DNA of 64,000 bases from Macrostomum hystrix (Eukaryota; Animalia; Platyhelminthes): assembly GCA_950097015.1 (NCBI GenBank), contig CATNEN010000037.1, forward strand, positions 2,232,001 through 2,296,000. The letters run 5' to 3'. Below, one piece after another: positions 1-64,000 of this stretch (positions are counted from its first letter, which is position 1; each line of letters opens with the position of its first letter). Both the position numbers and the translations under genes were made by a program. Below the pieces are notes generated by a model that was given only the letters and a program-made list of their open reading frames with translations, was not told the origin of the DNA and did no database searches.

Positions 1-57
1 TTTGGGAGGACGAAATTATCAGCGTTGTCTTTGCGTTTATTAGAGTATTAAGGTTGG

Positions 58-475
58 ACTAAAACAAAGACTGAAGTCACTGGGGGAGATAAAATAAAAA
101 TGAACAAATACTGAATTAGACATAAAGTTATTTGGGAATGGGTAAGAACAAAGACTGAAGCCACCTTCAGTGATTGCGGAGTAAATACTAGGGGCGGGGG
201 AACAAAGACTAAGGAAATGGGAGAGACATTAAAGAAGAAGGAACAAAGACTGTCCTAGACATACAATAATTTGGGAGAGAGTAAAAACAAAGACTTAAGG
301 CACCTACAATCATTGTGGGAGAGAGTAAGGGCGGAGGAACAAAGACTGAATTCATTGTGGGAGAGATTGAGGGAGGAGGAACAAAGAAGGTCATTCTGGG
401 TGAGAGTGAGGGCAGAGGAACAAAGACTGAAGTCATTGTGCGAGAGAGTGATGGCGGAGGAACAAAGACCCAAGG
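58..475. repeat. Degenerate ~42-bp minisatellite (AACAAAGACTGAAGTCATTGTGGGAGAGAGTGAGGGCGGAGG-like)
   Basis: GAACAAAGAC recurs about every 42 bp. The ORFs at 209-570 show 14-aa periodicity (EEQRLKSLWERVRA). Confidence 0.8.
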
Positions 476-1254
476 ACCGATACAGAGTGTTGCCAATGCC
501 CATGAACCAGATCTGCGACCTGTATTTCCGGGCTAAACACGACCAAAATAATGAAAATGAATCGAACTAGTTATTTTATGTTCCTAGGGTGATTTTGCAG
601 TTCGCAGTTCGCAGTTTGCACATTGCAAACTGTGCTGTGCAGCTTAGGCGCCGCTTTCAAGACCAATAGTAATAATATACTATAGATATATTAGTACACA
701 ATAGGGCCGAATGGTTGTAAATAAAAAAACTGCAGTTTCAGGCAATGAGCATATTTTTCTTCTCAGCCTTTTTAAAGCTGTCCGCAGACTAGTTCAAGAT
801 ATGTCCCCAGCTCATACACACTAATGCGCGTTTTTTAGTATTTAGTATTTTTTGAGTTACGAGCGAAATTTTCTTCTAAACAGACCAACTTATCAACTCT
901 CTAAATGTACTTCATTTTACTCGACAATATTTGCACAGCAATCGAATAAATTTTTCTCTCCCACTTGTAAAAACGAAAGTATCGAATGCATTTTTTTACT
1001 TTTTTAAATGTCTCTTAAAGAGTCCACTTAAGTAACAATGAAAGAACGAATGCGGCGAAAACGGATACTAGTTAAGATTCTCTCTCAGATCGATTAGAAA
1101 CTTTTTCATTAGGCACCACATGCCGTTCTCTTCTCTCCCATCCCATCGGAATACTTGTTGAAGCCAGTTTATAAAGATAACAACTGTGTGCATTCATTAA
1201 TTAACTTCCTCCAAGTGTATCCTCACACTGTCACCTAAAAATCTTCAAGCCACT

Positions 1255-2860
1255 CCCCTCACTCTCACTCTCACTTTCCTCATCCCTCAGTCTCCTCATC
1301 CCTCACTCTCCTCATCTCTCACTCTCCTCATCCCTCACTTTCCTCATCCCTCACTCCCCTCATCCATCACTCTCCTCATCCCTCAGTCTCCTCATCCCTC
1401 ACTCTCCTCATCCCTCACTCCCCTCATCCCTCACTTTCCTCATCCCTCACTCTCCTCATCCCTCAGTCTCCTCATCCCTCACTCTCCTCATCCCTCACTC
1501 CCCTCATCCCTCACTTTCCTCATCCCTCACTCTCCTCATCCCTCAGTCTCCTCATCCCTCACTCCCCTCATCCCTCACTCCCCTCATCCATCACTCTCCT
1601 CATCCCTCAGTCTCCTCATCCCTCACTCTCCTCATCCCTCACTCCCCTCATCCCTCACTTTCCTCATCCATCACTCTCCTCATCTCTCACTCTCCTCATC
1701 TCTCACTCTCCTCATCCCTCACTTTCCTCATCCCTCACTCCCCTCATCCATCACTCTCCTCATCTCTCACTCTCCTCATCCCTCACTCCCCTCATCCATC
1801 ACTCTCCTCATCTCTCACTCTCCTCATCCCTCACTTTCCTCATCCCTCACTCCCCTCATCCATCACTCTCCTCATCCCTCAGTCTCCTCATCCCTCACTC
1901 TCCTCATCCCTCACTCCCCTCATCCCTCACTTTCCTCATCCCTCACTCTCCTCATCCCTCACTCCCCTCATCCCTCACTTTCCTCATCCCTCACTCTCCT
2001 CATCCCTCACTCTCCTCATCCCTCACTTTCCTCATCTCTCACTCCCCTCATCCCTCACTCTCCTCATCCCTCAGTCTCCTCATCCCTCACTCTCCTCATC
2101 CCTCACTCCCCTCATCCCTCACTCCCCTCATCCCTCACTCCCCTCATCCCTCACTCCCCTCATCCCTCACTCCCCTCATCCCTCACTCCCCTCATCCCTC
2201 ACTCCCCTCATCCCTCAGTCTCCTCATCCCTCAGTCTCCTCATCCCTCACTCTCCTCATCCCTCACTCCCCTCATCCCTCACTCCCCTCATCCCTCACTC
2301 CCCTCATCCCTCACTCCCCTCATCCCTCACTCCCCTCATCCCTCACTCCCCTCATCCCTCACTTTCCTCATCCCTTAGTCTCCTCAACCCTCACTCTCCT
2401 CATCTCTCACTCTCCTCATCCCTCACTCCCCTCATCCCTCACTTTCTTCATCCCTCACTTTCCTCATCCCTCACTTTCTTCATCCCTCACTTTCCTCATC
2501 CCTCACTCTCCTCATCCCTCACTTTCCTCATCCCTTAGTCTCCTCATCCCTCACTCCCCTCATCCCTCACTCCCCTCATCCCTCACTCCCCTCATCCCTC
2601 ACTCCCCTCATCCCTCACTCCCCTCATCCCTCACTTTCCTCATCCCTTAGTCTCCTCAACCCTCACTCTCCTCATCTCTCACTCTCCTCATCCCTCACTC
2701 CCCTCATCCCTCACTTTCTTCATCCCTCACTTTCCTCATCCCTCACTTTCTTCATCCCTCACTTTCCTCATCCCTCACTCTCCTCATCCCTCACTTTCCT
2801 CATCCCTTAGTCTCCTCATCCCTCACTCCCCTCATCCCTCAGTCTCCTCATCCCTCACTC
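1255..2860. repeat. 16-bp minisatellite (CTCACTCTCCTCATCC)n, ~100 copies
   Basis: Direct tandem repetition with variants CTCACTCCCC/CTCACTTTCC/CTCAGTCTCC. Confidence 0.97.
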
Positions 2861-2871
2861 ACTCTCCCTGA

Positions 2872-2995
2872 CTAATCAGCCCTCTCCTCTCCCTCCCTAA
2901 TCAGCCCTCTCCCTCACTAATCAGCCCTCTCCCTCACTAATCAGCCCTCTCCCTCACAAATCAGCCCTCTCCCTCACAAATCAGCCCTCTCCCAC
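2872..2995. repeat. 20-bp tandem repeat (TAATCAGCCCTCTCCCTCAC)n, ~6 copies
   Basis: Visible tandem units abutting the 16-bp array. Confidence 0.9.
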
Positions 2996-3049
2996 ACCAA
3001 TTAGCACTGCTCCTGTTATTCACATGTCATTAAGCTTGTTAATTCTTAC

Positions 3050-3199
3050 CAGAAGCAATAAACAGGCCTACAGTGGCCAGCATGAGCTGCCTGTTCAGCT
3101 TGAGCCTGGGCACCAGCAGTTCCAGCAGAAGCGCCAGCAGTACAGCCAGCAGAATCAGCAACGATAGGACAATCAAAATCAGCACGATCACCGGAAAGG
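3050..3199 (-). CDS. Putative exon 2 of a multi-pass membrane protein (FPVIVLILIVLSLLILLAVLLALLLELLVPRLKLNRQLMLATVGLFIAS)
   Basis: AAAG acceptor at 3200, GTAAG donor at 3049, phase 1 at both ends matching exon 1. Encodes a long hydrophobic helix and the start of another. Downstream exons not found with confidence. Confidence 0.6.
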
Positions 3200-3229
3200 C
3201 TTTGTTTGTTTTAGAGGATACCTTTTTAA

Positions 3230-4371
3230 AGCTGCGGCTCTCCTGCTACGATTCTAGCTACGGCTCTCCTGCTTCGATTCTAGCTACGGCTCTCCTGCTA
3301 CGATTCTAGCTACGGCTCTCCTGCTTCGATTCTAGCTACGGCTCTCCTGCTACGATTCTAGCTACGGCTCTCCTGCTTCGATTCTAGCTACGGCTCTCCT
3401 GCTACGATTCAAGCTACGGCTCTCCTGCTACGATTCTAGCTACGGCTCTCCTGCTTCGATTCTAGCTACGGCTCTCCTGCTTCGATTCTAGCTACGGCTC
3501 TCCTGCTACGATTCTAGCTACAGCTCTCCTGCTACGATTCTAGCTACGGCTCTCTTGCTAAGATTCTAGCCACGGCTCTCCTGCTACGATTCTAGCTACG
3601 GCTCTCCTGCTTCGATTCTAGCTACGGCTCTCCTGCTACGATTCTAGCTACGGCTCTCCTGCTACGATTCAAGCTACGGCTCTCCTGCTACGATTCTAGC
3701 TACGGCTCTCCTGCTACGATTCTAGCTACGGCTCTCCTGCTTCGATTCTAGCTACGGCTCTCCTGCTTCGATTCTAGCTACGGCTCTCCTGCTACGATTC
3801 TAGCTACAGCTCTCCTGCTACAATTCAAGCTACGGCTCTCCTGCTACGATTCAAGCTACGGCTCTCCTGCTACGATTCTAGCTACGGCTCTCCTGCTACG
3901 ATTCTAGCTACGGCTCTCTTGCTAAGATTCTAGCCACGGCTCTCCTGCTACGATTCTAGCTACGGCTCTCCTGCTTCGATTCTAGCTACGGCTCTCCTGC
4001 TACGATTCTAGCTACGGCTCTCCTGCTACGATTCAAGCTACGGCTCTCCTGCTACGATTCTAGCTACGGCTCTCCTGCTTCGATTCTAGCTACGGCTCTC
4101 CTGCTACGATTCTAGCTACAGCTCTCCTGCTACGATTCTAGCTACGGCTCTCTTGCTAAGATTCTAGCCACGGCTCTCCTGCTTCGATTCTAGCTACGGC
4201 TCTCCTGCTACGATTCTAGCTACAGCTCTCCTGCTACGATTCAAGCTACGGCTCTCCTGCTACGATTCTAGCTACAGCTCTCCTGCTACGATTCAAGCTA
4301 CGGCTCTCCTGCTACGATTCTAGCTACGGCTCTCTTGCTACGATTCTAGCTACGGCTCTCCTGCTTCGATT
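3230..4371. repeat. 26-bp minisatellite (GATTCTAGCTACGGCTCTCCTGCTAC)n, ~43 copies
   Basis: Tandem units. The same family recurs at 9896-10672. Confidence 0.97.
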
Positions 4372-4421
4372 ATTATTGTCTCCTAGAATAAAAAGTAATG
4401 AGCTAATGATTGAGTTTTCAC

Positions 4422-4608
4422 CTGTGCCATTGTCGTAGTTCCAAGGCAAGCCCCTATTCCACTTGCAGACTGCATTGTTGGCACACATTCCCATTCGCCA
4501 GTAGCCAAGAACGGCTGCCGTCACGCTGGAGGTGAAGCAGCCGACAGCTCCGGCTACTAGCAGCCAGCGGAGCATGCGGCTCTTGGCGGAGCGGACTCCA
4601 GCTCCCAT
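4422..4608 (-). CDS. Putative exon 1 of a multi-pass membrane protein (possibly PMP22/claudin-like fold)
   Basis: ATG at 4608 (alternative 4575), hydrophobic LLVAGAVGCFTSSVTAAVL, then W..C....C loop. GC-rich. Phase-1 donor GTGAAA at 4421 joins in frame to 3199. Family assignment is weak. Confidence 0.55.
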
Positions 4609-4889
4609 TGAATGAGTTCAAGAGATGAAACTATTACTCTTTTTTCCAACTGCACACTATCTGGCGCTTTGAGAGTGGATCGAAATGTGGACCTTTGAAA
4701 TGACCTTCTTTTGGAGTTTCTTTCTGTGGGAATTTTCGCACGGCTAAGCAACGCCCTCGGTTCATTAATTTAGTGCTCAAACGCTCAATTTAATGCAGGC
4801 GGAATGTTCGTTTGGAGGAGCTCGGCAGTAGGTTAGAAAATTATGGTTGCCATGGAGGGACAGAAATGTAGTGGAGAGTGTGCGACCAC

Positions 4890-7113
4890 GTGAGAAAATG
4901 AGAGACAACATGAAAGAATGAGAGACAAATAAAAAAATGAGAGACAACATGACAAAATAAGAGACAACATGATAAAATAAGAGAGAACATGAGAAAATAA
5001 GAGACAACATGAGAAAATAAGAGACAACATGAGAAAATAAGAGACAACATGAGAAAATAAGAGAGAACATGAGAAAATAAGAGAGAACATGAGAAAATAA
5101 GAGAGAACATGAGAAAATAAGTGAGAACATGAGAAAATAAGTGAGAACATGAGAAAATAAGAGAGAACATGAGAAAATAAGTGAGAACATGAGAAAATAA
5201 GAGAGAACATGAGAAAATAAGAAAGAACATGAGAAAATAAGAGAGAACATGAGAAAATAAGAGAGAACATGAGAAAATAAGAGAGAACATGAGAAAATAA
5301 GAGAGAACAGGAGAAAATAAGAGAGAAAATGAGAAAATAAGAGAGAACATGAGAAAATAAGAGAGAACATGAGAAAATAAGAGAGAACATGAGAAAATAA
5401 GAGAGAACATGAGAAAATAAGAGACAGCATGAGAAAATAAGAGACAACATGAGAAAATAAGAGACAACATGAGAAAATAAGAGACAACATGAGAAAATAA
5501 GAGACAACATGAGAAAATAAGAGAGAACATGAGAAAATAAGAGAGAACATGAGAAAATAAGTGAGAACATGAGAAAATAAGTGAGAACATGAGAAAATAA
5601 GTGAGAACATGAGAAAATAAGTGAGAACAGGAGAAAATAAGTGAGAACATGAGAAAATAAGAGAGAAAATGAGAAAATAAGAGAGAACATGAGAAAATAA
5701 GAAAGAACATGAGAAAATAAGAGAGAACATGAGAAAATAAGAGAGAACATGAGAAAATAAGAGAGAACATGAGAAAATAAGAGACAGCATGAGAAAATAA
5801 GAGACAACATGAGAAAATAAGAGACAACATGAGAAAATAAGAGACAACAGGAGAAAATAAGAGATAACATGAGAAAATAAGAGAGAACATGAGAAAATAA
5901 GAGAGAACATGAGAAAATAAGAGAGAACATGAGAAAATAAGTGAGAACATGAGAAAATAAGAAAGAACATGAGAAAATAAGAGAGAACATGAGAAAATAA
6001 GAGAGAACATGAGAAAATAAGAGAGAACATGAGAAAATAAGAGAGAACAGGAGAAAATAAGAGAGAAAATGAGAAAATAAGAGAGAACATGAGAAAATAA
6101 GAAAGAACATGAGAAAATAAGAGAGAACATGAGAAAATAAGAGAGAACATGAGAAAATAAGAGAGAACATGAGAAAATAAGAGACAGCATGAGAAAATAA
6201 GAGACAACATGAGAAAATAAGAGACAACATGAGAAAATAAGAGACAACATGAGAAAATAAGAGACAACATGAGAAAATAAGAGAGAACATGAGAAAATAA
6301 GAGAGAACATGAGAAAATAAGTGAGAACATGAGAAAATAAGTGAGAACATGAGAAAATAAGTGAGAACATGAGAAAATAAGTGAGAACATGAGAAAATAA
6401 GTGAGAACATGAGAAAATAAGAGAGAAAATGAGAAAATAAGAGAGAACATGAGAAAATAAGAAAGAACATGAGAAAATAAGAGAGAACATGAGAAAATAA
6501 GAGAGAACATGAGAAAATAAGAGAGAACATGAGAAAATAAGAGACAGCATGAGAAAATAAGAGACAACATGAGAAAATAAGAGACAACATGAGAAAATAA
6601 GAGACAACAGGAGAAAATAAGAGATAACATGAGAAAATAAGAGAGAACATGAGAAAATAAGTGAGAACATGAGAAAATAAGTGAGAACATGAGAAAATAA
6701 GTGAGAACATGAGAAAATAAGAGAGAACATGAGAAAATAAAAGAGAACATGAGAAAATAAGAGAGAACATGAGAAAATAAGAGAGAACATGAGAAAATAA
6801 GAGACAACATGAGAAAATAAGAGACAACATGAGAAAAAAAGTGAGAACATGAGAAAATAAGTGAGAACATGAGAAAATAAGTGAGAACATGAGAAAATAA
6901 GAGAGAACATGAGAAAATAAGAGAGAACATGAGAAAATAAGTGAGAACATGAGAAAATAAGAGAGAACATGAGAAAATAAGAGAGAACATGAGAAAATAA
7001 GAGAGAACATGAGAAAATAAGTGAGAACATGAGAAAATAAGAGAGAACATGAGAAAATAAGAGACAACATGAGAAAATAAGAGAGAACATGAGAAAATAA
7101 GAGAGAACATGAG
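4890..7113. repeat. 20-bp minisatellite (GAGAAAATAAGAGAGAACAT)n, ~110 copies, with higher-order structure
   Basis: Exact 20-bp register. Variant GAGACAGCAT at 5421, 5781, 6181, 6541. Confidence 0.98.
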
Positions 7114-8086
7114 ATAGAATATGATAAAGAGTGCAGACTGTGCAACTGAAATAATCCTGAGCAATATTTCTAAATTTTTCGCTTTTTGCAGTCGGCTATA
7201 AAACTGCCATAAATGAAAGTGCGACAGTGTGTTCTGGTCAGGGCACAATATTATATTATTGTGTTTTCTTATTTTCTTTTATGACAAGTAAGCAGCCAAC
7301 GAAATTAGCATTCCATAATAGAAAAAAAAACTGATTGATTCTGCCAATTCTTAAAAGCTATAAAGCATTATCAGTCTGTTAAGTAGCACACAATTTCTAG
7401 CAAGTAGAGAAATCCTGTCCATTTCGCTCTACTCGAACAAGTAGTAGAGTTTGCAGAAGTTTTCTATTTTTTTTGAAACAATAAATCTAATCTGAGAAAA
7501 CAACAAAAAGTACACTTCAATAATTACATGCTCCAGGCTGCATAGTACATCTTGGGTACAGTCTCGGTTAAGCTTGGGTGACAATATCTTTGGCTGCTGT
7601 AGTGCACACACTACTTTTTGTACTTTAAAACTCACTTCCAATTTAACTAAACATAAAAGATTCCATGACTGGAACAAAACTTTTAATCAAGACTGGAAAT
7701 TTATTAGAAGAATGATTGATTGAACAAAAAACGGTGGAACATATAAGCAATGTTTCGTGTCTTCTAAAAGTGCGAGCTGAATTTACAACAAAATACACAA
7801 AACACTTGCTAAATATGAAACAGTAGAAAGGACGAGCAGGCAATCAGAAGTTAAAAAGGTGAAAATCATGAATTTTTGCATTTTATTTCTTGTATAAATC
7901 TTTTTTATTTTGCATAGACACATCACACTGCAGCTGGGGTAGCTTGGTCAGAGTAAAAAAATAATATGATCTCGGCGAGTAATTGTGCATCCATTGTTGT
8001 GATTTTATGTCCAGACTGTTTGAAAAAAATAGCCTGTAAAAACTAAAAAACTAGAAAAAAATGGGCAATAATCTTGACTGTCCTTA

Positions 8087-8440
8087 CCCACCTCACTCCG
8101 CACCCACCTCACTCCGCACCCACCTCACTCCGCACCCACCTCACTCCGCACCCACCTCACTCCGCACCCACCTTACTCCGCACCCACCTCACTCCGCACC
8201 CACCTCACTCCGCACCCACCTTACTCCGCACCCACCTCACTCCGCATCCCACCTCACTCCGCACCCACCTCACTCCGCACCCACCTCACTCCGCACCCAC
8301 CTCACTCCGCACCCACCTTACTCCGCACCCACCTCACTCCGCACCCACCTCACTCCGCACCCACCTTACTCCGCACCCACCTCACTCCGCACCCACCTCA
8401 CTCCGCATCCCACCTTACTCCGCGTCCCACCGCACCCCGC
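8087..8440. repeat. 16-bp minisatellite (CACCCACCTCACTCCG)n downstream of the PRKX stop
   Basis: Tandem units; a degenerate relative lies at 9165-9412. Confidence 0.95.
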
Positions 8441-8591
8441 ATCCACTTCTAACCTCACTCAATTTTATCCACATGCATCCAGTGTGGCCACCTCGTTTTT
8501 TAGTCAAGCAGCGTTTTGTTGCACCAGAAGCAATAAATTTTAGACATAGGCCTATGACACAGCGAATTTCATCAAGCAGTAGAATAGTCGT

Positions 8592-9040
8592 TCAGAAGTC
8601 TCTAAAGTGCTCCTGACCGATGGCGCTGGAGGAAGGCACCTTCTTCCAGTCCTGCTCGTCGTACACGTCGTAGCAACGGGTATCGCCCGGATGCTGCACC
8701 TGGGGCACAATCGGAGGTGTCATCTTGCGCAGTTCAACGTCTAACCAGTTGATGCCCTTGAACCAGCGGTGATTGCGCACATCGTCCGGGCCGCTCTTCA
8801 TGTTGCCAAGCCGTTTTGTCCGGTCCTGCACCAGCAGTTTGCGCACAATGTCCCGCGCAACCGGGTCCACAGGACTGTCTCGAGGAAAATCGAATTTGCC
8901 CGAAAGAATCTTCTGATAGATCTGCATCGGGTTGTCATCGTAGAATGGCGGCGTTCCCACCAGCATCTCGTAGATTAGGACGCCCAGGGCCCAGTAATCA
9001 ACTGCTCTGTTGTAGCCTTTGCCCTGGATTATCTCTGGTG
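8592..9040 (-). CDS. PRKX: PRKX-like cAMP-dependent protein kinase catalytic subunit, exon 2 (C-lobe and AGC tail)
   Basis: Acceptor CTAATCATTCCAG at 9041 (phase 1). Reads APEIIQGKGYNRAVDYWALGVLIYEMLVGTPPFYDDNPMQIYQKIL...RLGNMKSGPDDVRNHRWF...EHFRDF*, which matches the PRKX/Pka-C3 subfamily. Confidence 0.95.
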
Positions 9041-9164
9041 CTGGAATGATTAGAGCTTCTTAGATTTATTAAAAGATACCCTCGCCTGTACGAGCTTGCA
9101 TTTCAATCAGGTCGATTCTGAACAATTTCAATGCCCCCATGCATTTTCTAATTCCTTGCTGCGC

Positions 9165-9412
9165 AAGGACCTCACTCCCACCTTATTCCGTACCTACCCC
9201 ACTCCACACCCACCTCACTGTACACCCACCTCACTCCACACTCATCTCATTCCAGACCCACCTCATTCCACACAAAACTCTCTCCACACCCACCTCATTC
9301 CACACCTACCCCACTCCACACCCACCTCACTACACATGCATCTCTGTCCACACCCACCTCACTCCACATCCACCTCTCTCCACACCCACCTCATTCCACA
9401 CCCACCTCACTC
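9165..9412. repeat. Degenerate CACCCACCTCACTCCA-type minisatellite near the 3' end of the PRKX intron
   Basis: Same motif family as 8087-8440, more diverged. Confidence 0.8.
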
Positions 9413-9895
9413 CTTTAAAAAATCCCCCTTCAACGCCGAGACCAATCGCTCGTCATATGTGCTATCCCCCTCCTCACGGAGCAACATTTTCCAGTCCTCC
9501 GAGACTAAAACTAAAAAAGCTTCGAAAAAGGTGCGTCACGCAATAAGCCTCTAAAATGATCCAGCCAACTCACGCTTGCACTCGAATATAATATAATACG
9601 AGCGTATGAGAAGGACTTGTGTATATGCGATACGATGAAGGTCTCAGGGTCCTTTGTCCGATTGTACAATGCCACCATTTTTAGCTAACCTAAAGTTGCT
9701 CCGCAACGACACAGATTGTCAAGTCGGAATTATGTCCTTAAATTTCAACTAGCTTTTCTTTTTCCAAATAGTTTTACTCAAAAGATATCGTGTTCCAATC
9801 AAAATCGGGTAAGCGTGGACTTAGCCAAATATTATTTTTTACCGTTAAAAAGCTTTTCAATCCAATGAAGCTGACGAGGTCGAGCTCCTTACTAG

Positions 9896-10768
9896 CGATT
9901 TCGATTCTAGCTGTGGCTCTCCTGCTTCGATTCTAGCTACGATTCTACTGCTTCGATTCTAGCTGCGGCTCTCCTGCTTCGATTCTAGCTACTATTCTAC
10001 TGCTTCGATTCTAGCTACTATTCTCCTGCTTCGATTCTAGCTACGATTCTCCTGCTTCGATTCTAGCTACGATTCTACTGCTTCGATTCTAGCTACGATT
10101 CTTCTGCTTCGATTCTAGCTACGATTCTACTGCTTCGATTCTAGCTACAGCTCTGCCTCGATTCTAGCTACAGCTCTGCCTCGATTCTAGCTACAGCTCT
10201 GCCTCAATTCTAGCTGCGGCCCTCCTGCTTCGATTCTAGCTACGATTCTACTACTTCGATTCTAGCTGCGGCTCTCCTGCTTCGATTCTAGCTCTGGCTT
10301 TCCTGCTTCGATTCTAGCTAAGATTATACTGCTTCGATTCTAGCTGCGGCTCTCCTGCTTCGATTCTAGCTGCGGCTCTCCTGCTTCGATTCTAGCTCTG
10401 GCTTTCCTGCTTCGATTCTAGCTAAGATTATACTGCTTCGATTCTAGCTGCGGCTCTCCTGCTTCGATTCTAGCTACGGCTCTCCTGCTTCGATTCTAGC
10501 TACGGCTCTCCTGCTTCGATTCTAGCTACGGCTCTCCTGCTTCGATTCTAGCTACGGCTCTGCTTCGATTCTAGCTGCGGCTCTCCTGCTTCGATTCTAG
10601 CTACAGCTCTGCTTCGATTCTAGCTACAGCTCTGCCTCGATTCTAGCTACAGCTCTGCTTAGATTCTATCAGATTCTGCTACTGTTCTGTCAGACCCTGC
10701 CTCGATTCTGTCAGACCCTGCCTCGATTCTGTCAGATCCTGCCTCGATTCTGTCAGATCCTGCCTCGA
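9896..10768. repeat. Second array of the 26-bp GATTCTAGCTAC family, grading into a 21-bp variant (GATTCTGTCAGACCCTGCCTC)
   Basis: Tandem units with 24- and 26-bp variants; same orientation as 3230-4371. Confidence 0.93.
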
Positions 10769-11344
10769 ATAAATTATGGCACAGAAAAATTGGCTCCATC
10801 TGCCTAAGAAATCATTATTGCGAGCACTCGAGCTGAGAAATGAACAGCAAAGTAAACATTAAAAGGCGAATGTCAAGCTGCCGCCACGCTTTTGTTACAG
10901 TGTACTATTACTAAGTCGACGTCAATAGCTCGGAAAGATCTAATTATTAGTTTGGGGCCTCAACGCAGACGTCAATCACACAGAATCGCGCAGTTTCAGT
11001 TCATAACACTTTTCGGCTGCAATTGCAGATAAGGAGGTAAAAGCGGACGGCAAAAATTTGCTGCACCTTCTGTCATTCAGCACTGCCGTTGCGTCAGTAA
11101 AATTATGGGGAAATAGATAAACTAGAAATGCTTTACTGAACCCCGCTGACCCTGTTATAATTCACAGGTGCGCAAGGCTGCCTATATTTTGGATACTTAT
11201 ACTAACCTGTGCTAACGCACCGAACTGTTATTAACGAACTGTTTAATATAGACCAGAGGTTGGGAGAATTTGCAAGACTAGGTCTTTGGGCGACGGAAAT
11301 AGAGATACTTGCTACAAAAAGATCTGGGAAGACAGGAAAGCGAC

Positions 11345-11665
11345 AGAGAGAGAGGTCGGGAGAGATAGAGAGAGGGGGGAAGATAGAGAGAGAGGGAGAG
11401 AGATAGAGAGAGAGGGAGAGAGATAGAGAGAGAGGGAGAGATAGAGAGAGGGAGAGATAGAGAGGTAGGGAAGATAGAGAAAGGGAGAGATAGAGAGAGG
11501 GGGAGAGATAGAGAGGGGGAGAGATAGAGAGGGGAGAGATAGAGAGGGGAGAGATAGAGAGGGGGAGAGATAGAGAGGGGAGAGATAGAGAGAGGGAGAG
11601 ATAGAGAGAGGGGGAGAGAGATAGGGAGAGAGGGACAGAGATAGAGAGAGGGAGAGAGGAGAGAG
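11345..11665. repeat. GA-rich simple repeat (GAGAGATAGAGAGGG-like)
   Basis: Visible low-complexity tandem repeat. Confidence 0.9.
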
Positions 11666-11722
11666 GACACTGCCCATTGAATTTCAAAAATCTAATGTTG
11701 GAATCGATTCAGATATGTATCG

Positions 11723-11831
11723 AAAAAATTGAATCCGGATTCGAACCAAGGCAACTCCTGACGCGTTTCGCTCTTTTTGGAGCTCATCAGTAGAGTCAAG
11801 CCTAGCGCTTTAGCCATTCGGCTATAGGCAC
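11723..11831 (-). ncRNA. tRNA-Ser(TGA)-like Pol III cassette containing a minimal hammerhead ribozyme
   Basis: Minus strand: A box TAGCCGAATGG (11824-11814), CT-TGA anticodon-like loop, hammerhead CTGATGA-GCTC-CAAAAA-GAGC-GAAA-CGC-GTC (11790-11760), B box GGTTCGAATCC (11747-11737), TTTTTT (11728-11723). The acceptor stem does not pair, so this is not a functional tRNA. Confidence 0.8.
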
Positions 11832-11954
11832 TTGTTCAAATCCAGCTTTCAACCTCAACATATCGTAGTCGATTCGGCAGCGCCCCGCAACTCAATCCAT
11901 ATTCACTTCACTCCGTCGCACTGACTCGGTCGTACGAGACGCCGGTGCTGGCCT

Positions 11955-12200
11955 GAGAGATAGGGAGAGGGGGGAGAGAGATAGGGAGAGGGGGAGAGAG
12001 ATAGGGAGAGAGGGAGAGAGATAGGGAGAGAGGGAGAGAGATAGGGAGAGAGGGAGAGAGATAGGGAGAGGGGGAGAGAGATAGGGAGAGAGGGAGAGAG
12101 ATAGGGAGAGAGGAAGAGAGATAGGGAGAGGGGGAGAGAGATAGGGAGAGAGGGAGAGAGATAGGGAGAGGGGGAGAGATATAGGGAGAGAGGGAGAGAC
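11955..12200. repeat. 18-bp GA-rich minisatellite (GAGAGAGATAGGGAGAGG)n
   Basis: Tandem units. Confidence 0.92.
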
Positions 12201-12810
12201 CGTGAGACAGAATTACAAACAGACAGATAGAGATACGGAGAGACAGTCACTTTATATCGCATTGTTTGATCATTTAGAGATGCAATGCACAGAACTAGCA
12301 AAAAATGATGCCTCAACTAAGCGAAATAAAAATCTAACAAGCTCTCACGCGGGCAGCTGTGAACTGGTAGATTAATTAAAATGTAAAACACTAGAACGAT
12401 AAATCGATCGTCAAAAAGAGATTTGCGTGAAATCGTCCCAAAAAAATCACAAAATAACAAGCAAAAAAACCTAAATATCCCAATAGCGTGCCTAAAAGAC
12501 CGACGCAAATGAATTTGATACCTCTGAGACTCATGAGCAGTCCCATCCCAGCTGTTAATCCCTTGTGGCTGTCAAATGCATAGACCCAAACCCTTTAATC
12601 CGAAAATCTGACACCATAGATGCACACTTGAGGTCCAATAGTAAAGTGTCGGATTCAGCTAGGAAGGCCGCCGTGTAAACATTTTACTGAAGGATATGCG
12701 TCAATAGATCGTTTCTGTCGGCTTTTTTACTGCCGAAAGTATTTTAAAAAATGATTCGTTGTACTTAGTAACTAATTTAAGTCCTGGGTTGACGACTCTT
12801 AGGCTACATC

Positions 12811-13167
12811 GAACATGCGCGACGGTCGCCTAATAGGCAACTCCGAACATGTTCTTTGAAATTAATAAGGCTAATTAATATTTAAACTTAAAACTTTGAC
12901 TTAAAAAAAATATATGAAAATTATATATTTCAGTATTTTTCTATAAATTCTATCTAAATCAATATAACTTTTCTAGTACCTGGAATGAGTTTTTGAAAGC
13001 GCAGATCAACTTTCTGGTGCTGCAGCAGTGTATCACATATATCACATATTTATTAATCTATAAATAAATATTTTTTACATTACGAAGCCTTATAAATTAA
13101 AAAGAACATGTTCTCGGAACAAATAACATGTTCTGATTTGCCCATTAGGCAACCGTCGCGCATGTTC
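12811..13167. mobile_element. MITE-like element with 43-bp terminal inverted repeats
   Basis: Left GAACATGCGCGACGGTCGCCTAATAGGCAACTCCGAACATGTT matches the reverse complement of 13125-13167 at 39/43. AT-rich noncoding interior. Confidence 0.8.
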
Positions 13168-14189
13168 CATTACCGTTTCTTAGACCCTATCTCTGTCAAC
13201 ACGGGTGTTTAAGTCCTGGGTTGCGAGAAGAAAGTCTCGATTTGATAATTACTGAACAATTGTTGAAATAATTTTTAGATTGCTGTTATTTTAAATCTGT
13301 AAAGTGCACAACAATTCATTTATATTTATATATTGGCTTTGTTTGAGTGCTATTGTTTACGTCACTATAGATTAAAGATAAAAAATTATCGTGAATAAAA
13401 AACGTAAATTGAAAGATAGCAAGGCATCGTTATAGTCTATTGATCAAATAAAATAAGTCATATTATTCTTTACTTTAAAAAATCTAGTAATTATAATACA
13501 CTTCTAATAAGTATGAATTTCGCACTTTATACCCTAAAAAGTTCGAACACAAATTTATTATTTGTTTTTTTTTTACTTTCATTTGATTTTATTTACTTAC
13601 TTTTATTTACCTATATGTTTTAAAGTTTTTAAGTATGACCATTTATTATATGTTAGTAAATTTATTTTACAAGTATAGCTACATGTATTAGAAATGGCAC
13701 GCATTTGAACCAACAGAGATTCCAGGAAAGCCGAATAATTATAAAAATCGATCGGTGTCAGGATTGACGAATGATTAAGTGTAAGATTTCAACGTGCTGT
13801 CACATCGGCATACCCAATTAATTGGATAAATATTGCATTTCTAGCTACTCAACAAACCCTGTAAGTTGATTGACTGACAGTCGCGAAGTGAAGCCATGAA
13901 ATCGAGTCAGCTGAGTTGGCTCCCAAATCAGCACAATTCCCTTCTTAAGCAGTTTTCTTGGACATGTCAATTTCGGTCGGCCTCTGCACATCAGCAATCT
14001 TTGGGTGAGATAAACAGACTCTGTAAAGTGCCCTGGTGGGAAACAGTCAGGCAGGAGATAAGAATTATTGTCAGGCATAAATTTGTGCCCTAAATCAATA
14101 CAACAGTTCCATTCTTTACGGTTATATTTCACCGCCGCCCCTGTAGCTATTAGAGCTCTCTAAAAAACTTATAAAAGTATAGCACAGCC

Positions 14190-14235
14190 ATGAAGTACTG
14201 CCTTGTTATCCTTGCGTTTATCTTCGCCATTTCAG
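14190..14235 (+). CDS. Nested secreted orphan protein, exon 1 (signal peptide MKYCLVILAFIFAIS-G)
   Basis: GCCATG start, hydrophobic signal peptide, phase-1 donor GTAAGT at 14236. Confidence 0.8.
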
Positions 14236-14750
14236 GTAAGTTTTCCCATTTTATATCTGACCATCCAGAACTTCACAGAAAGTTAACCAATTTTAGTAAT
14301 TAGTAGATAGTGATAAATTAAACATATTTTCCGTACAGACCACGTATGAGAGCTAAAACTCAGTGTTTAATGACTGAGAGATTTGGGAGGATGTGGTGAC
14401 TAAAAGATTAAAATATCCTCTCATCTATCTAGCAGGGAAATATATTTGGGACATGCTTTTGTCACCTAAATTTTCCTGCAGCAAAAGGATAATGAAAGTG
14501 GGGCAAAAGAAACTTGCACCGCTAGCTGATTGTATTAGTTCAGTGGAACTGGGAAGGGCCTCCCAACAGCGGGGATTCCTGGAAAAGTACATTTCGAAGA
14601 AATGGGCCAAACGAAAAAAGGGATTCAACAGATGGTAGTGTGGCGCGTGTCCCGTAGGAAATTTCAGAATGGGTAAAAGAAAACCGTAGAAAATGGGATA
14701 TGAAAGAAGGAAAAAAACAGATTCCGAATTCCCGAAATTCCTCTGACAAG

Positions 14751-15361
14751 GCGCCAGCGCCTCCGAGTCGCACGAGACACTGCGCAATGTCCTCAAGAAG
14801 GCCATCGCCACCCTGGACGCTGTCGATCGTCTAATCGAGGAGCGGCGCAATTCCAGCAGCGTCATCGGCCGCATCGTTGGCCAGGGCTACGAGTTCTTCT
14901 CACAGTCATCCAGCCTGACCAAGGTCAACGGCCTCAAGGCCGAGTTCTTCGACCGTTTCGTCGATCTGACCGTGCCCCGGTTCGGCGTGCCACCGGCCGA
15001 CCAGGCCGAGATCAAGGAGAAGGTCTTCGGCCAGCTCAAGCTGACGGAGCCGGGCAAGTGGGTTGAGCACAAGATGCTCTTCAATCCGACCTCGGACCCG
15101 GAGAACACCAAGTACATCTGCATCTACGGCTTCGTTAGGCCCGACAAGAACTTCGATCTAGTGCTGCTGGAGGTGAAGGCTTCATTCAAACTGGCTCGCG
15201 ATGTTCTCATCATTCACAACAAGCTCACCGGCAAGATCACGCTGGAGAAGGAGAAGCTGGAAACCGAGCGCCTTCCTAGCGATGTCGATAAGCAGGACGT
15301 GCAGGTGGTGCTGAAATTCTTTGAGGCCACGGCCCTGCGCATTCTGAGCAGTAAGATCTGA
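14751..15361 (+). CDS. Nested secreted orphan protein, exon 2 (218 aa total); no recognised domain
   Basis: Acceptor AG at 14749-14750, phase 1 (GGC). The frame is open for over 200 codons with strong C/G third-position bias, ending at TGA 15359-15361. AATAAA at 15416. Confidence 0.88.
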
Positions 15362-15415
15362 GCAGCCAGAGCTGCAAATATACTCAAGGACAAAGCGTCA
15401 TTATTCAGATAGCAG

Positions 15416-15421
15416 AATAAA
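15416..15421 (+). terminator. Polyadenylation signal AATAAA of the nested gene
   Basis: 55 nt after the stop codon. Confidence 0.6.
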
Positions 15422-15599
15422 AACTGAGTTGAAACTCCATCTGGCCCGATTGTGCAATAGAAACTGTCTACGCCTTTGTCCTTTTCTTTCCAGACTGAAT
15501 ACATACAGGTAGGCAGACACATTAGAAATATTTGAGTTACAGTACAGCTGAAGTTAGTGAGAGTCGGGTAATAAATAGACGGTAGGATAATAAATAATG

Positions 15600-16655
15600 A
15601 GAGAGACATATAGAGACAGGGAGATTGATAGAGACAGAGGGAGATTGATAGAGACAGAGAGAGATTGATAGAGACAGAGAGAGATTGATAGAGACAGGTG
15701 GGGATTGAAGGAGGCAGATGGAGATTGATAGAAACAAAGGGAGATTGATACAGACAGGTGGGAATTGATAGAGGCAGATGGAGATTAATAGAGACAGATG
15801 GAGATTGATAGAGACTGATGGAGATTGATAGAAACAAAGGGAGATTGATAGAGACAAAGGGAGATTGATAGAGACAAATCGAGATTGATAAAGGCAGGTG
15901 GATATAGACTGATAGAGACTGATGGAGATTGATAGAGACAGATGGAGATTGTCTCCAGATGGAGATTGATAGATACTGATGGAGATTGATAGAGACTGAT
16001 GGAGATTGATAGATACTGATGGAGATTGATAGAGACTGATGGAGATTGATAGAGACAGATGGAGATTGATAGATACTGATGGAGATTGATAGAGACTGAT
16101 GGAGATTGATAGATACTGATGGAGATTGATAGAGACAGATGGATATTGATAGAGACAGATGGAGATTGATAGAGACAGATGGAGATTGATAGAGACAGAT
16201 GGAGATTGATAGAGACAGATGGAGATTGATAGAGACAGATGGAGATTGATAGAGACTGATGGAGATTGATAGAGACTGATGGAGATTGATAGAGACAGAT
16301 GGAGATTGATAGAGACAGATGGAGATTGATAGATACTGATGGAGATTGATAGAGACAGATGGATATTGATAGATACTGATGGAGATTGATAGATACTGAT
16401 GGAGATTGATAGATACTGATGGAGATTGATAGAGACAAATCGAGATTGATAAAGGCAGGTGGAGATTGATAGAGACAGAGAGAGATTGATAGAGACAGAT
16501 GGAGATTGATAGAGACAGATGGAGATTGATAGAGACAAAGGAAGATTGATAGAGACAGATGGAGATTGATAGAGACAGATGGAGATTGATAGAGACAGAT
16601 GGAGATTAATAGAGACAGAGGGAGATTGATAGAGACAGAGAGATATTGATATAGA
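15600..16655. repeat. 20-bp minisatellite (GGAGATTGATAGAGACAGAT)n
   Basis: Tandem units; the same family recurs at 18630-19045. Confidence 0.96.
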
Positions 16656-17601
16656 GTCAGGTGGAGCCTTTGAACATCCGTTATTAAATACTCGTGCTTT
16701 AAGGCCATAGATTCAGGGATTTGGGGGCACAGGTTCTGCTAGTAAGGCGATGACGGACACAAAGTGTAGGTAATATTTGTGATTAATAAAGCAGATTAAT
16801 TGCAGGGACACTAATTTTAGACGATTAATTGCGAGTAGTGTGACACTCCGCTGGTCATGACAGCTCACAGGCAACTAATTTTCTCAACATTGCGTAGGTG
16901 GTAATGCTTAATGGAAAACACTGTTTTGCCTACTGACGACTATGAGATGGGGAAAAGTTGTTGTCAACTAAACTAAGCTTTTAGGGGACTGTACACGCGA
17001 TGAAAGTAGGTCAAAATGAAGCCTATTTTTGCACTAAGTACATATTCTACCGTCCCAGCCTTGCAGAACTTGCAGAGGTCGGGAGTTCGATTTTAAAGCC
17101 TAAGAGAGATTTTTTCAATTGACTAGAAGTGCAGAGGAAACTTTTACTGAAATCGAACAGCCGGCAAGAAATTCCTATCTCTGCCTAAACCCTTGTCTAG
17201 CTAGTGGCATGCCCCCCCCACTGATCCAAAAATTGTTTGAGCAGCGTTGCGATTCGACCCCCCCCCCAAACCGTCAGCTCATCCCTTCCCAAGCTCCTGA
17301 TCTCAAGGCTGAGATGCTCACTGAATTATGGATTCAGCTGGGCTAAACAAGCCCCCCAAACTATAATGAAAACTGGCTGCAGCTGTGAGAGCAATTACTT
17401 GGCTACAGAATGTGGTCTGGGTGAAAGGCGGTAGACTTGACACACCGGGCGGTTAAGGAAAAAATATGCATATGCGATTGCTTGGCAGTTTGTGGCAGTG
17501 AGCCGGCCCACAATGTTAATCCCATTTCGGATTTATTCCCCAAAACCTATCAGGCCTAAGCCAAGCGCCATGCCTCACTGAAACAATAATTTTACGGCTC
17601 A

Positions 17602-18000
<399 letters not shown>

Positions 18001-18629
18001 ACAACGCAGGCAACTTATAAAGACAAAAGAATGCACTGACAGTATGAAAATAAACCAACTGGAACAATCCTATGCCCTTCATCTACCCATCTGGCCTATT
18101 CTGACAATGGTGAAAGTCAGTAAACACAAACATTGCTTGGGACTGGTTGGGTTAGTGAAAGGCAATGGACCCTCTACTTAGCAGGGTGTGCCGTGCATAT
18201 TAATAATGTCCGTCTATTTGCTTTTCAATGGGTTCGCAGTTTTGCGTTCAGAAGCTACGCGCTCATGCCCCATAGTATAGAAATACAAAGGTAGAAATAT
18301 TTTTCTTGTGGATTAAAGTTTTAGAAGCTGTCTACGTGAATATCACTCAGAGTCAACAATGTTCTAGAAAATCTTTGTTGACTTGGATAATTAAGCAAGC
18401 TTGTTGGCGAAACAGAATGAGAGAAAATTCGATTACAATCTAAAGTCATTTAAAGACGTTCTAAAGAATTTATTTGGTGTTTAGCCGTACTCGGATGCAA
18501 ATGGATTTATGAACTATGATATAATTTACTGTGGAGATACAGAACAGCTGCTATTAGTGAGCTGTGTATCTGAGGGGCATTGTATTCAGGTAATAAGGAG
18601 AGAGTGGGGAAATAAATAATGAGAGAGAC

Positions 18630-19045
18630 AGATAGGTGGAGATTGATAGAGACAGGTGGAGATTGATAAGATTAATAGAGATTGGTGGAGATTGATAGAG
18701 ACAGGTGGAGATTGTTAGAGACGGGTGGAGATTGATAAGATTAATAGAGATTGGTGGAGATTGATAGAGACAGGTGGAGATTGATAAGATTAATAGAGAT
18801 TGGTGGAGATTGATAGAGACAGGTGGAGATTGTTAGAGACGGGTGGAGATTGATAAGATTAATAGAGATTGGTGGAGATTGATAGAGACAGGTGGAGATT
18901 GATAGAGACAGGTGGAGATTGATAGAGACGGGTGGAGATTGATAAGACTAATCGAGACAGGTGGAGATTGATAGAGACGGGTGGAGATTGATAAGATTAA
19001 TAGATATTGGTGGAGATTGATAGCGACAAGTGGATATTGATAGAG
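18630..19045. repeat. GGAGATTGATAGAGACAGGT-family minisatellite with AAGATTAAT variants
   Basis: Tandem units. Confidence 0.9.
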
Positions 19046-19069
19046 ATACTCGTAGTAAGATATAAAGAG

Positions 19070-19430
19070 GGATGGAGAGAGATGGAGAGAGGAGAGATGG
19101 AGAGAGGAGAGATGGAGAGAGGAGAGATGGAGAGAGGAGAGATGGAGAGAGGAGAGATGGAGAGAGGAGAGATGGAGAGAGGAGAGATGGAGAGAGGAGA
19201 GATGGAGAGAGGAGAGATGGAGAGAGGAGAGATGGAGAGAGGAGAGATGGAGAGAGGAGAGATGGAGAGAGGAGAGATGGAGAGAGGAGAGATGGAGAGA
19301 GGAGAGATGGAGAGAGGAGAGATGGAGAGAGGAGAGATGGAGAGAGGAGAGATGGAGAGAGGAGAGATGGAGAGAGGAGAGATGGAGAGAGGAGAGATGG
19401 AGAGAGGAGAGATGGAGAGAGGAGAGAGAG
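19070..19430. repeat. Perfect 15-bp minisatellite (GGAGAGATGGAGAGA)n
   Basis: Exact repetition; gives the ERGEM/RRDGE pseudo-ORFs. Confidence 0.98.
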
Positions 19431-20207
19431 GAGGATAAAAAAACAGAGGGCCAGACGAAGAGAGGTTGATGGTGCAGCTGGGTGAGAATTCGCATTTCTA
19501 ATAGTACAACAACAATTAGAATTTTTGTCGTTCAAGAAATCAAGGAAATTGGTCGACTAAATGCATGTTCAAGCTTTACAAATGCATACAAAATTTGGTC
19601 GCAAACTAATTGCAACCTTGAGAAAAAAGTAGACGATTGCAAAAGTACAAGCTTCATGAGAAGGAAACTTCAGTACCTCTATGGAGTCTAGAGACATTAA
19701 AGTGGAGCTTGAATTAGGAAACATTAGACAGAAGTAGTATACGAGTAAATACTAGAAGGGATGCAAGATAGTAAGGTTCAGCAATAGTTCCGAAATTAAA
19801 GAATTATTAAGAGAATGTCCACCAGTAAGAGATCAACCGACAATGTGCCCCCGGAGACAACAAAGTTAAACTGATCGACCAGTCAGCAGCAGCAGCAGCA
19901 GTCCCAGAGGCCAAAGGCTTATGCAGTCCTTATCCTGCACTGTTACAATCTTTCAGCAGTCGTCAATCGATACCCAGGGGAAGCATAACACTGTAGCATA
20001 GAGTGTTGGGACGTCCTGCACATAATTTAGTTCCTACTCTATAGCCTAATGTGCAGTGGACATGCCAGCAGCACTTATGACACTAAACTGAGAACTTTGC
20101 ATACTTGGCTGTCCAGACGCATTTCCGAGTGTACTATTGCTCAGTTCTTAGAGAGAGCTCTAGAGAGAGATCGAACACAGATTAGTGGAAAACAGAGGCT
20201 AGAAGAA

Positions 20208-20900
20208 AAGTGAGAGAGAGATGGCAGAGAGACGAGAGAGATGGCAGAGAAACTAGAGAGATGGCAGAGAGAAACCAGAGAGATGGCAGAGAGACGAGAG
20301 AGATGGCAGAGAAACTAGAGAGATGGCAGAGAGAAAAGAGAGAGATGGCAGAGAGAAAGGAGAGAGGTGGCAGAGAGAAGCGAGAGAGATGGCAGGGAGA
20401 AACGAGAGAGATGGCAGAGAGAAACGAGAGAGATGTCAGGGAGAGACGAGAGAGATGGCAGAGAGAGACGAGAGAGATGGCAGAGAGAAACGAGAGAGAT
20501 GGCAGGGAGAAACGAGAGAGATGGCAGAGAGACGAGAGAGATGGCAGAGAAACTAGAGAGATGGCAGAGAAATGAGAGAGATGGCAGGGAGAGACGAGAG
20601 AGATGGCAGAGAGAAACGAGAGAGATGGCAGAGAGAAACGAGAGAGATGGCAGAGAGAAACGAGAGAGATGGCAGAGAGAAACGAGAGAGATGGCAGAGA
20701 GAAACGAGAGAGATGGCAGGGAGAAACGAGAGAGATGGCAGAGAGAAACGAGAGAGATGGCAGAGAGAAACGAGAGAGATGGCAGAGAGAAACGAGATAG
20801 ATGGCAGAGAGAAACGAGAGAGATGGCAGAGAGAAACGAGAGAGATGGCAGAGAGAAATGAGAGAGATGGCAGAGAGAAACGAGAGAGATGGCAGAGAGA
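20208..20900. repeat. 22-bp minisatellite (GAGAGAAACGAGAGAGATGGCA)n
   Basis: Tandem units. Confidence 0.96.
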
Positions 20901-21852
20901 AGTGTATTACTCATAGTGAAGTCACTATTCACTGATAGTGAATCCAGATAGAATAAGACAGAACAGAATGCTTCTAAGAAAAGTATCGTTAATTTGATGC
21001 TAGTAACAAAAGTTTATGATTTGTGAATAACTTTACAGCTTAGAAAGATACAACTTAAAAGATACAGAGAGAGAGAGAGAGATAAAGAGAGAGAGTGAGA
21101 GACAGAAGTTAGATGGGATCCTATGGCAGACTCCAGTCCTGGATGGCGGCCGCTATCAGTCGACCCGTGTGTCCTGTACACCACATCGATGACCTATGGG
21201 AGCTGGGCAGATTGAAATCCCTCTATAGCAGTTGGGTTCCCCAAGACCAAAGTGTGTGGGAATATTATTTTTCTTTTCTTGCAACGGAGGGCCGGTAAAG
21301 CGGGGTTAAATGGAGGAATGCAGTCGCGGCCGCTAACGAGGTCTGATATATAGAAAGCGGTTCAGATAATAAAAATGAATAACGAAGTAAGAAGCGAAGA
21401 ATCGACAACCAACTAAGAACGAGTGCCAATCTTGAAATAATTTGTAATTCTTCTTTTAAAAGTATCATCGATTGCAGTCCATTTAGAGTTGCACCTTTAC
21501 CTGATTCGGCTAATTGGGAGACGGGAAAAGTACAAAATTCTGTAGAGCAGAGAATCGAAAGAGGCAGTTCCCACGCCATTGGGAGGAAGTGATCGTGGCG
21601 GAGCGGTAGAGTTTGATTTTATATCCATTAAAAATTTAGACACAGTCGTTATTACGAGTATCGGAGCTTTTTTCAGGGAGACAGAGATAGAGAATCTGCG
21701 AGCTGAAAGGCTTCCCTTGTATGCAATGTCCCTAGAGACACACGCTCGGCCAGCTCCCTGTGCAATCCAATCTATATTCAAGTAGTTTATTTTAATTCAC
21801 TACTCTCTTCTCTCCAGTGGCTCACGAACTGCGCTGTGATGACACTGCTGAG

Positions 21853-21853
<1 letters not shown>

Positions 21854-21920
<67 letters not shown>

Positions 21921-21921
21921 T
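21854..21921. repeat. (TATC)n microsatellite
   Basis: Perfect run. Confidence 0.97.
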
Positions 21922-22014
21922 GAGACGCCTTTTAAACCCATTGACTCTAATTGACTCTAAAATTTGATTATTAACCTTGTAACTCGTTTTAAAATTTATT
22001 TTCGTTTTTTTCAA

Positions 22015-22058
22015 TAATACCCTGACGAAGGCCAAACTTTGGCCGAAATATTGGTAAT
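22015..22058 (+). ncRNA. Minimal (Penelope-type) hammerhead ribozyme-like motif
   Basis: TACC-CTGACGA-A-GGCCAA(ACT)TTGGCC-GAAA-TATT-GGTA: stem I TACC/GGTA, 6-bp stem II, palindromic stem III region. Confidence 0.65.
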
Positions 22059-22130
22059 TTAATAGTCAACTTTTTTGTTTCTTAATCAGCAAGCAACTGC
22101 CTGAACTGCGTGCGTGGCCTATGTTCTTCA

Positions 22131-22210
22131 TTATCTATCTATCTAACTATCTATCTATCTATCTATCTATCTAACTATCTATCTAACTATCTATCTAACT
22201 ATCTATCTAA

Positions 22211-22253
<43 letters not shown>

Positions 22254-22274
22254 ACTATCTAACTATCTATCTAA

Positions 22275-22328
<54 letters not shown>

Positions 22329-22329
22329 C
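22131..22329. repeat. (TATC)n/(TAAC) microsatellite abutting the PRKX exon 1 donor
   Basis: The run starts 5 nt into the intron (GTGAGTGAGATAGATAG on the minus strand). Confidence 0.97.
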
Positions 22330-22335
22330 ACTCAC

Positions 22336-22975
22336 CCAGATACTCCGGAGTGCCGCACATTGTGTAGGTGCGATCTTTCAACACCTTGGCAAAGCCAAAG
22401 TCGGTGATCTTCAAATGACCCTGCGCATCCAGCAGCAGATTCTCTGGCTTTAGATCGCGGTACACAACCGACAGGTCATGCAGGTAGATAATTGCTGTCA
22501 GAATCTCCGACGTGTAGAACAGCGCGGTGGAATTCGAGAATGAGCCGGCCGTTCTCAGATAGGAGAAAATTTCGCCGCCGCAGACAAACTCGAAGATCAT
22601 GTAGAGAAATTTCACGTCGTGATTTGTCCAGAATAAGCGCACTAGAAACGGGTGATTGACCATCTTCAGGATGGCCTTCTCGTTCTTTACGTGCTCAACC
22701 TGCTTCAGCCGCATCACGTCCTCGATGATGAGGATTTTCAGGGCGAAGTACTCGCCGGATGTCTTCTCCCGGATGACCATGACACGGCCGAAGGTCCCCG
22801 TGCCGACTGTGCGCAGGAGTTCAGCTTGGCGCAAGGAGAACTTCTGCCAGTCGACGGCCGACTGGGTTCCGGCGATTCCCGGATGCTGCTGCTGCTGCTG
22901 CTGCTGCAGGCTCATCTGAGACACCGCACCAGAAATTTGGTCGACTCCATTCTGGCCTGAGCCGCCTTCGGCCAT
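22336..22975 (-). CDS. PRKX: PRKX-like cAMP-dependent protein kinase catalytic subunit, exon 1 (362 aa total)
   Basis: ATG 22975, Q7 tract, GTGTFGRV, ALK, RLKQVEHVKNEK, YRDLKPEN, DFG, CGTPEYL. Phase-1 donor GTGAGT at 22335 joins exon 2 to give YL-A-PE. Confidence 0.96.
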
Positions 22976-23137
22976 GGATGTGATCTGCTTCGTGTCTTTA
23001 CAAGATTGCAGCCTTGCTGGCGGCCGTCTGGGGTTCGATTCGACCTTTCTGGAGGCTGCCCTGAGATTGAATACTTGGCTGGGCTCGCGGCCCCAACTGG
23101 AAATAGAAGATTGTTTATTTTGTGATTTTGGTTTCCA

Positions 23138-23430
23138 TGGGATAGATTAGCAATCCATTCTATTCCTTCATCCATTGGATAGATTAGCAATCCATTCTAT
23201 TCCTTCATCCATTGGATAGATTAGCAATCCATTCTACTCCTTCATCCATTGGATAGATTAGCAATCCATTCTATTCCTTCATCCATTGGATAGATTAGCA
23301 ATCCATTCTATTCCTTCATCCATTGGATAGATTAGCAATCCATTCTATTCCTTCATCCATTGGATAGATTAGCAATCCATTCTATTCCTTCATCCATGGG
23401 ATAGATTAGCAATCCATTCTATTCCTTTAT
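23138..23430. repeat. 37-bp tandem repeat (GGATAGATTAGCAATCCATTCTATTCCTTCATCCATT)n, ~8 copies, upstream of PRKX
   Basis: Period 37; internal TGGAT...ATCCA inverted motif. Confidence 0.95.
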
Positions 23431-26407
23431 CTCAGAGCTCTATGTAGTATTGCTGCTACATAGCAAGCAAACCAAGCAGTCCAATAAAAGTGCACATTTT
23501 GAAATTCCCTATCAGCACTCAATGCCTAAGCGCTGCACTTCTCCATCATGCAACTTTTTTGGGGATTATTCAGGCCCGTCCCGGAAAATTATCCCCCCAC
23601 AGCGCCGTGTGGATCTCTTCAGTGTGAGTTTTTTTATTTTTCAACAGGGCAGAGCCCGGTCATGGGTTGGTCTATGGTCTGCATCCGTCCCGGGGTCCCA
23701 TGCTCAGTCTCAGCAAGCTATAAAAGTGCACTTATAGTGCTCATTGTGGTCTCAAATGTGCAACTCAGCGAGCATGTGGTTGCCCAGCACACGGAGCGTG
23801 GGAATAGATTGGCTAGAGTTTTTTTAGGTAGCGCTTGGCAACTAAAGTGGACTCAAAAAGGGGGAAGGAGAACGAGGGGTAGAGGGGGAGCTAGTGGTAG
23901 CACTGAGTGCACTGTATCATGCGATTTTTCTTATCTGATAATTCCAATAAGAGATCCTCTTGTAAAATAAAAAATTAGATTATTATTGAACTATAAAACG
24001 GCTTAGACGGCTAGTTTTACCTGTAAGGATTAGCTGAAGAGACGAGAGTACTTGTTCCTGACTGACTGACTTAGGAAGTTGGCTAGCTGCTTAGAGACTC
24101 AATATGATTCAATGGCGACCTGCGGTATTGACTTTATTGCTGCATTTTCTCTGTCAGTCTCTCTCCCTCTGCACCTTTCTGCATCAACTATTGGGCCTTT
24201 TTTAAACTCACTTCCGACAGCCACCTTAGCTGAGGGCCGCTCATGCCAATGCCTCCTTAATGCCAATACATTGGCATTGCATTCATTGCATTCCGCTCAC
24301 AGCTCAAAATGAGTTTGGTTTGTTAGGAGTGTCCGCGCAAGCAGCCAATGCCGTTCTGGCCAGCTCATTCGTTGGGGCTCAAAGCCAAGACTAGACGGAG
24401 AGGAGAGGAAGAGGAGAGAGGGGGAGAGAAGTAAGAGGGAGAGGAGAGAGAGAAGGTGAGGAAGGAGAGAGGGATGGACGCTAGGGAGAAAGAGCAAGCG
24501 ACAATGAAAAATCGGAAGAGTCAATTAACATGACAGATGAGAAGAAGAATTATAAAACGAATAAATGGTTTTATAATTCAAAATTCAATTTAGATATCAA
24601 AGCGCAAGAGGTAGGTACGAGATACACAAAAACAGAAAGCTAGAATTCAGAGTCATCATGAGAAAATCCCCAGTCAGATCTAGATCGAGAGCCAGGATAA
24701 AAATTCTAATCTCTGGAGATTTTGGCTTTGATGTTGGAATAAGTCTCAGATTTCCGTTCAGATAATTAATTACCGACAAATCACCCAAATCCCCAGACCT
24801 TGATGACAAGCAAACTGTACTGGTTGGGCCTATTTTGCTCAGGTGAAGCTGGAACAACTCTTTGCTTTGATTTTTCATCAAGTTATATAGAGCTTTAAGC
24901 TAAACTAATGCATGCCGTTGCCAGTCTAGCTTCCTGTTTAATTTAGATTAAGGAAAGCCTTAGCATTAAACAGCTCGTATGCTAAAAGTAAAGTGGGAAA
25001 TTCTTGACGTTGTGAATTTAATTGCTGTATTAATGTGAGAAAAGCTGTACAAAAATTAATTTAGACATTTACGAAATGCAAAATAACATTGAATGGTTAA
25101 TCCGTCAAATATATATTAGTTAGTATCCAAACTAATTGGATCAAAAACTGGAATAAATTAAAAAAACTAAATTTTATAAATAACGCGACCAAGTTATATA
25201 AGTTATGTTTATAATGTTAAAAGTTAAAATTAAAATATTTAAAATGTGACAAAACATTATACCATTTGATACTACGAGCAAACGAAATTATAAATTATTA
25301 TTAAAAAATCAAAATAATCCGTTGAATTTAATTTCATAACTTCGCTAAGCTTTATAATGAAAATAATTAATTTTTTTTCTCTCATCTTTGATAACTCACC
25401 GTGACTTTTTATACATAGTCTTATTAGCTTCCTTATTGAATTCAGAAAAATGCCCCAATAGTGTTAGAATAAAATACCCCAATTAGATAATGAAGGTAAC
25501 TAGGAATATACTGTAATAAGGAACTTATTTTCTTATTAATTACTCATTATTATTAGTGTCTATTCCATTGCCCATTACTATGAAGCTGTCTTTATGTTGT
25601 ACAATCCTAGAATTGTACGAAAATAAGTTGACATAAAATAAATCTAACGTAGTCTAAAGAAAATTAGCTTGAAGAGGGAAGAAAGCTACAGGACATGAAA
25701 TATGATCGCATTGTTTAAATAGACAAATTAACAGATCAGGTATTAAGGTTACAATATAAAATAAGAGCTTTCTGTAACATTTGAAATAGCTATATAGAGA
25801 AGGTGCATGGAGTCAAACATTAATTACGATCGCAACTTTAGCCAATATAAATCGTGGCTTACGATGGAAATGTGAAGAGATTGAATGTCAAACAAATGCC
25901 CTAAGAATCATATATATTATGTAGATAATGAAACTCTTAATTATTTAGTCTATCTTGTAATTTGCTTCAGCGAGATAACAAGGTTATGGATAACCTGTTT
26001 CCTCGAAAACCATCAACTTAAAACTGTTTATTTCTAATACCGCGGATATAGCGACAAGCAAATGGACTCTATTGAAAACAAAATTTATTATATAATATTT
26101 TCACGTCGTCAGTTTTTTCAAGTGCTAATTTCCTAGTCTAAAAAATAAAGTACCAAAATTTTTGTGCATTTGTTATAGTGCTAAAATGCAACAAATTCAA
26201 AACAGAGCCTTTCTAGGAACTATGTTATATATGCTGTGCTTATTATAGCTTGGCCAAGTTTGAATCAAGAAGTAAAAAGGAAGCAAATATGTCAATATAT
26301 GTTTTTCGAGCGCAGCTTATTTGCTCATCAATAGTTTATATCTTATGCATTTACTGTCTGAATTCAAGCCACTGAACCTACTTCTTTTGTAATCTGCTCC
26401 AGGTTAA

Positions 26408-26573
26408 ATGGCAACTGGAGTTTCAGCAGGCCGCGCTTTCGGCTGCCGAGCCTCACCATTGCCAGGTACAGCCAGAAAATTCAATGAAAGCGGCGCTTTG
26501 TTACTCCGAAAGCAGCCAGGTGTTTTGACTGCCGACCATTTGGCATCGAGTACTAGTCCCACTAGTCCGCAAG
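26408..26573 (+). CDS. Putative exon 1 of a 197-aa low-complexity protein
   Basis: GC-rich island with ATG 26408. Weak phase-1 donor GTGTCT at 26574. Confidence 0.35.
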
Positions 26574-26770
26574 GTGTCTGGGTGAATATGTGAGAAAAAG
26601 ATTGAATTATCAGCTTATTATACACCTATATACGGGTACGGATGTAATCTGTTGAGAATATTATAAAACAGGTCAGAAGGAAGAATATATCGTAAAGGAA
26701 GAACGATTGATAAAGTTACCACTGTGACAATGAAACTTATCTAAACCCGATTGAAGGAATCCCCGTCAAG

Positions 26771-26935
26771 AGCGCATTGATGTGACGCTACCATCACATA
26801 CCGGCCTGTTCGCCCATTCGCATCCGTTCTATGGCAACCTGCCCACCTCTGTGGACGGCCGAGCCAGGCTCACCCCTGGCAACCTGCTGGCCCCCTGTCC
26901 CGCCTCACCCTCAAAGTTCCGACAACCGGCGGACC
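26771..26935 (+). CDS. Putative exon 2 of the same protein (RIDVTLPSHTGLFAHSHPFYGNLP...)
   Basis: AG at 26769-26770, GTGAGT donor at 26936, phase 1/1, GC-rich. Confidence 0.45.
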
Positions 26936-27496
26936 GTGAGTTGACTGGACGCGGCCTGCATTTGATTTATTGACTTGCTACCGGTTATTTCTTACCGGAA
27001 CTAATTATTTATTATATTTTAGAATTCTTTTGTTTACTTTTGTTCGCGCTAGCCATAATATTGAATCTTGTTTGATTAAAAATACTTACCGGAAAAAATC
27101 GTTCTTAGAAAATTCATCTTAAACCCGTTTTTATAGGTCTCATCTTAATTATTCAATAACAATAACATAGAGTATCCTAAAATACCTCTTATCTACCCTA
27201 CCTCAAACTGCCTATTTTCCCAAACTCAAACTGCTCAAACTGCGTATCTAAACTACCTCAAACGGCTTATCTACAAAATACCTCAAACTGCCTGTCTACC
27301 CAACCTAAAACGGCCTGTCTACCCAACCTAAAACTGCTGGTCTACCCTACCTCAGACTGTCCTATCTACCCTACCTCAGACTGTCCTATCTACCCTACCT
27401 CAAACTATCCTATCTACCCTACCTCAGACTGTCCTATCTACCCTACCTCAGACTGTCCTATCTACCCTACCTCAGACTGTCCTATCTACCCTACCT

Positions 27497-27585
27497 CTTA
27501 CTTACTTAACTTATCTGCAGGGTGCTCCGTACCGGCGGACGCAGCGAGGAGGCGGAGGGACCGCCCATTCCGCTAACCCCTGGCT
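27497..27585 (-). mobile_element. Short 5'-truncated non-LTR retroelement-like 3' end with (TAAG)n tail, copy 1
   Basis: The minus strand ends ...GCAGATAAGTTAAGTAAGTAAG. Flanked by an 11-bp direct duplication CTACCCTACCT. Confidence 0.6.
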
Positions 27586-27932
27586 CTACCCTACCTCAGA
27601 CTGTCCTATCTACCCTACCTCAGACTGTCCTATATACCCTACGTCAGACTGTCCTATCTACCCTACCTCAGACTGTCCTATCTACCCTACCTTAGACTGT
27701 CCTATCTACCCTACCTCAGACTGTCCTATCTACCCTACCTCAGACTGTCCTATCTACCCTACCTCAGACTGTCCTATCTACCCTACCTCAGACTGTCCTA
27801 TCTACCCTACCTCAGACTGTCCTATCTACCCTACCTCAGACTGTCCTATCTACCCTACCTCAGACTGTCCTATCTACCCTACCTCAGACTGTCCTATCTA
27901 CCCTACCTCAGACTGTCCTATCTACCCTACCT

Positions 27933-28021
27933 CTTACTTACTTAACTTATCTGCAGGGTGCTCCGTACCGGCGGACGCAGCGAGGAGGCGGAGGGACCGC
28001 CCATTCCGCTAACCCCTGGCT
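27933..28021 (-). mobile_element. Identical second copy of the 89-bp retroelement-like insert
   Basis: Same sequence and same junctions, 436 bp downstream. Confidence 0.6.
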
Positions 28022-28414
28022 CTACCCTACCTCAGACTGTCCTATCTACCCTACCTCAGACTGTCCTATATACCCTACGTCAGACTGTCCTATCTACCCT
28101 ACCTCAGACTGTCCTATCTACCCTACCTCAGACTGTCCTATATACCCTACGTCAGACTGTCCTATCTACCCTACCTCAGACTGTCCTATCTACCCTACCT
28201 CAGACTGTCCTATCTACCCTACCTCAGACTGTCCTATCAAGCTGACATCCAAAATAAGAAAGTCGGAGTTAAAAATGAAAAAATCTGACACTGAAAATTT
28301 TCCTTGGTTCCTTGTTGCACTTTTCTCAAACCGTGTAGCGGGGCCTATTTGTTTTTCAGGCGTTAATTCAGACTTTCCTTAAATTTTCGAGACTAACAAA
28401 ACTCCATTGTGCAG

Positions 28415-28600
28415 GCAGCAACAGCAGCGGCAGCAGATTAGCTGATTGTCAAACTGAAACAAAATCAACAAAATCAGCAACTGCGGCGGCGGCAACATCT
28501 AAGAAGACTTTGACAACAATTTTAGCTATTGGCGGCAGCGGCGGTGTTGGATATCAGCGTTTGACACCGAGAAGTCAACGCAAATGCGTACATAAAAGCG

Positions 28601-28633
<33 letters not shown>

Positions 28634-28677
28634 GCGGCAGCGGCAGCAGCTACAAAGGCTCGAAAAATATGCATTGA
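28415..28677 (+). CDS. Putative terminal exon 3 (Ser/Gly/Ala-rich) of the 197-aa protein
   Basis: Branch point CTAAC ~28393, acceptor TGTGCAG at 28414, phase 1. Only the Ser-rich frame stays open (87 codons) to TGA. Confidence 0.45.
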
Positions 28678-29507
28678 GCAATTTCGAACGAATTATTTTT
28701 TACTAGATTTTCCAAACCACTCACGACCGCATCGTGCTGTGCATTTGCATCATTAATTGCATGAACAACCTGCTTTTCTCTCATCATTTGCTTCGCTCCT
28801 TGAGCTCATTGTCATGAAACTGACCCACCTGCTTTGCATTTAGCAACAATGTCTGCACCAGACTCGCATAGTTACAAGCCTATATAGTGATTTCCTTCAA
28901 CTGTACTATCCTCTATATCCAGCTATAGGTGCCTAGTGGGTATTTTTATTACGGCATGTCACATTTATCTTATCCAGCCCTCCTGTGCATACAGCTGTCA
29001 TCTAATAATTCCCCCCTAGGAAATAGGGAGATGCAGATTCTGAATAAAACTGCAGCATTATCCATACAGTATGTAAAGAATAAAATAATAGGAAAAATGC
29101 TGGGCGAGATAAAATCAAGAATCATGCTCCACATTTAGGATACAACAGAGAAATACAATGCCGGTTTTTAATTGATGAAAAGCACCAGTGAAACATTCCA
29201 TAATAAATAATGATAATAATAAATAATAATAAATAAATGATAATAAATGATAGATGAAAAGTTTATAACTACGAGATTACAGTTGATAGACAGGAGTTTC
29301 AGTCTCAGAAACATGAGAAACATGAGAAAAATGATACTTTAAAATGAATAGATAAGAAATGACAGTTCAGATAATATATCTATGCCAACAAACTGGCCCC
29401 AAAAGGACCAAGCTGTGTATGGCTGTTCAGTCCATGGACTGAATTAGCCCAGCTAATGCTGGTATCATTTAACAGCCAAGTTAACTGACGCATATAATAA
29501 TAGCTCG

Positions 29508-29812
29508 TAATAATAATAATTGCAGAAGGGCTGTGGGCAGTGGAACATCATTTAGTGATACTAGACCCGCAGCCAGCGAGGAGGCAATTCTGCCCATTTC
29601 GCTCAACTCCTGAGCACACACTCACTCAGATACTGTACGCAGGCACACACTCACACAGGTGTGTACATCTACCCTGACTTTCTCATCGTCAGGCAGTGTA
29701 CACTCTCACTGTGCCTTGGTGGTTGGCACCAAATAAATGTGGCCTCGCTGTGGAATCGAACTTAGGGACCTTGGTGCGAGAGGCAAACGCGATAACCGCT
29801 CTGCCACCGACC
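29508..29812 (-). mobile_element. tRNA-derived SINE family A, copy 1
   Basis: A box GGTGGCAGAGCGG, B box GTTCGATTCC, conserved GTGTACA...TGTACAC hairpin, (ATT)n tail. Homologous to 31487-31792, 40424-40726 and 56318-56624. Confidence 0.88.
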
Positions 29813-29819
29813 CCCCCCC

Positions 29820-29947
29820 TGTGAACTGACGCAATGCAAAGTTAAGTGTCTTACTAACGGAAACAAATTGTTCCAGTGGAGTCGGGAATCGAACACCCGA
29901 CCTTCAAGTCGTGAGTCCGACACTCTAACCACTAGGCTAAAACCCCC
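29820..29947 (-). mobile_element. Second tRNA-headed element (Val-CAC-like head plus truncated SINE body), directly upstream of SINE A copy 1
   Basis: TAGCCTAGTGGTTAGAG...CTCACGA...GTTCGATTCCC, then GTAAGACACTTAAC, which resembles the central domain of widespread metazoan SINEs. Stems are imperfect. Confidence 0.65.
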
Positions 29948-30588
29948 ATGACAACAAAACAGGGGCATGAGATAACTGAGAGTTAAACAATTTGGATTAC
30001 CTTAGACCACTTGAAGCGAATAGGCAAGCACAATTTCCCCTAAATAGCTTCAAGCGTCATTCGAGTTTGAGTCTTGCTCACACACAGCTTACACATAAGG
30101 TATGCGCTATACTATAGCTTGCAGTCCATATGAACTAAACTATAATGCGAACCATAAGCTCTGTGGAATATTTTCCCATTTTTAGTTGAAAGTAAAGAGC
30201 AGAAACGGGTTTCGCAGGAACAGGGGGGCTGTCGGTGTTGGTCGTCGCGTGGTTCACCCACGCTCGGGCGACAGAAAGAAATGGAGAAAGCGTGCGAGCG
30301 GGAGGTTAAGGATAGGATATGGGAAGAGAGTTAAAGAAGAAAATGTATAGTGGGTACTCGTACAAGGGGTAAAACACACGCACACACTGGAGCCCAAAAC
30401 GACAGCTGCAGTTGGACAGAAGAAGAAAGATCACCCACTACTATTTTTGCTCATTCATTCTCTCTATCCAATTCTCTTATACTGCTTTAGACAAGTGAAA
30501 TAGAAAGAGAAAACTCAACTGTGAGCTGCAATTGGTCTAGTTTGATGTAGGTACTTTTTCTAATGAATCGCATTGAATTCCTTGTTAA

Positions 30589-30811
30589 ATGACAACGATA
30601 ACTGTCGACAATGTCTCCGCAGATATCGGTGGCACCGACTCGTCCGACGCTGGCGACGACCCGGCGACGCCGTCCAAGTCCAGACAGTTGCCGACTGCGG
30701 CTGTTGCGGCAGCTTCGAGCGGCGTCAGGACGACGTCAGGTGCCGACGAAGCCGAAAAGTACAATAGCGACGACGACTGGATGACGGAAGCTGGAAGCTA
30801 TGGAAGGAAGT
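30589..30811 (+). CDS. APBA: Mint/X11 (APBA/lin-10)-like adaptor, exon 1 (acidic low-complexity N-terminus)
   Basis: ATG 30589. Phase-1 donor GTGAGT at 30812 is compatible with the acceptor at 31928. Confidence 0.65.
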
Positions 30812-31486
30812 GTGAGTCTTGTGTAATCTTTGTGTAGGATTTTTGTGCCTGGTTAACTAATTACTACAGTTACAACATAGTTGTTGCATCATAGTTGCTG
30901 CAGTGTCCAAGTTGAAATTTGTAGACTAAGTATTACATAAAATAGTAAAAAAAATTATTAATTGGACACTGCTGCTCAGGTGGCAGCCCGTTTTTTAGTG
31001 TCCTTCTCTCTCTCTCTCTCTCTAGCATTTGTTATGCATCGCCTTGAAATCTTGGCCTTGTCCATACCCATACCTTACTATGTCTTCTCCCATTTTCTCA
31101 AACATCTCCCATAGCTCTCTTTTCTCCTAATCTCGAGGGATTTTTCGCCGTCTAGATTTGGAACCTTTTTTGGTAGCTTCTCTGACACGAACACTGGGGC
31201 AGAGGCTGCTCAGCCACAGTCATTGCTGCGGGTTGTGTCTATAAAGCCTGTCCGTCCACCTCACTCCGCACTTCCTAAGAAATCGCGTGCCAGTTTCACT
31301 TCGACCCCAAACGGAGCCGAAACTACTAGTGCGGACATTTACAATTTCCTGTTTTAATAAAATTTTCTATTTTGTCTGAACATAATAAATTATAATTGAT
31401 AAGCATTGCGAAGTGGTATATGGAGTAGGATTTCTTAGAAATATTATTTGAACCCGACATTACTTAAGTAACTTTGTGAATAGCGA

Positions 31487-31792
31487 TAATAAAAATTATT
31501 CTTGCAGGAGGGCTGCGGGCAATGGCACATCGTTAGGTGATTCTGCCCATTTCGCTGACTCCTGAGCACACACACACAGGTGTGTACATCTGCCCTGACT
31601 TTCTCATCGCCAGGCAGTGTACACTTCACTGTGCCTTGGAGGTTGGCCCTTATAGGGCGTAAATTGAACGACAAGCCACCAAGCCTTCTCTCCGCAGCTG
31701 CGCCCCAAATGAATGTGGCCTCGCCACGGAATCGAGCTCAGGGACCTTGGTGCGAGAGGCAAACGCGTTAACCGCTCTGCCACCGACACCCC
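31487..31792 (-). mobile_element. SINE family A, copy 2 (in APBA intron 1)
   Basis: GGTGGCAGAGCGGTTAACGCGTTTGCCTCTCGCACCAAGGTCCCTGAGCTCGATTCC head, shared body and tail. Confidence 0.9.
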
Positions 31793-31928
31793 GTGAATAG
31801 CGATTGAAGTTTGACTGAAATTTCAAGTATTTATCGCCTTTTTTCATTTATCTCTACTATAAGTAGTGTTCATGGGTTTGCAAATAATGCCAAAATTCTC
31901 TGCACTTCTGCAATCGCCTCTCCGCCAG

Positions 31929-32083
31929 TCTCCATGCGGCATCCGGAGCGGTCGCCACCGGCTCGTCTGCGCGGCCTGCTGCATCGGGCTGGCTACCTGG
32001 GCTCCACGCAGCTCGCACTGGGGGCGCAGCCTACACGGGCAACTCGGATGGCGCTTGCTCAGGAGGCTGTGGCGCGAATCAAG
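31929..32083 (+). CDS. APBA: APBA-like exon 2 (start of PTB domain)
   Basis: GLLHRAGYLGSTQL...RMALAQEAVARIK matches Mint GIIFAANYLGSTQL...RMMQAQEAVSRIK. CAG acceptor, GTGAGG donor. Confidence 0.9.
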
Positions 32084-32179
32084 GTGAGGAAAAACGAGAC
32101 GGCTATTGGAGTCCTTTTATCATTCTCTCCCTCTGTATGCTCAAATTCTTAGATAACCTCCACCTCTCTGTTCTCCCTT

Positions 32180-32473
32180 AAGGTCATTTAGATTCCACGT
32201 CATTTAGATTCTAGGTCATTTAGATTCTAGGTCATTTAGATTCTAGGTCATTTAGATGCTAGGTCATTTAGATGCTAGGTCATTTAGATTCCAGGTCATT
32301 TAGATGCTAGGTCATTTAGATTCCAGGTCATTTAGATGCTAGGTCATTTAGATTCTAGGTCATTTAGATGCTAGGTCATTTAGATTCTAGGTCATTTAGA
32401 TGCTAGGTCATTTAGATTCTAGGTCATCTAGATGCTGGGTCATTTGGATTCTAGGTCATTTAGATGCTAGGTC
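32180..32473. repeat. 14-bp minisatellite (AGGTCATTTAGATTCT/ATGCT family)
   Basis: Tandem units in APBA intron 2. Confidence 0.9.
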
Positions 32474-32559
32474 AGTCAGTGCAAAATCCTGACCAGCTAC
32501 TTATGCCAGTAGAATGTAAAGCATTTTAGATGTACTTTTTTGCTTCCTAAAAACGGAAG

Positions 32560-32793
32560 GCTCCTGATGGTGAGAATCAGCCAAGCGTGCCTGTGGACGT
32601 GTTCGTGTCCATCGAGCGTCTGATGGTGCTGAATCCAGGCACCCGGACGGTCATGATGGACCACTCGCTGCGAACTGTCACTCACACCGCCGACATGGAC
32701 AACCTGCTGGTGCTAATGGTCAGGCGAAAGCAGCCTGGCTCCACAGCTGACGGACCGTGCAAAGTGGTGTGCCACCTGTTTTGCACGGACCAG
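32560..32793 (+). CDS. APBA: APBA-like exon 3 (PTB core)
   Basis: APDGENQPSVPVDVFVSIERLMVLN...MMDHSLRTV...KVVCHLF, phase 0/0. Confidence 0.92.
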
Positions 32794-32974
32794 GTGCGAA
32801 TTACTGACCGTGATTTCGCTTGAACTTCAGTACTCAATATTGACGATTCGAACAAATATCGTCCAGTAAATTCAGTTCAATAAATCCTCATGACTATCAG
32901 ATAAATAAGAAAATCTCAAAAATCGTAAATTATTTTCGACAAATTTTATTGAAATACATTGTCCCTGATATAAA

Positions 32975-33280
32975 TCCTCATCGACTTAAACTCTCATCGA
33001 CGCAAATCCTCATCGACACGAATTCTCATCGACACATTCTCGTAGACTAAAATTCTCATACTTTGAAGTAGACATGAATTCTCATCGACACAAATTCTTA
33101 TCAACAAATTCTCATCGACACATTCTCATCGACGCAAATTCTCATCGACGCAAATTCTCATCGAAGCAAATTCTCATCGACATAAATTCTCATCGACACA
33201 TTCTCAAAGACTAAAATTCTCATACTTTGAAGTTGACGTGAATTCTCGTTGACAAGTTCTCATCGACACAAATTCTCATG
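32975..33280. repeat. Degenerate AAATTCTCATCGAC minisatellite
   Basis: Recurring motif in APBA intron 3. Confidence 0.85.
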
Positions 33281-33354
33281 AGCAGAAACTATCATTTATG
33301 AATTTTGTGAGGCCATCTGATCCATCATCTCATCCCATCTCGTCGCTTCCGCAG

Positions 33355-34059
33355 GCCCCGCAGCTAGCCCAGTCCATCGGCCGCGCATTCAACGCCGCCT
33401 ACGCCCGCTTCCTACGCCGCTCGTCGTCAAACAGAACCGCGACTGACTCCGAAAAAGCTGCCAACAGCGATGCCGCTGACGAAGAGGCCGACGAAGAAGC
33501 CGGGCCGCGCGAAGTAACGGTGGCAAAGCAACACGGCGAAGCACTCGGCGTTGTTCTAGTCGACAGCGGCTGGGGCGCGCTTCTACCGTCCGCCCTGCTG
33601 GCCAACATGCGACCCGACGGCCCGGCCGCCCGTTCCAGACAGCTGAACGTCGGCGACCTCCTGCTAGCCGTTGACGGAGCCAGCCTGGTCGGCCTGCCGC
33701 TGGCCGCCTGTCGCCAGCGCCTCCGAGCCTGCCGGCCTGCTGTCTCCGTCAGGCTGCGCGTCCTGCCCAGGCCGCCGGTCTCCGAGGCCGTCATCAATCG
33801 GCCCGATCCGCGAAGGCCGCTCGGCTTCAGCGTTCGAGATGGCGTAGTCTGCGCCCTGCTGCGCGGCGGAGAGGCCGAGCGCGGCGGTGTCCGGGTCGGC
33901 CATCGGATTGTTGAAATTGACGGCCGGTCTGTGGCGGCCGCCTCTCACGATCGAATTGTGGCGGCCCTGGCGGCGGCTGTCGGCGAGATCCGGCTGCGAA
34001 CCATGCCGGAGGTTGTGTACCGTCTGCTCACTGGACTGGAGGCACCACGATACGTGTAG
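33355..34059 (+). CDS. APBA: APBA-like exon 4 (end of PTB, PDZ1, PDZ2; 438 aa total)
   Basis: AQSIGRAF; KQHGEALGVVLVDSGWGALLP; LGFSVRDGVVCALLRGGEAERGGVRVGHRIVEI; C-terminal PRYV* (Mint PVYI). Confidence 0.95.
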   Translation, partial: APQLAQSIGRAFNAAYARFLRRSSSNRTATDSEKAANSDAADEEADEEAGPREVTVAKQHGEALGVVLVDSGWGALLPSALLANMRPDGPAARSRQLNVGDLLLAVDGASLVGLPLAACRQRLRACRPAVSVRLRVLPRPPVSEAVINRPDPRRPLGFSVRDGVVCALLRGGEAERGGVRVGHRIVEIDGRSVAAASHDRIVAALAAAVGEIRLRTMPEVVYRLLTGLEAPRYV

Positions 34060-34194
34060 GGCCTGCCGTCCCTCTACTCTCACCCTTCCTTACCATCCCT
34101 ATTTCTTTTTCCCGTTGTTTTCTGAGTGAATCTCTCTCGACTGTCTCTTCTCATCTAATTTCATCCCTACATTCTTTTCTCACTTCAGTCCTCC

Positions 34195-34550
34195 CTTGAT
34201 CTCTTTCTTGATCTCTTCCTTCATCTCTCTTTCATCTCTCCCTATTCCATCCCTTCATCTCTCCCTATTCCATCCCTTCATCTCTCTCCCTATTCCATCC
34301 CTTCATCTTTCCCTATTCCATCCCTTCATCTCTCCCTATTCCATCCCTTCATCTCTTCCAATTCTATCCCTTCATCTCTCCCTATTCTATCCCTTCATCT
34401 CTCCCTATTCTATCCCTTCATCTCTCCCTATTCTATCCCTTTATCTCTCCCTATTCTATCCCTTCATCTCTCCCTATTCTATCCCTTTATCTCTCCCTAT
34501 TCTATCCCTTTATCTCTCCCTATTCCATCCCTTCATCTCTCCCTTCATAT
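34195..34550. repeat. CT-rich 23-25-bp minisatellite (TCTCCCTATTCCATCCCTTCATC)
   Basis: Tandem units after the APBA stop. Confidence 0.9.
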
Positions 34551-35269
34551 CAATAGTCTTCTCTTTTTTCCTGTCGTTATATCTCTGTACTTCAATGTTC
34601 TATTCTTATTCTTTCATTCTCTCTCTCTCTTAACTTATCATACCATGCAATCTAACTACTCAGATCCACTATACTAAAAATGAAATGCTTGCTTGGTTGT
34701 AATTGATTTTCTTCCGAACGGCTCAACCGATTTTCACCATTTCTTCACCAAAAGATGCTAAATATGGGGACAATTATACACGTATTTTTATTAAGCTTAA
34801 CTTTATTGCTAAAGGGATTAAATATTCGAAAAACATGATTTTTTCAAAGGTCAAACCATCTTGGCCTATTGAGAATTTCACTGACAGCCACTGAATTAGA
34901 ATTGCATCGTCAAATTGCGCAACAACCCCTAGCTGATTGAATTTGAAGCCTGCACTCTGGAGACAAATTGGAAATAAATGTACACAACCAACCGCGAGAC
35001 TGAGTGTACTCTATTTTCTTACTTCATTGTACAAAGCCAGAACTTTGAGAATTCATTTTATAAGGCAGATTTTTGCACCCACTAACCAACAGTCGGAATA
35101 GCCGATGTGTAGGCACTAGGAATAGGTTAGGCTAGGCTAGGGTTCGATTCTGCACTGCGTCAAATCATTTAGACTAATTTTCAGCCAGTAGTGATTGAAG
35201 ATTATTTTAATTTATTTTTTCATTTCGTAAATAAAATATCATAAATCATAGCAAACCTGAATTTGAATC

Positions 35270-37520
35270 ATGGCAAAAATAGAGCTTGAATCATGGCTAA
35301 ACCAGCGTCTGAATCATGGCTAAACTGGAGTCTGAATCATGGCTAAACCAGAGTCTGAATCATGGCTAAACTAGAGTCTGAATCATGGCTAAACCAGAGT
35401 CTGAATCATGGCTAAACTAGAGTCTGAATCATGGCTAAACCAGAGTCTGAATCATGGCTAAACTAGAGTCTGAATCATGGCTAAACCAGCGTCTGAATCA
35501 TGGCTAAACCAGAGTTTGAATCATGGCTAAACCAGAGTTTGAATCATGGCTAAACCAGAGTCTGAATCATGGCTAAACCAGAGTCTGAATCATGGCTAAA
35601 CCAGAGTCTGAATCATGGCTAAACCAGCGTCTGAATCATGGCTAAACCAGAGTTTGAATCATGGCTAAACCAGAGTTTGAATCATGGCTTAACCAGAGTT
35701 TGAATCATGGCTAAACCAGAGTCTGAATCATGGCTAAACCAGAATTTAAATCATGGCTAAACCAGAGTCTGAATCATGGCTTAACCAGAGTCTGAATCAT
35801 GGCTAAACCAGAGTCTGAATCATGGCTAAACCAGAGTCTGAATCATGGCAAAACTGGAGTCTGAATCATGGCTAAACCATAGTCTGAATCATGGCTAAAA
35901 TAGAGTCTGAATCATGGCTAAACCAGAGTCTGAATCATGGCTAAACTAGAGTCTGAATCATGGCTAAACCAGAGTCTGAATCATGGCTAAACCAGAGTCT
36001 GAATCATGGCTAAACCAGCGTCTGAATCATGGCTAAAATAGAGTCTGAATCATGGCTAAACCAGAGTCTGAATCATGGCTAAACTAGAGTCTGAATCATG
36101 GCTAAACCAGAGTCTGAATCATGGCTAAACCAGCGTCTGAATCATGGCTAAACCAGCGTCTGAATCATGGCTAAACCAGAGTTTGAATCATGGCTAAACC
36201 AGAGTTTGAATCATGGCTAAACCAGAGTCTGAATCATGGCTAAACCAGAGTCTGAATCATGGCTAAACCAGAGTCTGAATCATGGCTAAACCATAGTCTG
36301 AATCATGGCTAAACCAGAGTTTGAATCATGGCTAAACCAGAGTTTGAATCATGGCTTAACCAGAGTTTGAATCATGGCTAAACCAGAGTCTGAATCATGG
36401 CTAAACCAGAATTTAAATCATGGCTAAACCAGAGTCTGAATCATGGCTTAACCAGAGTCTGAATCATGGCTAAACCAGAGTTTGAATCATGGCTAAACCA
36501 GAGTTTGAATCATGGCTAAACCAGAGTTTGAATCATGGCTAAACCAGAGTCTGAATCATGGCTTAACCAGAATTTAAATCATGGCTAAACCAGAGTCTGA
36601 ATCATGGCTTAACCAGAGTCTGAATCATGGCTAAACCAGAGTTTGAATCATGGCTTAACCAGAGTTTGAATCATGGCTAAACCAGAGTCTGAATCATGGC
36701 TAAAATAGAGTCTGAATCATGGCTAAACCAGAGTCTGAATCATGGCTAAACCAGAGTCTGAATCATGGCTAAACTAGAGTCTGAATCATGGCTAAACCAG
36801 AGTCTGAATCATGGCTAAACCAGAGTTTGAATCATGGCTAAACCAGCGTCTGAATCATGGCTAAACCATAGTCTGAATCATGGCTAAAATAGAGTCTGAA
36901 TCATGGCTAAACCAGAGTCTGAATCATGGCTAAACCAGAGTCTGAATCATGGCTAAACTAGAGTCTGAATCATGGCTAAACCAGCGTCTGAATCATGGCT
37001 AAACCAGAGTTTGAATCATGGCTAAACCAGAGTTTCAATCATGGCTAAACCAGCGTCTGAATCATGGCTAAACCAGCGTCTGAATCATGGCTAAACCAGC
37101 GTCTGAATCATGGCTAAACCATAGTCTGAATCATGGCTAAAATAGAGTCTGAATCATGGCTAAACCAGAGTCTGAATCATGGCTAAACTAGAGTCTGAAT
37201 CATGGCTAAACCAGAGTTTGAATCATGGCTAAACTAGAGTCTGAATCATGGCTAAACCAGAGTCTGAATCATGGCTAAACTAGAGTCTGAATCATGGCTA
37301 AACCAGCGTCTGAATCATGGCTAAACCAGAGTTTGAATCATGGCTAAACCAGAGTTTCAATCATGGCTAAACCAGCGTCTGAATCATGGCTAAACCAGCG
37401 TCTGAATCATGGCTAAACCAGAGTTTGAATCATAGCCAACCAGAGTCTGAATCATGGCAAAACGAGAGTTTGAATCATAGCCCACCAGGGTTTAAAACAT
37501 GGCGAAACCTGAGTTTGAAT
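35270..37520. repeat. 23-bp minisatellite (GAATCATGGCTAAACCAGAGTCT)n, ~95 copies
   Basis: Tandem units. Confidence 0.98.
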
Positions 37521-37549
37521 CTTGGCTAACCTGTTTGAAAAATCAACGT

Positions 37550-39406
37550 CAACTGGGGAGTCATCATCAAAATGGGGATCATGGTGAACTGGGGGATCAT
37601 GGTAAACTGGGGGATAATTGTCGACTGGGGGATCAATGTCAACCGGGGGATCATTGTCAACTGGGGGATCATTGTCAACTGGGGGATCATTGTCAAATGG
37701 GGGATCATTGTCAACTGGGGGATCTTTGTTAACTGGGGGTTCATTGTCAACTGGGGGTTCATTGTCAACTGGGGGATCATTGTCAACTGGGGGATCATTG
37801 TGAACTGAGAGATCAAGTGGGGGGTAATGGTCAACTGGGGGATAATTGTCAACTGGGGAATCATCATCAACTGGGGATCATCATCAACTGGGGGATCATT
37901 GAGAACTGGGGGATCTTTGTCAACTGGGGGATCATTGTATACTGTGGGATCATTGTCAACTGGGGGATCATTGTCAACTGGGGGATCATTGTCAACTGGG
38001 GGATCGTTGTCAACTGGGGGTTCATTGTCAACTGGGGGATCATTGTCAACTGGGGGATCATTGTCAACTGGGGGATCATCATCAACTGGGGGATCATTGT
38101 CAACTGGGGGTTCATTGTCAACTGTGGGATCATTGTCAACCGGCGGGATCATTGTCAACTGGGGGATCATTGTCAACTGGGGGATCATTGTCAACTGGGG
38201 GATCATTGTCAACTGGGGGATCATCATCAACTGGGGGATCATTGTCAACTGGGGGAACATTGTCAACTGGAGGAACATTGTTAACTAGGGATCATCATCA
38301 ATGGGGAGACTTCATCAACTGGGGGATCATTGTGAACTGGGGGATCTTTGTTAACTGGGGGATCATTGTCAACTGGGGGATCATTCTCAACTGGGGGATC
38401 ATTGTCAACTGGGGGATCATTTTCAACTGGGGAATCATCATTAACTGGGGGATCATTGTTAACTGGGGGAACATTGTCAAATGGAGGAACATTGTTAACT
38501 GGGGATCATCATCAATGGGGAGACTTCATCAACTGGGGGATCATTGTGAACTGGGGGATCTTTGTTAACTGGGGGATCATTGTCAACTGGGGGATCATTG
38601 TCAAATGGGGGATCATTGTCAACTGGGGGATCATTTTCAACTGGGGGATCATCATCAACTGGGGGATCATCATCAACTGGGTGATCATTGTGAACTGGGG
38701 GATCTTTGTCAACTGGGGGATCATTGTCAACTGTGGGATCATTGTCAACTGGGGGATCATTGTCAAATGGGGGATCATTGTCAACTGTGGGATCGTTGTC
38801 AACTGGGGGTTCATTGTCAACTGGGGGTTCATTGTCAACTGGGGGATCATCATCAACTGGGGGATCATTGTCAACTGGGTGATCATCATCAACTGGGGGA
38901 TCATTGTCAACTGGGGGAACATTGTCAAATGGAGGAACATTGTTAACTGGGGATCATCATCAATGGGGAGACTTCATCAACTGGGGGATCATTGTGAACT
39001 GGGGGATCTTTGTTAACTGGGGGATCATTGTCAACTGGGGGATCATTGTCAACTGGGGGATCATTGTCAACTGTGGGATCATTGTCAACTGGGGGATCAT
39101 TGTCAAATGGGGGATCATTGTCAACTGTGGGATCGTTGTCAACTGGGGGTTCATTGTCAACTGGGGGTTCATTGTCAACTGGGGGATCATCATCAACTGG
39201 GGGATCATCATCAACTGGGTGATCATTGTGAACTGGGGGATCTTTGTCAACTGGGGGATCATTGTTAACTGTGGGATCATTGTCAACTGGGGGATCATTG
39301 TCAAATGGGGGATCATTGTCAACTGTGGGATCGTTGTCAACTGGGGGTTCATTGTCAACTGGGGGATCATTGTCAACTGGGGGATCATTGTCAACTGGGG
39401 GTTCAT
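37550..39406. repeat. 18-bp minisatellite (GGGGGATCATTGTCAACT)n, ~100 copies
   Basis: Tandem units with G-run length variants. Confidence 0.98.
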
Positions 39407-40141
39407 TGTAGCTTTAAAAAGCTGTAAATTCAGCTGCTAAAAAGTATATACTAGACGAATTAAAAGTATTTCTGCTCCCCGAAGGGGGGCAAAACTTGCT
39501 AGTTTTAAACTAAAGTTGTGCCAAAATACGCTCGTATATTAAATTGATAATTTCTAACGAATAATGGATAATAGTAATAAACACGGATCAAAAAGTAGTC
39601 ATCATAGCTCCGTTTTATCAAACAAGATTAAAGCCGGTTGACATTCTGATGTAATTGTTGGAACAAAAAAGTACATTCCGTTTAAAAAAGTAACTTGTAA
39701 AAAATTCATTTAAATATTCATTCACTACTTAGTTACATAAATAGATAGACAAATTGATGGATTGATAGATTGATAGACTGATAAATTAATAGACTAGTAG
39801 ATAGTAGCCATGCTACTTGCAAATGTTGTGCATTCGTACAGAGGACTGCACTTAATCCGCTCGGACCGCTCGTATTTAGCCAGTTGTATTTACACACGCC
39901 AATAGTTAGACTCAATAAAGTATTATATAAACCTACACATAATTAAGGCGCCGGGCAGTATAACAAATCTGTGCGAACATTGTTTTTAAACGGGGGACAC
40001 TTGTTTGCCCTCGCAGGGTAGAATTACTGAGCTATGAATGGTCCTTCGATCGAAATCGGCTGAGTGGCATCGCATTCCCATAGATTTTTTTCGTTTTTCC
40101 ACGTTTACTGCGCTAGGAACCAAAACAGCAGTCCCTGCCAA

Positions 40142-40365
40142 TTCAGACAGCTGATAATCCTGAACCTCCGTTCATTCAGGACTTTCTCAACCACTTCAGA
40201 CAGCTGATAATCCTGAACCTCCGTTCATTCAGGACTTTCTCAACCACTTCCGACAGCTGATAATCCTGAACCTCCGTTCATTCAGGACTTTCTCAACCAC
40301 TTCAGACAGCTGTTTATACTGAACCTCCGTTCATTCAGGACTTGCCCTACCACTTCAGACAGCTG
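40142..40365. repeat. 53-bp tandem repeat, ~4 copies, with internal TCCTGAA/TTCAGGA hairpin
   Basis: Period 53; units nearly identical with no unique spacers. Confidence 0.92.
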
Positions 40366-40423
40366 TTCAGGGCTGTCCCATGGTTGCTCAAACCTACGCA
40401 AATCGATATACATCACTTATGCA

Positions 40424-40726
40424 AAGAGTGACAAAGCGGTTAACGCGTTAGCCTCTCGCACCAAGGTCCCTGAGCTCGATTCCGCGATGAAGTCACATAA
40501 ATTTAGGGCGCAGAAAAGGTTTTGGGGTTTCTCGTGTAATTTACGCCCTTGAGGGCCAACCTCCAAGGCGCAGTGAAAGTGTACACCGCCTGACAATGAG
40601 AAAGTCAGGGCAGATGTACACCTGTGTGTGCGTGTGTGCTCAGGAGTCAGCGGAATGGGCAGAATTGCCTTCTCGTTGGCTGTCACCAAATGATGCGCGT
40701 AGGCCGCAGCCCTCTTGCAAATATTA
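40424..40726 (+). mobile_element. SINE family A, copy 3
   Basis: AGCGGTTAACGCGTTAGCCTCTCGCACCAAGGTCCCTGAGCTCGATTCC head and shared body. Confidence 0.88.
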
Positions 40727-42430
40727 TGCAGACAGAACTTTTTTGGTTTTAATCCGAAAAGTTCTCAGAAAAAAATCTTTGAAAATGATATTCTCCGGAC
40801 AAAATTGTGTTCAGGCAGACTTCGACATGATTTCGTCAAGATCGACAGGCCTCTGATAATGTCCCTCTCGAGGCGTCATCGATTGGGAAATAAAATACCA
40901 TGTATACCCTAGAAGTGGAAATTCTTCAGCTAGAGCGTGTCAGTTGTTGACAGGTTTGACAGACGCGTTTGTTTGATTCGAAACTTATTTACAAAACTTG
41001 TATTCGATGCAGTGATAACACATAATTTCGGTAGTCCTAATAATATTGGATTCACAAGAACTTGCCGTGGCAACTATTGTTAACTGATCGAATACATTTG
41101 ACTTTATGGAGATTTCATTTTCTTATGCAGTGCAAAACTTAAAGCTATCTATGTTTGGATTACTGGTGAATTGCAATCATTAATCAATACCTGTTTATAA
41201 TCGTATTTCAAATAATCAGTTAATTACCTGGTGTTTTACCAGTTGATCCATTGATTACCGGTGATTTTCCCATTAATCTGTTAAGAAAATCTAAACTTTT
41301 TAAAACTACAAAAGTACAATTTTTTGTCGCTAAAGGCTCGTACCTGGATCTCGTTCGCCTGTCGTATAGAGATGTAAAAAATTAAGGTGAGTTACAAAAC
41401 AACGATGTGAATCAGTTATAGTATTAAGAATCGTCCGAAACGTAATAGGGTGATACTAGCTAACATTACAGACTTTAGTCTTGCTTTATCCATTAAATAT
41501 TTAATTGACATCCTTGGCATCATTCAGTAGAGAATAATTAATTATCTGTTACTGCACGACAATTAGCGGAAAATCGATTTAAACGAATCGATCGGAACAA
41601 GTACGTTCCCTAGACGAAGGTTGGAATTTCCCTAAGGAAAGATTTGGTACAAGATTAGCCTTTCAATTCTGGGTAATTATAAACTCGAATTCGTCAGAAA
41701 AAAGCTTAGTGAAATTCTTTTCGTGTCCCTTGTCACGCAAAATCTCCACTGGATGTGACACATTTTTATGCGAACCGGAAATCCAGTTTTTTTATTCTAC
41801 AAGCCATCAGAAAAACTGCAGGATGAACAGGAAATATAAATAAATAAGTTTTTATTTGTAACAATAAATAATTTCACGAATGATAAGGTTCCAACAGTAT
41901 AATAAATTACTATATACAGAATGTTAATATAAAAGTAATTAAAGCGTGAATAACCATGCAAAGTGTTAATACAATTTTTTTTATATTTGATGTTATTTTT
42001 GTTATCATGTTGGGCATAGTATGGTTTAAATATGATTTGGGTGGCCCACTGAGTTGCAAATTTCAAATAGTACAAATAGGTTTAGAGTTATGTTTACATG
42101 GCCATAGTCATAGTCAGCGTTAATAGTCAAAGTCAATGTCATTGTACCATGACCTTTTTGCCCGGCGGGCAGAAAGTCTTGCCCGTTAATGGCCATTATA
42201 GATGAATTAATGCTCGGTAATTTTCTTGCGGGCAGTTAATAGCCATTGAACAACGCTGAGCAAGGGTTTTAATGAGCAGCGTTAAACTATGTCTAAGGGG
42301 AATTCCCACAAGGAATTCCCTTTGGATTCTTGTATTTCAGACGTAAAGTGTGTATTTTCATTGAGCAACGCTGGGATTCCCGCCATTAAATACCGCGGGG
42401 TTTTAATGGACGACATAGACAAGGTGGAAT

Positions 42431-43218
42431 GTCTATGGTGAAAACAGAACCGCTGGGAATCCCAGCGTTGCTCAATGAAAATACACACCGGCTATTTCGG
42501 GCATCAATGTCTATGGTGCAAACAGAACCGCTGGGAATCCCAGCGTTGCTCAATGAAAATACACACCGGCTATTTCGGGCATCAATGTCTATGGTGCAAA
42601 CAGAATCGCTGGGAATCCCAGCGTTGCTCAATGAAAATACACACCGGCTATTTCGGGCATCAATGTCTATGGTGCAAACAGAATCGCTGGGAATCTCAGC
42701 GTTGCTCAATGAAAATACACACCGGCTATTTCGGGCATCAATGTCTATGGTGCAAACAGAACCGCTGGGAATCCCAGCGTTGCTCAATGAAAATACACAC
42801 CGGCTATTTCGGGCATCAATGTCTATGGTGCAAACAGAACCGCTGGGAATCCCAGCGTTGCTCAATGAAAATACACACCGGCTATTTCGGGCATCAATGT
42901 CTATGGTGAAAACAGAACCGCTGGGAATCTCAGCGTTGCTCAATGAAAATACACACCGGCTATTTCGGGCATCAATGTCTATGGTGCAAACAGAATCGCT
43001 GGGAATCTCAGCGTTGCTCAATGAAAATACACACCGGCTATTTCGGGCATCAATGTCTATGGTGCAAACAGAACCGCTGGGAATCCCAGCGTTGCTCAAT
43101 GAAAATACACACCGGCTATTTCGGGCATCAATGTCTATGGTGCAAACAGAACCGCTGGGAATCCCAGCGTTGCTCAATGAAAATACACACCGGCTATTTC
43201 GGGCATCAATGTCTATGA
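42431..43218. repeat. 78-bp tandem repeat, 10 copies, with internal palindrome CGCTGGG-AAT-CCCAGCG
   Basis: GTCTATG at 42431+78n up to 43211. Inverted partial units at 42348-42381 and 43264-43285. Confidence 0.97.
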
Positions 43219-43856
43219 CCTCGGGCGCTGCGCGATGCGCGATGCGCGTCCTCGGTCACAGCCATTGATGCCCGAAATAGCCGGTATATACGAGTATTAC
43301 CGGTATATACAGGTATATATTCTTTCTTACATTAACCGCCCGAAAAAAAGGCATCGACCTTTACTGGAATGGCTTACTGAGGCTAAAATGTCTATGGCAC
43401 CCCGAAGTGGGGGCTCTGCCCCACACCCCCGTCTCTGACTCTAAAAGTATAGCTTCTATGTCTATGGTACAATAAAATTGATACCCAAGCTTTGCGGGCG
43501 TTAATGGTATATTGTCGTAGTAATTTAGTCATAGTCCTAGACATAGACATAGTCACAGTCATATAGTGTAGTCATAGTCATAGAATAATAATCAAAGAAA
43601 CACATTTTTGTCACGTTGAGTCTAATTCTCATCTGTTTAGCCCGTCGAAGCACTAGATGGCCCCTGTCAAGTTGAAAGCAGCTCAGTGGCACTTCAGTCA
43701 ATCGCGTTCAGTGATTTATCCAGAGCCTTGGTCATCAGGTCGAATTGCAAATCAGTCAGTCGGGCCTTATTAGCTGGTCGAAAGCACTGTCTGAGAATCA
43801 GTTCAGAGTCCTGCTTAACACCGAGCAACTGTCGGGTGCTGTTTGTTCGGCTGACC

Positions 43857-43984
43857 ATGTGCTGCTGCTGCTGCTGCTTCTACTTCTGCTGCTGCTGCTT
43901 CTGCTGCTGCTGCTGCTGCTTCTACTTCTGCTGCTGCTGCTTCTGCTGCTGCTGCTGCTGCTTCTACTTCTGCTGCTGCTGCTT

Positions 43985-44033
<49 letters not shown>

Positions 44034-44050
44034 TTCTGCTGCTGCTGCTG
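43857..44050. repeat. (CTG)n trinucleotide repeat with CTT/CTA interruptions
   Basis: Visible; includes a 42-bp higher-order unit present three times. Confidence 0.97.
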
Positions 44051-44239
44051 TTGAGGAATGGCGAGGAATGACGACTACAGTAGTTTCACCAATTGAAATA
44101 AATATGAGGGAAGTATGAGGAAGCCAAGGTAGTAATTCGTGAGGTAACTGAATTCATGGCGACCCGACCCCACATTCCATGAGCGCCTCAAAAGTTAAAA
44201 TCCTGGACAGCGTTCAAAAGGAATAAGAAATCTCAATTT

Positions 44240-44810
44240 AAAGCTGTTGGTGGCCTTCCGCTTTAATACTGCAACGTTGGTGAAATTTCTCAATCACCAT
44301 TCGTCGAAGCCTGAACGAAGACGATAGGGGGCCATTTGCTGGAATACCGTGAAAGGCGGCAGACACATGAACAGCAGACCCTGTATTCTGCGAGTCCGAG
44401 TGCAGGCAGTGTACAACAGACCGGTTGTGAACTCTCTGCGATCCAGGTGTAAAATTGCCTTCTCCAATGTTTTCCCTGAGCCTTGTGTACTTACATTGCA
44501 AAGGAAAGCTTTAGAGGAAACTGCTTCCTATATCTGACGTTGGTGTCATCGTTGCCACGCTCGTCACTGGGACTAGAACGACAGAGTGAGCAATTTCAGG
44601 CAGGAATGGAGGTCCAGAGAATACAGGAAAACATACGACAATGACATCAGGCAGATCGGGAGGGCTGCGTCCAGGAAGATAACAGATGCCGTACACTATG
44701 CCTTCACTTCCATTCGTCAGACCTGCAATAAGCCAGATATTGCGTGTCGACATGACCTGGGCTCCAACTGCCAAAAAAATTATTACTTAGTCCTTCTATA
44801 TAGGCTCCTG
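44240..44810 (-). pseudogene. Decayed PIF1-family helicase C-terminal fragment (probably transposon/Helitron-derived)
   Basis: LAVGAQVMSTRNIWLIAGLTNGSEGIV...PPDLPDVIVVCF; after frameshifts RKQFPLKLSFAM*VHKAQG and TLEKAILHLDRREFTTGLLYTACTRTR (PIF1 motifs V/VI). In-frame TAA at 44493-44491. Confidence 0.85.
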
Positions 44811-45806
44811 CATTGAAATCAGTGCTGTTCGATTGCATCGTGTTTGTTTGTTTTGTGTTTGTTTTGTGTTTTCTGTCTTCACATGCAAATCTGGCACTGG
44901 CCCGAAAGGATTTGGGGTTGGTGTGTGCTGCACAATTGAATAGCAGCCACGCCTTCCTTCCTTAGTGTCTGTGTTAGCGTCAGTGGTGTGGGGCTTTGGC
45001 AAGTGCAAGCCTATTGGTTAAGGGGTGAAGGGGAGGAAGGGGAGGAAGGTCGGGAGCCTAGTGTGACTGGCTGATCCCCGATGCTGTGCTAGGCCAGTGA
45101 ATTCAATGTACATTAACTGCCCCCCTGCTGCTTACACCAAGGAAAGGAAAGTTAAAAAGGGCTCTGACTTCTGACCTTGATGCTAAAAATAGCTCAGAAA
45201 GGGAAATACTCAATTTTGAGCAGGAAGCAATGGAATTGTTGCAAGTCTGTTTCGGTGATCCCAAACTAATTGTCGAATGGCGCAAGTCCCAAGAAAATCA
45301 GTAGGTTACGAGCAGAGAAAAAGGGGGGTTTGGCACATCAGACCTACCGGTCATCATAAACCTAAAAACTCCCTCCGCTCGAAATTAGTGTGTTAGTTTC
45401 AAATATACTTTTATAGTTTTTTATACTTTGATTGTGTCGACTTTGATTGATAATTCGAATTGCACAAATTCTAAAAACGTACTAAAGCCACTATTCAGCT
45501 CTCAAATAGACAAGATAACATTTAAGATGATATCGCAAACGCAGCCTTCACTGCAATATGGATTTATATTTAGAACAAAAAATAGCCCCCCAACTGCAGT
45601 ATACACTTTTTCTCTCCTCACACAGCCTGTGGACCAACACTTGTGCTCTATATTGTGTAGCTTTCAGATGAACTTTTCGGGTACAAGGAATTCAAAGAAC
45701 TATTCATTAGTATCTTTGTTTGAATAGTTCGCCGATCTTTAAGTTTAGCAGCTCTCAGTCGATTCTCGTCGCCAAATCAGTTGCCCACGTCCTCCGTAGC
45801 TGCCCG

Positions 45807-45987
45807 GCGTTTGCCGAAGGAGCTGGACCACATCTGGCGTCCGCGTTTGCCGAAGGAGCTGGACCACATCTGGCGTCCGCGTTTGCCGAAGGAGCTGGAC
45901 CACATCTGGCGTCCGCGTTTGCCGAAGGAGCTGGACCACATCTGGCGTCCGCGTTTGCCGAAGGAGCTGGACCACATCTGGCGTCCA
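45807..45987. repeat. 36-bp GC-rich tandem repeat (GCGTTTGCCGAAGGAGCTGGACCACATCTGGCGTCC), ~5 copies
   Basis: Tandem units with diverged flanking copies. Confidence 0.92.
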
Positions 45988-46930
45988 CTACCCAACGGGG
46001 CTCGCTTGCCGAAAGAGCTGGACCAGCGTTGTTGACGCTTCTGCCAGGCGGGCTGGAAGGTGGCAGCCGCTGAGCTCTCGTCATCGTAACGTTGCGATGT
46101 TGATGAATCTGAGGAAATAGGTGTGTCATTGTGCTGTTAATTAGAAATTCAGTGATAAGTTCACGGTGATCGTTTATCAAAATTTCCTTAAAATCCGATG
46201 ACAGAAAGATCATTTCGCTTCGTTGAAAAAGTTAACTTAAATTCCCAGAAATTCTGATAGCACAGACCTCCGTTAGCCACAATAGCCAGAACAGACACCA
46301 GGAGAGAGCCAGCGAAAATGGCTAGCATCAGCGAACGCATCCTTATATAGGTCAAAAGCTATCTGAAAACGATAAAAAACGATGCTGTCAATCGGGCGTT
46401 AATCTTTCACATACGGATTTTTTACGGAGTACGAAAGTTGCACTTACAATGCGTTGGCAGGACAGCTGAGCTGATGATTTGTGGCTCTATTGCTGACGAC
46501 AATCGGATCTCTGCTATTGGCAGCAATGAATATTCAGAAACTTCGCCTAGTTTTGACTGGGTGGAGACTAGATGGAAGTCAGGAGGATTGAGTAGATGAA
46601 ATCAGAACAATTCTGATTGGCTTAGCCACCAAACCTCCAATCGTGAGGTTGTCAGACCTATACCAAAAACTGAGTATCGTGCGTTAAAGCTTTGGGTATA
46701 AATTGCTTTTAGTCACCGTTTTTACAGAGGATTAAATCTTCATTGGAAAAAGCGGTAAAAATAGTGTAAAATGCACATGCTGCCACAAAGCCACACATGA
46801 TGGTTCTAGTGACCCAGCCGCAGCTATTGCTTGGCTACCAAAGGTGCAGCCATTCAGTCTGTGGACTGGGGAGGCGCCGCATTTACTCAAATTTCTACCC
46901 CAAGCTAACGCAAGTGCCCAGTTTTACAGC

Positions 46931-48490
46931 TGTGAGCACCCTGGCTCTGCTCTATAGGTGTGAGCACACTGGCTCTGCTCTATAGGAGGTGTGAGCACAC
47001 TGGCTCTGCTCTATAGGAGGTGTGAGCACACTGGCTCTGCTCTATAGGAGGTGTGAGCACACTGGCTCTGCTCTATAGGAGGTGTGAGCACACTGGCTCT
47101 GCTCTATAGGAGGTGTGAGCACACTGGCTCTGCTCTATAGTTGTGAGCAAACTGGCTCTGCTCTATAGTTGTGAGCACACTGACTCTGCTCTATAGGTGT
47201 GAGCACACTGGCTCTGCTCTATAGGTGTGAGCACACTGGCTCTGCTCTATATAAGGTGTGAACACACTGGCTCTGCTCTATAGGTGTGAGCACCCTGGCT
47301 CTGCTCTATAGGTGTGAGCACACTGGCTCTGCTCTATAGGAGGTGTGAGCACACTGGCTCTGCTCTATAGGAGGTGTGAGCACACTGGCTCTGCTCTATA
47401 GGAGGTGTGAGCACACTGGCTCTGCTCTATAGGAGGTGTGAGCACACTGGCTCTGCTCTATAGGAGGTGTGAGCACACTGGCTCTGCTCTATAGGAGGTG
47501 TGAGCACACTGGCTCTGCTCTATAGGAGGTGTGAGCACACTGGCTCTGCTCTATAGTTGTGAGCAAACTGGCTCTGCTCTATAGTTGTGAGCACACTGAC
47601 TCTGCTCTATAGGTGTGAGCACACTGGCTCTGCTCTATAGGTGTGAGCACACTGGCTCTGCTCTATATAAGGTGTGAACACACTGGCTCTGCTCTATAGG
47701 TGTGAGCACCCTGGCTCTGCTCTATAGGTGTGAGCACACTGGCTCTGCTCTATAGGAGGTGTGAGCACACTGGCTCTGCTCTATAGGAGGTGTGAGCACA
47801 CTGGCTCTGCTCTATAGGAGGTGTGAGCACACTGGCTCTGCTCTATAGGAGGTGTGAGCACACTGGCTCTGCTCTATAGGAGGTGTGAGCACACTGGCTC
47901 TGCTCTATAGTTGTGAGCAAACTGGCTCTGCTCTATAGTTGTGAGCACACTGACTCTGCTCTATAGGTGTGAGCACACTGGCTCTGCTCTATAGGTGTGA
48001 GCACACTGGCTCTGCTCTATATAAGGTGTGAACACACTGGCTCTGCTCTATAGGTGTGAGCACACTGGCTCTGCTCTATAGGTGTGAGCACACTGGCTCT
48101 GCTCTATAGGAGGTGTGAGCAAACTGGCTCTGCTCTATAGGAGATGTGAGCACACTGGCTCTGCTCTATAGGTGTGAGCACACTGGCTCTGCTCTATAGG
48201 TGTGAGCACACTGGCTCTGCTCTATAGGAGGTGTGAGCACACTGGCTCTGCTCTATAGGAGGTGTGAGCACACTGGCTCTGCTCTATAGGAGGTGTGAGC
48301 ACACTGGCTCTGCTCTATAGGAGGTGTGAGCACACTGGCTCTGCTCTATAGGAGGTGTGAGCACACTGGCTCTGCTCTATAGGAGGTGTGAGCACACTGG
48401 CTCTGCTCTATAGGAGGTGTGAGCACACTGGCTCTGCTCTATAGGTGTGAGCACACTGGATCTGCTCTATATAAGGTGTGAACACACTGG
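46931..48490. repeat. 28/31-bp minisatellite (GTGTGAGCACACTGGCTCTGCTCTATAG[GAG])n with higher-order blocks
   Basis: Tandem units; the variant block starting TTGTGAGCAAA recurs three times. Confidence 0.97.
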
Positions 48491-48869
48491 CTATAGGATG
48501 CGAAAATGTCTAACACTCTTTATTGATGAACAATGAAATACACTTGACGAATCTGGTTTGCTAGTCGAGGCTGGAGCAGCCACTCAAGCCGCGTTTCTTT
48601 TGGAAAATTTGACCACTTGAAATCTTGATTTTCTACCGAAAGACACAATCGAGTTCAAATTTGAAGCGATGTATTATTAAAAATGCGAAAATCCATGTTC
48701 TATTCGCCATTTCCCGAGTTAAAAGTTTCTAGACTATTCGATTGAGAAGCCTAAGTCGATTGAGCACACTTGAGAGACTACGGCCTGGAGTGTTCGTTAT
48801 GACGTTCGACTACTTAGTACGTCGTAGCTTGGTTTTGCACTACTGACTTCTGACTGAAAGGTCAGGCTT

Positions 48870-49353
48870 GTGTCGTTAATGTGTCGTTAATGTGTCGTTA
48901 ATTGTGTCGTTAATTGTGTCGTTAATGTGTCGTTAATTGTGTCGTTAATTGTGTCGTTAATGTGTCGTTAATTGTGTCGTTAATTGTGTCGGTAATGTGT
49001 CGTTAATTGTGTCGTTAATTGTGTCGTTAATGTGTCGTTAATTGTGTCGTAAATGTGTCGTTAATTGTGTCGTTCATTGTGTCGTTAATTGTGTCGTAAA
49101 TGTGTCGTTAATGTGTCGTTAATGTGTCGTTCATTGTGTCGTTAATTGTGTCGTTAATGTGTCGTTAATTGTGTCGTAAATGTGTCGTTAATTGTGTCGT
49201 TCATTGTGTCGTTAATTGTGTCGTAAATGTGTCGTTAATGTGTCGTTTATGTGTCGTTCATTGTGTCGTTAATTGTGTCGTTAATGTGTCGTTAATGTGT
49301 CGTTCATTGTGTCGTTAATTGTGTCGTAAATGTGTCGTTAATGTGTCGTTAAT
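48870..49353. repeat. 11/12-bp minisatellite (TGTGTCGTTAA[T])n
   Basis: Tandem units. Confidence 0.96.
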
Positions 49354-49908
49354 TGAGCAAGAAACTTAATAACTGCCCACTGTCCACCGGATTCTCGGCA
49401 CAGACCGTGGCATTTCTACAGTCGCATTTTCTCAAAGCATTAAATGTTTATATTTTAGCAGATATATAAGGTTTCTGCTTTGGAAATCAGGAAATTTTCT
49501 GACCTATAAAATGGGCGCTAATTTATTTCCTATAAATCTGAAGCGCAACATTCCTCAGGGAATCGGTGCTTTAGGAACGTAAAAGATAAAATGAGATTGC
49601 TTGAATCGAACTTTCTTGTCGGTCCACTGCACATCTAATTTAGCTTTGTATTAGTTATAATAGATGTGACAATTTAGTAACAGCTTAAAGTTCAAGTGTT
49701 TTGTGCAGTGTTATAGCATCAGTATTAGTATACTAATACTGATATATTAATATATTAATATATTAAATATATTTAAGTTTAGCAGTAACGAGCTTACAGA
49801 TTCTGAAATACATTATATTCATTTTTATGTCAATTCAACTTAAACATAAACTATTATTAATAGATGTACAAATTATAGACAGTGAGCAGGCGTTAAAAAT
49901 ATCGAGCA

Positions 49909-51170
49909 GTGTTAGATAGGATGCGCAGGTGTTAGATAGGATGCGCAGGTGTTAGATAGGATGCAAAGGTGTTAGATAGGATGCAAAGGTGTTAGATAGG
50001 ATGCACATGTGTTAGACAGGATGCACAGGTGTTAGACTGAATACACAGGTGTTAGAAAGGATACACAGGTGTTAGACGGGATGCACAAGTGTTAGACAGG
50101 ATGCACAAGTGTTAGAAAGGATGCACATGTGTTAGACAGGATGCACAAGTGTTAGACAGGATGCACAAGTGTTAGAAAGGATGCACATGTGTTAGATAGG
50201 ATGCACAGGTGTTAGACAGGATGCACAGGTGTTAGACAGGATGCACAGGTGTTAGATAGGATGCGTGCACAAGTGTTAGACAGGATGCACAAGTGTTAGA
50301 TAGGATGCACAGGTGTTAGACAGGATGCACAGGTGTTAGACAGGATGCACAGGTGTTAGACAGGATGCGTGCACAAGTGTTAGAAAGGATGCACAGGTGT
50401 TAGACAGGATGCACAGGTGTTAGATAGGATGCGTGCACAAGTGTTAGACAGGATGCACAAGTGTTAGAAAGGATGCACATGTGTTAGACAGGATGCACAA
50501 GTGTTAGAAAGAATGCACATGTGTTAGACAGGATGCACAGGTGTTAGACAGGATGCACAGGTGTTAGATAGGATGCGTGCACAAGTGTTAGACAGGATGC
50601 ACAAGTGTTAGATAGGATGCACAGGTGTTAGACAGGATGCACAGGTGTTAGACAGGATGCACAGGTGTTAGACAGGATGCACAGGTGTTAGACAGGATAC
50701 ACAGGTGTTAGACGGGATGCACAAGTGTTAGACAGGATGCACAAGTGTTAGAAAGGATGCACATGTGTTAGACAGGATGCACAAGTGTTAGACAGGATGC
50801 ACAAGTGTTAGAAAGGATGCACATGTGTTAGATAGGATGCACAGGTGTTAGACAGGATGCACAGGTGTTAGACAGGATGCACAGGTGTTAGACAGGATGC
50901 GTGCACAAGTGTTAGAAAGGATGCACAGGTGTTAGACAAGATGCACAGGTGTTAGACAGGATGCACAGGTGTTAGACAGGATGCGTGCACAAGTGTTAGA
51001 AAGGATGCACAGGTGTTAGACGGGATGCACAGATGTTAGAAAGGATGCACAGGTGTTAGACAGGATGCACAGTTGTTAGACTGAATACACAGGTGTTAGA
51101 CAGGATTCAAATGTGTTAGACAGGATACACCGGTGTTAGGCATAATACACAGGTGTTAGACAGGTGTTAG
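49909..51170. repeat. 20-bp minisatellite (GTGTTAGACAGGATGCACAG)n
   Basis: Tandem units with occasional 24-bp variants. Confidence 0.97.
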
Positions 51171-51944
51171 ACAGATACGAGCCATTTTACCAAACAATTT
51201 TAAAGAGCCAGCTGACTTGTAAAATGGACTCGCGAAGATGTCGAAATTCCAACACAGAAATGTCACAACGCCATAATTGAAATACGTAGCCATTGTTTTA
51301 AACAAATATTTGACACGTAGTATTGAAAAGAAAATACTTGAAAACAAGGGAAATTAAAATAATGATGTCTTGATGGGTGAAAACGGAATCATTGTGGACA
51401 GCTACTCATGTGTCCTGGCGTTCAAGAATGATTGCAGAGTAAAATATTTCTTCTGCTTTGCAGAAATCAAACAAATAAAACAAAAATGTGACAACGACAA
51501 CTCCCAAACCGAATGACTGATTTTCGTGAGTCCACCACATTTGCGAGTAAAGTGACTTAATTATAACGCATAAAATACAAGTAATAACATACTCGTAGTT
51601 ATATTAATAACAATGCGCTATAAATGCCAACTATACAACAACAACACAACAATTGTAATTATAGATGGCTTAGACTTTATCCTATCAATCACGTGATCTT
51701 ACTGTGGCGCGTCTTCTCGGTGTGTTTTTATGGAGTTTTTGTTTATTGCACAGAATCAGATACGCTATTCTGCGCAATAACTATAATCAAGGCGTCAAGA
51801 TGGAGACATCTAGTAGCAGATCACTCAGTATCATACTCACCTATAAGATTAGTCTCAGACTGTTTTATAGCTGCGATCAAAGTCGGCCAAAAAGAAAATG
51901 AAAAAGTGCAAATTTGGATAAGACAAACTAAATCTCTTATCCCA

Positions 51945-52657
51945 CTAACTCTTCCCTTCGTGTCTTCTGCCACTGTCTCTTCCCTTCGTGTCTTCTCCTA
52001 CTGTCTGTTCCCTTCGTGTCTTCTCCCACTGTCTCTTCCCTTCGTGTCTTCTCCTACTGTCTGTTCCCTTCGTGTCTTCTCCCACTGTCTCTTCCCTTCG
52101 TGTCCTCTCCCACTGTCTCTTCCCTTCGTGTCTTCTCCCACTGTCTCTTCCCTTCGTGTCTTCTCCCACTGTCTCTTCCCTTCGTGTCCTCTCCCACTGT
52201 CTCTTCCCTTCGTGTCTTCTCCCACTGTCTCTTCCCTTCGTGTCTTCTCCCACTGTCTCTTCCCTTCGTGTCCTCTCCCACTGTCTCTTCCCTTCGTGTC
52301 CTCTCCCACTGTCTCTTCCCTTCGTGTCCTCTCCCACTGTCTCTTCCCTTCGTGTCTTCTCCCACTGTCTCTTCCCTTCGTGTCCTCTCCCACTGTCTCT
52401 TCCCTTCGTGTCCTCTCCCACTGTCTCTTCCCTTCGTGTCCTCTCCCACTGTCTCTTCCCTTCGTGTCCTCTCCCACTGTCTCTTCCCTTCGTGTCTTCT
52501 CCCACTGTCTCTTCCCTTCGTGTCTTCTCCCACTGTCTCTTCCCTTCGTGTCCTCTCCCACTGTCTCTTCCCTTCGTGTCCTCTCCCACTGTCTCTTCCC
52601 TTCGTGTCCTCTCCCACTGTCTCTTCCCTTCGTGTCCTCTCCCACTGTCTCTTCCCT
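51945..52657 (+). repeat. 28-bp minisatellite (CTCTTCCCTTCGTGTCTTCTCCCACTGT)n
   Basis: Tandem units; an inverted copy lies at 53262-53662. Confidence 0.97.
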
Positions 52658-52972
52658 TAGTGTCGAAACTTTTTGCGAGTCTTAGTTTGTCCACTGAAAT
52701 GTACACCTGGGTGTACTCATCAGAACAAGCCCACAGAATTACCAAATGATGCTTCTTGCCAACAACCAATTGCTGATATTGCTCGTATATCCCAAAATGT
52801 CTATCTTGCTACTTGCAGCCGTAGAAATGAATAAAAAAGTGCGCATATGAATTCAAAATTTGTACAATTTTTAACACACCTATTGCTAATCAACAGACAG
52901 CACGTGTATTTATATTTTAAGATAAAATGGAACAATTCTCCAATAGAAATGCATGAGAAATGCTTTTTTCAG

Positions 52973-53104
52973 GAAACGTACACAGTCGAATCTGCACAGC
53001 GCGCACTTTTCCAAGCCGCAGAATTTCGTCAGTGCCTGGGACGAATTAAAAAATCTTACGCAGACGTTGCGCAGGAAAATCTGATAAGGCAATTTCTGAC
53101 TTAA
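52973..53104 (+). CDS. Possible terminal exon of an unresolved plus-strand gene (ETYTVESAQRALFQAAEFRQCLGRIKKSYADVAQENLIRQFLT*)
   Basis: Strong acceptor TGCTTTTTTCAG at 52972, open to TAA, protein-like composition. Upstream exons uncertain. Confidence 0.35.
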   Translation, partial: ETYTVESAQRALFQAAEFRQCLGRIKKSYADVAQENLIRQFLT

Positions 53105-53261
53105 AGTTACAGGGGAATTTCTAGGCTAAGTTTTAATTGACGTCACTGCTACTGGCGCAGGCTTTTCTTCGAGACCAACTTGTAAGATAATAATTTTAGC
53201 CATGATCAACTAGCGATCTTTCTTTTTAACACTTAGCAAGAAAGAGAGAATACACGAGGGA

Positions 53262-53662
53262 AGATACACACGAAGGGAAGAGACAGTGAGAGAAGACACG
53301 AAGGGAAGAGACAGTGGGAGAAGACACGAAGGGAAGAGACAGTGGGAGAAGACACGAAGGGAAGAGACAGTGGGAGAAGACACGAAGGGAAGAGACAGTG
53401 GGAGAAGACAAGAAGGGAAGAGACAGTGGGAGAAGACACGAAGTGAAGAGACAGTATGAGAAGGCGCGAAGGGAAGAGACAGTATGAGAAGGCGCGAAGG
53501 GAAGAGACAGTAGGAGAAGACACGAAGGGAAGAGACAGCGGGAAAAGACACGAAGGGAAGAGACAGTGGGAGAAGACACGAAGGGAAGAGACAGCGGGAA
53601 AAGACACGAAGGGAAGAAACAGTTGGAGAAGACACGAAGGTAAGAGACAGTAGGAGAAGGGA
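53262..53662 (-). repeat. Inverted array of the same 28-bp unit, just downstream of the RCC1L stop
   Basis: GAAGGGAAGAGACAGTGGGAGAAGACAC is the reverse complement of the 51945-52657 unit. Confidence 0.95.
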
Positions 53663-53722
53663 AGAGTTACTGTCAGAGACAGATGAGAAGATAGGGGAAG
53701 AAGAAATGCTAATGCGAGTGGT

Positions 53723-54166
53723 TCAGGCGTGGGCCAGTCCGCAGACAATGGTGTGGTCCACCCCACACCGAGTCCACAACACCCGGCAGGGCAGTGACAC
53801 CTGCAGCGGGAAGCACTGATTGGTCTTGTGTCCCAGACCGAGGCAGCCGGAGCGTTGGTCGCCCCAGGTGTACAGCGAGCCTCGGTTAGTGATGGCTGCA
53901 AAATGGTACATGCCAGCCTCCAGGTGGACAACCTGAGACTCGTTGGCCAGTTGGCCGCGGCCGAACAGGCCGTCGGGAATCTGGCGCGGCTCGGACAGCT
54001 GAGTGACGTCAGGGCCGAGGCCCAGCCGGCCGTAGCCCCACACCCAGACACGGCCGCAGGTGGTTAGCAGGGCGCACATTGAACCGGCGGCTGCCACCTG
54101 GGCCACGCGCTGATTGGCCGACAAGACTGAGTGCATCACGTGATCTAGTCGGATTGGACGATCCAC
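53723..54166 (-). CDS. RCC1L: RCC1-like mitochondrial protein, exon 3
   Basis: Acceptor ATTTTTAG at 54167. VWVWGYGRLGLGP...GMYHFAAITNRGSLYTWG...GCLGLG...FPLQVSLP...CGVDHT* matches the WBSCR16/RCC1L C-terminus. Confidence 0.92.
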   Translation of the reverse strand: MDRPIRLDHVMHSVLSANQRVAQVAAAGSMCALLTTCGRVWVWGYGRLGLGPDVTQLSEPRQIPDGLFGRGQLANESQVVHLEAGMYHFAAITNRGSLYTWGDQRSGCLGLGHKTNQCFPLQVSLPCRVLWTRCGVDHTIVCGLAHA

Positions 54167-54394
54167 CTAAAAATAGGAATTTGGTGAATTAATTGCTGTT
54201 TATATTTCTGATTGCTTTGTGATCACGGAATGTTTATAGTGGTTGCTATAGACGACAGACCAGGTAAACAATATTTGCTATATAGATAATAATAAGTAAT
54301 AAAGCTAGTTGCTATGAGGATTAAACATGAAAAAATGTGACTCTGCGACTTTTTAGGTAAGATAAGATAAAAGTTTTACACAAGATAAAACAAC

Positions 54395-54605
54395 AGTTGC
54401 CACGCAGAAAACACCCGATAAAACAAAGGTTGTTAGGCGGATTACAAAAGGTAAAACAACGGTTGCTATGAAGACTACACAAAATAAAACAACGGTTGTT
54501 ATGCAGTTTCACCACACAAAACAACGGTTGCTATGCAGATTTCACGATACACAACAACGGTAGCTATGCAGATTTCACCACACAAATCAACGGTTGCTAT
54601 GCAGA
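54395..54605. repeat. Degenerate ~30-bp tandem repeat (ACAAAACAACGGTTGCTATGCAGATTTCACC) in RCC1L intron 2
   Basis: Recurring AACGGTTGCTATG. Confidence 0.8.
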
Positions 54606-54617
54606 TTACAGCCTCAC

Positions 54618-55346
54618 CTGCAGCGAATCGGTGCCCAGCTGGCCGTACTCGGAGTTGCCCCAGCCGAGAACGCAGCCATCGCGATCAAGAGCCAGCACGG
54701 TGTCAGCCCGGCAGGCCAGGCCGACCAACGGGACGCCGACGTCGACGAGCCGCAGACGGTCGGCATTGTCGAATCCGCCGTGGCCCAGTTGGCCGTCGGC
54801 GCCTAGGCCGCAGGAGTACAATCGGCCATCGTCAGTCAGCAGGTAGCTGCTGTCCTGACCGCAGACGGCCTGCAGAACAGAGTCGGGAGCGCATGGCAGC
54901 GCCAGCCGGATCGACGCCGACTCGCCGGCTGGCCGGCCGCACTGGCCAAAAGCATTATTGCCGAACGAGAAGCCGCCGTCGTTGGTGACGACCAGGGAGT
55001 GAGCCCGACCGGCGGCCAGGCGGAGCAGCCGGAAGCGACCGGAGGCCAGCTCGGCCGGATGGACCGGAAGGCGGACCTGCGTGGGCCGGAGAATCAATTC
55101 GTGTCCAGGCACGCTGGTTGTGGACAGAAATCTCGGATTCGAATCCGACACCGCGTCTGAATCCGGCGCCGGCTCCGACATCGCCAGCGGGCCCAGCTGA
55201 CCGTCCGTGTTGGCGCCGCAGGCCATTAAAATGCCGCGATTGGCGCCGCGACGACAGGCGAACAGAGTGTAGCCGTAGCCGGTGGCGCAGTCCAGCACGC
55301 GAATTCCTCGAGTGGCCAACTCGGCTATGCGGGCCGGAGCCACTAC
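54618..55346 (-). CDS. RCC1L: RCC1-like mitochondrial protein, exon 2
   Basis: CATGYGYTLF, AAGRAHSLVV, FGNNAFGQCGR, VCGQDSS, YSCGLGADGQLG, GWGNSEYGQL. Acceptor CTAATCTCACCCAG, donor GTGAGG, phase 0/0. Confidence 0.94.
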
Positions 55347-55489
55347 CTGGGTGAGATTAGCGACCCAGGTTTTAGTATGGTGGATTAGGCTAATCCAGTT
55401 TCTCTGCTCATGGACATAGTCAAAAAGGTATTCAATTCAAGGTTGTCCGCTTTTGGGTCACTAACAACAAAAACCTGTACATTTAAATC

Positions 55490-55720
55490 CATGTACCTTT
55501 ATTGTACATTTCCGACTCGAAATCTTGTACACTACCGAACTATAATCTTGTACAGTACCGAATCACAATCTTGTACACTACTGAACTATAATATTGTATA
55601 CTACCGAATTTTTACCTCGTAGACTACCGAGCCACAATCTTGTAACTTCTGAACTATAATCTTTTACACCGAACATATTATACAATTCAGACCCATAAGG
55701 CCATAATCTAGTAAACTTCC
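55490..55720. repeat. Degenerate AATCTTGTACACTACCGAACT repeat in RCC1L intron 1
   Basis: Recurring motif. Confidence 0.7.
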
Positions 55721-55950
55721 TAATCATAAAGTTGTACATTCCTGAAAAAATTATTGTACAGTACATAGCCATAATTTAGTACAATAGACTAAGCCTGATT
55801 ATTACCTACTTTAAACGACAATCGTGTTCTTTTTTCTGAGTTACAGCTTTACGCAAAGCTTTTTGCCAGCCGAAATTAAATGCATTCAGGTTAAATTTGA
55901 CAGATTGGCTTTTAGAATTGTGACAAAAGACAGCGGGTAGGTTCACTCAC

Positions 55951-56190
55951 GTGATCTCTCAGCCCCCTGCCGGGCTTTGGCAATGCGAACTTGGCAATGC
56001 CCAGCGCGCCAGTGACTGGCCAGCCGCAGCCGTACAGTCGCTGCTTCGACGCCGGCGAGCTGCGACCAGCGGTCAAGTTAAACTCTGTCGTAGCATTCTC
56101 TATATGACGCCGGATTGTTGTTTTACTACGTTGGGCCACAGCCACAGCTTGGCCGTAGCAGACATTGGCGCGAGCTGTGCTGACCACCGA
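55951..56190 (-). CDS. RCC1L: RCC1L exon 1 (presequence-like N-terminus plus first blade); no in-frame ATG
   Basis: LYGCGWPVTGALGIAKFALPKPG aligns with RCC1L VWGFSFSGALGVPSFVVP. Donor GTGAGT at 55950, phase 0. The frame opens right after TATCTGTGTCCGCCTAG (AG 56192-56191). Confidence 0.8.
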
Positions 56191-56317
56191 CTAGGCGGAC
56201 ACAGATACTGGTACCGCACTGAAACTGTTCCCAGAGCCGATATGATTCATTTGGAATCCGCTAGTTCGCTTATGAGAAATAATTGAGATTATAATACTAT
56301 TAAAACAACTGTCAAAA

Positions 56318-56624
56318 ATCAAGGTCGTTGAGCTCGATTTCGCGGCGAGGCCACATTCATTTTGGGGCGTAGAAAGGGTTTGAGGGCTTGTCGTGCAATT
56401 AACGATCATGATGGCCAACCTCCAATGCACAGTGAGAGTGTACACTGCCCGACGATGAGAAATTCAGGGCAGATGTACACAGTGTGAGCGTGTGCCTGCG
56501 AACGGTATCTGCGTGTGTGCTTAGGAGTGAGCGAAATTGACAGAATCGCCTTGTCGCTGGCTGAGGGTCTACCGTCCCCAAATAATGTGCCATTCGCCCA
56601 CAGTCCTCATGCAATTATTATTAC
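56318..56624 (+). mobile_element. SINE family A, copy 4 (5'-truncated)
   Basis: Starts at CAAGGTC...GAGCTCGATT. Shared hairpin, body and ATTATTATT tail. Confidence 0.85.
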
Positions 56625-57313
56625 TAACCCAACTGGGCCAGATGTACTGTCAGTAGCACAGATATTCAGTCCATGGACTATGGAAGAGGGGGCCACCGCA
56701 CCCAGTTAAATTTCTACCATAGGTAATGCTCGTGCTCATTTTCAGCTACTCCGAAGCAAGGTAAAGAAAATGTCAAAACAAAAAGTATTTTAGGACTGCA
56801 AAAATGACACATGGCAGTTTATTGGAGCATTTCTTAAATAGCAATGAACAGATAATGTTTACAGATAAAGTAAAACAGTAGGTAAAAAATAAGAAACGCA
56901 AAAATTAGCCTCCGCGTAGAGTTAGCACTTAAATTTAATTGGCGGCGCTGTAATTTACTGGACTTAGAATAAAATTTGAATGAAAAAGCCATATAAAAAC
57001 TAACTAATTAAAAATTATTGCGGAAAAGAAAGCGGGTTAAATAGCGTATCGAATGCGCAGGCAAAATGGTGACAATTTATACAATTGTTATAATAGAATT
57101 TTTCAAGCCAATTAAGCCAAGGAGCAGGCACTTTAACCTTTAGTAGAAAAATCAAGCAATTAAAGACTTGCAACAAAGGGGTCCTGAAAGGGGATCTATG
57201 GAGCAATCAATTTGAGAATTTGGGCGCGCTATCAATCCTTTCCACGGTGCTCGAAACCAGCCACCGCATTTGACTACTGTGATCTCAGCCGTTGCCTCCT
57301 CGCAATTCGATGA

Positions 57314-57565
57314 AGAACGAGTACGCGCTACTACTCGAGCAGTGTTGTCTCTGGCGGTGGATTGTCCAATTCGATTTGCACCTGTGGCTGCGCAAGTTGC
57401 CGCTTCATGGCCGCCTTCAAACAGGAATGCGCACACTCGGTCGGGTTCAGAAATGGAGAATATGATGGCAGTACTACAACCTGCCAGGTCAGCTCAAACT
57501 GGATAGGTGTCAGTCAGCTTGCGTCGCAACTCCTTCAACGTCATGAGAGGATTACTATCCAGTGA
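57314..57565 (+). pseudogene. Possible SWIM-type zinc-finger fragment (CTC-x14-CAH), perhaps a transposase remnant
   Basis: Reads RYYSSSVV...ICTCGCASCRFMAAFKQECAH. No start or context; motif match only. Confidence 0.25.
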
Positions 57566-57695
57566 TGAAAGAAGCAGTTGGATGCGTTGCTCTTCCAGTT
57601 TCGATGCTCGATCTCCACCACGCGGTCCCGACGTCCCGTGATTCCATAGCGACGCCTGATAGGATACACTGTTTTTCTCTGCGTCCAGAGAAAAC

Positions 57696-58219
57696 TTTCC
57701 ACTAAGGATTAAATTGCTTGCTCCATAGACCCCCCTTTCAGGCCATAGACAATGAAAACAAGTCTTTAATAGCTAGATTCTCCACTAAGGATTAAATTGC
57801 TTGCTCCATAGACCCCCCTTTCAGGCCATAGACAATGAAAACAAGTCTTTATAGCTAGATTTTCCACTAAGGATTAAATTGCTTGCTCCATAGACCCCCC
57901 TTTCAGGCCATAGACAATGAAAACAAGTCTTTAATAGCTAGATTTTCCACTAAGGATTAAATTGCTTGCTCCATTGACCCCCTTTCAGGCCATAGACAAT
58001 GAAAAACAAGTCTTTAATAGCTAGATTTTCCACAAAGGATTAAATTGCTTGCTCCATTGACCCCCTTTCAGGCCATAGACAATGAAAACAAGTCTTTAAT
58101 AGCTAGATTTTCCACAAAGGATTAAATTGCTTGCTCCATTGACCCCCTTTCAGGCCATAGACAATGAAAACAAGTCTTTAATAGCTAGATTTTCCACAAA
58201 GGATTAAATTGCTTGCTCC
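57696..58219. repeat. 82-83-bp tandem repeat, ~6 copies
   Basis: TTTCCACTAAGGATTAAATTGCTTGCTCCATAGACCCCCTTTCAGGCCATAGACAATG... recurs at 57699, 57782, 57864, 57947. Confidence 0.95.
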
Positions 58220-58517
58220 TTGGCTTAATTGGCTTGAAGAATGATATTACTAATTCATAATTAAAATAGGACAAAATAGATTTTGCGCTTTGGTAATATT
58301 GGTAATATGTATGGATAAAAGTTACCAAAATAAAATATTAAGCCATAAAAAACCAATGACAAACTCGCCAAACATGAAATGTGTAGAACCAAAAAAAATT
58401 TCTGCACGAGTGTAATGAATCAACTCTAGAACTAAGAAAACATATATAAGGCAGCTTTAGTTAATTGCTTTAGTTGATTAACAGTAGGAAGACGACGCTA
58501 TTTTTCCCCTGGGGAAA

Positions 58518-59059
58518 GACCATAGGGTATCTCAAATACCCACTGCATGCCTACTGCACGATAGCTCCTAAACTAAACGATCGATTTTCGTGAAAGTCCA
58601 CCATATGGATCAAAATTTTTCGCTTATAACGATAAACTAACTTTTGAATTCGTCCGACGTCAGCATCGAGATATTCAGCGATTCTTGCCGAAGACCCTGG
58701 TGATAAGGGCAACTAACTTTTGTCCTTTACAGACCTCAATGGTCTATCCATATTGTTCAATATATATAATATTGAACTATATAATCAATTCAAAAATAAT
58801 CAACATAATAGCCGACATGGTTACATGATAAAATTTTGTGAACAGGAAATGTATGCCTATATTGGTGGCTTTTTGAACTAGACACCCGACCAGAATCGTT
58901 GAATTTCTCGACGATGCCGATGTTTTGCGATGGTGGAAGTTGTTTCGTCGGATAGAGGGGAAAATTTAGCCCGTGTTCTGAATTTTCATGATGATCGGTT
59001 GAATATTTAAGGAGATACAGAAAAAAGGAAAATGTGGGTATTTGAAATACCAAGTGGTC
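58518..59059. mobile_element. MITE-like element with 18-26-bp terminal inverted repeats
   Basis: GGTATCTCAAATACCCAC (58526-58543) vs the reverse complement of 59034-59051 matches 17/18; extends to 26 bp with 4 mismatches. Confidence 0.65.
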
Positions 59060-59629
59060 GTTCTACTGTTAACGAATTGTATATTTAGGAACGAGAAACA
59101 ACTATTTTAAGAGCATATCTAAGCATACTGTTCGGTCCAATCGGCGCAAGCTGGTTGTGTGTAAACAGCCACTTTAGGCATTTTGCCATTTAAGTTTTAT
59201 GCATTTACATTTTTCCTACTGAAATCACCTGGTAGGGAGTTTAGAAATAGATAAAATTTCAGAAAACTTTCAAAAGTAACTGTTATAGGCTCTAATATAA
59301 TTGCACATACACGTTCCGAACATACTCATACATCGATTTCATTAGAAAGTGATACAACTTTCTGTTGTCATTGAGCAAACTAGTCTTTACACCAAAAGAA
59401 AACATAAAATAAACACACAGACGATAGTGCCATAAATAATACTGCTAAAAGGCCGTAAGAGATTTACAAGAAAACAGTATTTTACTGCCTCAATCGCATT
59501 CATTATTAAGGGCTTCATATTTTGAAAAACACAAACCAGACCTTTTAATTCAATTTACTAAACAAACTATGTTCCAATGAAAATGTGTTGCTGCAGCAAC
59601 GAAAATCGAAAAGAAAATATCGAATTGTA

Positions 59630-62158
59630 TTAAATTTGTTCGTGCGAATCCCCAAACGGAATATTTGGCACACTGGGCAGTTGCTGCTGTAACTCTAGAT
59701 TAGAATCGTCGCAGTACAGGCTGCGCATCCAAAATACAGTGTGCGAATTGTCCACGAACAGCAGGTCGCGTCCGTTACGCAGTACTTGCACCTTGTTGAT
59801 ACTCTGACGCGAGTAGAGAGACACCATGCCAAGTTTCAACGGTGATTGCGATGGCACTGTGTAAAGTCTGTCTCGTAGCTCCGAGTCGGGTAGGCAGCAC
59901 ACATGTACACAATCAGAGGCAATGATCAGCTTGTGATGACGCACCCTATTTTGATCAGTGTGCACAGTCCAAGCAATACAACCGACATCGCTGGGCTGTA
60001 GTGGAACACCAATCTGCACCGGTTGACAATCGACCAGGTCAATCAGGCGTCCGTCGCGCATAGCCCACAAAGAAAATCGACTGTCATCGAATGCCGCAGC
60101 AAGAAGAAAAGTGTCTTCTCCGATTCGATGTGAGAATCGTAGACAGCGTAGAGGACAATTACGAGATTCCTCTTCTTTCCGAGACCGCCTGTCTACTATA
60201 CATGCCGTATTATCACCTGCTACCTTCCAGAGGATCATGCTACCAAGATCCGTGCCGCCTGCAACGAAGCCGAATAGGTAAGGGCAACTATTGCAGCACA
60301 GAAGACTCTCCTGCAAGTCATCTTCCATAGAACCGGCAACGCTTTGGTTGATGTTTAGTTCATCAGAAGACAGCAACTTCCAGCCCCGATCAAACAGCAG
60401 TAGAGCGGAAACACTCGTGGAGAACAGATGCAAATCAACCGGGAGAAGTTGCTTGTGGGGCAATGGGAGCTGCTGGACGCAAGAACAGTCCCGATAGACA
60501 ACAATAGTGTCACTTCTATTGGATCCAATAAAGCCCTGGCAGTCATAAAGAAAAACAATGTCACTAATTTTCACAGTCGATTCGATAGTGTTAAAAGTCC
60601 ATGATTCGTTGCATTCCTTCCCGATGATAACCTTATTGTAGAAGGTAAAAACGGCATACTTTCCGCTCGGGGCAAGGCGAATAGTTGCAGCTTTACTGAG
60701 TCGGTTTTCTTCTCCACTTAATTTTCCATTCTCGACAGTGCGCAAGTCATTTTCACTGGACTTTAAAATTATTAGCGACTTACGGACTGACTGGCAGGCA
60801 ACGATAATTTCGTTGTTAACAGTAACTGCGTCAAAAACAGTTCGCAACCGAAGAGTGATGTTCTCAGGTCCAAAAAAGATTGAACTAATATTAGTGTTAG
60901 GGGCGTGAAACGTTGTACTAAGATTGGCTTTCCAGCAAGTAAGAACACCTTCGGTAGACATTTCGGACGTCGAATACAAAAATGATTTGCCCGACGTAGG
61001 AAATGCCAGGCATTTCGTAAAACTCCCAGACCCATTCAGTTCGTTAACTAGTTGCAGCTTGCACGTCGATTCGGTTAGATCCGTCACACGGTAAAGGTAA
61101 ATGTGGGCACGAGTGCTAGTGCCAACGGCCAAATAGACACCCTCACTATTTATGGCTATGCTAGTGAAGGACGTCACACGAGGTCCATGTTCGCAATGCA
61201 GCTTATTTAGGGTCCTGGGATTCCATAGGTGTATTTCATTATTTGCTATTGACGCCGCAAATTGTGGACCAGGGCGTGGCTCAAATACACACTGGATGGG
61301 ATTTGAGTTCGAAGCATGTCCCGTATACTTGTTGATTTCGTAACGACTTTCGTAAATGTAGACACAATCGTTAGGACCAGAGACAGCTACTTGGGTTGCA
61401 TTAACGGAAGAAACCGCTGCTATGTGATTAATCTTTGCATTACCCAAGTCCCTTTCTTGATCGATAAAAAATTCTGAGCTCAAGTTTGTAATTCGATCCG
61501 TCAATGTGAAGACTCGCATCTTTCCATCGCTTCCGCCCACTAGGAGTTTGTCTTCAGACTCGAAGCACATAGCTGTAAAGACTGAATTGTTCTCATTTTC
61601 TCTATTTTCTTTGTAGACAGGTTCGCTGCTCTTAAAATATGGCGGCATACGCCCAGTTGTGCCCGATCTGGGTCTCCCATGAGGAAAGTGCAAGCTCCCT
61701 TCTTCAGAAGGTGGTGGAGCCGCAGGAGATGGTCGGACACCCACATCAAATGCAGAGCTTGGCAGTGGGTAGCGATAGAGCGCATATTCAGTCAAGATTA
61801 ACAGTGACTCGTTGTTTGGACGGAAAAGCGCTGCGACAACTTCAATGCCTTCTGCATCACCACGTGAATCGCTGGTGACCATGTCCTCCTTGCGGACGTG
61901 GAAGGTGCGCAGACCTGTGCTTAAGTCCAAAATAACTGCAGATGAGTCGCTCGTAACAACAGCATGCTTGCAATAGCGATCGAATGCGAAATTAGTCACA
62001 TCAGAGTCAACCTTGATAGTATTGTAGATCTGCTCTTCCGTCTGACCCGCGTTTAGCCAATAATAGAAGCAGAAAAAGTTTCTATGCTTCTTAGCAGCCT
62101 CTTCGGCACATTCACGAACTATGTTTCCCTCTGAAAGGGTCAGTGCCAGTTGAATCAT
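59630..62158 (-). CDS. APAF1: APAF1 segment 3: end of HD2 plus WD40 regulatory repeats
   Basis: IQLAL...FCFYYWLN aligns with APAF1 IVQLGL...YLEWIN. WD-like repeats LLVGGSDGKMRVFTL, FAASIANNEIHLWN, GGTDLGSMILWKV, AAFDDSRFSLWAM. 842-codon open frame. Confidence 0.88.
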   Translation of the reverse strand: MIQLALTLSEGNIVRECAEEAAKKHRNFFCFYYWLNAGQTEEQIYNTIKVDSDVTNFAFDRYCKHAVVTSDSSAVILDLSTGLRTFHVRKEDMVTSDSRGDAEGIEVVAALFRPNNESLLILTEYALYRYPLPSSAFDVGVRPSPAAPPPSEEGSLHFPHGRPRSGTTGRMPPYFKSSEPVYKENRENENNSVFTAMCFESEDKLLVGGSDGKMRVFTLTDRITNLSSEFFIDQERDLGNAKINHIAAVSSVNATQVAVSGPNDCVYIYESRYEINKYTGHASNSNPIQCVFEPRPGPQFAASIANNEIHLWNPRTLNKLHCEHGPRVTSFTSIAINSEGVYLAVGTSTRAHIYLYRVTDLTESTCKLQLVNELNGSGSFTKCLAFPTSGKSFLYSTSEMSTEGVLTCWKANLSTTFHAPNTNISSIFFGPENITLRLRTVFDAVTVNNEIIVACQSVRKSLIILKSSENDLRTVENGKLSGEENRLSKAATIRLAPSGKYAVFTFYNKVIIGKECNESWTFNTIESTVKISDIVFLYDCQGFIGSNRSDTIVVYRDCSCVQQLPLPHKQLLPVDLHLFSTSVSALLLFDRGWKLLSSDELNINQSVAGSMEDDLQESLLCCNSCPYLFGFVAGGTDLGSMILWKVAGDNTACIVDRRSRKEEESRNCPLRCLRFSHRIGEDTFLLAAAFDDSRFSLWAMRDGRLIDLVDCQPVQIGVPLQPSDVGCIAWTVHTDQNRVRHHKLIIASDCVHVCCLPDSELRDRLYTVPSQSPLKLGMVSLYSRQSINKVQVLRNGRDLLFVDNSHTVFWMRSLYCDDSNLELQQQLPSVPNIPFGDSHEQI

Positions 62159-62552
62159 AGCGGAATCTGATCGACGAGTTGCCTAAGTATGTAGACTGAA
62201 TGCGGAAAATCGGCGATCGGAAAAAATCAACAAAGTCAGTTAGGCTTTTCTTAGTGGCATCGCTCATATTAAAAAACTTAATAGAGTACTGATAAACAAA
62301 GGCCAGATTATCTGCACCAATGCGACAGCATAGCCACGAAATAAAATCAAAATCGCGCAAAATTTCCAACTTATTGTCGAGAGAAATCACGTCACAACTA
62401 ACTAAATGATAGACAAGGTTGTATGCCAAGTAGTGGAACTCATCGCTGCTATCGATCTCAATCCAGCTACTCAAGTTCTTCTTTAGGCTCAGGACATTCT
62501 CCACAAACTGGTTGTTGTAGCTAGTTCTCTTTTCCTTGAATTCGTTCTTCAT
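62112..62552 (-). CDS. APAF1: APAF1 segment 2: helical domain 2, in a +1 frame relative to segment 1
   Basis: HYLAYNLVYHLVS...LRDFDFISWLCCRIGADNLAFVYQY...DFVDFF parallels APAF1 YWYNFLAYHMAS...LMFSLDWIKAKTELVGPAHLIHEFVEY...NFQEFL. Confidence 0.75.
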   Translation of the reverse strand: MKNEFKEKRTSYNNQFVENVLSLKKNLSSWIEIDSSDEFHYLAYNLVYHLVSCDVISLDNKLEILRDFDFISWLCCRIGADNLAFVYQYSIKFFNMSDATKKSLTDFVDFFRSPIFRIQSTYLGNSSIRFRYDSTGTDPFRGKHSS

Positions 62553-63960
62553 TGCGCTTACGAATCAGATCGTGCAGAGTAAGAAGCTGCACGTCTTGTT
62601 GGTAAGTCTCAATTGTGGCAATTGAACGTCTGGAAAACGCTACCATTAAATCCAAACAGTCATCCTCTGCGAGTGGACTGCCATCTTCATCTCGCCAGCA
62701 GAAAGTTGAAAGGAATCCAACAGAAAGAAATGTGTCTTCCGGAAAAATAGTTAACTGGAGATAATGCTCTTTGTACTTGTATTCCAGATCGTCAATACTA
62801 ACCAAGATGGCATCCTTAATAGATTCGTATTGATAGTCGCCAGGCTCTAAATCAACATTATTAAGAAGGTTGTCCTCATACTTCTTTAGGAATCTCTCGA
62901 ATTGATTAAGTCGGCCACGAAGAAGACCTCCAAAAATGGACACAATAAAAGGATTGCCTTTGCATTTCGTATGTAGCCTGTGAATGCGCTGCAAGTCTTG
63001 GTCGCTGAATGAGTCGGAAACTTGACCCTGCGAGTGTTCACTGTTGATCATTTGGGTCAAAAGTCTAACTGCTGCGTCTTCAGTGAAGCCTTCATTAACA
63101 GAGATTGTGACGCGTCGACTAGGATCTCCAGTTTGAATGTTTCTAAAAATGTCTTCCTTCCTTGAAGTAACAACAATTCTTGCTTGAACGTTGAAATGTC
63201 GTAAGATTTTTGGTTCCCACACGTCATCCAGGACAATCAGACCGCATGGATACTTCTCTATCATGACTTTGCGCAATTCATTTGTGGCATCTGTCAGACT
63301 ACCTGGTGGCGTAGCGCGTAACTCTGGATTCAAACGAATGCAAATATTCTGCATTTTCGCCAGGAGCAATGAATCCAATTCGTCGCTGCGCAAATTTCCA
63401 ATTGTGAACCAGAACACATGATTGAAGAAGTAAGAGGCAATGGGACTACCACTAGCAGCAGTGCCTCTGATGGCCTGGGCCGTTATTACCGACTTCCCAG
63501 CGCCGCCGTGGCCTTTCACAAGAATCCAGCCACCGTCAGAGCGGGCTGACAACTTGACTAAACTTTCCTTTAGTTCGGACACATACTTGAGCTCAATGTT
63601 GCCTTGTGGAGCAATTGGAATACCACCATTTATGAAGACGGCCTCATAATCACTAGTTGATTTGGTTAGATAAATCTGTGGACTTTGCTGATAATTTGAG
63701 AGCTCACTTGACCAAAATGAGTAGGGACCAGCCAGGCTAGAAATCAGGCAGTTAAACGTTCTGGTGTCACTCTTTTTCACTAGAAGGTCCACTAAGGTGC
63801 TAGTTTGCTCATTTGTGCTGCCTGCTTTCATTATTATTTGCTTGTCCTCAAGGGTAATAAGGCCAGAGCTAATTAACGAATCCTCAATGTCACGAAAGTC
63901 AACATCCCTGGCCAAAGCACCCTTAAGGGCCATCAGGGCAGCTTTATGTCGCAGGTCCAT
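62521..63960 (-). CDS. APAF1: APAF1 segment 1: CARD plus NB-ARC
   Basis: ATG 63960 MDLRHKAALMALKGALARD (CARD); Walker A GHGGAGKS; Walker B LIVLDDVW; RIVVTSR; GNP; LHD motif. Confidence 0.92.
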   Translation of the reverse strand: MDLRHKAALMALKGALARDVDFRDIEDSLISSGLITLEDKQIIMKAGSTNEQTSTLVDLLVKKSDTRTFNCLISSLAGPYSFWSSELSNYQQSPQIYLTKSTSDYEAVFINGGIPIAPQGNIELKYVSELKESLVKLSARSDGGWILVKGHGGAGKSVITAQAIRGTAASGSPIASYFFNHVFWFTIGNLRSDELDSLLLAKMQNICIRLNPELRATPPGSLTDATNELRKVMIEKYPCGLIVLDDVWEPKILRHFNVQARIVVTSRKEDIFRNIQTGDPSRRVTISVNEGFTEDAAVRLLTQMINSEHSQGQVSDSFSDQDLQRIHRLHTKCKGNPFIVSIFGGLLRGRLNQFERFLKKYEDNLLNNVDLEPGDYQYESIKDAILVSIDDLEYKYKEHYLQLTIFPEDTFLSVGFLSTFCWRDEDGSPLAEDDCLDLMVAFSRRSIATIETYQQDVQLLTLHDLIRKRNEERIQGKEN

Positions 63961-64000
63961 TGATTTGCAGTTTAACCACAGAGGCTGCAAATTTCTTCAA

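What the first reader, a model, noticed from the sequence alone, without database searches (positions are those of the whole stretch)
55951..56210. RCC1L reading frame opens exactly at a splice acceptor with no ATG: candidate spliced-leader-donated start codon
Seen: the in-frame TAG at 56193-56191 is also the AG of a pyrimidine-rich acceptor (TATCTGTGTCCGCCTAG|TCG GTG GTC...). The frame then runs in phase 0 through the conserved first blade with no ATG. Adding one Met gives MSVVSTARANVCYGQAVAVAQRSKTTIRRH, which is Arg/Ser/Thr/Ala-rich with no acidic residues for 30 aa (presequence-like), and a 471-aa protein close to vertebrate RCC1L length. Established: flatworm spliced leaders end in AUG, which can act as the initiator in schistosomes; RCC1L is mitochondrial. 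Inference: the start Met and hence mitochondrial targeting may depend on trans-splicing. A SINE sits only ~125 bp upstream.
Basis: partly seen in the sequence, partly recalled or inferred. Interest (0 to 1): 0.7.

Follow-up and report, generated by a model that had tools for sequence, protein, structure and literature searches.

The report
Flatworm RCC1L gene without start codon

Summary
On the minus strand there is a three-exon RCC1L/WBSCR16 gene of 470 codons (56190-55951, 55346-54618, 54166-53723). Its first exon opens directly after an in-frame TAG (56193-56191) and has no in-frame ATG; the first Met codon is about residue 121.

The spliced-leader reading is supported only indirectly:
- The genome is a Macrostomum, and all Macrostomum leaders described end in AUG.
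- All four M. lignano orthologue copies also lack a genomic ATG. The RNA-based annotation calls them 5'-partial, and the longest starts in phase 0 right after a CAG acceptor.
- No upstream exon is conserved between the two species.
- The gene is under purifying selection.

One complication is new. From there the leader AUG would be out of frame (32 codons, then stop). So either this species uses the TAG acceptor, or one base is wrong or mutated near 56176-56190.

This scan has already reported many RNA-confirmed cases of the same habit elsewhere in this genome. This is a new member of a known kind, of modest interest.

The parts
56191..56193 (-). TAG: in-frame stop that closes the RCC1L frame upstream. 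Its AG is the only acceptor that would put a spliced-leader AUG in the RCC1L frame.
   Evidence: It is preceded by tatctgtgtccgcc (10 of 14 pyrimidines). It does not match the published trans-acceptor motif [T/C]TNCAG.
55951..56190 (-). RCC1L exon 1: 80 codons, phase 0, no in-frame ATG. Codons 1-30 are presequence-like; the first propeller blade motif (LYGCGWPVTGALG) starts near codon 52.
   Evidence: It aligns to residues 1-84 of the M. lignano protein P0074, 63% identical from Cys11 onward. dN/dS is about 0.35.
55347..55950 (-). Intron 1 (gtgagt...cccag), containing a short tandem repeat.
   Evidence: The intron position is shared with M. lignano.
54618..55346 (-). RCC1L exon 2: 243 codons with RCC1 repeats.
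   Evidence: Pfam RCC1, RCC1_2 and WD40_RLD. Best hits are RCC1L/WBSCR16. Best PDB match is 5xgs RCC1L, E 1.5e-33. 75% amino-acid identity to M. lignano, dN/dS about 0.23.
54167..54617 (-). Intron 2 (gtgagg...tttttag), showing that a TAG acceptor is used in cis within this same gene.
53723..54166 (-). RCC1L exon 3: 147 codons plus the TGA stop (53725-53723).
   Evidence: 83% amino-acid identity to M. lignano, dN/dS about 0.12.
56216..56227 (-). CAG|TTTCAGTGC, matching 11 of 12 bases of the M. lignano RCC1L CDS 5' end (CAG|TTTCACTGC). It holds two CAG acceptors (AG at 56226-56225 and 56220-56219), both in frame +1 relative to RCC1L. A leader AUG joined there reads 32 or 30 codons and stops at TAG 56128-56126.
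   Evidence: It is the only 12-mer with at most 1 mismatch in a 180 x 156 nt comparison. 4% of shuffles give such a match anywhere. By my own arithmetic, a match at that fixed M. lignano 12-mer has a chance of about 4e-4.
56208..56210 (-). A third upstream CAG (ggtacCAG|tat), in frame +2 relative to RCC1L; a possible competing acceptor.
   Evidence: Read; the frame was worked out by hand.
56320..56626 (.). Dispersed ~300-nt repeat (SINE-like) about 130 nt upstream of the TAG acceptor.
   Evidence: Copies at 29508-29773, 31566-31749 and 40462-40727, 71-83% identical. No tRNA or Rfam hit.

Best explanation
This is the RCC1L (WBSCR16) gene of a Macrostomum flatworm that is not M. lignano. Its pre-mRNA carries no initiator codon. 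The roughly 35-nt spliced leader, which ends in AUG, is trans-spliced to an acceptor at the start of exon 1. With the sequence as given, that acceptor is TAG 56193-56191, so the mature mRNA reads ...UUGCAUG|UCG GUG GUC... and encodes a 471-residue protein beginning MSVVSTARANV...

The first ~30 residues are basic, rich in Ser/Thr/Ala, free of acidic residues and poorly conserved. They would act as a mitochondrial presequence in front of the seven-blade RCC1-like propeller.

Shown here: the ATG-less gene model, its RCC1L identity, purifying selection, the same ATG-less layout in M. lignano, and the lack of a conserved upstream exon. Taken from the literature: Macrostomum leaders end in AUG, flatworm leader AUGs can initiate translation, and RCC1L is mitochondrial. 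Inferred: that the leader is joined here, which AG it uses, and that the protein is imported into mitochondria.
For: - Gene model and missing ATG. The first in-frame Met is at about residue 121, inside the propeller.
- RCC1L identity.
- Macrostomum origin.
- Leader ends in ATG: M. lignano leader CGGTCTCTTACTGCGAAGACTCAATTTATTGCATG (PMC8629364). [quoted passage not shown]
- The leader AUG can initiate translation: Cheng et al. 2006, as cited in PMC9851317 and PMC12582326. It is in frame in 28% of S. mansoni trans-spliced mRNAs, and more than 40 cDNAs need it.
- M. lignano orthologue: PAA54412.1 and PAA47618.1 are 'partial'. The CDS starts at the base after ...aatCAG| in phase 0 (TTT CAC TGC...). 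All four copies have an in-frame TGA 5-7 codons upstream and no ATG between. That annotation was built from SL-trimmed transcripts and SL-read peaks (PMC5730564).
- No blastn or tblastx similarity between the species in the 3.4 kb between the upstream gene and exon 1. No ATG...GT[AG]AG phase-0 mini-exon there.
- Any exon that includes 56193-56191 in the RCC1L frame meets the stop. A productive junction must therefore lie at or after 56191, and TAG| is the only in-frame AG before the conserved part (read).
- The gene is under purifying selection, with dN/dS 0.12-0.35 per exon, so it should be translated.
- The N-terminal length before blade 1 (about 50 aa) matches other animals' RCC1L.
- A TAG acceptor is used in cis in intron 2 of this gene.
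Against:
- CCGCCTAG does not fit the published trans-acceptor motif [T/C]TNCAG.
- Three CAGs lie 17, 28 and 34 nt upstream. One of them (TTTCAG, 56219) fits the motif perfectly.
- The M. lignano acceptor motif is conserved at 56227-56216 and is out of frame here.
- An earlier follow-up in this genome found one such claim wrong because of a tiny upstream ATG exon. That is a lead, not a test.
- Only one positive charge falls in the first 20 residues, so the presequence is less typical than in M. lignano, which has 8-9 Arg/Lys in its first 34.
Confidence: 0.55

Rival explanations
1. The leader AUG is still the initiator, but the leader joins at the conserved upstream acceptor (CAG| 56225 or TTTCAG| 56219), as in M. 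lignano. The window then carries a one-base excess between about 56190 and 56176. That excess would be an assembly error or a frameshift in this allele or copy. The true protein would begin MFQC... or MC..., and the 'TAG' would be read as C-CTA-G.
For: - The 11-of-12 match CAG|TTTCAGTGC to the M. lignano CDS 5' end is the only such match near either gene, although nothing else upstream aligns.
- The first six codons align in that frame (F Q C G T S against F H C S R S).
- The window has 121 nt against 99 nt in M. lignano between this acceptor and the conserved Ile-Glu codons, a net +1 (counted by hand).
- TTTCAG fits the published trans-acceptor motif.
Against: - There is no homopolymer at the supposed error site.
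- The frame +1 peptide aligns only weakly to M. lignano (score 26 against 58 for the RCC1L frame).
- The stretch between the motif and GCT CGC aligns equally poorly in either frame (hand count).
- It needs an unobserved sequence error, or a loss-of-function allele in a gene that is otherwise intact and under selection.
Confidence: 0.22
2. A small cis-spliced upstream exon carries the ATG. It is joined to 56190 or to another AG within the first ~25 codons, so the leader, if present at all, only supplies the 5' UTR.
For: - There are 57 ATG...GT phase-0 combinations in the 3.4 kb upstream if any GT is allowed as donor.
- An earlier follow-up in this genome reports one gene with its ATG in a tiny upstream exon (unchecked lead).
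- A very short exon would escape blastn and tblastx.
Against: - None of the 57 has a GT[AG]AG donor.
- Nothing is conserved upstream between the species.
- The RNA-based M. lignano annotation gives no upstream exon and calls three full-length copies and one fragment 5'-partial.
- The frame stays open, and is conserved from at least Cys11 back to the acceptor in both species.
Confidence: 0.13
3. Translation starts at a non-AUG codon (for example GTG 56187-56185), or at Met ~121 giving a truncated protein; or this copy is a young pseudogene.
For: GTG is the second codon. If the upstream CAG acceptors are used, no AUG is available in the RCC1L frame.
Against: - The context of the GTG is poor (T at -3).
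- Met ~121 would remove the first blade and the whole N-terminal extension, which is conserved with M. lignano.
- dN/dS of 0.12-0.35 and an intact 470-codon frame argue against a pseudogene.
Confidence: 0.05

Closest known systems
Flatworm mRNAs that use the spliced leader's 3'-terminal AUG as initiator (Cheng, Cohen, Ndegwa & Davis 2006, J Biol Chem 281:733; cited in PMC9851317 and PMC12582326)
   Same: The leader ends in AUG. The recipient exon begins in phase 0 at an acceptor and has no ATG of its own. The encoded protein is a conserved housekeeping protein.
   Different: That work concerns Schistosoma cDNAs with the junction seen in RNA. Here the junction is predicted, not seen. The species is a free-living macrostomid, and the best-conserved acceptor is out of frame.
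M. lignano RCC1L genes BOX15_Mlig030897g4 / Mlig031987g2 / Mlig017935g2 (PAA54412.1, PAA47618.1, PAA62193.1; assembly GCA_002269645.1)
   Same: Orthologue with the same three phase-0 exons and the same upstream neighbour (an Apaf-1-like gene). It has no genomic ATG, its CDS is annotated 5'-partial starting right after an acceptor, and its N-terminus is basic and free of acidic residues.
   Different: Only 57-83% amino-acid identity per exon. The acceptor is CAG and the N-terminus is MFHCSRSGGAIARC... (4 residues longer). In the window the homologous CAG is out of frame and a TAG 34 nt downstream is in frame.
Echinococcus granulosus thioredoxin glutathione reductase: trans-spliced alternative mRNAs encoding mitochondrial and cytosolic variants (Agorio et al. 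2003, J Biol Chem 278:12920; listed in the references of PMC12582326)
   Same: A flatworm gene in which trans-splicing decides whether a mitochondrial N-terminus is made.
   Different: That case has two isoforms with different targeting. Here no second in-frame start exists before residue ~121, so only one product is expected. I did not read that paper, only its title.
Human RCC1L/WBSCR16 (PDB 5xgs; PMC7423155)
   Same: A seven-blade RCC1-like propeller behind an N-terminal extension of about 50-60 residues, and similar total length. It is mitochondrial and needed for mitoribosome large-subunit and 16S rRNA biogenesis.
   Different: The human gene has its own ATG and several cis-spliced isoforms. 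Exon 2 is only about 35-39% identical to other animals' RCC1L.

Membership tests
SL-AUG-initiated flatworm mRNA | The organism has a spliced leader ending in AUG | tested here: met
   The genome is a Macrostomum: the closest protein is from M. lignano, and scan note. M. lignano, M. cliftonense and M. hystrix leaders end in ATG and are identical where they overlap. No leader gene lies in this window, and the exact species was not identified.
SL-AUG-initiated flatworm mRNA | No genomic in-frame ATG between the upstream stop and the conserved protein core | tested here: met
   80 codons from TAG 56193-56191 hold no ATG. The same holds in four M. lignano copies.
SL-AUG-initiated flatworm mRNA | The leader is seen in RNA joined at an acceptor so that its AUG is in frame with the ORF | not testable with these tools
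No transcript-derived protein of this species is in the protein collections. Indirect support only: the M. lignano CDS starts in phase 0 right after a CAG.
SL-AUG-initiated flatworm mRNA | An acceptor in phase 0 at the start of the ORF | tested here: inconclusive
   TAG| 56191 is in phase 0. However, the acceptor conserved with M. lignano (56225) and the best motif match (56219) are in frame +1.
SL-AUG-initiated flatworm mRNA | Translation actually starts at the leader AUG | not testable with these tools
   This needs ribosome profiling or N-terminal proteomics.
RCC1L / WBSCR16 | RCC1-like seven-blade propeller (RCC1 repeats) | tested here: met
   Pfam RCC1, RCC1_2 and WD40_RLD hit exon 2. The RLD model covers residues 56-472 of the M. 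lignano orthologue.
RCC1L / WBSCR16 | Closest named relatives are RCC1L rather than RCC1, HERC, RPGR and the like | tested here: met
   The named top hits are RCC1L/WBSCR16 of oyster, copepod, mosquito and tapeworm. The best PDB chain is 5xgs RCC1L, E 1.5e-33, though HERC2 follows closely at 6e-31. No tree was built.
RCC1L / WBSCR16 | N-terminal mitochondrial presequence and mitochondrial location | tested here: inconclusive
   Composition only: no acidic residue in the first 30, net charge +5, but only +1 in the first 20. M. lignano has 8-9 basic residues in its first 34. No targeting predictor was available, and location was not tested.

The most novel reading that the evidence does not exclude
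Two related Macrostomum species use different trans-splice acceptors to put the leader AUG in frame with RCC1L: CAG|TTT in M. lignano, and a TAG 34 nt further downstream here. In this species the ancestral acceptor would survive as an out-of-frame decoy whose leader AUG opens a 33-codon dead-end ORF. Acceptor choice would then set how much RCC1L, and so how much mitoribosome assembly capacity, is made.
Probability: 0.2. Interest if true: 0.45.

Novelty: new member of a known kind. Interest (0 to 1): 0.27.

Why it matters
- If the leader AUG is the only start codon of RCC1L, then making this essential mitochondrial ribosome-assembly factor depends entirely on trans-splicing, and on which of several nearby AGs is used.
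- Gene finders that need a genomic ATG will truncate or miss such genes. The M. lignano copies are all filed as 'partial', and one is annotated from an internal Met (P0216, 354 aa).
- The mechanism has been known since 2006, and this scan has already reported many cases in this genome. This case therefore adds an example, plus a small evolutionary puzzle about acceptor turnover, and does not add a new principle.

Tried and rejected
I did not try run ids taken from papers.
- Exon 1 word search: no hit.
- Exon 2 word search: only distant RCC1L at up to 39% identity within the length limits.
- N-terminal region of the M. lignano protein: found only its own cluster. No transcript-derived protein of the window's species could be reached.
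- Exact look-up of the neighbouring 842-aa ORF, to identify the source genome: not on record.
- Searches for the M. lignano gene ids in paper texts and supplements: nothing.
All searches were exon by exon or with database proteins.
- ATG 56096 as start: rejected. It is out of frame, stops after 7 codons, and lies downstream of residues conserved with M. lignano.
- ATG near 56165: rejected, out of frame.
- A 24-nt 'intron' from GT 56214 to AG 56191 that might mend the frame: rejected. It is too short and does not restore the frame.
- The 'GGT GGT = GGC GGC' frame +1 match: on counting, it is no better than the frame 0 alignment.
- The gN suffix of M. lignano gene names as evidence of a polycistron: rejected. 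The prefix marks 95% clusters.
- SINE identity of the upstream repeat: no tRNA or Rfam match.

Full report
**What is there.** Read on the minus strand, window 56220-55941 is ...cagtatctgtgtccgccTAG|TCG GTG GTC AGC ACA GCT CGC ... GAT CAC|gtgagt.
- TAG 56193-56191 is in frame with the 80 codons that follow. None of those codons is ATG.
- With the next two open stretches this gives three phase-0 exons with canonical borders: 56190-55951, 55346-54618 (cccag|GTA...CAG|gtgagg) and 54166-53723 (tttttag|GTG...TGA). The total is 470 codons.
- Exon 2 carries RCC1 repeats.
- Its named relatives are 'RCC1-like G exchanging factor-like protein' and 'Williams-Beuren syndrome chromosome region 16 protein' of oyster, copepod, mosquito and tapeworm, at 33-39% identity.
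- The best solved structure is RCC1L 5xgs.
- The first Met codon of the model is residue 41 of exon 2, about residue 121 overall and already inside the propeller.

One point needs toning down: any frame closed by a TAG 'opens at an AG', so that coincidence alone is worth only about one in three.

**Which organism.** Earlier notes of this scan call the genome a Macrostomum. The exhaustive protein search with exon 2 found one close relative, P0074 (478 aa, 63% identity). This is M. lignano PAA54412.1, BOX15_Mlig030897g4, 'partial'.
- Per exon the window is 57%, 75% and 83% identical to it at the protein level.
- dS is about 0.8-0.9 and dN/dS is 0.35, 0.23 and 0.12.
- So the window comes from another Macrostomum species, and the gene has been under purifying selection.
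- The upstream neighbour on the same strand is an Apaf-1-like gene (CARD, NB-ARC, WD40). It ends at 59630 and precedes RCC1L in M. lignano too.

**Does the organism have a leader ending in AUG?** Yes, by the literature.
- The M. lignano leader is the 35-mer CGGTCTCTTACTGCGAAGACTCAATTTATTGCATG, and about 30% of genes receive it (PMC8629364).
- The AUG can act as initiator. According to PMC9851317, Cheng et al. 2006 found it in frame in 28% of S. mansoni trans-spliced mRNAs and required by more than 40 cDNAs.
- No leader gene lies in the window.

**Comparative evidence for an ATG-less start.** I fetched four M. lignano genomic copies (L001-L004).
- In L001 and L002 the annotated CDS begins at the first base after ...atcacaatCAG| and reads TTT CAC TGC AGC... 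(FHCS...) in phase 0.
- In all four copies the frame has a TGA 5-7 codons upstream of that CAG, with no ATG between.
- The open frame could have been extended 4-6 codons further upstream but was not. The CDS start therefore marks the 5' end of the transcript model.
- That annotation was built from SL-trimmed transcripts and from peaks of SL-containing reads (PMC5730564). A transcript end exactly after a CAG, in phase 0 and without an ATG, is what a leader-supplied start looks like.
- The two shorter 'partial' proteins (P0214, P0213) start a few codons later, not after an AG, and look like truncated models.
- The M. lignano N-terminus has 8-9 Arg/Lys and no acidic residue in its first 34 residues. 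The window's has 5 basic residues and no acidic one in its first 30, but only one positive charge in the first 20.
- Conservation between the species is poor before Cys11 and strong from ...RR.IE.ATTEF.LTAGR onward. That is the usual pattern for a cleavable presequence followed by the mature protein. This last point is inference.

**Is there an upstream ATG exon?** Nothing points to one, but it cannot be excluded.
- Between the Apaf-1-like gene's stop and exon 1 (3.4 kb) neither blastn nor tblastx finds any similarity between the species, while every coding exon on both sides is found.
- A scan of that stretch found no ATG followed in phase 0 by a GT[AG]AG donor. It found 57 candidates if any GT is allowed.
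- A very short exon cannot be excluded from sequence alone.
- With the sequence as given, any mRNA that contains 56193-56191 in the RCC1L frame meets the TAG. The productive junction, cis or trans, must therefore lie at 56191/56190 or further downstream.
- The next in-frame NAG codons are GAG at codons 31 and 36, which would remove the whole N-terminal extension.

**The complication.**
- It is the only 12-mer with at most one mismatch in a 180 x 156 nt comparison of the two upstream regions.
- 82 of 2000 shuffles give such a match somewhere.
- By my own arithmetic, the chance that it falls on the one 12-mer that spans the M. lignano junction is about 4e-4 (169 positions x 2.2e-6).
- From that acceptor, or from the TTTCAG| six bases on (which fits the published trans-acceptor motif [T/C]TNCAG), a leader AUG would read FQCGTSICVRLVGGQHSSRQCLLRPSCGCGPT and stop at TAG 56128-56126.
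- The window has 121 nt where M. lignano has 99 nt between this acceptor and the conserved Ile-Glu codons, a net +1.
- A third CAG (56208) is in the remaining frame. Only CCGCCTAG| is in frame, and it does not fit the motif.

Two readings remain.
- (a) This species uses the TAG acceptor, and the older acceptor persists upstream as a relic, a decoy or part of the splice signal. Intron 2 of the same gene uses a TAG acceptor. Intron 1 has a CTAAT only 11 nt before its AG, so short branch-to-AG distances that would skip nearby AGs seem possible here (read; inference).
- (b) The leader joins at the conserved CAG and one base is wrong or mutated between about 56190 and 56176. No homopolymer is present there. 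The frame +1 peptide aligns only weakly to M. lignano (score 26 against 58 for the RCC1L frame).

In both readings the leader AUG is the initiator.

**What could not be done.**
- The word searches found no protein of this species: exon 1, nothing; exon 2, only distant kin; the M. lignano N-terminus, only itself.
- An exact look-up of a neighbouring ORF found no record.

**Verdict.**
- It is supported by comparative and literature evidence, not by RNA at this locus.
- Dependence of mitochondrial import on trans-splicing follows only in the trivial sense that no protein is made without the AUG. No second in-frame start would give a cytosolic isoform.
- The mechanism is known (Cheng et al. 2006). 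A flatworm precedent links trans-splicing to a mitochondrial N-terminus (Echinococcus TGR, Agorio et al. 2003, known to me only from the reference list). This scan has already reported many RNA-confirmed cases in this same genome.
- I file it as a new member of a known kind, with a minor open question about acceptor turnover between species.

Noticed in passing
window 59630-63990 (minus strand): An Apaf-1-like gene (CARD + NB-ARC in the 489-aa ORF, WD40 propellers in the 842-aa ORF) lies directly upstream of RCC1L on the same strand. The same neighbour precedes RCC1L in M. lignano, so the gene order is conserved.
   Followed up: partly
window 51940-52664 and 53268-53659: A 28-nt satellite (TCCCACTGTCTCTTCCCTTCGTGTCCTC; 26 and 14 copies, 92-96% matches) sits in two arrays of opposite orientation about 600 nt apart. 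The second array begins about 65 nt after the RCC1L stop codon, so it probably lies in or just after the 3' UTR.
   Followed up: no
window 57696-58219: An 82-nt tandem array (6.4 copies, 97% matches) lies in the RCC1L upstream region. It is flanked at 57150-57700 by sequence with open frames that have no Pfam match.
   Followed up: partly
window 56320-56626; copies at 29508-29773, 31566-31749, 40462-40727: A dispersed ~300-nt repeat. In the other copies its end (GGAATCGAGCTCAGGGACCTTGGTGCGAGAGGC...) resembles a reverse-complemented tRNA 3' half, which would fit a tRNA-derived SINE pointing away from RCC1L. That end is degenerate in the copy next to RCC1L, and ARAGORN and Rfam find nothing.
   Followed up: partly
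L001-L004 (M. lignano NIVC01002913.1, NIVC01004389.1, NIVC01001965.1, NIVC01002993.1): M. lignano has at least four RCC1L loci, all without a genomic ATG and annotated with different 5' ends (FHCS..., GGAIA..., IARC...). A fifth is annotated from an internal Met (P0216, 354 aa). These look like annotation artefacts caused by a leader-supplied start codon.
   Followed up: partly
window 55500-55674 and 54376-54610: Both RCC1L introns are largely made of short tandem repeats (units of 23/46 nt and 33/66 nt).
   Followed up: no
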